Assembly: GCF_001457595.1 (NCBI RefSeq)
Contig: NZ_LN831039.1
Location: 5,820,001 to 5,852,000 of the forward strand
DNA: 32,000 nt
Reading direction: 5' to 3'
From: Mycolicibacterium smegmatis
GTDB taxonomy: Bacteria; Actinomycetota; Actinomycetes; Mycobacteriales; Mycobacteriaceae
The notes under the pieces were generated by a model, which ran no database searches, was not told the DNA's origin, and was given only the letters and a program-made list of their open reading frames with translations. The position numbers were made by a program, and so were the translations under genes. Of this stretch, positions 1 to 32,000 are shown one piece after another (position 1 is the stretch's first letter; each line of letters begins with the position of its first letter).

Positions 1-455
1 CCGCCACCGCCGGGCAGCAGGCCCAGGGTGACCTCGGGAAGACCGATCACCACGCCCTTGACGTCGGCCGCGATGCGGTGATGGCAGGCCAGCGCGATCT
101 CCAGGCCACCGCCGAGCGCGGCGCCGTTGATGGCGGCGACGACGGGCTTGCCCAGGGTCTCCAGCTTGCGCAGATCGGCCTTGATGAACTCGACCTCGGC
201 GAAGGACTCGGCGGCGTTCTCCGGGCCGACCTTCATCATGCCCTTGAGGTCACCACCGGCGAAGAAGGTCTTCTTCGCGCTGGCGATGACCACACCGGTG
301 ATCGAATCCTTCTCCGCGACAAGGCGTTCCACGGCATTGTGCATGGATTCCTTGTAGTGCTCGTTCATCACGTTGGCCGAGCCGGTCGGGTCGTCCAGCG
401 TCAGCGTGACGATGCCGTCGGCATCCTTGTCCCACTTGATGGTGTTTTCAGCCAT
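1..455 (-). CDS. fadB: Fatty-acid oxidation protein FadB, N-terminal enoyl-CoA hydratase part (partial; 3' part of the gene lies beyond the window start)
   Basis: Absent from the ORF track because it is open at the window edge. Reverse complement from ATG 455-453 reads MAENTIKWDKDADGIVTLTLDDPTGSANVMNEHYKESM...GKPVVAAINGAALGGGLEIALACHHRIAA, a crotonase-fold pattern. It starts 28 bp downstream of the thiolase gene, as in the mycobacterial fadA-fadB operon. Confidence 0.85.
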   Translation of the reverse strand, partial: MAENTIKWDKDADGIVTLTLDDPTGSANVMNEHYKESMHNAVERLVAEKDSITGVVIASAKKTFFAGGDLKGMMKVGPENAAESFAEVEFIKADLRKLETLGKPVVAAINGAALGGGLEIALACHHRIAADVKGVVIGLPEVTLGLLPGGG

Positions 456-483
456 GATTTTCAGTCCTTTTCCCGACGCGCGC

Positions 484-1695
484 TCAAACTCGTTCGATGA
501 TGGTGGCCACGCCCATGCCGCCGCCCACGCACAGCGTGATCAGCGCGCGCCGGGCGCCGCGGCGCTCCAGCTCGTCGACCATGGTTCCGGTGATCATGGC
601 GCCCGTGGCGCCGAGCGGGTGGCCCATCGCGATGGCGCCACCGTTGACGTTGAGCTTCTCGTCGGGGATGCCCAGGTCCTTCTGGAACTTCAGCACCACC
701 GAGGCGAACGCCTCGTTGAGCTCGAACAGGTCGATGTCGTCGACCGTCAGGCCGGCGCGGTCCAGCACCTTCTTGGTGGCCGGGGTGGGGCCGGTCAGCA
801 TGATGACCGGGTCGGCACCGGAGGTCGCGGTGGCGACGATGCGGGCACGCGGGGTCAGGCCCTGCGACTGGCCCGCCTTCTCGCTACCGATGAGCACCAG
901 CGCGGCGCCGTCGACGATGCCCGAGCTGTTGCCGCCGGTGTGGACGTGGTTGATCTTCTCTATCGAGTGGTACTTCTGCAGCGCCACGTCGTCGAAGCCG
1001 CCCATCGCGCCGACACCCTCGAATGCGGGCTTGAGCTTGCCCAGGCTCTCGACGGTGGTGCCGGGACGCATGTGCTCGTCGTGATCCAGCACGACCAGGC
1101 CGTTCTGGTCCTTCACGGGCACCACGGACTTGGAGAAGTAGCCGCCCGACCAGGCCGCCGCGGCGCGCTCCTGCGAGCGTGCGGCGTAGGCGTCGACGTC
1201 CTCGCGGGAGAATCCCTCGATGGTGGCGATCAGGTCGGCGCCGATACCCTGCGGCACGAAACCGATGCGGTAGTTGGTCTCGGGATCACCGGCCCAGGCG
1301 CCGCCGTCGGAACCCATCGGCACGCGGCTCATGGACTCCACGCCGCCGGCGAGCACCAGGTCGTCCCAGCCCGAGCGCACCTTCTGCGCGGCGATGTTCA
1401 CGGCCTCAAGGCCGGACGCGCAGAAGCGGTTGAGCTGCACACCACCGGTGGTTTCCGGCAGGTTCGCGACCAGCGTCGCGGTGCGGGCGATGTCGCCGCC
1501 CTGGTCGCCCACGGGCGACACCACGCCGAGCACGAGGTCGCTGATCAGGGTCTCGTCCAGGTTGGGGAAACGGACTCGCAGTTCATCGATCAGGCCGACG
1601 ACCAGGTTGACGGGCTTGATCTCGTTGAGGGCTCCGCCACGCTGCTTGCCGCGTGGCGTACGAATAGCCTCGTAGATGAAGGCTTCTTCGGACAT
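484..1695 (-). CDS. fadA: Acetyl-CoA acyltransferase (3-ketoacyl-CoA thiolase)
   Basis: 403-aa ORF with thiolase signatures: [11 protein letters not shown] (acyl-enzyme Cys), GHPLGATG, and C-terminal CVGGGMGVA. High GC3. The overlapping plus-strand ORFs are antisense artefacts. Confidence 0.93.
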
Positions 1696-1786
1696 GTAGA
1701 TCTCCAGGTCCTGTCAAGGGTTGGTGTGACGGGCATGAACCCGCGTGGAGGTGTTTTGTCCTCTGCGCGCGAGCCTAGCAGCCTCA

Positions 1787-1804
1787 CCCAACCGCTTGGT
1801 TGGG
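1787..1804 (-). terminator. Small hairpin (CCCAACC-GCTT-GGTTGGG) downstream of the 62-aa gene and upstream of fadA
   Basis: 7-bp perfect stem with a 4-nt loop, 38 bp past the stop at 1842. No U-tract follows it. Confidence 0.25.
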
Positions 1805-1841
1805 ACGCCTGGAGATGTGGTGCAGTTCCTACTCGGCGGCG

Positions 1842-2030
1842 TTACTTGGAAGCGCCCTCCGTGTCGTCGAAGAAGTGCCATTCGCCGCCCTGCTCGACCT
1901 CCATCCGCCAGCCCAGCTCGGTGTTGTCGGCCCGTTGGTCGACGAACCAGGCATGCGCGTCATCGGCGCTTTCGATGTCTTTGGTGTCGACGACGTCGCC
2001 TTTGGGATTGAGCACGCGATAGGTAGCCAT
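1842..2030 (-). CDS. Small conserved hypothetical protein (62 aa from ATG 2030; the longest ORF starts at GTG 2063)
   Basis: ORF 1842..2063. Reads MATYRVLNPKGDVVDTKDIESADDAHAWFVDQRADNTELGWRMEVEQGGEWHFFDDTEGASK. Acidic, non-repetitive composition and high GC3 suggest real coding. No family recognised. Confidence 0.5.
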   Translation of the reverse strand: MATYRVLNPKGDVVDTKDIESADDAHAWFVDQRADNTELGWRMEVEQGGEWHFFDDTEGASK

Positions 2031-2071
2031 GGCAGTGGTGTTGCCACGGGGCGGCGAGTTCACACCTCGCG

Positions 2072-2119
2072 CGTAACGCCACGGCGATTTTTCGGCCAGA
2101 TTTCCGCCGTGGCGTTACG
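2072..2119. repeat. REP-like 48-bp palindromic intergenic element, copy 1
   Basis: CGTAACGCCACGGCG (2072-2086) is the perfect reverse complement of CGCCGTGGCGTTACG (2105-2119). The 18-nt centre is partly self-complementary. Confidence 0.8.
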
Positions 2120-2212
2120 AACGGCGAGGCGCTTGAGCCGTGGCGAGCGACTCGTCAGGCGATCGAGTGTTGGTCAGCGGCAAGACTGTTCGCGACCTGA
2201 CCGCGCGCCGCT

Positions 2213-2260
2213 CGTTACGCCACGGCGGAAAATCGGCCGAAATTCCGCCGTGGCGTTACG
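2213..2260. repeat. REP-like 48-bp palindromic intergenic element, copy 2
   Basis: CGTTACGCCACGGCGGAAAATCGG|CCGAAATTCCGCCGTGGCGTTACG. The arms match copy 1 with one mismatch, and the centre TCGGCCGA is itself a palindrome. It starts 141 bp after copy 1 and ends 10 bp from the RidA stop. Confidence 0.8.
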
Positions 2261-2269
2261 AGCGAGAGC

Positions 2270-2701
2270 TCAGGCTGATTCGATCACAGCCGTCACGCGG
2301 ATTTCGACGCGCATCCCCGGCGCACCGAGTGCCGGCACGCCGATCTGGGTCCAGATCGGGGCGCGGTCCCCCATGCGCTTGCGGAACTGCTCGACCATGA
2401 CGCGCGTGTGGTCGTCGCCGATGGTGTCCGGCGCGGTCGGCACGTGGTAGGAGTTCACCGACACCACATCGGGCCAGCCCGCGCCTGCCGTGGCGAGCGT
2501 GCGCTCCACATTGTCGAAGGCCCGCACGATCTCGTCTTCGAGGTCGGCCGGGAAATTGATGTCGTCATCCCAGCCGCCCTGCCCGGAGATCTCGACCCGG
2601 TCGCCGATGCGCAAAGCCTGGCTGTAGTGCAGGTTTTCCCGCAGCCATGGACCGTAGCCGGGTGTGGCGAAGAACTCTGTCAACGGATTGCCTTTCGTCA
2701 T
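2270..2701 (-). CDS. RidA / YjgF / endoribonuclease L-PSP family protein
   Basis: 143-aa ORF. Size and pattern (RIGDRVEISGQGGWDDD...VVSVNSYHV...RVEIRVTAV) fit the RidA/YjgF trimer fold family. Confidence 0.75.
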   Translation of the reverse strand: MTKGNPLTEFFATPGYGPWLRENLHYSQALRIGDRVEISGQGGWDDDINFPADLEDEIVRAFDNVERTLATAGAGWPDVVSVNSYHVPTAPDTIGDDHTRVMVEQFRKRMGDRAPIWTQIGVPALGAPGMRVEIRVTAVIESA

Positions 2702-2702
2702 T

Positions 2703-2751
2703 ACTTCAAGCGTGAAGTGAACACCCTATGCAATGACTTCACGCTTGAAGT
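2703..2751. promoter_or_regulatory. Twin palindromic operator candidate in the RidA/MarR divergent intergenic region
   Basis: ACTTCAAGCGTGAAGT (2703-2718) and ACTTCACGCTTGAAGT (2736-2751) are exact reverse complements of each other. Each is itself ACTTCA-N4-TGAAGT. They lie between RidA (start 2701) and marR (start 2790). Confidence 0.55.
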
Positions 2752-2789
2752 TATTCCGGGCGACTGATCCACGCGACTAATCTGCCGGT

Positions 2790-3257
2790 ATGCCCAGCGC
2801 CGAGGAACCGCAGTGGCTCAGCCCGGCCGAGAAAGAGGCGTGGACGGGTCTGGTCTCCCTGATCCTGCTGATGCCGGGCCGGCTTGAGGCGCCGCTGCGT
2901 GACGTCGACCTGAACCTGTTCGAGTACCTGGCCCTCAGCCACATCTCCGAGGCCCCCGACCGCCGGATCCGGATGAGTGAGCTGGCGTTTCTCGCCAACG
3001 GCTCGCTCTCGCGCCTGTCGAACGTGGTCAAACGGTTCGAGCAACGCGGCTGGGTGACCCGCTCCCCCGATCCGACCGACGGCCGGTACACGCTCGCCGA
3101 ACTCACCGACGCCGGATATCGCCTCGTCATGACGGCGGCACCCATCCATCTGCGTGCCGTGCGCGAGTTCGTCCTCGACCCGCTCACGGCGTCCGAGCAG
3201 CAAGCACTCGCCCGCATCGCGGAAAAGCTGCGCATCCGTCCGGCCGATCTGGCCTGA
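2790..3257 (+). CDS. MarR family transcriptional regulator
   Basis: 155-aa ORF with a winged-helix pattern: LSRLSNVVKRFEQRGWVTRSPDPTDGRYTLAELTDAG. Confidence 0.85.
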   Translation: MPSAEEPQWLSPAEKEAWTGLVSLILLMPGRLEAPLRDVDLNLFEYLALSHISEAPDRRIRMSELAFLANGSLSRLSNVVKRFEQRGWVTRSPDPTDGRYTLAELTDAGYRLVMTAAPIHLRAVREFVLDPLTASEQQALARIAEKLRIRPADLA

Positions 3258-3280
3258 CCGCCACCGCCTACCCTTTTTCC

Positions 3281-4453
3281 ATGACCGTCCGCAGACTGCA
3301 GCCGTTCGCCGTGACCATCTTCGCCGAGATGTCGGCGCTGGCCACACGCCTGGGCGCGGTCAACCTGGGGCAGGGTTTCCCGGATGAGGACGGCCCGGCC
3401 GAGATGCTCAAGGTCGCGCAGAACGCCATCGCCGACGGGGTCAACCAGTACCCGCCCGGCCTCGGGGTGCCCGAACTGCGGCAGGCCATCGCCGCGCAGC
3501 GCAAGCGCGTCCACGGCGTTCAGTACGACCCCGACACCGAGGTGCTGGTCACCGTCGGCGCCACCGAGGCGATCGCGGCGTCGGTCATCGGGCTCGTCGA
3601 ACCCGGCTCCGAGGTGCTGGTGATCGAGCCGTTCTACGACTCGTACTCCCCCGTGATCGCCATGGCGGGCTGCGAGCGCCGCGCGGTGCCGCTCGTCCCG
3701 AGCGGGCGCGGGTTCGCGATCGACGTCGATGCGCTGCGCGCCGCCGTGACGCCGCAGACCAAGGCCCTGATCCTCAACTCGCCGCACAATCCGACCGGCG
3801 CGGTCGCCTCGGACGCCGAACTGCGCGCGGTCGCGGCCCTGGCCGTCGAGCACGACCTGCTGGTGATCACCGACGAGGTGTACGAGGCCCTGGTCTTCGA
3901 CAGCCACCGCCACCTGACGCTCGCGAGCTATCCGGGGATGCGCGACCGCACCGTCACGATCTCGAGCGCGGCCAAGATGTTCAACGCGACCGGCTGGAAG
4001 ATCGGCTGGGCCTGCGGTGCGCCCGAGTTGATCGCCGGGGTGCGTGCGGCCAAGCAGTACCTCACCTACGTGGGCGGGGCGCCGTTCCAGCCCGCGGTCG
4101 CGCACGCGTTGAACCACGAGGACGGCTGGGTGGCGGATCTGCGCGACTCGTTCCAGTCCAAGCGGGACCGGCTGGGCTCGGCGCTCGCCGAGATCGGGTT
4201 CGAGGTGCACGACAGCCGCGGCACGTACTTCCTGTGCGCCGACCCGCGCCCGCTCGGATACGACGACAGCACCGCGTTCTGCGCCGAACTGCCCACCAGG
4301 GCCGGTGTCGCGGCCATCCCCATGTCTGCGTTCTGCGATCCCGACGCACCACACGCCGATGTGTGGAATCACCTGGTGCGCTTCGCGTTCTGCAAGCGTG
4401 ACGACACCCTCGACGAGGCGATCCGCCGACTTCAGGCGCTGCGGAGGTGCTGA
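3281..4453 (+). CDS. dapC: Class I/II PLP-dependent aminotransferase (DapC / kynurenine-aminotransferase-like)
   Basis: 390-aa ORF. Shows NLGQGFPD, NSPHNPTG and the PLP-lysine context SSAAKMFNATGWKIGW. Its position next to fadA matches Rv0858c (dapC) beside Rv0859 in M. tuberculosis. The symbol rests on synteny only. Confidence 0.8.
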   Translation: MTVRRLQPFAVTIFAEMSALATRLGAVNLGQGFPDEDGPAEMLKVAQNAIADGVNQYPPGLGVPELRQAIAAQRKRVHGVQYDPDTEVLVTVGATEAIAASVIGLVEPGSEVLVIEPFYDSYSPVIAMAGCERRAVPLVPSGRGFAIDVDALRAAVTPQTKALILNSPHNPTGAVASDAELRAVAALAVEHDLLVITDEVYEALVFDSHRHLTLASYPGMRDRTVTISSAAKMFNATGWKIGWACGAPELIAGVRAAKQYLTYVGGAPFQPAVAHALNHEDGWVADLRDSFQSKRDRLGSALAEIGFEVHDSRGTYFLCADPRPLGYDDSTAFCAELPTRAGVAAIPMSAFCDPDAPHADVWNHLVRFAFCKRDDTLDEAIRRLQALRRC

Positions 4454-4460
4454 GACGGCC

Positions 4461-5699
4461 GTGACGCGAGACGATGTCTGGGTGCCCGCTCCCACACACC
4501 GCGTCGCCGCCGACGTCCACGCCCGTATCGATGCCCTGTTGACACAGGTCGACGCCGACCTCGCAGCACGGTTCCCCGGCGACCGCGACGCCGTCCAGCC
4601 CGTCCATACCGTGTACATCGGTGCGGCCGATGCCGACGAGCACACCCCGCGGCAGTGGGGTGAGGCGGCGCTCGAGCTGCTCGAACGGCATGCCGACCTG
4701 CTGACCGAACTGTCCGACGGGGAAGGCGACACCGCGCTGGCGTTGACACGTAAACGCCTCGCCGACGCCCCGATCGCCGATCTGCGGCTCGATTTCGAGG
4801 ACGGCTACGGCAGACGCTCCGACGACGTCGAGGACGCCGATGCGTTGCGCGCGGGCGAGACGCTGCGCGCACTCGGCCTGCAGAGTTCGGGCGTGCGTAT
4901 CAAGGGCCTGACCATGGCCGAGCGCACACGCGCCGTGCGGACCCTGGAACTGGTGCTCGACGGCGGGATTCCCGACGGCTTCGTGTTCACGGTGCCCAAA
5001 CTGCGTGCCGCCGAGCAGGTCACGGCCGCGGTGTGGGTGTGTGAGGCACTCGAATCCGCGCACGGCCTGCCCGAGCGCACGCTTCAGTTCGAACTGCAGA
5101 TCGAGAGCCCGCAGGCCGTGCTCGGCCCCGACGGCACCGCGACCGTGGCCGCGGCCATCCACCGCGCCGACGGGCGCTGCACCGGATTGCACTACGGCAC
5201 CTACGATTACAGCGCCGCATGCGGCATCGCACCGCAGCACCAGTCGCTGGACCATCCCATCGCCGACCACGCCAAGGCCGTCATGCAGACCGCGGCCGCG
5301 CAGACCGGAGTGTGGGTGGCCGACGGCTCCACCCAGGTGTCCCCGATCGGCACCGACGAGCAGGTGGCCCAGGCCATCCGGCGCCACCACCGCCTGGTCA
5401 CCCGATCGCTGGAGCGTGGTCTCTACCAGGGTTGGGACATGCATCCGGGCCATCTGGTGACACGCTGGCTCGCGACGTTCGCGTTCTTCCGCGCCGCGAT
5501 GGCCGCCGCGGCCCCGCGGTTGCAGAATTACCTGGACCGCCGCGGCGGCGCGATCGTCGACGAACCGGCCACGGCCGAGGCGCTGGCCACCGTGGTGCTG
5601 CGTGGATTGGACTGTGGCGCATTCGAGGCCGCGGACGTGCTGGCGCTCGCACCGGGCGCCACCGTCGAGGTGTTGCACGACCTGAAGAACCGGATCTAG
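4461..5699 (+). CDS. Uncharacterised TIM-barrel-like protein of the HpcH/HpaI aldolase - citrate lyase beta - malate synthase type
   Basis: GTG 4461 is in frame with ORF 4305..5699 and lies 7 nt after the aminotransferase stop. It gives 412 aa. The LRLDFEDGYG motif resembles the D(F/L)ED metal/substrate motif of CitE and malate synthases. The stop lies 10 nt before allantoicase. Confidence 0.45.
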   Translation: MTRDDVWVPAPTHRVAADVHARIDALLTQVDADLAARFPGDRDAVQPVHTVYIGAADADEHTPRQWGEAALELLERHADLLTELSDGEGDTALALTRKRLADAPIADLRLDFEDGYGRRSDDVEDADALRAGETLRALGLQSSGVRIKGLTMAERTRAVRTLELVLDGGIPDGFVFTVPKLRAAEQVTAAVWVCEALESAHGLPERTLQFELQIESPQAVLGPDGTATVAAAIHRADGRCTGLHYGTYDYSAACGIAPQHQSLDHPIADHAKAVMQTAAAQTGVWVADGSTQVSPIGTDEQVAQAIRRHHRLVTRSLERGLYQGWDMHPGHLVTRWLATFAFFRAAMAAAAPRLQNYLDRRGGAIVDEPATAEALATVVLRGLDCGAFEAADVLALAPGATVEVLHDLKNRI

Positions 5700-5709
5700 A
5701 GAGCGGAAC

Positions 5710-6675
5710 GTGATGAGTGAAACCCCACCCGATTTCACCTGGCTACCCGATCTGGCCCTGCGGTCGTTGGGCGGCGCGGTGGTGTGGGCCAACGACGAGA
5801 CGTTCGCGGAGAAGGAGAACCTGATCTCGCCCGGGCCGTCGCAGTACCGGCCCGCGACGTTCGGGCACAAGGGCCAGATCTACGACGGGTGGGAGACCCG
5901 CAGGCGGCGTGAGGCCGGGCACGACTCGGCGATCGTGCGCCTCGGTGTGCCCGGTGTGATCCGCGGGATCGTCGTCGACACCGCGTGGTTCAAGGGCAAC
6001 TACCCGCCCGAGGTGTCGGTCGAAGCGATCGAGGTGGACGGTTATCCCACGGCCGGGCAGCTCGCCGCCGATACGGGGTGGACACCGCTCATCGAACGCT
6101 CCCGCGTTCACGGCGACACCCGCAACAACTTCGAGGTGCATTCCGAGGACCGCTGGACGCACGTGCGGCTCAACATCTTTCCCGACGGCGGCGTGGCGCG
6201 GCTACGTGTGCACGGCGAAGGCCGCCCCGACAAACGGTTCCTCGGCATCGGGCCGGTGGATCTGGCTGCATTGGAGAACGGTGCGTTGGTGCTCGACTGC
6301 TCCAACCGCTTCTACAGCTCACCGCACAACCTCATCTTCCCCGGCCTGGCGCAGGCCATGGGTGACGGTTGGGAGACCGCACGCCGCCGCGACGACGGAA
6401 ACGACTGGGTGCGAATCCGTTTGGCGGGCCCGGGACGCGTGCGCCTGGCCGAGGTGGACACGTCCTACTTCGTGGGTAACTGCCCGGGTGAGGCCGCGCT
6501 GAGCGGGCTGAGCGCCGACGGCCGGTGGGTGGACCTGCTGCCGCGCACCGCGCTGCTGCCCGACACGCGGCACCGGTTCCTCGTCGACGTTGCCGACGTG
6601 GTGTCGGAAGTGCGACTGGACATCTACCCCGACGGCGGCCTCGCGCGCCTGCGACTGTACGGAGATCTGGCATGA
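5710..6675 (+). CDS. alc: Allantoicase
   Basis: 321-aa ORF with two allantoicase repeats, each carrying DGWET(R/A)RRR (YDGWETRRRR and GDGWETARRR). N-terminal WANDETFAEKENL is also typical. Confidence 0.9.
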   Translation: MMSETPPDFTWLPDLALRSLGGAVVWANDETFAEKENLISPGPSQYRPATFGHKGQIYDGWETRRRREAGHDSAIVRLGVPGVIRGIVVDTAWFKGNYPPEVSVEAIEVDGYPTAGQLAADTGWTPLIERSRVHGDTRNNFEVHSEDRWTHVRLNIFPDGGVARLRVHGEGRPDKRFLGIGPVDLAALENGALVLDCSNRFYSSPHNLIFPGLAQAMGDGWETARRRDDGNDWVRIRLAGPGRVRLAEVDTSYFVGNCPGEAALSGLSADGRWVDLLPRTALLPDTRHRFLVDVADVVSEVRLDIYPDGGLARLRLYGDLA

Positions 6676-7571
6676 GCTACCCGAGAGATATGGTCGGCTA
6701 CGGCCGCACGCCCCCGGATCCGCAGTGGCCCGGCGGTGCGGCGATCGCCGTGCAGTTCGTGCTCAACTACGAAGAGGGCGCGGAGAACTGCGTGCTGGAC
6801 GGCGACCCGGCCTCGGAGACCTTCCTGTCGGAGATGACGCCGGCCGAGGCGTTCCCCAACCGGCACATGAGCATGGAATCGCTCTACGAGTACGGTTCAC
6901 GCGCCGGGTTGTGGCGTGTGCTGCGGGTTTTCGAGCAGCGCGGCATACCGCTGACGATCTTCGCGGTGGCCCGCGCCATGCAGCGCAACCCCGAGGCCGT
7001 CGCGGCCTTCACCGAACTGGGCCACGAGATCGCGTGCCACGGACTGCGGTGGAAGTCCTATCAGCTGACCGACCGCGACACCGAGCGTGAACACATGGCC
7101 GAGGCCGTGCGGATCCTCAAGGAGCTCACGGGTTCGGCCCCGCTGGGCTGGTACACGGGCCGGGATTCGCCGTACACGCGTGAACTGGTGGTCGAGCACG
7201 GCGGATTCGTCTACGACTCCGATTCCTACGCCGACGACCTGCCGTACTGGGTGCAGGTCGACGGATCCGATCACCTCGTGGTGCCCTACACGCTGGACAC
7301 CAACGACATGCGGTTCGCCTCGCCCGCCGGATTCGCCAACGGTGAGGAGTTCTTCGCGCATCTGCGCGACGCGTTCGACGTGCTCTACGCCGAGGGCCTC
7401 GCGGGAGCACCCAAGATGCTCTCGGTGGGCCTGCACTGCCGACTGGTGGGGCGGCCCGCGAGAACCGCTGCGCTGCAGCGATTCCTGGACCACGTGCAGT
7501 CACACGACAAGGTGTGGCTGGCGCGGCGCATCGAGATCGCCGAGCACTGGCGCACCGTGCACCCGGCCTAG
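6672..7571 (+). CDS. puuE: Allantoinase, PuuE type (polysaccharide deacetylase fold)
   Basis: ATG 6672 overlaps the alc stop (ATGA). MSYPRDMVGYGRTPPDPQWPGGAAIAVQFVLNYEEGAENCVLDGD matches the characteristic PuuE N-terminus. 299 aa. Confidence 0.88.
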   Translation: MSYPRDMVGYGRTPPDPQWPGGAAIAVQFVLNYEEGAENCVLDGDPASETFLSEMTPAEAFPNRHMSMESLYEYGSRAGLWRVLRVFEQRGIPLTIFAVARAMQRNPEAVAAFTELGHEIACHGLRWKSYQLTDRDTEREHMAEAVRILKELTGSAPLGWYTGRDSPYTRELVVEHGGFVYDSDSYADDLPYWVQVDGSDHLVVPYTLDTNDMRFASPAGFANGEEFFAHLRDAFDVLYAEGLAGAPKMLSVGLHCRLVGRPARTAALQRFLDHVQSHDKVWLARRIEIAEHWRTVHPA

Positions 7572-7572
7572 G

Positions 7573-7639
7573 TTCGCCGAGCGTGCGGTTTCATCCGCAC
7601 GCGGCGGCGCGTCGCGGATGAAACCGCACGCTCGGCGAA
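7573..7639. terminator. Long perfect hairpin between convergent puuE and racemase genes (candidate bidirectional terminator or REP-type element)
   Basis: TTCGCCGAGCGTGCGGTTTCATCCGC (7573-7598) is the exact reverse complement of 7614-7639. The 15-nt loop ACGCGGCGGCGCGTC can pair further (ACGC/GCGT). No U-tract on either strand. Confidence 0.6.
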
Positions 7640-7645
7640 AGGGGG

Positions 7646-8353
7646 CTAGAGGTACTGCTTGGGCGGAGGTGGCGCGTACTCGCCGCGCTTACCGGTGGTG
7701 AGGCCCATGGTCACCAGGGACTGGACGGTGAGCGTCGCCGCAGTCACGCCGTCGACCACGGGCACGCCGACTTCGGCCGAGATCGCACGGCACATCTCGG
7801 CCATGCCCGCGCACCCCAGCACGATCGCGTCGGACCCGTCGCGTTCGACGGCATCACGGCACGCCTCGGTGACCACCTTCTGCGCGGTGGGGTCGGTCTC
7901 CAGGTCCAGCACCGGGATCTCGCACGCATGGATGCCAAGGCAGAACCTCTGCATGCCATACCGTTCGGCGAGTTCTGCGGCGCGCCCTGTGGTGCGAACG
8001 AGTGTCGTCACCACCGAGAACCCGCGGCCAAGATGGCTCGCGGTGTGCATGGCGGCCTCGGCGATCCCGATCACCGGACCGGTGGCGACCTCACGCGCGG
8101 CGTCCAGTCCGGGATCCCCGAAGCACGCGATCACGTAGCCGTCGGCCCCGGCCTGCTCACCGCGCGCGATGGCGTCGAGCAGGCCGGGAACGCTCATCGC
8201 CTCGTCGTAGTGGCTCTCGATGGACGGCGGCCCCGATCGTGAGGTGACGGCGGTGATCTCGGTGCCGGGACCGGCCACTGCGTTGGCGCAGCGGCCGATC
8301 CCCTCGGTCATCGATGCGGTGGTGTTCGGGTTGACCACCCAGATGCGGATCAC
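7646..8353 (-). CDS. Asp/Glu/hydantoin racemase family protein, probable allantoin racemase
   Basis: GTG 8353 overlaps the permease stop (GTGA). The 235-aa product VIRIWVVNPNTTASMTEGI...ACFGDPGLDAARE...VLGCAGM has the two-Cys racemase layout. The longer track ORF (to 8770) overlaps the permease and is rejected. Confidence 0.75.
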   Translation of the reverse strand: MIRIWVVNPNTTASMTEGIGRCANAVAGPGTEITAVTSRSGPPSIESHYDEAMSVPGLLDAIARGEQAGADGYVIACFGDPGLDAAREVATGPVIGIAEAAMHTASHLGRGFSVVTTLVRTTGRAAELAERYGMQRFCLGIHACEIPVLDLETDPTAQKVVTEACRDAVERDGSDAIVLGCAGMAEMCRAISAEVGVPVVDGVTAATLTVQSLVTMGLTTGKRGEYAPPPPKQYL

Positions 8354-9912
8354 GAGACGGACGCGGCGACCAGGGTGTCGCGCTTGGCCAGCACGTAGTA
8401 CAGGCCGAACGCGATACCGCAGCCGATGAACCAGCTGTACTGGGCGGCCGTGTGCATGCCGGCCACGGACCCGCCGAGCAGCACCGGGATCACCGCCAGG
8501 ACCGCACCCACCACGGTCGCGATCACGGCAACCTTGTTGTAGCCCTTGGTGTACCAGTACTTGCCCGACTCGTCGAGGGTGAACATGTCGTCCACGATCA
8601 CCTTCTGCTTGCGCACCAGGTAGAAGTCGGCGATCAGCACACCGAACAGCGGGCCGATGAACGCGCCGAGGGTCTCCAGCGTGTAGTGGATGACCTCGGG
8701 GTTGTTGTAGAGGTTCCACGGCGTGATCAGCACCGAACCGACCGCGGCGATCATGCCGCCTGCACGCCAACTGATGCGCTGCGGGCTGACGTTGGAGAAG
8801 TCGAACGCCGGCGAGATGAAGTTCGCGACGATGTTGATACCGATCGTGGCGATCGCGAACGTCAACGCGCCCAGTACGATCGCGAACGTGCTGTCGATGC
8901 GGGCCACGGTCTCGACGGGATCGGTGATGAGCTCGCCGAACACCGGAAGCGTCAGCGACGCCGTGACCACCACGAGCACCGAGAACACCAGGAAGTTGAC
9001 CGGCAGGCCAAGGAAGTTGCCCTTCTTGACCGCGGCGAATGTCCTGCCGTAGCGCGAGAAGTCACCGAAGTTGAGCATCGGCCCCGAGAAGTACGACACC
9101 ACCAGCGCGATCGCGCCGAGCATCACCGGCACCGACGACCAGCCAGTGTAGGTGACCTCACCGAGGCTCAGATCGATTGCGCCCCAACCGGCCTGAAAGA
9201 TCAGGTAACCGCACAGCAGGAACATCACCACGTACACCGCGGGCCCGCAGAAGTCGATGAACTTGCGGATCGATTCCATGCCGCGCCAGAACACACATGC
9301 CTGCAGCACCCACAGCAACAGGAAGCTGCCCCAGCCCAGCAGCGACAGCCCCGCGAAACCGTAGTCGTCGACCACTGCGTACGGCGCCAGGGCCGGGAAC
9401 AGCTTGACCAGCACGATGTCGAGGGCCGCCGAGGCCAGGAACGTCTGGATGCCGTACCAGGCGACGGCGATCAGACCGCGGATGATGGCCGGGATGTTGG
9501 CGCCCAGCACACCGAACACGGTGCGGCAGATCACCGGATACGGCACACCGGTCTGCTGGCTGGGTTTGGCGACCAGGTTGCAGAACACGTTGACGATCGA
9601 GATGCCGATCAGCAGCGCCACCAGCACCTGCCAGCTGGCCAGGCCCAGCGCGAACAGGCTGCCCGCCGTGACGTAGCCGCCGACACTGTGCACGTCGGAC
9701 ATCCAGAAGGCGAAGATGTTGTAGGAGCCCCACTTCTGCTGGCGCAGCGGGGCGAGGTCTTCGTTGGTCAGTCTCGGGTCGTAGCCCGGTTTGATGGCGC
9801 CGCTGCCGATGGGGTGACCGGCCGCTTCGACGAGATCGCCGGCCGCGACGGGGAAGCTCCCGTCGGGGCCGGCCGGTCCGCCGCCTGCGTTGGGTACTGC
9901 GGTTTCTGTCAT
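8350..9912 (-). CDS. NCS1 family nucleobase:cation symporter (allantoin/hydantoin/cytosine-type permease)
   Basis: 520-aa strongly hydrophobic ORF with about 12 predicted helices. The N-terminal NEDLAP...R.W pattern is typical of NCS1 transporters. Context is allantoin catabolism. Confidence 0.85.
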   Translation of the reverse strand: MTETAVPNAGGGPAGPDGSFPVAAGDLVEAAGHPIGSGAIKPGYDPRLTNEDLAPLRQQKWGSYNIFAFWMSDVHSVGGYVTAGSLFALGLASWQVLVALLIGISIVNVFCNLVAKPSQQTGVPYPVICRTVFGVLGANIPAIIRGLIAVAWYGIQTFLASAALDIVLVKLFPALAPYAVVDDYGFAGLSLLGWGSFLLLWVLQACVFWRGMESIRKFIDFCGPAVYVVMFLLCGYLIFQAGWGAIDLSLGEVTYTGWSSVPVMLGAIALVVSYFSGPMLNFGDFSRYGRTFAAVKKGNFLGLPVNFLVFSVLVVVTASLTLPVFGELITDPVETVARIDSTFAIVLGALTFAIATIGINIVANFISPAFDFSNVSPQRISWRAGGMIAAVGSVLITPWNLYNNPEVIHYTLETLGAFIGPLFGVLIADFYLVRKQKVIVDDMFTLDESGKYWYTKGYNKVAVIATVVGAVLAVIPVLLGGSVAGMHTAAQYSWFIGCGIAFGLYYVLAKRDTLVAASVS

Positions 9913-9930
9913 GGCCCGACGCTAGGAACG

Positions 9931-9947
9931 ATGTGTTTCGCCCACAT
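9931..9947. promoter_or_regulatory. Palindrome ATGTG-N7-CACAT upstream of the permease gene (candidate GntR operator)
   Basis: Seen in the 74-bp, comparatively AT-rich gap between the GntR stop (9987) and the permease start (9912). Only 5-bp arms. Confidence 0.2.
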
Positions 9948-9986
9948 TTCGTCCGAGCTATGCATCAATTTCGCAAAAGATATATT

Positions 9987-10682
9987 TCAGGCCAGCAGTC
10001 CGGTGCCTGTGGGCAGCACCGCGATGACCGCGTTGAGCCTGGCCGCATGGGCCTCGGAGGCCGCGACCAGGCGTTCGGCGTCGCGCATCAGGAACGCATC
10101 GAGCATCTCGCGGTGATCGGCGTGCAACTGAACGCGCTCGTCGGCGCGCACGTGCACCATCGACTGCACGGGTTCGGTGACGTTCCACGCCGCTTCCAGC
10201 ATGTGCAGCAACCGGTGCATGCGCGACGGCCGGGTGAGCGCGGCGTGGAACTGGCGACTCTCGCGGTGGTAGGTCGCCGCGTCGTCGTCGGCGATCGCCT
10301 GTTCGAGCACCGCGTTGGCCGCGATCGCGGCGTCCCGGTCGGCTTCTGTCGCGTTGGCCACCGCGGCCATCAGTGACGCAGACTCCAAAGTCTCGCGCAC
10401 GATGTACATTTCGCGCAGTTCCTGCGCGGTCAGCAGCGCGACCGTGTAGCCCGCGTTGCGCCGGTGGGCCACCAGGCCTTCCCCGATGAGCGTTTTGAGC
10501 GCCTCACGCACCGGGATCTGGCTGACCCCGAACACCTCGGCCACCTCGGCGAGCGGGATCGGGGTACCCGGCGGCACACCGCCGTCGAGGATGGCGCGGC
10601 GCAGTTCGTCGAGCACGGCCTGCTGCGACGGCGCCACCGCCACCAACTGCTGCAGCAGTGCCGAACGCCGATGAGGCCGCAT
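9987..10682 (-). CDS. GntR family transcriptional regulator (FadR/FCD subfamily)
   Basis: HTH pattern GTPIPLAEVAEVFGVSQIPVREALKTLIGEGLV followed by an all-helical FCD-like C-terminal domain. ATG 10682 preferred; GTG 10709 is also possible. Confidence 0.85.
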   Translation of the reverse strand: MRPHRRSALLQQLVAVAPSQQAVLDELRRAILDGGVPPGTPIPLAEVAEVFGVSQIPVREALKTLIGEGLVAHRRNAGYTVALLTAQELREMYIVRETLESASLMAAVANATEADRDAAIAANAVLEQAIADDDAATYHRESRQFHAALTRPSRMHRLLHMLEAAWNVTEPVQSMVHVRADERVQLHADHREMLDAFLMRDAERLVAASEAHAARLNAVIAVLPTGTGLLA

Positions 10683-10727
10683 GTCCGGCCATGTTAAGTC
10701 ACCGCACACGCGTGCGCGCGCCGAGAA

Positions 10728-11672
10728 TCACAGCGACGCGGCGACGGCCCAGAGCTCCTCCAGATCGTTCTGCTCGACCTGCAGGGGGCTGAGCACCACA
10801 TCGGTGGCCCCGGCGTCGAGGTAGCTCTGCAACTTCTCACGCACCTGATCGGGCGAGCCCAGCGCCGCGAGCTCGGTGAGATCGCTGATCCCTTCGCGGG
10901 CGATGACCTTCTGGTACGACGGGATGGTCGCATAGAACGCGAGTTGTTCGGCGGCGGTCCGGCGGGCGGTCTCGGCGTCGTCGGACAGCACGACCGGCAC
11001 CATCGCGGTGACGCGTGGTTGCGGGCGGCCCGCGGCCTCGGCGGCGTCATTGATGGTGGGCACGATGAACTCACTGAGCGTGCGTGGACCCGCCAGGTAC
11101 GGCAGGGTTCCGTCGGCATACTCTCCGGTGATGCGTAAGGCCTTGGGCCCCATGGCCGCAACGTAAATCGGGATCGGCGTGCCGCCGGCCACCTGGACGG
11201 GCCACTGCAATTCGATGGAGTACTCGGCACCGCGGAAGTTGGCGTCGCCCCTTTCGAATGCCCCGCGCAGCACCTGGAGGTACTCGTGCAGTCGGTTGAC
11301 GGTGTTGGTCCGGTCGATGCCGAACGCGTAGTGCTCGATCACCCGCGCGCCCAGGCCGAGCCCCAGCGTGAAGTTTCCGTGCGCGGCGGCCTGCGCGGTC
11401 TGGGCGGCCGCGGAGATCACCAGCGGGTGGCGCGGGTTGATCGGCACCACAGCGGTCCCGACGCCCAATCCCGGTACCGCGGCGCCGATCAGACCGGCCG
11501 CGGCGATCGCGTCGATGTCGGCCTGCTGGGCCAGCCAGATCTGCTTGACCCCGATGTCGTGGGCGCGGCGCGCGTCGGCTATCAGACCGTCGATGGCGTT
11601 GGCGGCGGAAGGGTTGATTCTGAGCATCACTCCGGTCGGCATGATCACACTCAACCGAGTGCCCCCTGGCAC
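10728..11672 (-). CDS. Luciferase-like monooxygenase (LLM) class, probably F420-dependent oxidoreductase
   Basis: 314-aa ORF with a TIM-barrel LLM pattern (GLGLGARVIEHYAFG..., IYVAAMGPKALRITGEYADG). The start is uncertain (ATG 11672, 11642 or 11627). Confidence 0.75.
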   Translation of the reverse strand: MPGGTRLSVIMPTGVMLRINPSAANAIDGLIADARRAHDIGVKQIWLAQQADIDAIAAAGLIGAAVPGLGVGTAVVPINPRHPLVISAAAQTAQAAAHGNFTLGLGLGARVIEHYAFGIDRTNTVNRLHEYLQVLRGAFERGDANFRGAEYSIELQWPVQVAGGTPIPIYVAAMGPKALRITGEYADGTLPYLAGPRTLSEFIVPTINDAAEAAGRPQPRVTAMVPVVLSDDAETARRTAAEQLAFYATIPSYQKVIAREGISDLTELAALGSPDQVREKLQSYLDAGATDVVLSPLQVEQNDLEELWAVAASL

Positions 11673-11687
11673 TATTCCGCCGGACGC

Positions 11688-12566
11688 CTAACGGCAGATC
11701 ATCACCGGAACGGGGCTGTGGTGCAGTAGGTTCAGGCTCGTCGAGCCCAGCAGCACCCCGGCCAGCGCGTTGCGGCCACGGGTACCGACCACCAGCAGCT
11801 GGGCGTCGCCCGCGTGCTTCATGAGCGCCTTGGCGGGCGAGGCGACCTCGACGTAGCACTTCGCCTCGACGTTCGGATGCGCGCTCGCGGCCTTGTCGAC
11901 CGTCTCGGTGAGCGCGACGAGCTCGGCGGCCTCGACACCTTCCCAGTCGATGACGAACGGAACGGTCACGCCGGTTTCGGCGGGCACGTGCAGCGACATC
12001 GACCGCACCGCGCGCAGCGGCGCGCCGAGCTTGTCGGCCAACTCCAGCGCCGCGGCCAGCGCGTGCTCGGCGGCCGGGCTGTCGTCGATCCCGACGACGA
12101 TCGGGCCGTCACCGGGCTCGAGGTGCTCACCGCGGTACGCCACCACGGGGCACTCGGCATGCCGGGCCACCGACAGCGAGGTCGACCCGACCAGCAACGC
12201 CGCTGTCGGTGTCACGGCCTTGCCGCCGAGGACCACCAGACGGGCCTGCTTGCCTGCCTCGATCAGCGCCTGGTCGGCCGGTTCGTTGAGCGACGACGTG
12301 GTGATGGCCAGCCCGGGCCGCTCGGCGGCGACCGAATCCACCGCGGCCTTGAGGAAGATCTCGGCGCAGTCCTGCTGATAGGTCATCATCGCCGCGACCA
12401 TCGCGCCCGCACTCTCGGTGAGGTTGCGGCCGAGTGTGGGCAGGGCGTGCAGGATGTGCAGCGGCGCGCCGAGCTTCTCGGCCAGCGCACCGGCCCACCG
12501 CGCGGCGTTCACCGCGCTGTCGCTGCCGTCGATGCCGACCACGACCGGAGCTGTCGAAGTGCTCAT
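11688..12566 (-). CDS. Universal stress protein, tandem USP domains
   Basis: 292-aa ORF with two USP repeats. ATP-binding-type motif VVGTRGRNALAGVLLGSTSLNLLHHSPVPVMI at the C-terminus, and VVLGGKAVTPTAALLVGSTSLSVARHAECPVV in the first domain. Confidence 0.88.
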   Translation of the reverse strand: MSTSTAPVVVGIDGSDSAVNAARWAGALAEKLGAPLHILHALPTLGRNLTESAGAMVAAMMTYQQDCAEIFLKAAVDSVAAERPGLAITTSSLNEPADQALIEAGKQARLVVLGGKAVTPTAALLVGSTSLSVARHAECPVVAYRGEHLEPGDGPIVVGIDDSPAAEHALAAALELADKLGAPLRAVRSMSLHVPAETGVTVPFVIDWEGVEAAELVALTETVDKAASAHPNVEAKCYVEVASPAKALMKHAGDAQLLVVGTRGRNALAGVLLGSTSLNLLHHSPVPVMICR

Positions 12567-12598
12567 ACCTCGATCCTGCTGATCGACGTCTCTGCAGA

Positions 12599-12645
12599 CA
12601 ATGGCCGAAAGTCCCTAATCGGGACGCGGCCGAAAGTCCCTAATC
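12599..12645 (-). promoter_or_regulatory. Two tandem DosR/DevR-like boxes upstream of the USP gene
   Basis: The 18-bp direct repeat GGCCGAAAGTCCCTAATC occurs at 12603-12620 and 12628-12645 (25-bp period). On the USP strand each reads TTAGGGACTTTCGGCC. This matches the left half and about 14/20 positions (box at 12624-12643) of the DosR consensus TTSGGGACTWWAGTCCCSAA. Confidence 0.45.
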
Positions 12646-13722
12646 CCAGCCGATGTCCTCGATGCTCGTCGAGCCCTGCGGCGGTTTGCCGGGCGTGGGC
12701 GCCGGGGTGCGCGAGAACCGCGGCGCGGGGGCGGCCTGGGCCACGCCGTCGACGTCGATCAGCGTCGAGCGTTCCCGCAGGTGGGCGTTCTCGGCGGCCT
12801 CGCCCCACGTGAGCACGGGCGTCACGCACGCGTCGGTGCCCGCGAAGATCTCCGTCCACTCGGCGCGGGTCTTCGTCTTGAACCGTTCGGTGAAGATCTT
12901 GCGCATCTCGTCGTAGCGCCCGATCTCGAACTGGCCCGGAATCTCGTCGGCCGCGAGTCCCAGGCCCGCGACCAGCTGCGCGAAGAACTGCGGTTCGATC
13001 GAACCGACCGCCATGTAACCGCCGTCGGCGGTCTCGTAGCACCGGTAGAACGGGGCGCCGCCGTCGAGCAGGAACGACTCCCGCTCGTCGCGCAACGACC
13101 CGGTGGCCCGCATGGTCCACATCATCTGCGCGAGCATGCTCACGCCGTCGACCATCGCGGCGTCGATCACCTGCCCCTTGCCGGACCGCTCACGCTCGTA
13201 CAGGGCCGAGACGATGCCGACGAGCACCAGCATCGACCCGCCGCCGAAATCGGCGACCAGGTTCATGGGCGCGACGGGCGGCCGGTCGCGGTAGCCGATG
13301 GCCGACAACGCGCCCGTCTGCGACAGGTAGTTGATGTCGTGGCCCGCGGTCTGCGCGAGCGGGCCGTCCTGACCCCACCCGGTGATGCGCGCGAAGATCA
13401 GCCGCGGGTTGACCGCCTCGCACTCCTTCGGGCCGATACCGAGGCGCTCACACGTGCCGGGGCGGAAGCAGTCCAGCAGCACGTCGGCCTTGGCCACCAG
13501 GTCGAGCAGCTTGGCGGGCTCGGCCTTGACGTCGAGGTCGACGATGCGCTTTCCACGGTGCAGCAGGTCCACGTTCTCGGCGGGCAGGGTCAGCCCACCC
13601 GGGCGGCGGACCCGGACCACGTCGGCGCCGAGATCGGACAGCATCATCGCGGCGTGCGGCCCGGGGCCGATTCCTCCGAGTTCGACAACCCTCACGCCAG
13701 ACAGGGGGCCGGTCTTCGTCAT
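12640..13722 (-). CDS. far: Alpha-methylacyl-CoA racemase / CaiB-BaiF family III CoA-transferase
   Basis: ATG 13722 gives 360 aa: [38 protein letters not shown]... The family III CoA-transferase signature is clear and it corresponds to Rv0855. The 841-aa track ORF extends upstream as antisense of pdc and is rejected. Confidence 0.85.
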
Positions 13723-13740
13723 GCGAGGCAGACTAGCGGC

Positions 13741-15408
13741 ATGACCGATGACGGCTACACAGTCGGTGACTACCTCCTGGACCGGCTCGCCGAACTCGGC
13801 GTGACCGAGGTCTTCGGCGTCCCCGGCGACTATCAGCTGGAGTTCCTCGACCACGTCGTGGCGCACCCGCGCATCACGTGGGTCGGCGGCGCGAACGAAC
13901 TCAACGCGGGCTACGCGGCCGACGGCTACGGCCGGCTGCGGGGCATGGCGGCGTTGGTCACCACGTTCGGCGTCGGTGAGCTCTCGGCGGCCAACGCCAT
14001 CGCAGGCAGCTACGCCGAGCACGTCCCGGTGGTGCACATCGTCGGCGCGCCGTCGAAGGATTCGCAGGCCGCGCGGCGCATCGTGCACCACACGCTGGGT
14101 GACGGCGATTTCGAGCACTTCCTGCGCATGAGCCGCGAGATCACCTGCGCGCAGGCCAATCTGGTGCCCGCCACGGCGACCCGCGAGATCGACCGCGTGC
14201 TCTCGGAGGTGCACGAGCAGAAGCGGCCCGGCTATCTGCTGATCGCGACCGACGTCGCCCGCTTCCCCACCGAACCACCGACCGCCCCGCTGCCGCGCCA
14301 CAGCGGGGGCACCAGCCCACGGGCGCTGTCGCTGTTCACCGAGGCCGCAACGCAACTCATCGGCGAGCACCGGTTGACCGTGCTGGCCGATTTCCTGGTG
14401 CACCGCATGGGATGCGTCGAGGCGCTCAACAAGCTGCTGACCGCCGACACCGTGCCGCACGCCACGCTGATGTGGGGCAAGAGCCTGGTCGACGAGAGTT
14501 CGCCGAACTTCCTGGGCATCTACGCCGGTGCGGCCAGTGAGGGCTCGGTGCGCGAGGTGATCGAGGACGCGCCTGTGCTGGTGACCGCAGGTGTGCTGTT
14601 CACCGACATGGTCAGCGGGTTCTTCAGCCAGCGCATCGACCCGGCACGCACGATCGACATCGGGGTCAACCAGAGCGTCGTCGCCGGGCAGGTGTTCGCG
14701 CCGCTGGACATGGCTGCCGCGCTCGACGCGCTCGCGTCGATCCTCGCCGAACGCGGCATCGAGTCGCCCGCACTGCCGCCGGCCCCCGCACCGCAGCGGC
14801 CCGCAGCGCCGCCGCGTGACGCGGTGCTTACACAGGAAGCGTTGTGGGACAGGCTCGCCGAGGCGTTGACGCCGGGCAACGTGGTGCTCGCCGACCAGGG
14901 CACGTCTTTCTACGGCCTGGCCGGGCACCGGCTGGCGTCGGGCGTGACATTCATCGGTCAGCCGTTGTGGGCGTCGATCGGCTACACACTGCCCGCCGCG
15001 CTCGGCGCGGGCCTGGCCGACCGCGACCGGCGCACGGTGCTGCTGATCGGCGACGGCGCAGCGCAGTTGACGGTGCAGGAACTCGGCGCGTTCGGCCGCG
15101 AGGGGCTCACGCCCGTGGTGGTGGTCGTCAACAACAACGGCTACACCGTGGAGCGCGCGATCCACGGTGTCACGGCCCGCTACAACGACATCACGGCGTG
15201 GCAGTGGACCGAGTTGCCGGCCGCACTCGGTGTGCCCGATGCGCTGACGTTCCGCTGCGCCACCTACGGCGAACTCGACGACGCACTGACCGTCGCCGCC
15301 GAGACGCAGGACCGCATGGTGTTCGTCGAGGTGATGCTTGAGCGCATGGACATTCCGCCGCTGCTGGGCGAGCTGGCACAGTCGGCCTCGGCCGCCAACG
15401 CCAAATAG
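13741..15408 (+). CDS. pdc: Thiamine-diphosphate-dependent alpha-keto-acid (indolepyruvate/phenylpyruvate-type) decarboxylase
   Basis: ATG 13741 gives 555 aa: [31 protein letters not shown]... ThDP motif [32 protein letters not shown]. Counterpart of Rv0853c. Confidence 0.88.
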
Positions 15409-15418
15409 CGCGTGAGGT

Positions 15419-15859
15419 TCAGCCCTTCTTGACCTTGAGCACCTGTTTGCGCAGGCCGTCGGTCGCGGTCTCGACCCCGCCCTTCATGGTGCGCTTGACG
15501 ATGAACCCGGGCAGCGGCACCGACAGGTCGATCGAGATGTCGAAACGCACCTTGGTCTTGTCGCCCTGCGGCGTCAGGGTGTAGCTGGCGTCCTGCGCCT
15601 TGAGCTGGCCGGCGCTCATCAGCGTCCAACTCACCTTGTTCTCCGACCACGTGTACTCGATGACCTGGTCGTCGGTGAGCCCCGCGGCCTTGACCGTCAT
15701 CTTGGCCCGGCGCGGCCTGCCGTCGTCGTAGCGTTCGGTGATCTCGGCGTGGGTGTACTGCGGTGACCAACTCGGCGTCGACTCGACGTCCGCGATGACG
15801 TCGAGGATCTCCTCGGGTGACGCCTCGATCAGCACTTCTCGGGAATCGCTGGTTGCCAT
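15419..15859 (-). CDS. SRPBCC (polyketide cyclase/dehydrase-like) family protein
   Basis: 146 aa from ATG 15859 (GTG 15868 also possible). EASPEEILDVIADVESTPSWSP... is typical of the START/Bet v1-like fold. Rv0854/0856/0857-like context. Confidence 0.7.
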   Translation of the reverse strand: MATSDSREVLIEASPEEILDVIADVESTPSWSPQYTHAEITERYDDGRPRRAKMTVKAAGLTDDQVIEYTWSENKVSWTLMSAGQLKAQDASYTLTPQGDKTKVRFDISIDLSVPLPGFIVKRTMKGGVETATDGLRKQVLKVKKG

Positions 15860-15891
15860 GCCGCGCACCTTATCGGGCTACTCTCGACGTC

Positions 15892-16239
15892 ATGTCCAGA
15901 ACCGTCGATCCGAGCGTCCCACCCGCCGGGACCGGATGCGCGGAATGTGATGCGGCAGGAGGTTGGTGGGTGCACCTGCGGCGGTGCGCCAAATGCGGGC
16001 ACATCGGCTGCTGCGACGACTCGCTGGGCCGGCATGCCGCGGCGCACTGGCGCGAGACCAAGCACCCCGTGATCCGGTCGTTCGAGCCCGGCGAGGACTG
16101 GTTCTGGAACTATGCCGAGAACGCGTACATCGACGGTCCGGAGTTGGCGCCGCCGCAACACCATCCCGCGGATCAACCGGTGCCCGGTCCGCGCGGGCGC
16201 GTGCCCACCGACTGGGCCGACCGATTGCGGGCGCGTTAG
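15892..16239 (+). CDS. UBP-type zinc-finger domain protein
   Basis: 115 aa from ATG 15892. Cys/His ligand pattern CAECDAAGGWWVHLRRCAKCGHIGCCDDSLGRHAAAHW. Confidence 0.75.
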   Translation: MSRTVDPSVPPAGTGCAECDAAGGWWVHLRRCAKCGHIGCCDDSLGRHAAAHWRETKHPVIRSFEPGEDWFWNYAENAYIDGPELAPPQHHPADQPVPGPRGRVPTDWADRLRAR

Positions 16240-16457
16240 AGATCGGCGAGCGCGGGCGGTCGACATGGCCTTTCGGCCCCGGACGGGTTGGGCGCATCAG
16301 CAGGTCGGCATACCCGTCGGCCGCCTTCCTGGCGACCAGCTGGGAACTCGCTGAAAACGCTCCTCACCCATCGGGCGCAACCTGCCGATTTTCCGATGTG
16401 CACCAGCTCACGGTCACAGGAATGAATATCTGCGAGGTACAGCGGCTTTTTCCTCGT

Positions 16458-19400
16458 ATGACCAGCGATGTTCACGACGCCACAGACGGCGTCACCGAAA
16501 CCGCACTCGACGACGAGCAGTCGACCCGCCGCATCGCCGAGCTGTACGCCACCGATCCCGAGTTCGCCGCCGCCGCACCGTTGCCCGCCGTGGTCGACGC
16601 GGCGCACAAACCCGGGCTGCGGCTGGCAGAGATCCTGCAGACCCTGTTCACCGGCTACGGTGACCGCCCGGCGCTGGGATACCGCGCCCGTGAACTGGCC
16701 ACCGACGAGGGCGGGCGCACCGTGACGCGTCTGCTGCCGCGGTTCGACACCCTCACCTACGCCCAGGTTTGGTCGCGCGTGCAAGCGGTCGCCGCGGCCC
16801 TGCGCCACAACTTCGCGCAGCCGATCTACCCCGGCGACGCCGTCGCGACGATCGGTTTCGCGAGTCCCGATTACCTGACGTTGGATCTCGTATGCGCCTA
16901 CCTGGGCCTCGTGAGTGTTCCGCTGCAGCACAACGCACCGGTCAGCCGGCTCGCCCCGATCCTGGCCGAGGTCGAACCGCGCATCCTCACCGTGAGCGCC
17001 GAATACCTCGACCTCGCAGTCGAATCCGTGCGGGACGTCAACTCGGTGTCGCAGCTCGTGGTGTTCGACCATCACCCCGAGGTCGACGACCACCGCGACG
17101 CACTGGCCCGCGCGCGTGAACAACTCGCCGGCAAGGGCATCGCCGTCACCACCCTGGACGCGATCGCCGACGAGGGCGCCGGGCTGCCGGCCGAACCGAT
17201 CTACACCGCCGACCATGATCAGCGCCTCGCGATGATCCTGTACACCTCGGGTTCCACCGGCGCACCCAAGGGTGCGATGTACACCGAGGCGATGTTGGCG
17301 CGGCTGTGGACCATGTCGTTCATCACGGGTGACCCCACGCCGGTCATCAACGTCAACTTCATGCCGCTCAACCACCTGGGCGGGCGCATCCCCATCTCCA
17401 CCGCCGTGCAGAACGGTGGAACCAGTTACTTCGTACCGGAATCCGACATGTCCACGCTGTTCGAGGATCTCGCGCTGGTGCGCCCGACCGAACTCGGCCT
17501 GGTTCCGCGCGTCGCCGACATGCTCTACCAGCACCACCTCGCCACCGTCGACCGCCTGGTCACGCAGGGCGCCGACGAACTGACCGCCGAGAAGCAGGCC
17601 GGTGCCGAACTGCGTGAGCAGGTGCTCGGCGGACGCGTGATCACCGGATTCGTCAGCACCGCACCGCTGGCCGCGGAGATGAGGGCGTTCCTCGACATCA
17701 CCCTGGGCGCACACATCGTCGACGGCTACGGGCTCACCGAGACCGGCGCCGTGACACGCGACGGTGTGATCGTGCGGCCACCGGTGATCGACTACAAGCT
17801 GATCGACGTTCCCGAACTCGGCTACTTCAGCACCGACAAGCCCTACCCGCGTGGCGAACTGCTGGTCAGGTCGCAAACGCTGACTCCCGGCTACTACAAG
17901 CGCCCCGAGGTCACCGCGAGCGTCTTCGACCGGGACGGCTACTACCACACCGGCGACGTCATGGCCGAGACCGCACCCGACCACCTGGTGTACGTGGACC
18001 GTCGCAACAACGTCCTCAAACTCGCGCAGGGCGAGTTCGTGGCGGTCGCCAACCTGGAGGCGGTGTTCTCCGGCGCGGCGCTGGTGCGCCAGATCTTCGT
18101 GTACGGCAACAGCGAGCGCAGTTTCCTTCTGGCCGTGGTGGTCCCGACGCCGGAGGCGCTCGAGCAGTACGATCCGGCCGCGCTCAAGGCCGCGCTGGCC
18201 GACTCGCTGCAGCGCACCGCACGCGACGCCGAACTGCAATCCTACGAGGTGCCGGCCGATTTCATCGTCGAGACCGAGCCGTTCAGCGCCGCCAACGGGC
18301 TGCTGTCGGGTGTCGGAAAACTGCTGCGGCCCAACCTCAAAGACCGCTACGGGCAGCGCCTGGAGCAGATGTACGCCGATATCGCGGCCACGCAGGCCAA
18401 CCAGTTGCGCGAACTGCGGCGCGCGGCCGCCACACAACCGGTGATCGACACCCTCACCCAGGCCGCTGCCACGATCCTCGGCACCGGGAGCGAGGTGGCA
18501 TCCGACGCCCACTTCACCGACCTGGGCGGGGATTCCCTGTCGGCGCTGACACTTTCGAACCTGCTGAGCGATTTCTTCGGTTTCGAAGTTCCCGTCGGCA
18601 CCATCGTGAACCCGGCCACCAACCTCGCCCAACTCGCCCAGCACATCGAGGCGCAGCGCACCGCGGGTGACCGCAGGCCGAGTTTCACCACCGTGCACGG
18701 CGCGGACGCCACCGAGATCCGGGCGAGTGAGCTGACCCTGGACAAGTTCATCGACGCCGAAACGCTCCAGGCCGCACCGGGTCTGCCCAAGGTCACCACC
18801 GAGCCACGGACGGTGTTGCTCTCGGGCGCCAACGGCTGGCTGGGCCGGTTCCTCACGTTGCAGTGGCTGGAACGCCTGGCACCTGTCGGCGGCACCCTCA
18901 TCACGATCGTGCGGGGCCGCGACGACGCCGCGGCCCGCGCACGGCTGACCCAGGCCTACGACACCGATCCCGAGTTGTCCCGCCGCTTCGCCGAGCTGGC
19001 CGACCGCCACCTGCGGGTGGTCGCCGGTGACATCGGCGACCCGAATCTGGGCCTCACACCCGAGATCTGGCACCGGCTCGCCGCCGAGGTCGACCTGGTG
19101 GTGCATCCGGCAGCGCTGGTCAACCACGTGCTCCCCTACCGGCAGCTGTTCGGCCCCAACGTCGTGGGCACGGCCGAGGTGATCAAGCTGGCCCTCACCG
19201 AACGGATCAAGCCCGTCACGTACCTGTCCACCGTGTCGGTGGCCATGGGGATCCCCGACTTCGAGGAGGACGGCGACATCCGGACCGTGAGCCCGGTGCG
19301 CCCGCTCGACGGCGGATACGCCAACGGCTACGGCAACAGCAAGTGGGCCGGCGAGGTGCTGCTGCGGGAGGCCCACGATCTGTGCGGGCTGCCCGTGGCG

Positions 19401-19979
19401 ACGTTCCGCTCGGACATGATCCTGGCGCATCCGCGCTACCGCGGTCAGGTCAACGTGCCAGACATGTTCACGCGACTCCTGTTGAGCCTCTTGATCACCG
19501 GCGTCGCGCCGCGGTCGTTCTACATCGGAGACGGTGAGCGCCCGCGGGCGCACTACCCCGGCCTGACGGTCGATTTCGTGGCCGAGGCGGTCACGACGCT
19601 CGGCGCGCAGCAGCGCGAGGGATACGTGTCCTACGACGTGATGAACCCGCACGACGACGGGATCTCCCTGGATGTGTTCGTGGACTGGCTGATCCGGGCG
19701 GGCCATCCGATCGACCGGGTCGACGACTACGACGACTGGGTGCGTCGGTTCGAGACCGCGTTGACCGCGCTTCCCGAGAAGCGCCGCGCACAGACCGTAC
19801 TGCCGCTGCTGCACGCGTTCCGCGCTCCGCAGGCACCGTTGCGCGGCGCACCCGAACCCACGGAGGTGTTCCACGCCGCGGTGCGCACCGCGAAGGTGGG
19901 CCCGGGAGACATCCCGCACCTCGACGAGGCGCTGATCGACAAGTACATACGCGATCTGCGTGAGTTCGGTCTGATCTGA
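16458..19979 (+). CDS. car: Carboxylic acid reductase (adenylation - PCP - NADPH reductase)
   Basis: ATG 16458 gives 1173 aa. Adenylation core LYTSGSTGAPKG, carrier-domain serine in DLGGDSLSA, reductase Rossmann LSGANGWLGRFL and YGNSKWAGE (YxxxK). The upstream part of the 1338-aa track ORF overlaps zf-UBP and is rejected. Confidence 0.93.
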   Translation: MTSDVHDATDGVTETALDDEQSTRRIAELYATDPEFAAAAPLPAVVDAAHKPGLRLAEILQTLFTGYGDRPALGYRARELATDEGGRTVTRLLPRFDTLTYAQVWSRVQAVAAALRHNFAQPIYPGDAVATIGFASPDYLTLDLVCAYLGLVSVPLQHNAPVSRLAPILAEVEPRILTVSAEYLDLAVESVRDVNSVSQLVVFDHHPEVDDHRDALARAREQLAGKGIAVTTLDAIADEGAGLPAEPIYTADHDQRLAMILYTSGSTGAPKGAMYTEAMLARLWTMSFITGDPTPVINVNFMPLNHLGGRIPISTAVQNGGTSYFVPESDMSTLFEDLALVRPTELGLVPRVADMLYQHHLATVDRLVTQGADELTAEKQAGAELREQVLGGRVITGFVSTAPLAAEMRAFLDITLGAHIVDGYGLTETGAVTRDGVIVRPPVIDYKLIDVPELGYFSTDKPYPRGELLVRSQTLTPGYYKRPEVTASVFDRDGYYHTGDVMAETAPDHLVYVDRRNNVLKLAQGEFVAVANLEAVFSGAALVRQIFVYGNSERSFLLAVVVPTPEALEQYDPAALKAALADSLQRTARDAELQSYEVPADFIVETEPFSAANGLLSGVGKLLRPNLKDRYGQRLEQMYADIAATQANQLRELRRAAATQPVIDTLTQAAATILGTGSEVASDAHFTDLGGDSLSALTLSNLLSDFFGFEVPVGTIVNPATNLAQLAQHIEAQRTAGDRRPSFTTVHGADATEIRASELTLDKFIDAETLQAAPGLPKVTTEPRTVLLSGANGWLGRFLTLQWLERLAPVGGTLITIVRGRDDAAARARLTQAYDTDPELSRRFAELADRHLRVVAGDIGDPNLGLTPEIWHRLAAEVDLVVHPAALVNHVLPYRQLFGPNVVGTAEVIKLALTERIKPVTYLSTVSVAMGIPDFEEDGDIRTVSPVRPLDGGYANGYGNSKWAGEVLLREAHDLCGLPVATFRSDMILAHPRYRGQVNVPDMFTRLLLSLLITGVAPRSFYIGDGERPRAHYPGLTVDFVAEAVTTLGAQQREGYVSYDVMNPHDDGISLDVFVDWLIRAGHPIDRVDDYDDWVRRFETALTALPEKRRAQTVLPLLHAFRAPQAPLRGAPEPTEVFHAAVRTAKVGPGDIPHLDEALIDKYIRDLREFGLI

Positions 19980-20000
19980 CCTGCCGGTCTAGCTGTACAT

Positions 20001-20297
20001 CTAGCGCCGCACCGTCGGGCTGTGCCCGACGTTGGCGCGCGGCGGCGTCGCGCCCGATCTCGACGGGTTGCTCTGCCGCATGCTGATGCAGACGCCCAGG
20101 CTGCCGCCGACGCACGGGATCCCGTTCATCGTCGGCACTGGTCCCCCGGAGTAGTTGCCGGTCGGGTCGAGCGCCGCGGGATCGGCTGCGGCGGCCGGGG
20201 CGAGCACGACCGCGAGTGCGGTCGCCGCCGCGCAGCACCCGGCCATCGCCCGGAACCGTCGTCCCGTCATGGCTGACACGCTAGTCCGTCGGATCAT
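20001..20297 (-). CDS. Small secreted hypothetical protein
   Basis: 98-aa ORF with very high GC3. Signal-peptide-like MTGRRFRAMAGCCAAATALAVVLAPAAAADP. Its ATG overlaps the DUF218 stop (ATGA at 20297-20294). Confidence 0.55.
   Translation of the reverse strand: MIRRTSVSAMTGRRFRAMAGCCAAATALAVVLAPAAAADPAALDPTGNYSGGPVPTMNGIPCVGGSLGVCISMRQSNPSRSGATPPRANVGHSPTVRR
20013..20031 (+). terminator. Hairpin CGTCGGGC-TGT-GCCCGACG 34 bp downstream of the car stop
   Basis: 8-bp perfect stem followed by TT. It lies inside the 3' end of the convergent 98-aa gene, so it may be coincidental. Confidence 0.25.
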
Positions 20298-20947
20298 CCG
20301 ATGGGGGTCAACGGACTGAGCACGTCACGGACGAACTGCGAGATGTTCACCGTCGGGTTGCTGTCCGGGAAGCTGACCGTGGCCAGGATGTTTCCGCCCG
20401 CGTCGGCGAAGTTCTGATCGGCGCGGCCCTGGTGCGACGACGACGTGACCAGGATGATGCCCGTCGTGCCGGCCTTCTTGGCCAGCGGCACCGAGAACTG
20501 CGCGTTCTGCACGGTGCTGTTGGCGCGGTCCTCGACGATGATCCGGTTGGCCGGAAAACCAAGCATGAGAAGCAGATTGCGCATCGCCGCGGCCTCGGTC
20601 ACGCCACGCTGCGGGTTCCCGCCCGTCACGATGACCGGCGACTGCGGGAACGCCTGCGCGATCACCAGTCCGGTCAGGGTGCGGTGGTACAGGATCTGCC
20701 GCATGGTGCCGTCGGGCTTGAGGCCGTAGCCCAGGATCACGATCGCGGGTTTGGTGAAATCCTTGGCCGCCACGGGCGGCGCCGCCGAGGCAACAGGGGT
20801 CTGCTGCACCAACGCGCCGCATATCAGCGCCATCGCGATCGCCACCGTCCCGATCAGGCGCCGTATGCCGGTCTCGTCCCTGGTGATGGCATCCCCTCGT
20901 CCCATCTCACCCCCGAAAAGTTGCGACACGCGTGAATATCGTGGCAT
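20294..20947 (-). CDS. DUF218 (YdcF/ElyC/SanA-like) domain protein with N-terminal membrane anchor or signal
   Basis: 217-aa ORF. AIVILGYGLKPDGTM...VIVTGGNPQRGVTEAAAM...IILVTSSSHQGRA is the DUF218 pattern. ATG 20905 is an alternative start. Confidence 0.7.
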   Translation of the reverse strand: MPRYSRVSQLFGGEMGRGDAITRDETGIRRLIGTVAIAMALICGALVQQTPVASAAPPVAAKDFTKPAIVILGYGLKPDGTMRQILYHRTLTGLVIAQAFPQSPVIVTGGNPQRGVTEAAAMRNLLLMLGFPANRIIVEDRANSTVQNAQFSVPLAKKAGTTGIILVTSSSHQGRADQNFADAGGNILATVSFPDSNPTVNISQFVRDVLSPLTPIG

Positions 20948-20959
20948 CTGAGGGAGATG

Positions 20960-21958
20960 TTACAGATAGGATCCCTGAGGCTCATCGTGTGCATGTGGCA
21001 GTACACGGGTAGGGCTGCCCTCCTCGATGTGCTCGGCCACCCAGGCGTCGACCTCGGTCCACACATCCCGCAGCCACGGGCCGAGATCCTCACGCGGCGG
21101 CAGTTCCTCGGTGGGTATCAGCGACACATGCACCACCAGTCTTCGGTGCACGGGTAGCCGCCACCACGGCCGTGCCCGCCCGTCCGCGGAGAAACCGCTG
21201 TGGGTCAGCACCAGCACACTGGCGTGCGGCGCGCCGGCCATCGCCGCCGCCGCACCGCCGGTTCGTGGCGGCAACGTGTACGACTGTCGCCAGGCGCGCC
21301 GCGCCTCACGCAACCGTCCCGACGACCGCAGCCGGCTGATCGCCTCATGCCAACGCGCCCAGCTGAAGTTGCCGCCCTCGGGGAACAGCAACAGCGCGTC
21401 GCCGCCGGCGAGCGAGGCGGCCAGTTCACGGACCTGCGCACGTGCCCGCTTTCCGCCCCGGCTCAGGAAGCACAGGCAGCCCAGGTCTCCGGCGAGGTCC
21501 AGCACAGGTTCGCACCGCAATAGGCCCTTGAGCACGATGCGTGTGCGCAACCGGTAGTGAAACGTCAGCAGCCAGGCGATCAGCAGGCTGTCTCCCGGCC
21601 CGCAGTGCCGCGAGAACACGATCACCGGTTCGTCACGGGGAACCTCGCCCGGCTCGACCGATCCGGTGTCCAGCAGTACCTCCACGTCGAGGATGCGGCG
21701 GGCGATCGTGTAGATCTTCCCGACGAGATCGCGGGTGAAGCGGTCGCCGTCCTGACCGCCGCCCAGCAGCTTCGCGAGGGCATACAGTTCCATCGCCGCG
21801 TAGGCGACCACGGCCGCCACGGTCCGGCTGGGCCTGCTCGACCGCAACACCAGGTCGGCCACGACGGCCAGCGCCATCGCTGGCACCGAGTACAGCAGCA
21901 CACCCAGCATCAGCACGGTGACCAGAGGCACCGTGACCGCGCGCCGCAGCAGCCTCAT
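20960..21958 (-). CDS. PlsC-type 1-acyl-sn-glycerol-3-phosphate/lysophospholipid acyltransferase, membrane anchored
   Basis: ATG 21958 overlaps the patatin stop (ATGA). 332 aa. N-terminal TM helices, HX4D motif in SRHCGPGDS and LLFPEGGN. The longer track ORF (to 22180) overlaps the patatin gene. Confidence 0.75.
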   Translation of the reverse strand: MRLLRRAVTVPLVTVLMLGVLLYSVPAMALAVVADLVLRSSRPSRTVAAVVAYAAMELYALAKLLGGGQDGDRFTRDLVGKIYTIARRILDVEVLLDTGSVEPGEVPRDEPVIVFSRHCGPGDSLLIAWLLTFHYRLRTRIVLKGLLRCEPVLDLAGDLGCLCFLSRGGKRARAQVRELAASLAGGDALLLFPEGGNFSWARWHEAISRLRSSGRLREARRAWRQSYTLPPRTGGAAAAMAGAPHASVLVLTHSGFSADGRARPWWRLPVHRRLVVHVSLIPTEELPPREDLGPWLRDVWTEVDAWVAEHIEEGSPTRVLPHAHDEPQGSYL

Positions 21959-22782
21959 GGCAGGGCCTTCAGGTATTCGCGGGTCGCGTCGTACGCCACC
22001 TCGGCGCGTCGCCCGATCCGGCGGCTGTCGCGGTAGCGCAGATTCGACCACGTCGCCGCGGCACGTTGGGGCTGACCCGACGGCAGGACGTGGACGGCCA
22101 CGTCGGAACGCACGCGTTCCAGATCTCCGTGGAACCGGTGCCGACGGGCGATCTCGAACGCCGCGAAACCGACCTCCCACAGAAAGCGCGGCACCCTGAG
22201 TTCCTCTTCGAGACGCCCGACGTGGAGCACCCAGATCGTGTCCGCGCCTCGCGACACCGCCCGGTCCAGCGGGATGCTGTTGACCAGCCCGCCGTCGAAG
22301 AAGTGCTCATCGCCTATGCGCACGGGTGGCAGCACACCCGGCAGCGCGCACGACGCGAGAACGGGCTCGACGAGATCGCCACTGTCGAACCAGTGTTCGC
22401 GGGCACGCTCGATGCTGGCCGCGACACACTCGAACGGAACCGCGAGTTCCTCGAACGTGTGCACCGGCAACCGTTCCCGCAGCAGCCGGCGAAGTTCCGA
22501 ATTGTCGTGCAGCGACGTGGGTCTGCGCAGCACCTCGGCGGCCCGGCGGATGAGGGATCCGCCGAACACGCCCTCGCCACCCAACGCATCCCAGAACTTC
22601 ACCAGTGCGCGCGCCCCTTCCGGGGTGGGGTCCGCCGCGAGCGCCGCGCCGTTGATGGCGCCCACCGATGTCCCGCACACCAGATCGGGACGAACCCCGC
22701 TCTCGAGCAGCGCGAGCGCCATCCCGGCCTCGGCCGCGCCCAGCACGCCGCCGCCTCCCAGTACGAATGCCACGCGGGACAT
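21955..22782 (-). CDS. Patatin-like phospholipase
   Basis: MSRVAFVLGGGGVLGAAEAG (oxyanion Gly-rich loop), GTSVG (GxSxG serine) and FFDGGLVNSIP (catalytic Asp). ATG 22782 lies 8 nt after the gvpK stop. TTG 22794 would overlap it. Confidence 0.88.
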   Translation of the reverse strand: MSRVAFVLGGGGVLGAAEAGMALALLESGVRPDLVCGTSVGAINGAALAADPTPEGARALVKFWDALGGEGVFGGSLIRRAAEVLRRPTSLHDNSELRRLLRERLPVHTFEELAVPFECVAASIERAREHWFDSGDLVEPVLASCALPGVLPPVRIGDEHFFDGGLVNSIPLDRAVSRGADTIWVLHVGRLEEELRVPRFLWEVGFAAFEIARRHRFHGDLERVRSDVAVHVLPSGQPQRAAATWSNLRYRDSRRIGRRAEVAYDATREYLKALP

Positions 22783-22790
22783 CGGCGCCG

Positions 22791-23081
22791 TCAACCGTGT
22801 TCGCGCGGCAGCAGCGGACCCAGCGGCCCCAGGTCGATGTTGAGGTCCTCTGGTCGCAGCCCGAAATACTCGCGCAGCTCCTCCATGGCCTCCTCGAGCC
22901 GCATGAGTCCGACCCCCAATCGTTCGACGGTGTCGTCGGACAGGTCACCGACGTCCACGCGACGTAGCGCCTGACGTTCCATCAACTGTCGCAGCAGTTC
23001 GACGATCGTGAGCACCAAACGGCCCAGGTCCCGCCCGACGTCCTCGGGATCCATCTCGATACGGCCGCTCTTCTTCTCCAT
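22791..23081 (-). CDS. gvpK: Gas vesicle protein GvpK
   Basis: 96 aa. RIEMDPEDVGRDLGRLVLTIVELLRQLMERQALRRVDVGDLSDDTVERLGVGLMRLEE...DLNIDLGPLG closely follows the GvpK consensus. Confidence 0.88.
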   Translation of the reverse strand: MEKKSGRIEMDPEDVGRDLGRLVLTIVELLRQLMERQALRRVDVGDLSDDTVERLGVGLMRLEEAMEELREYFGLRPEDLNIDLGPLGPLLPREHG

Positions 23082-23281
23082 CAGCGTGGCTCTGTCACGG
23101 GTTCCATCAGGGTGCCCACCGAACTGATCAGCGCCCGCAGCGAGATGTGCACCAGGTCGACGTCGGCGAGGCTGATCGTCAGATCACCCGCGATCACCAC
23201 GCCGCCTGCCAGCAGACGGTCGAGCAGGTCGACCAGCGCGACGTCATCGGTCCTCGGCGCGTGGATGCTCTCGACCGTCAT
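23081..23281 (-). CDS. gvpS: GvpA/GvpJ-family small gas vesicle protein (GvpS-like by size and position)
   Basis: 66 aa from ATG 23281, which overlaps the gvpL stop (ATGA). VALVDLLDRLLAGGVVIAGDLTISLADVDLVHISLRALISSV is the GvpA/J core. Its stop shares one base with the gvpK ATG (TGATG). Confidence 0.8.
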   Translation of the reverse strand: MTVESIHAPRTDDVALVDLLDRLLAGGVVIAGDLTISLADVDLVHISLRALISSVGTLMEPVTEPR

Positions 23282-23994
23282 GGCTGCCCCAGGCTCGTGA
23301 ACGAGTAGGGCGCCCACGGGCCCGTGATCTCCAGACGCAGGTGGTCGCCGTTCGCCGCGTCGACCCGCTGCGCCAGCCGTACGGCGCCGTCGTCGTCCAC
23401 GAGATAGGCGGCGTTGAGCACCATTTCGTCGCTGCGACCGGTGAGCCGGGGATCCTGTGGTGGATACAGCCGGTGGTCGGCGGCGAGCCCGGCCAACTCG
23501 TGGTGGAGTTCGTCGGCCGCCTCGGCCACGTGCTCACGACGTTGTGCGACGCGGGCACGTTCGGTCCGGCGACGCATCAGGTACGACGTACCGGGCCTGT
23601 CCGACGGGGTGTCCGGTGAATCCGTCTCCGCGGCCTCGGGAGCGGGAGCGGGAGCGGCGTAGCCTTTGACTCCCCACTCCGTGCGACCGCGGATCCGGTC
23701 GAGCGTCTCGGCCAGTTCGTCACGACGTTCACGGAGGAGTTCGTGCACACCTGAGTCTGAGTGGTAGACCGTCGCCATCCGCACCGGCGCGATCGAATGT
23801 GCCTGTGCGGCACGGTCGACCACCTCGTGGTGCGCGCGGGCCAGCTTCTCGAGCCAGCCCAGGTCCTCCAGGTGGGCCCGGATGGCCTGTTCGCTGAACC
23901 GCTCGCGGTCCACGGACGCGACGATCGCGGCCAGCGGTCCCTCGACGACGGTACGCACCTGTGCGTCATCGACCCCGACCATGCCGCCGACCAT
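23278..23994 (-). CDS. gvpL: GvpL/GvpF family gas vesicle protein, apparently lacking the canonical N-terminal strand
   Basis: VRTVVEGPLAAIVASVD...IAPVRMATVYHSD...EWGVKGY...LNAAYLVDDD...LRLEITGPWAPYSF are GvpF/L hallmarks. The first in-frame ATGs not overlapping the upstream gene are 23994 and 23982. The usual N-terminal YVYG(I/V) segment is absent. Confidence 0.75.
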   Translation of the reverse strand: MVGGMVGVDDAQVRTVVEGPLAAIVASVDRERFSEQAIRAHLEDLGWLEKLARAHHEVVDRAAQAHSIAPVRMATVYHSDSGVHELLRERRDELAETLDRIRGRTEWGVKGYAAPAPAPEAAETDSPDTPSDRPGTSYLMRRRTERARVAQRREHVAEAADELHHELAGLAADHRLYPPQDPRLTGRSDEMVLNAAYLVDDDGAVRLAQRVDAANGDHLRLEITGPWAPYSFTSLGQP

Positions 23995-24010
23995 GTCGGC
24001 GTCGGTGCGT

Positions 24011-24326
24011 TCAGACTCCCCGACGTCCAGGTTCGGTGTCCATGGTGAACACTCGGTAGAAGTAGGCGACACTGTCGGTGTCGCCGTTGTCGACGCGCTT
24101 GAACGCTTTCCCGATGGGGTTCGCATGTGTCGCAGTGGACGCGCGATAGTTGGTGAGCGGACCCATGTTGCGAACGAGATCGGGTGGGGTGTCGACCCAT
24201 TCGTAGCCGGCGTTGCGGACGAGCACCTCGCCGACGTAGCAGCCGAACGCGAAGATGGTCTCGGCCACCGCGTCGGAACCCGGCTCCCGTAACTCTTCCA
24301 GGATTCCGTCCACGAGACTCAGTGAG
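24011..24326 (-). pseudogene. 3' fragment of a 207-codon gene split by IS copy 1
   Basis: Track ORF 24011..24313 begins at an internal GTG. Reading continues in frame up to the IS junction. See the 5' fragment at 25815..26131. Confidence 0.75.
24318..24326. repeat. Target-site duplication CTCAGTGAG, left of IS copy 1
   Basis: Identical 9-mer at 25815-25823, immediately outside the other IS end. Confidence 0.9.
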
Positions 24327-25814
24327 GAGCAATGATCAATACCTGTGGATGAGCCTCGGTGTGGGGGCGTGAAGATGGGCGCACCTTCCCGGGGATGATC
24401 TTCACGGAATCAGGTATTCGATCAAGACCGGCGTTGGCGCGCTGGTTGGGAAGGTACGCCCATGCTCACCGTAGTTCACGACACCGAGGACGCCAACGAC
24501 AAGGCCAGCGGTGCTGGTCGGTCGTTGTTGGATGAGATCGTCCGCGACGGGGCCCGGCAGATGCTGGCCGCGGCGTTGCAGGCCGAGGTCGCCGCCTACG
24601 TGGCGCAGTTCGCCGATCAACTCGACGAGAACGGTCACCGGTTGGTGGTGCGAAACGGCTATCACCAGCCCCGGGAGGTGCTGACCGCCGCCGGCGCGGT
24701 GCAGGTGAAAGCGCCGCGGGTCAACGACCGCCGTGTCGACCCCGACACCGGTGAACGCAAGCGGTTCTCCTCGGCGATCCTGCCGGCCTGGGCGCGCAAG
24801 TCGCCGCAGATGAGCGAGGTACTGCCGCTGCTGTACCTGCACGGCCTGTCGAGCAACGATTTCACCCCTGCCCTCGAGCAGTTCCTCGGCTCCGGCGCTG
24901 GGCTGTCGGCCAGCACGATCACCCGGCTCACGGCGCAGTGGCAAGACGAGGCCCGCGCGTTTGGGGCCCGCGACCTCTCGGCCACTGATTACGTGTATCT
25001 GTGGGTCGACGGCATTCACCTCAAGGTGCGGCTGGACCAGGAAAAGCTCTGTCTGCTGGTGATGCTGGGCGTGCGTGCTGATGGCCGCAAGGAGCTCGTG
25101 GCGATCACCGACGGCTACCGCGAGTCGGCCGAGTCGTGGGCCGATCTGTTGCGCGACTGCAAGCGCCGCGGCATGACCGCCCCCGTACTCGCGATCGGCG
25201 ATGGCGCGCTCGGGTTCTGGAAAGCAGTCCGCGAGGTTTTCCCGGCCACCAAAGAGCAGCGGTGCTGGTTTCATAAGCAGGCCAATGTTCTTGCTGCACT
25301 GCCGAAATCAGCGCACCCGTCGGCGCTGGCGGCGATCAAGGAGATCTACAACGCCGAGGATATCGACAAGGCCCAGATCGCGGTCAAGGCCTTCGAGGCC
25401 GACTTCGGCGCGAAGTATCCCAAGGCGGTCGCTAAGATCACCGACGACCTCGATGTGCTGCTGGAATTCTACAAGTATCCGGCCGAACATTGGATTCATC
25501 TGCGAACGACGAATCCGATCGAATCCACCTTTGCCACAGTGCGTTTGAGGACCAAGGTCACCAAGGGGCCCGGATCACGAGCGGCCGGACTAGCGATGGC
25601 CTACAAGCTCATCGACGCCGCCGCGGCCCGCTGGCGTGCCGTCAACGCCCCACACCTGGTCGCCCTGGTCCGCGCCGGCGCGGTCTTCCATAAAGGCAGA
25701 CTGCTCGAACGACCCACCGACATCACCCCGCCAACATCGCCCTCAGACGGCGGTCAGCACGCCGGAACGGAGGTCGCCTGAAACACCCCGATCCACAGGT
25801 ATTGACAATTCCTC
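24327..25814 (+). mobile_element. IS256-family insertion sequence (IS6120-like), copy 1, 1488 bp
   Basis: 24-bp imperfect terminal inverted repeats: GAGCAATGATCAATACCTGTGGAT (24327-24350) against the complement of 25791-25814, GAGGAATTGTCAATACCTGTGGAT (21/24). Single transposase ORF and a 9-bp TSD. Size, IR length and TSD length agree with my recollection of IS6120 of M. smegmatis. Confidence 0.92.
24462..25781 (+). CDS. IS256/mutator-family transposase
   Basis: 439-aa ORF. YLWVDGIHLKVR and QRCWFHKQANVL are typical IS256-family motifs. Amino-acid sequence is identical to the copy at 27327..28646. Confidence 0.92.
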   Translation: MLTVVHDTEDANDKASGAGRSLLDEIVRDGARQMLAAALQAEVAAYVAQFADQLDENGHRLVVRNGYHQPREVLTAAGAVQVKAPRVNDRRVDPDTGERKRFSSAILPAWARKSPQMSEVLPLLYLHGLSSNDFTPALEQFLGSGAGLSASTITRLTAQWQDEARAFGARDLSATDYVYLWVDGIHLKVRLDQEKLCLLVMLGVRADGRKELVAITDGYRESAESWADLLRDCKRRGMTAPVLAIGDGALGFWKAVREVFPATKEQRCWFHKQANVLAALPKSAHPSALAAIKEIYNAEDIDKAQIAVKAFEADFGAKYPKAVAKITDDLDVLLEFYKYPAEHWIHLRTTNPIESTFATVRLRTKVTKGPGSRAAGLAMAYKLIDAAAARWRAVNAPHLVALVRAGAVFHKGRLLERPTDITPPTSPSDGGQHAGTEVA

Positions 25815-25823
25815 CTCAGTGAG
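25815..25823. repeat. Target-site duplication CTCAGTGAG, right of IS copy 1
   Basis: Matches 24318-24326. Confidence 0.9.
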
Positions 25824-26131
25824 GCCGGGGCGTAGCCGAGTTCGATGCCGGACACGTTGCGGGCGGCATCAACGGCCCGCTGGGCGAGTTCGGCGGCATG
25901 CTCCGGATCTGGTGGTGCCGGAAGCCGCAGTCCCCGTCCCGCCCATGCCGGCCCGGTCACGACGGGGCCTGGAACGGCGACTTGAGCTGCTTCGAGGTCA
26001 ATCGCCCGCATGACCGCCAGCCGCGCTTGGTGATCAGGCGTGAGCACTGTCCGGACGCCGTCGAACGACACAGCTTGATCTGAATCGTCCTGAATGTGAC
26101 CTACCCCGGTGGGGTGGGGCGATTCGGTCAC
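25815..26131 (-). pseudogene. 5' fragment of the 207-codon gene split by IS copy 1
   Basis: GTG 26131 overlaps the stop of the upstream Tdi1-like gene (GTGA). It reads VTESPHPTGVGHIQDD...NVSGIELGYAPASL up to the junction. The last 20 residues of track ORF 25754..26359 are IS-encoded. ATG 26011 is an alternative start. Confidence 0.65.
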
Positions 26132-26769
26132 GGTCTGTCTCCCTTTGACTGTCTCTTGGCCGCAACGAGGTGAGGCGGTGGCGAGCCTGGCCCGTTCTTC
26201 TGCCCGTGTTCCCAGAGCTGTTGTGCGAACGACAGGTACACCTCGACGGAGTCGAGGGTGAGGTTTCCGACCTCCCGCTTGCCGCCGTAGAAGCCCGGCA
26301 CAGTTGCTCCCGCGCACGAGTCGAACGCCAGCTGGTCGATGCCCGCAGCTTCCATCCATTCGCGGAACAGGTCGGGCAGCAAGAAGTCATGCGCGATCGG
26401 AACGCTCAGCGCGCCCTCGAACGACTCCACGTCCACCCACGGCGTGACCGAGCCGTCGAAAGGATCGAGAACCACCACGGTGCGCAACGTTTGGCTGCTG
26501 TCAGACGCCCCCTCGACCGTGAGCCGAGTCGTCACGGCGAACTGCCGTGCCAGCCAGTCGAACGCGAACACCTCGGCGGCGAGTCCTCGCGCACCGCACA
26601 TCGCATCGACAGCTACTTGCGCTGCGGGCGCGGAGTCGGCGTCGTGGAACCGGAGCAGGCCGCGGTTCATGGAGCACCCACACAGGCCGCGGTCGGCGAA
26701 GGTGCCGCCGACCAGGCCGGGTCGCCACTGGGCATCTGGCCGTGTGGGCGGATGGAATGAGAAGTCCAT
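26128..26769 (-). CDS. GAD-like + DUF1851 (T6SS immunity protein Tdi1-type) protein
   Basis: 213 aa. The C-terminal half VVVLDPFDGSVTPWVDVESFEGAL...LFREWMEAAGIDQLAFDSCAGATVPGFYGGKREVGNLTLDSVEVYLSFAQQLW follows the DUF1851 pattern. N-terminal WRPGLVGGTFADRGL resembles the GAD-like domain, which looks N-terminally short. Confidence 0.6.
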   Translation of the reverse strand: MDFSFHPPTRPDAQWRPGLVGGTFADRGLCGCSMNRGLLRFHDADSAPAAQVAVDAMCGARGLAAEVFAFDWLARQFAVTTRLTVEGASDSSQTLRTVVVLDPFDGSVTPWVDVESFEGALSVPIAHDFLLPDLFREWMEAAGIDQLAFDSCAGATVPGFYGGKREVGNLTLDSVEVYLSFAQQLWEHGQKNGPGSPPPHLVAAKRQSKGDRP

Positions 26770-26944
26770 CGCGGTAATCAGTCCAACTGGTGAGAGAACG
26801 TCGACATGTCCTTGCGCGTGGAGAACCGGGTCGCCACTCGCCGTCTTCGTCGTCTTCGAGCGGCGGGCGTGGCTCGCGCATCACCGACACCGCCCAGATC
26901 ACGCCGTGGACCACCGCTACGACGATCGACTCCGCCGAGCATTG

Positions 26945-27175
26945 TCACGCTGACCGGACCACGATGAACTGATCAGGTTCGAGCATCACGTTGTCGTACC
27001 GGAATTTAGTGGACGAGGACGCATCCGGCAGGCTGACGTCGACTGCGTAACCCTCCACGGGGTGCTGAAATACCTCTACGACCACCCCGCGTGTCCCTTT
27101 CGGAATCTGCCAAGACTGCGTTTCGCCGGGCACGTCCACCAGAAGTTCGACGCTGTCGTTGACTCTGGCCTTCAT
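26945..27175 (-). CDS. DUF4926 domain protein
   Basis: 76 aa from ATG 27175: MKARVNDSVELLVDVPGETQSWQIPKGTRGVVVEVFQHPVEGYAVDVSL...VMLEPDQF. This is an SH3-like small-protein pattern of DUF4926. The ATG shares one base with the stop of the restored upstream gene. GC3 is lower than in core genes. Confidence 0.55.
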   Translation of the reverse strand: MKARVNDSVELLVDVPGETQSWQIPKGTRGVVVEVFQHPVEGYAVDVSLPDASSSTKFRYDNVMLEPDQFIVVRSA

Positions 27176-27293
27176 CACTTCCACACCTTCAGGAAGTTTG
27201 TGATCATGCGTGGCACTCCGTTCTCGACTTGCCATACGGTGACGAGTGTTCCATCACCCGATGGCCCGCTGATGGGGACATTCACTTGAAACC
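27175..27293 (-). pseudogene. 3' fragment of a 191-codon DUF6883-like gene split by IS copy 2
   Basis: Reads (Q)VNVPISGPSGDGTLVTVWQVENGVPRMITNFLKVWK then TGA at 27177-27175. It is too short to appear in the ORF track. Confidence 0.65.
27285..27293. repeat. Target-site duplication CTTGAAACC, left of IS copy 2
   Basis: Identical 9-mer at 28782-28790. Confidence 0.9.
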
Positions 27294-28781
27294 GAGGAAT
27301 TGTCAATACCTGTGGATCGGGGTGTTTCAGGCGACCTCCGTTCCGGCGTGCTGACCGCCGTCTGAGGGCGATGTTGGCGGGGTGATGTCGGTGGGTCGTT
27401 CGAGCAGTCTGCCTTTATGGAAGACCGCGCCGGCGCGGACCAGGGCGACCAGGTGTGGGGCGTTGACGGCACGCCAGCGGGCCGCGGCGGCGTCGATGAG
27501 CTTGTAGGCCATCGCTAGTCCGGCCGCTCGTGATCCGGGCCCCTTGGTGACCTTGGTCCTCAAACGCACTGTGGCAAAGGTGGATTCGATCGGATTCGTC
27601 GTTCGCAGATGAATCCAATGTTCGGCCGGATACTTGTAGAATTCCAGCAGCACATCGAGGTCGTCGGTGATCTTAGCGACCGCCTTGGGATACTTCGCGC
27701 CGAAGTCGGCCTCGAAGGCCTTGACCGCGATCTGGGCCTTGTCGATATCCTCGGCGTTGTAGATCTCCTTGATCGCCGCCAGCGCCGACGGGTGCGCTGA
27801 TTTCGGCAGTGCAGCAAGAACATTGGCCTGCTTATGAAACCAGCACCGCTGCTCTTTGGTGGCCGGGAAAACCTCGCGGACTGCTTTCCAGAACCCGAGC
27901 GCGCCATCGCCGATCGCGAGTACGGGGGCGGTCATGCCGCGGCGCTTGCAGTCGCGCAACAGATCGGCCCACGACTCGGCCGACTCGCGGTAGCCGTCGG
28001 TGATCGCCACGAGCTCCTTGCGGCCATCAGCACGCACGCCCAGCATCACCAGCAGACAGAGCTTTTCCTGGTCCAGCCGCACCTTGAGGTGAATGCCGTC
28101 GACCCACAGATACACGTAATCAGTGGCCGAGAGGTCGCGGGCCCCAAACGCGCGGGCCTCGTCTTGCCACTGCGCCGTGAGCCGGGTGATCGTGCTGGCC
28201 GACAGCCCAGCGCCGGAGCCGAGGAACTGCTCGAGGGCAGGGGTGAAATCGTTGCTCGACAGGCCGTGCAGGTACAGCAGCGGCAGTACCTCGCTCATCT
28301 GCGGCGACTTGCGCGCCCAGGCCGGCAGGATCGCCGAGGAGAACCGCTTGCGTTCACCGGTGTCGGGGTCGACACGGCGGTCGTTGACCCGCGGCGCTTT
28401 CACCTGCACCGCGCCGGCGGCGGTCAGCACCTCCCGGGGCTGGTGATAGCCGTTTCGCACCACCAACCGGTGACCGTTCTCGTCGAGTTGATCGGCGAAC
28501 TGCGCCACGTAGGCGGCGACCTCGGCCTGCAACGCCGCGGCCAGCATCTGCCGGGCCCCGTCGCGGACGATCTCATCCAACAACGACCGACCAGCACCGC
28601 TGGCCTTGTCGTTGGCGTCCTCGGTGTCGTGAACTACGGTGAGCATGGGCGTACCTTCCCAACCAGCGCGCCAACGCCGGTCTTGATCGAATACCTGATT
28701 CCGTGAAGATCATCCCCGGGAAGGTGCGCCCATCTTCACGCCCCCACACCGAGGCTCATCCACAGGTATTGATCATTGCTC
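27294..28781 (-). mobile_element. IS256-family insertion sequence (IS6120-like), copy 2, 1488 bp, inverted relative to copy 1
   Basis: Position p of copy 1 maps to 53108-p. The ends I compared base by base (135 bp of leader plus both terminal IRs) and every overlapping ORF translation on both strands are identical to copy 1. It has its own 9-bp TSD. Confidence 0.92.
27327..28646 (-). CDS. IS256/mutator-family transposase
   Basis: 439 aa, identical to the product of 24462..25781. Confidence 0.92.
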   Translation of the reverse strand: MLTVVHDTEDANDKASGAGRSLLDEIVRDGARQMLAAALQAEVAAYVAQFADQLDENGHRLVVRNGYHQPREVLTAAGAVQVKAPRVNDRRVDPDTGERKRFSSAILPAWARKSPQMSEVLPLLYLHGLSSNDFTPALEQFLGSGAGLSASTITRLTAQWQDEARAFGARDLSATDYVYLWVDGIHLKVRLDQEKLCLLVMLGVRADGRKELVAITDGYRESAESWADLLRDCKRRGMTAPVLAIGDGALGFWKAVREVFPATKEQRCWFHKQANVLAALPKSAHPSALAAIKEIYNAEDIDKAQIAVKAFEADFGAKYPKAVAKITDDLDVLLEFYKYPAEHWIHLRTTNPIESTFATVRLRTKVTKGPGSRAAGLAMAYKLIDAAAARWRAVNAPHLVALVRAGAVFHKGRLLERPTDITPPTSPSDGGQHAGTEVA

Positions 28782-28790
28782 CTTGAAACC
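28782..28790. repeat. Target-site duplication CTTGAAACC, right of IS copy 2
   Basis: Matches 27285-27293. Confidence 0.9.
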
Positions 28791-29247
28791 GGTCACCCCA
28801 CTTCGTTGCGGGAAGCGCCTCGGCGGGTGTGCTGCCCAGCTGTGACTGTATCTGCGCCACGACGTCGCTAGCTGCTGACTGCCTTCCCACCTCACTGTCG
28901 ACGTCGTAACCGATCTGCTGCCAGGCTTGCCACTTTCCGCCGTTGTTGACGTTTGAGGGGTCCATCGAGTAGGCCTCAAACTTCCTTGGATCGATAACGG
29001 CTTCACCCGCGTTGACTAGCGCATCTCCTGCGTGAGGGGCGTAGTCCCCCACCGCGGGTGAATCGCCAACAGCGTCCCCGCCAGCGTGGTGCTCTGCGTG
29101 CGAATCGGGATGTCCAGCGTGCCCCGCGGAGGGTGCGTCGACATGAGGAGTCGGGGCGTCGTCGACGTGTCGACCCGCAGCGCCGAGGGCGTCGAGTCCG
29201 TGCTCGATCCCCTCGCCGAGGATCTTGGCCCCGGGCCACGGGACCAT
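28782..29247 (-). pseudogene. 5' fragment of the DUF6883-like gene split by IS copy 2
   Basis: ATG 29247. A His/Asp/Gly/Ala-rich N-terminal tract (HAGHPDSHAEHHAGGD) is followed by IDPRKFEAYSMDPSNVNNGGKWQAWQQIGYDV...ATKWGDRFQ. The last 9 residues of track ORF 28756..29247 are IS-encoded. Confidence 0.65.
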
Positions 29248-29255
29248 TCCCGCGG

Positions 29256-29267
29256 CCGAACGTTCGG
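29256..29267. promoter_or_regulatory. Perfect 12-bp palindrome CCGAACGTTCGG, 9 bp upstream of the DUF6883-like gene start
   Basis: Read directly from the sequence. Its position is typical of autoregulatory operators of two-gene toxin/antitoxin-like modules. Confidence 0.35.
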
Positions 29268-29395
29268 TTCGCTTCCAGAAAACTCACAGGCTTGCAAGAA
29301 ACAGTGAGGTCACAGCTGCCGGATGCGTCACGCCCCCGTTTCGAATCGGTGGTGGCGGTGCGGCTACACCGGATCCGTAGTACCCCGCGCCACAA

Positions 29396-29599
29396 CTACT
29401 TCCGTCGCCGTCGCCACGGTCGGTCGGGTACCTGTCGCAGCTTGACCTGACTCGCCGGCACCCGCGTGGTGTGCCCGCAGCTGCTGCAGCAGTACGTACG
29501 CGAGCGAGTGCCGGGCTCCCAACCGACAAGAGTCTGCCCCGGCTCGTGCTCCACGCCGCACGCCTCGCACCGCTCCGGCGCCACCTCGGCCCACGCCAC
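29396..29599 (-). CDS. Possible small Cys4 zinc-ribbon protein (67 aa from GTG 29599)
   Basis: This is the C-terminal part of track ORF 29396..29911: VAWAEVAPERCEACGVEHEPGQTLVGWEPGTRSRTYCCSSCGHTTRV...RRRRK. GC3 is high in this frame. The start is uncertain and no family is recognised. Confidence 0.35.
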   Translation of the reverse strand: MAWAEVAPERCEACGVEHEPGQTLVGWEPGTRSRTYCCSSCGHTTRVPASQVKLRQVPDRPWRRRRK

Positions 29600-29622
29600 G
29601 GCGCAGACGGTAGCCGCGACCG

Positions 29623-29651
29623 GGGACAGGAAACTCGATTTCGCCTGTCCC
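29623..29651. promoter_or_regulatory. Inverted repeat GGGACAGG-N13-CCTGTCCC in the divergent region between the zinc-ribbon ORF and the phosphoesterase gene
   Basis: 8-bp perfect arms, read directly from the sequence. Confidence 0.3.
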
Positions 29652-29675
29652 TGTGCACGCGTACTCTCGCCGCCC

Positions 29676-30245
29676 GTGGAGTACTTCACCGCCGACTTGC
29701 ACCTGGCGCACCCGAAGCTCGCGCGGCTGCGCGGGTTCGACACCGTCGCGTCACACGACGCCGCGGTCATGGCGCAGCTGTACCGTCTGTCCCCTGAGAC
29801 CGACGAGCTGTGGGTGCTGGGCGACATCTGCTCGGGCGGCGTAGCCAGCATGGAATCAGCTCTGGCGCAGCTGAGCACGCTGCACGTGCCGATGCACCTG
29901 GTGACCGGCAACCACGATCCCGTGAGCCCGATGTACCGGAACGCACAGAAGCACTTCGCCGACTACGCGGTGGTGTTCGCGAGCGTGCAGCAGGTAGCGC
30001 GGACGAAGGTGGGCGGCGAGGGCGTGATGCTCTCGCACTTCCCGTACGCGGGCACACCGGACCGGTTCTCCCGCAAGAGCTTCGACCAGTACCAGCTTCC
30101 CGACCTCGGCATGTGGCTGATCCACGGCCACACGCACTCGGGCGAGCGGCGGTCGGGGAAGCGGTCGATCTGCGTCTCGCTGGAAGCGTGGGATCTCCGG
30201 CCGGCATCGGCCGAGGAGATCACCGCGGAGATGCAGCTGCGCTAG
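29676..30245 (+). CDS. Small calcineurin-like metallophosphoesterase
   Basis: GTG 29676 gives 189 aa with all core motifs in order: DLH (FTADLHLAH), GD (VLGDI), GNHD (VTGNHD), H (LSHFP) and GHTH (IHGHTHS). The upstream part of track ORF 29466..30245 has no motif support. Confidence 0.75.
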   Translation: MEYFTADLHLAHPKLARLRGFDTVASHDAAVMAQLYRLSPETDELWVLGDICSGGVASMESALAQLSTLHVPMHLVTGNHDPVSPMYRNAQKHFADYAVVFASVQQVARTKVGGEGVMLSHFPYAGTPDRFSRKSFDQYQLPDLGMWLIHGHTHSGERRSGKRSICVSLEAWDLRPASAEEITAEMQLR

Positions 30246-30745
30246 GACTCACTGTTGTCTGTCGGCACCAGCTGGGCGAGGTACTCGTCGAACGACGCGG
30301 CGACGAACGACTCGACGTCGGGCTCGCGCTCCTCGGTGTCGATCACGACGACGGCCGGGTTGGTTCGGAGCCCCGTCGGGTCCGTCGTTGACCGCCGATA
30401 GTCGAGACACAGATCCCAGTGCCCGTCTCCGTCGAAGGGGACGAGCCACTCCGCGTCGGACGGCCTGGGTTCGAAGTCCTCGTCGTCGTGCCACCACGCG
30501 TCCTTCTCGAGGCGCGGGAACCTCGTTCCGATGCCGCGGATGATGTCGTGGGTCGTGTTGTAGTCCCGGTCCTCGGGGAAGCCGACCTGGAGATAGCCAC
30601 CGTTCTGGCGACGGAGCAGGGCGACGAGGGATTCGGGCAGGCGCACACCCAGTCGTTGTTCGGTCGCGTCGAGCAGCTCATCGGTCAACGGCGGCTGCAC
30701 ATAGTTCTCGTAGGGCGGCACTTTCCAAACGTGTGCTGGGTCCAC
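30242..30745 (-). CDS. SMI1/KNR4 (SUKH superfamily) immunity-type protein
   Basis: 167 aa. LTDELLDATEQRLGVRLPESLVALLRRQNGGYL...WLVPFDGDGHWDLCLDY is the SMI1/KNR4 pattern. Its stop overlaps the phosphoesterase stop (CTAG). Confidence 0.7.
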   Translation of the reverse strand: MDPAHVWKVPPYENYVQPPLTDELLDATEQRLGVRLPESLVALLRRQNGGYLQVGFPEDRDYNTTHDIIRGIGTRFPRLEKDAWWHDDEDFEPRPSDAEWLVPFDGDGHWDLCLDYRRSTTDPTGLRTNPAVVVIDTEEREPDVESFVAASFDEYLAQLVPTDNSES

Positions 30746-30895
30746 TGCGTCAGGCTAAGGGTAGGTGGGGGCCTCCGCCGAGCTGGCAAACACATGCGTA
30801 GGCGGTAGCGGCGACCGCATCTACTGCACGTGAATGCTCGGCGTGTCGCGCAGAGCACACGTCGGACGCTGGAATCGCCTGGGATGCTTCAGCGC

Positions 30896-32000
30896 ATGGC
30901 ACGGATACCCGACTACGTGAAGGTCATCGATCTGGACAGCGGCCGCCGCTACGAAGTGCGACCCGAGGTCACCGGCGCTGACGGCAAACGGAGGCAGAAG
31001 CGCAAGCGGTTCAAGACGTTGAAGGAGGCTGTCGACCACTACACGGCCATCGCCGGTGACCGCGGCCGCGGCGTGCACGTTGCGCCGTCGGAGCTCACTG
31101 TCGAGGATGCCGTGGACAGCTGGTTGCTCGGGCAGCGGATCAGACCCAAGACCATGAGCGCGTACATCACGAGCCTTCGACCGATCGTCGACCACCTCGG
31201 GAAGCGCACCGTCCAGTCCATCACCAAGGACGACCTGGAACAGGTAGTGCAGGCGCTGCGCGCGGGCACGTCGAAGATGGGCACCTGGAACGCCCCCACC
31301 AAGTTGACGAAAGCCGCGAAGAAGGTCCGCTCCCCCTGGGCGCCCAGCAGCATCAACCCGATGCTGGCCCGCACCCGGAGCATCTTCGAGGATCTTGTGA
31401 ACCAAGGCGTCGTGGTTCGGAATGTCGCCGCCCTGGTGAAGCCCCTCGCGACCGACACCGAGAAGACGATGAACACGTTGAACGCGGAGCAGGTCACCCA
31501 GTTGCTCGCCGTGACCGACTCGCATTGCTACGGAATCGCCTGGCGGCTGGCGGTTCTCGGCCTGCGCCGCGGCGAGATCCTCGCGTTGACGTGGGACGCG
31601 GTCGACTTCGACGCCGGCACCCTCGCCATCTCCGCCGCGCGGCTCGCCACAGCGGGCGGCGCCACGACCGGAGCCCCGAAGACGAAGACCAGCGTGCGCA
31701 CCCTCCCGATGCCCGACGACTTGACCGCTGCGCTCCGCCGCGTCCGGAAGCGTCAGAAGGAACAGAAGCTCGCGCTGGGATCGAAGTGGACCGACAGCGG
31801 CTACGTCATCGTGGACGAGTTCGGAGTCGCGCCGTATCCCGACACGTTGACCGCTGCGTGGCGCAAGGCACTCGCCAACGCCGGTCTCCCCCACGTTCGG
31901 CTGCATGATGCGCGACACAGCTGCGCGACCTTGATGCACCTCTCGGGTGTGCCGACCGTGGTGATCGCGGCGTGGCTCGGCCATCAAGATCCCGGCTTCA
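30896..32000 (+). CDS. int: Tyrosine recombinase / phage-type integrase (partial; runs off the window end)
   Basis: Absent from the ORF track because it is open-ended. From ATG 30896: MARIPDYVKVIDLDSGRRYEVRPEVTGADGKRRQKRKRFKTLKEAV... Catalytic-domain motifs LGLRRGEILALTWDAVDF, HDARHSCATLM and WLGH. ATG 30884 and GTG 30830 are in-frame alternatives. The 388-aa minus-strand ORF here is antisense. Confidence 0.88.
   Translation, partial: MARIPDYVKVIDLDSGRRYEVRPEVTGADGKRRQKRKRFKTLKEAVDHYTAIAGDRGRGVHVAPSELTVEDAVDSWLLGQRIRPKTMSAYITSLRPIVDHLGKRTVQSITKDDLEQVVQALRAGTSKMGTWNAPTKLTKAAKKVRSPWAPSSINPMLARTRSIFEDLVNQGVVVRNVAALVKPLATDTEKTMNTLNAEQVTQLLAVTDSHCYGIAWRLAVLGLRRGEILALTWDAVDFDAGTLAISAARLATAGGATTGAPKTKTSVRTLPMPDDLTAALRRVRKRQKEQKLALGSKWTDSGYVIVDEFGVAPYPDTLTAAWRKALANAGLPHVRLHDARHSCATLMHLSGVPTVVIAAWLGHQDPGF

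Follow-up and report, generated by a model that had tools for sequence, protein, structure and literature searches.

The locus is, with a probability of about 80%, an orphan remnant of an ESX (type VII) toxin cassette of the "PEST" type, carried in an integrase-bearing island beside tRNA-Phe in M. smegmatis. On this reading, a deletion or illegitimate recombination removed ~455 codons from the 5′ end of the toxin gene together with the helper gene upstream, and with them went the secretion domain that contains the WxG motif and the greater part of the linker. The part left over comprises ~25 pre-toxin codons, a His/Asp-rich linker, the DUF6883 domain and a translationally coupled DUF4926 gene. 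The insertion sequence IS6120 jumped into codon 155/156 very recently, in this strain lineage only. All coordinates refer to the window, the whole 32,000-nucleotide stretch of DNA that was analysed.

Putative toxin remnant and its DUF4926 partner

The toxin ORF is split in the window by an insertion sequence, as the sequence-only reading had claimed; the element is IS6120. In-silico removal of positions 27294–28790 (the 1489-bp IS plus one copy of its 8-bp target site duplication, TSD) joined the flanks in frame and gave a 191-aa ORF (191 codons, 29247 to 27175, minus strand). This reproduced exactly the sequence quoted in that reading, and the empty site exists in IS-free genomes. The 5′ part of the ORF (28791–29247, minus strand) comprises codons 1–152 and the first base of codon 153, and it spans the last ~25 aa of the pre-toxin region, the linker (His/Asp/Ala/Gly) and the DUF6883 domain up to its residue ~76. 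The 3′ part (27175–27293, minus strand) comprises the last 36 codons and the stop, and it encodes three of the four β-strands and the conserved residues G162, P163, G165, W173, P180, R181, and T184. Annotators call a shorter, 126-aa version of the orphan ORF.

Residues 77–186 of the restored protein matched the Pfam family DUF6883 (PF21814) at 35.5 bits (E 1.3e-8, model positions 2–107 of 110), above the gathering score of 27 bits, and the earlier assignment of the C-terminus to this family therefore stands. The domain alone, which starts at aa 77 (position 29019), scored 37.6 bits. All conserved DUF6883 residues are present in the restored protein, and many of the conserved positions are K, R, Y, or T (K89, Y93, K105, R122, R153, R181, and T184). 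The N-terminal ~85 aa had been described as low-complexity sequence; this was right for the His/Asp-rich linker and wrong for residues 1–25 (MVPWPGAKILGEGIEHGLDALGAAG), which are the end of the conserved pre-toxin region.

The second gene (26945–27175, minus strand) encodes a 76-aa protein of the DUF4926 family, the putative cognate immunity protein, and its ATG overlaps the TGA of the toxin gene in the TGATG that had been reported at 27177–27173. Against DUF4926 (PF16277) this protein scored 23.6 bits (E 3.5e-5, model positions 2–38 of 57), below the gathering score of 29.1 bits. The protein aligned end to end with the partners from L022, L023, L024, L026, and P0023, and these downstream partners all matched DUF4926 at E ≤ 0.01 (7/7, best 6.5e-18); several close homologues carry a precomputed PF16277 assignment. 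The name DUF4926 was thus not borne out by the protein's own score, but the protein is plainly homologous to partners that pass.

A DUF4926 homologue of 72–81 aa was found directly 3′ of DUF6883 in L009, L022, L023 (an Rhs locus), L024/L025, and L026. The stop/start overlap was present in most of the sampled DUF6883-DUF4926 pairs, and P0023 was a read-through fusion of the two. Conserved adjacency elsewhere had been proposed as a check on the toxin-immunity layout; it was found at all loci sampled, with DUF6883 followed by DUF4926 in every one. The model of the DUF4926 protein was an SH3-like β-barrel (pLDDT 89.8), and no HTH, RHH, or AbrB domain was found in this predicted partner, which is a bare barrel. 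In the pair, the toxin gene comes first. The GC content of the toxin 3′ part and the immunity gene was 54–58%, compared with 67.5% for the window, which suggested a foreign origin.

Full-length relatives, truncation and genomic island

A total of 261 relatives of ~610–815 aa were found in Mycolicibacterium and Mycobacteroides. The C-termini carried on this scaffold included DUF6883, RNAse_A_bac, CdiA_C_tRNase, Tox-REase-5, Endonuclea_NS_2, TNT, HNH, and YqcG. Full-length toxins ending in DUF6883 were P0171 (M. setense, 670 aa) and P0173 (M. goodii, 655 aa), and P0190 was 100% identical to the restored protein across all 191 aa. Judged from these homologies, the orphan is the tail of a mycobacterial ESX (type VII) polymorphic toxin of ~650–730 aa. 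The domain with the WxG motif GGTTWEGDAKDAA was present in P0171, P0173, and L001–L008, and one member of the family carries the source annotation "WXG100 family type VII secretion target". In the full-length locus L002, a 92-aa EspC-like gene (23.1 bits against a cutoff of 23.5) overlapped the toxin start, and a CdiI_2 immunity gene lay downstream of the RNase A-type C-terminus. The N-terminal WXG100-like ESX secretion domain was absent from the window ORF, with no homology upstream of it. Likewise, no small WXG100/ESX helper gene was found directly upstream in the window; this position is taken by a 218-bp spacer and a metallophosphoesterase gene in divergent orientation.

The DUF6883 domain was located at the extreme C-terminus (within 15 residues) in 118 of 120 relatives. 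It was fused to WXG100 (6), WXG100_2 (3), T7SS_signal (2), RHS (2), and eCIS_core (2), and further fusions involved PT-HINT, PT-TG, PPE, and portal proteins. The marks of a polymorphic toxin, namely a C-terminal domain, diverse N-terminal modules, swapped C-termini and a co-varying downstream immunity gene, were all apparent in the sequence comparison.

The homology to the full-length toxins (M. goodii P0001 and L027) began abruptly at 29256, with none further upstream, so the module is 5′-truncated, as had been supposed. The first residue of the window ORF corresponds to residue ~455 of the full-length toxin, and the "start" ATG of the orphan is an internal Met of the conserved DAAGMVPxPGAK. 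The transferred or retained part shared with the M. goodii locus (26820–29256, minus strand) covers the toxin 3′ fragment, the immunity gene and ~125 bp downstream, and its flanks are unrelated to those of the M. goodii locus. The segment 28791–29247 and the 3′ end of P0190/L027, a 570-aa allele, were 100% identical, and this match at the DNA level indicated that the truncation or exchange was very recent. A perfect palindrome, CCGAACGTTCGG (29256–29267), is indeed present 9 bp before the ATG, where it marks the 5′ truncation junction, but it is an ordinary 12-mer and not the feature of note it had been taken for. The window contains 25 perfect 12-mer palindromes (14.9 ± 3.8 in shuffles). A native operator at this position was rejected, because the palindrome lies on the truncation junction, which partly created it, and is unremarkable in statistical terms.

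Downstream of the immunity gene, a 213-aa ORF (26128–26769, minus strand) was co-inherited with the cassette in L027. It showed a weak match to the T6SS immunity family Tdi1_C (E 0.037, below threshold) and may be another orphan immunity gene. On the other side, a 167-aa SUKH-1 / SMI1_KNR4 protein (30242–30745, minus strand; 62.2 bits against a cutoff of 25.4) belongs to a known polymorphic-toxin immunity superfamily, and its gene is part of the same island as the cassette. The tyrosine integrase gene of the island (30884–32000, plus strand) was cut by the window end. In mc2155 this integrase adjoins a tRNA-Lys/Glu/Asp/Phe cluster and, beside tRNA-Phe, is ~1.6 kb from the cassette. No phage structural genes and no attR repeat were found in the island.

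Without its secretion domain, the orphan toxin would not be exportable. The likely worth of the locus to M. smegmatis would be immunity against neighbours with full-length toxins, such as M. setense and M. goodii. The toxin fragment might also serve as a recombination reserve; among the 120 matches listed, no full-length toxin of the mycobacterial scaffold family was named M. smegmatis, and such a reserve would thus have no visible partner gene.

Predicted activity and the IS6120 insertion

The AF2 model of the toxin domain (pLDDT 97.1, pTM 0.88) consisted of three helices (17–23, 34–40, and 48–65) packed on a four-stranded antiparallel sheet (71–77, 80–90, 95–105, and 108–118). In the model, this core topology matches that of the BECR fold, in which helices likewise pack on a four-stranded antiparallel sheet. 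A recent preprint classed DUF6883 as BECR-Tox3, a predicted RNase, and DUF4926 as its putative immunity protein (bioRxiv 10.64898/2026.08.28.747851, Aug 2026), and the earlier statement that neither family has an assigned function is therefore outdated. DUF6883 may thus be a BECR-type (colicin-like) RNase that would cleave tRNA or rRNA of the target cell and so arrest its growth, with the invariant or near-invariant K89, Y93, K105, and R153 as candidate catalytic residues. The DUF4926 protein would block the toxin by covering its active site on binding. We found no published experiment for any DUF6883/DUF4926 pair.

It is also conceivable, if somewhat unlikely, that DUF6883 is a toxin but not an RNase, for example a membrane- or protein-targeting effector, and that the likeness to BECR is a topological coincidence of a small α+β fold. 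A search for a toxin or nuclease fold had been suggested as a check, and no solved RNase structure matched the confident model. Foldseek against the PDB gave no match at E ≤ 0.001 (best E 0.02, TM ≤ 0.32) and returned generic curved-sheet folds only (NTF2-like, cystatin-like, and de novo designs). A profile search of PDB sequences with the toxin returned nothing, no second Pfam family was found in the toxin domain, even weakly, and neither sequences nor profiles linked this domain to any nuclease. The basis of the RNase assignment is thus topology together with an unreviewed preprint in which BECR-Tox3 was classed without an experiment on the family (bioRxiv 10.64898/2026.08.28.747851). However, the K/R/Y/T-rich conserved set resembles that of metal-independent RNases, and the alternative C-termini on the same scaffold are mostly nucleases. 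In BFVD, the model matched phage MuF-like "minor capsid" proteins at their C-termini (TM 0.77 and 0.69, E 5e-8), so that the domain occurs on phage MuF-type proteins as PBECR RNase-type effectors do. In addition, the profile-profile network placed the family in the colicin-like BECR group (bioRxiv 10.64898/2026.08.28.747851). These points favour the RNase.

The truncated pair could alternatively be a live intracellular toxin-antitoxin (addiction) module, in which a 191-aa or 126-aa product made from an internal start is restrained by DUF4926, and which stabilises the island or aborts phage infection. The full toxin domain with all conserved residues was kept, and the stop/start overlap would suit such a module. 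About a third of the 322 DUF6883 representatives are stand-alone proteins of 100–160 aa, L026 among them with the same downstream partner. The dN/dS relative to M. goodii was 0.03 for the toxin domain (9 synonymous and 1 non-synonymous changes) and 0.11 for the immunity gene. At 11 IS-free loci, including mc2155 (CP001663), the coding sequences of toxin and immunity protein differed from the restored window by at most one synonymous base. However, the genomes of M. smegmatis are ~99% identical throughout, so this invariance has little power as a test, and the low dN/dS may be inherited from full-length copies. The DNA identity with the 570-aa allele of L027 makes the truncation or exchange very recent, and the start codon arose by accident from an internal Met at the deletion junction. 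No sigma-70-like promoter was found for the orphan ORF, and the SH3-like partner has no DNA-binding domain for autoregulation. An addiction module is thus unlikely, and the orphan remnant of an ESX toxin cassette is preferred.

The element that split the toxin gene is IS6120 of the IS256 family (27294–28782, minus strand), with a 439-aa transposase gene (27327–28646, minus strand). Its transposase scored 296 bits against NF033543 (IS256 family, cutoff 150), and its TSD copies of 8 bp, TTGAAACC, lie at 27286–27293 and 28783–28790. The inverted repeats are imperfect (GGAGCAATGATCAATACCTGTGGAT / GAGGAATTGTCAATACCTGTGGAT, ~24–25 bp). The terminal sequence TTGACAATTCCTC is the IS6120 end published in bioRxiv 10.64898/2026.02.27.708680. 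Thus, the transposase family, the length of ~1.5 kb, the 8-bp duplication and the terminal sequence all agree with IS6120, and nothing differs beyond the new insertion site. A second copy, 100% identical and inverted relative to the first (24326–25814, plus strand; 8-bp TSD CTCAGTGA), interrupts a 207-aa ORF, and both copies bracket 25815–27293. The first copy was inserted after codon Q155, within the second β-strand of the toxin domain. It removed three of the four β-strands, which certainly killed the toxin domain, and the downstream immunity gene is intact.

The empty site, with a single copy of TTGAAACC, was found in about 20 M. smegmatis genomes, mc2155 included; the IS-free alleles that had been suggested as a check thus exist. 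The arrangement with the IS was seen in no genome other than CP082846 and at most two similar assemblies. CP089215 had no insertion despite 100% identity over the 13.5 kb compared, which indicated a single, very recent event that is uninformative on cost.

The sequence-only reading had regarded disruption by an IS as what would be expected for a costly product, in other words that the insertion was selected for removing the cost of the toxin while the immunity gene was spared. The IS did strike the toxin and left the immunity gene untouched. IS6120, the toxin gene and the immunity gene share one orientation, in which transcription from the IS could still reach the immunity gene: an outward TTGACA −35 at the IS6120 end created a strong hybrid promoter upstream of mpr (bioRxiv 10.64898/2026.02.27.708680), and at the IS end facing the immunity gene in the window, TTGACA lies 17 nt before GAATGT, ~130 bp upstream of the immunity ATG. 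However, the insertion is one event in one lineage, and in all other strains the ORF was intact and invariant, with no other inactivating change. The second recent insertion of IS6120 interrupts an unrelated ORF 1.5 kb from the first, a pattern consistent with an active element that hops locally. IS6120 transposes actively in laboratory M. smegmatis, and 6 of the 10 new transpositions in one mutant set were due to it (bioRxiv 10.64898/2026.02.27.708680). Selection on a costly toxin is therefore a very improbable account of the insertion. It is similarly doubtful in the extreme that IS6120 made the cassette an immunity-only unit, driven and mobilised by the IS, with the immunity gene, together with the possible Tdi1-like ORF, flanked by the two inverted copies as in a composite transposon; if true, an active IS would capture and up-regulate orphan immunity genes against ESX toxins.

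Comparison with known systems

The standard laboratory mycobacterium mc2155 carries the intact, IS-free toxin domain and its partner, and it is therefore a convenient native system for asking whether BECR-Tox3 is an RNase, whether DUF4926 confers immunity, and whether orphan immunity is protective against M. setense and M. goodii. The genome pair that is identical over 13.5 kb, one with and one without the IS, provides a natural control. Otherwise, the locus is a textbook orphan cassette with a routine IS insertion, and no concept is changed by it.

Colicin E5- and colicin D-type tRNases and other RNase toxins of the BECR fold resemble the present domain in size (~110–120 aa), in having N-terminal helices followed by a four-stranded antiparallel sheet, and in their basic or aromatic conserved residues. 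They are also similar in the C-terminal position on a delivery protein and in the small dedicated immunity protein. However, the domain matched none of the solved members significantly in structure or sequence.

CDI (cdiA-CT/cdiI) and Rhs loci contain orphan toxin-CT/immunity modules. The cassette resembles these in that a 5′-truncated toxin with a short pre-toxin stretch is followed by its own immunity gene, in that it is clustered with other orphan immunity genes (SUKH-1 and possibly the Tdi1-like ORF), and in that the retained homology could permit recombination with a full-length gene. It differs in the ESX/type VII route instead of type V or VI, in the actinobacterial host, and in that the 120 matches listed included no full-length acceptor gene named as M. 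smegmatis.

PEST (phage-encoded ESX-secreted toxin) systems comprise a WXG100 helper, a polymorphic toxin and an immunity protein, and they are carried by mycobacterial prophages, defective prophages and PICI-like elements (PMC10654092). The full-length relatives share with them the N-terminal WxG-containing secretion domain, the linker and the swappable C-terminal TOX, as well as the downstream immunity gene and the small ESX helper upstream (EspC-like in L002). Signs of recombination between cassettes and the adjoining integrase and tRNA gene are further similarities. In contrast, the window copy has neither helper gene nor secretion domain and thus cannot be a working PEST system, and no phage genes are visible in the island.

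A further comparison is with BECR-Tox3/DUF4926 (bioRxiv 10.64898/2026.08.28.747851), in which the same two Pfam families occur in the same order and are read as toxin and immunity. BECR-Tox3 is likewise C-terminal on larger proteins, including phage MuF-type proteins, with which the BFVD matches agree. The preprint stresses Phage_Mu_F fusions, whereas the carrier here is a mycobacterial ESX/type VII polymorphic toxin, and the window keeps a 5′-truncated, IS-split orphan with a divergent DUF4926. The cassette is a clear example of this recently described kind of system, already named in the preprint.

The disrupted cassette and its gene families

The locus is an orphan toxin-C-terminus/immunity cassette from an ESX-secreted (PEST-type) polymorphic toxin, comprising DUF6883 (BECR-Tox3) and DUF4926 and disrupted by IS6120. 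The sequence-only reading, that of an IS-inactivated toxin-immunity module, was borne out by the orphan cassette, the DUF6883 match, the DUF4926 adjacency and the excision. Two 1489-bp IS copies occurred in the window and were 100% identical to each other in sequence comparison: one at 24326-25814 (+) with the 8-bp TSD CTCAGTGA, and one at 27294-28782 (-) with the 8-bp TSD TTGAAACC. The transposase belonged to the IS256 family (NF033543, 296 bits; Pfam Transposase_mut), and the terminus TTGACAATTCCTC was that published for IS6120 (bioRxiv 10.64898/2026.02.27.708680). An inversion between the inverted copies was ruled out because each had its own matching 8-bp TSD, and both were thus simple insertions. 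The copy at 24326-25814 broke a 207-aa ORF directly upstream of gas-vesicle genes. Together, the inverted copies flanked 25815-27293 (toxin 3' end, immunity gene and a 213-aa ORF) in a composite-transposon-like arrangement.

Deleting 27294-28790 in silico restored a 191-codon ORF on the minus strand (29247->27175), and its peptide was exactly the one predicted from the sequence. Pfam DUF6883 matched residues 77-186 of this restored ORF with 35.5 bits (threshold 27), which upheld the proposed family. The 76-aa product of the downstream immunity gene (26945-27175, -) scored 23.6 bits on Pfam DUF4926, under the cutoff of 29.1. However, it aligned end to end with the proteins of genes downstream of DUF6883 genes elsewhere, and all seven of these matched DUF4926 (best E 6.5e-18). 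The proposed DUF4926 partner therefore stood by homology to these proteins but not by its own score. The stop of the toxin ORF and the start of the immunity gene overlapped in TGATG, as had been described. In an NCBIfam scan neither the toxin nor the immunity protein had a match, and the same was true of the 213-aa ORF and of the full-length toxin's N-terminal domain. A relaxed Pfam scan of 35 family members detected no second family.

An exhaustive profile-free search retrieved 322 representative relatives of DUF6883 (E <= 0.001). The domain ended no more than 15 residues from the C-terminus in 118 of the 120 relatives with a complete domain, and the N-terminal extensions of DUF6883 proteins ranged from 0 to 1023 aa. 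The N-terminal partners in the 64 longer proteins were WXG100 (6), WXG100_2 (3), T7SS_signal (2), RHS repeats (2) and eCIS_core (2), as well as PT-HINT, PT-TG, PPE, EspB_PPE and phage portal. The gene context was sampled in L022 (504-aa protein adjoining an eCIS_core gene), L023 (Rhs protein of 1134 aa, with DUF2169 upstream), L024/L025 (659-aa protein), L026 (stand-alone gene, 126 aa) and L009 (the M. goodii gene). A DUF4926 homologue of 72-81 aa was found directly downstream in all of these loci, usually with a stop/start overlap, and the adjacency suspected from the sequence was therefore conserved throughout the sample. This agreed with a recent study that named the pair BECR-Tox3 and DUF4926, in which the experimental test concerned BECR-Tox2 only (bioRxiv 10.64898/2026.08.28.747851). 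In one protein of the representative library (P0023, 319 aa), DUF6883 at residues 119-237 was followed in frame by DUF4926-like sequence; either the toxin and immunity parts are naturally fused, or the arrangement is an artefact of read-through or annotation.

Predicted structure and parent toxins

The AlphaFold2 model of the toxin domain (pLDDT 97.1, pTM 0.88; 35-sequence alignment) predicted three helices followed by a four-stranded antiparallel sheet, a BECR-type build. The conserved positions were K89, Y93, K105, G113, R122, Q132, G151, R153, G162, P163, G165, W173, P180, R181 and T184 (numbered on the restored ORF), and the window allele kept all of them. In BFVD, Foldseek matched the model to the C-terminal ends of MuF-like 'minor capsid' proteins from phages (TM 0.77 and 0.69, E 5e-8 and 1e-7), and in PDB it gave nothing significant (best E 0.02, TM <= 0.32). 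Neither a profile search of PDB sequences nor the relaxed Pfam scan found a nuclease match, and the RNase fold thus gained no independent support from these searches. DUF6883 is well supported as a toxin domain in polymorphic toxin systems; from its topology, residue chemistry, nuclease-rich company and the BECR-Tox3 preprint, we infer that it is an RNase. The immunity candidate was modeled as a five-stranded SH3-like barrel (pLDDT 89.8), and this predicted structure had no DNA-binding domain.

The database protein nearest to the restored ORF was P0001 of M. goodii (324 aa), which shared 82% identity over the whole ORF and was longer at its N-terminus. Related loci in eight Mycolicibacterium/Mycobacterium genomes encoded proteins of ~650-730 aa, which began with a helical domain bearing a WxG motif (GGTTWEGDAKDAA) and a Pro/Asp/Lys-rich spacer. 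A conserved pre-toxin region followed, ending in ...DAAGMVPLPGAKILGEGIEHGLDALG..RH.DD.PTPH, and then a His/Pro/Asp-rich linker. Their C-termini were mutually unrelated (RNAse_A_bac, Tox-REase-5, Endonuclea_NS_2 and CdiA_C_tRNase), and TNT, HNH and YqcG were added by the 261 relatives of an N-terminal 488-aa query. One relative bore the source name 'WXG100 family type VII secretion target'. Among these relatives, M. setense had a full-length DUF6883 toxin of 670 aa (P0171) and M. goodii one of 655 aa (P0173); no full-length paralogue in M. smegmatis appeared among the organism-named entries of the 120 matches listed.

The truncation junction and the island

DNA homology between the window (IS excised) and the M. 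goodii locus extended only from 29256 to 26820, and the flanks were unrelated. The start of the restored ORF corresponded to an internal Met of DAAGMVPWPGAK, and the sequence upstream was entirely non-homologous. A metagenomic contig (L027; ENA ERZ27256381 contig k141_88043, 7624-10510) carried a 570-aa allele, apparently without its first ~55 codons, whose last 1.7 kb was 100% identical to window 29256-26082. Comparison with this longer allele fixed the junction at ...CCGAACGTTCG|GCCGCGGGAATGG. The suspected 5'-truncated orphan was thus confirmed, since homology to the longer toxins starts only at 29256. The adjoining integrase of L027 was only ~70% identical to that of the window island, and the contig had no SUKH gene and only a small part of the metallophosphoesterase gene. 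These sequences suggest that the cassette was exchanged recently between different islands.

The palindrome CCGAACGTTCGG was confirmed at 29256-29267. Given the position of the junction, it consists of flanking DNA that abuts the retained fragment, whose first base completes the palindrome. The window contained 25 perfect 12-nt palindromes vs 14.9 +/- 3.8 in mononucleotide shuffles, so that they were somewhat over-represented; most were GC-rich and restriction-site-like, e.g., CCGCGATCGCGG and GCGCGATCGCGC. An operator or native regulatory site was therefore ruled out, and the palindrome dropped out of the toxin-antitoxin or toxin-immunity layout that had been proposed, because it lies at the deletion junction and is one of 25 such 12-mers.

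In L009 (PEBB01000077, 9084-11205), the 324-aa M. goodii copy was likewise 5'-truncated, at another point, directly downstream of a tRNA-Ser gene, which indicated that nested 5' truncations of the toxin gene are recurrent. An Imm1-family gene lay 1.6 kb downstream in this locus, and the full-length P0173 came from another M. goodii genome.

At the start of the island in mc2155, a tyrosine integrase adjoined a tRNA-Lys/Glu/Asp/Phe cluster. An attR repeat of tRNA-Phe was sought to bound the island, and no convincing one was found. A SUKH-1/SMI1_KNR4 gene (30242-30745, -), of a polymorphic-toxin immunity superfamily, lay between the integrase and the orphan toxin without an adjoining toxin gene, and converged on the metallophosphoesterase gene (29466-30245, +) with a 4-bp overlap of the 3' ends. 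The 213-aa ORF (26128-26769, -) came next downstream after the immunity gene and was inherited together with the cassette in L027. It matched no Pfam family at threshold and gave a weak match to the Tdi1 C-terminal domain (T6SS immunity; E 0.037). This ORF could represent a further orphan immunity gene. The island adjoined a gas-vesicle cluster at ~20900-24300 (GvpL/GvpF, GvpA and GvpK; precomputed Pfam of matching loci), beyond which lay genes for patatin and acyltransferase and a 1173-aa gene resembling carboxylic acid reductase.

Within window 26945-27293, the toxin 3' end had a GC content of 54.2% and the immunity gene one of 58.4%, vs a window average of 67.5%, which fits a horizontal origin; the toxin linker region (65.6%) was not well below this average. 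Relative to the M. goodii copy, the toxin domain had 9 synonymous and 1 non-synonymous differences (dN/dS 0.03), and the immunity gene had 8 and 3 (dN/dS 0.11). These low ratios indicated that the coding sequence was constrained somewhere along these lineages. This need not mean selection on the orphan state, because the longer L027 allele is 100% identical.

Effect and age of the insertion

The IS was inserted after codon Q155, within the second strand of the toxin domain. The truncated product of 163 aa kept only one of the four strands and was without seven of the conserved positions, and thus the DUF6883 domain is certainly inactive. The immunity gene was unbroken and had the same orientation as the IS. 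An outward TTGACA of IS6120, 7 bp from its end, is known to have built a strong hybrid promoter upstream of mpr (bioRxiv 10.64898/2026.02.27.708680). The IS end toward the immunity gene (27294-27312, -) likewise had an outward TTGACA -35, followed after 17 nt by GAATGT, a weak match as -10. A generic promoter scan found no sigma-70 promoter-like site, and a terminator scan gave only two terminator-like matches, both within the IS and at chance level. Immunity expression might possibly have been continued or raised by the IS.

Strain CP082846.1 was 100% identical to the window over 11.8 kb, both IS copies included. CP089215.1 was 100% identical over the 13.5 kb compared, carried only the 24326-25814 copy and had an intact toxin ORF. 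This indicated that the 24326-25814 copy was inserted first. Strain mc2155 (CP001663) and the other retrieved loci were without either copy and had the empty site. The toxin fragment and downstream gene equaled the restored sequence in 11 IS-free loci, except that one of these loci, L014, had one synonymous change in each; the IS-free alleles sought in related strains thus existed. The insertion in the toxin therefore happened once, very recently, in one lineage. The earlier suggestion that loss of a costly product had favored the IS found no support, given this one event in one lineage, the second fresh copy 1.5 kb away and the high activity known for IS6120 (bioRxiv 10.64898/2026.02.27.708680).

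With the intact native copy of strain mc2155, the DUF6883/DUF4926 toxin-immunity family could be tested experimentally for the first time. Orphan cassettes, PEST systems, the DUF6883-DUF4926 pairing and IS6120 hopping are all of already known kinds. PEST cassettes are phage-encoded ESX-secreted toxins of three genes, carried by mycobacterial prophages, defective prophages and PICI-like elements (PMC10654092). Their three-gene organisation was matched by the related locus L002, in which a 92-aa EspC-like gene overlapped the toxin start and a CdiI_2 immunity gene followed an RNase A-type C-terminus.
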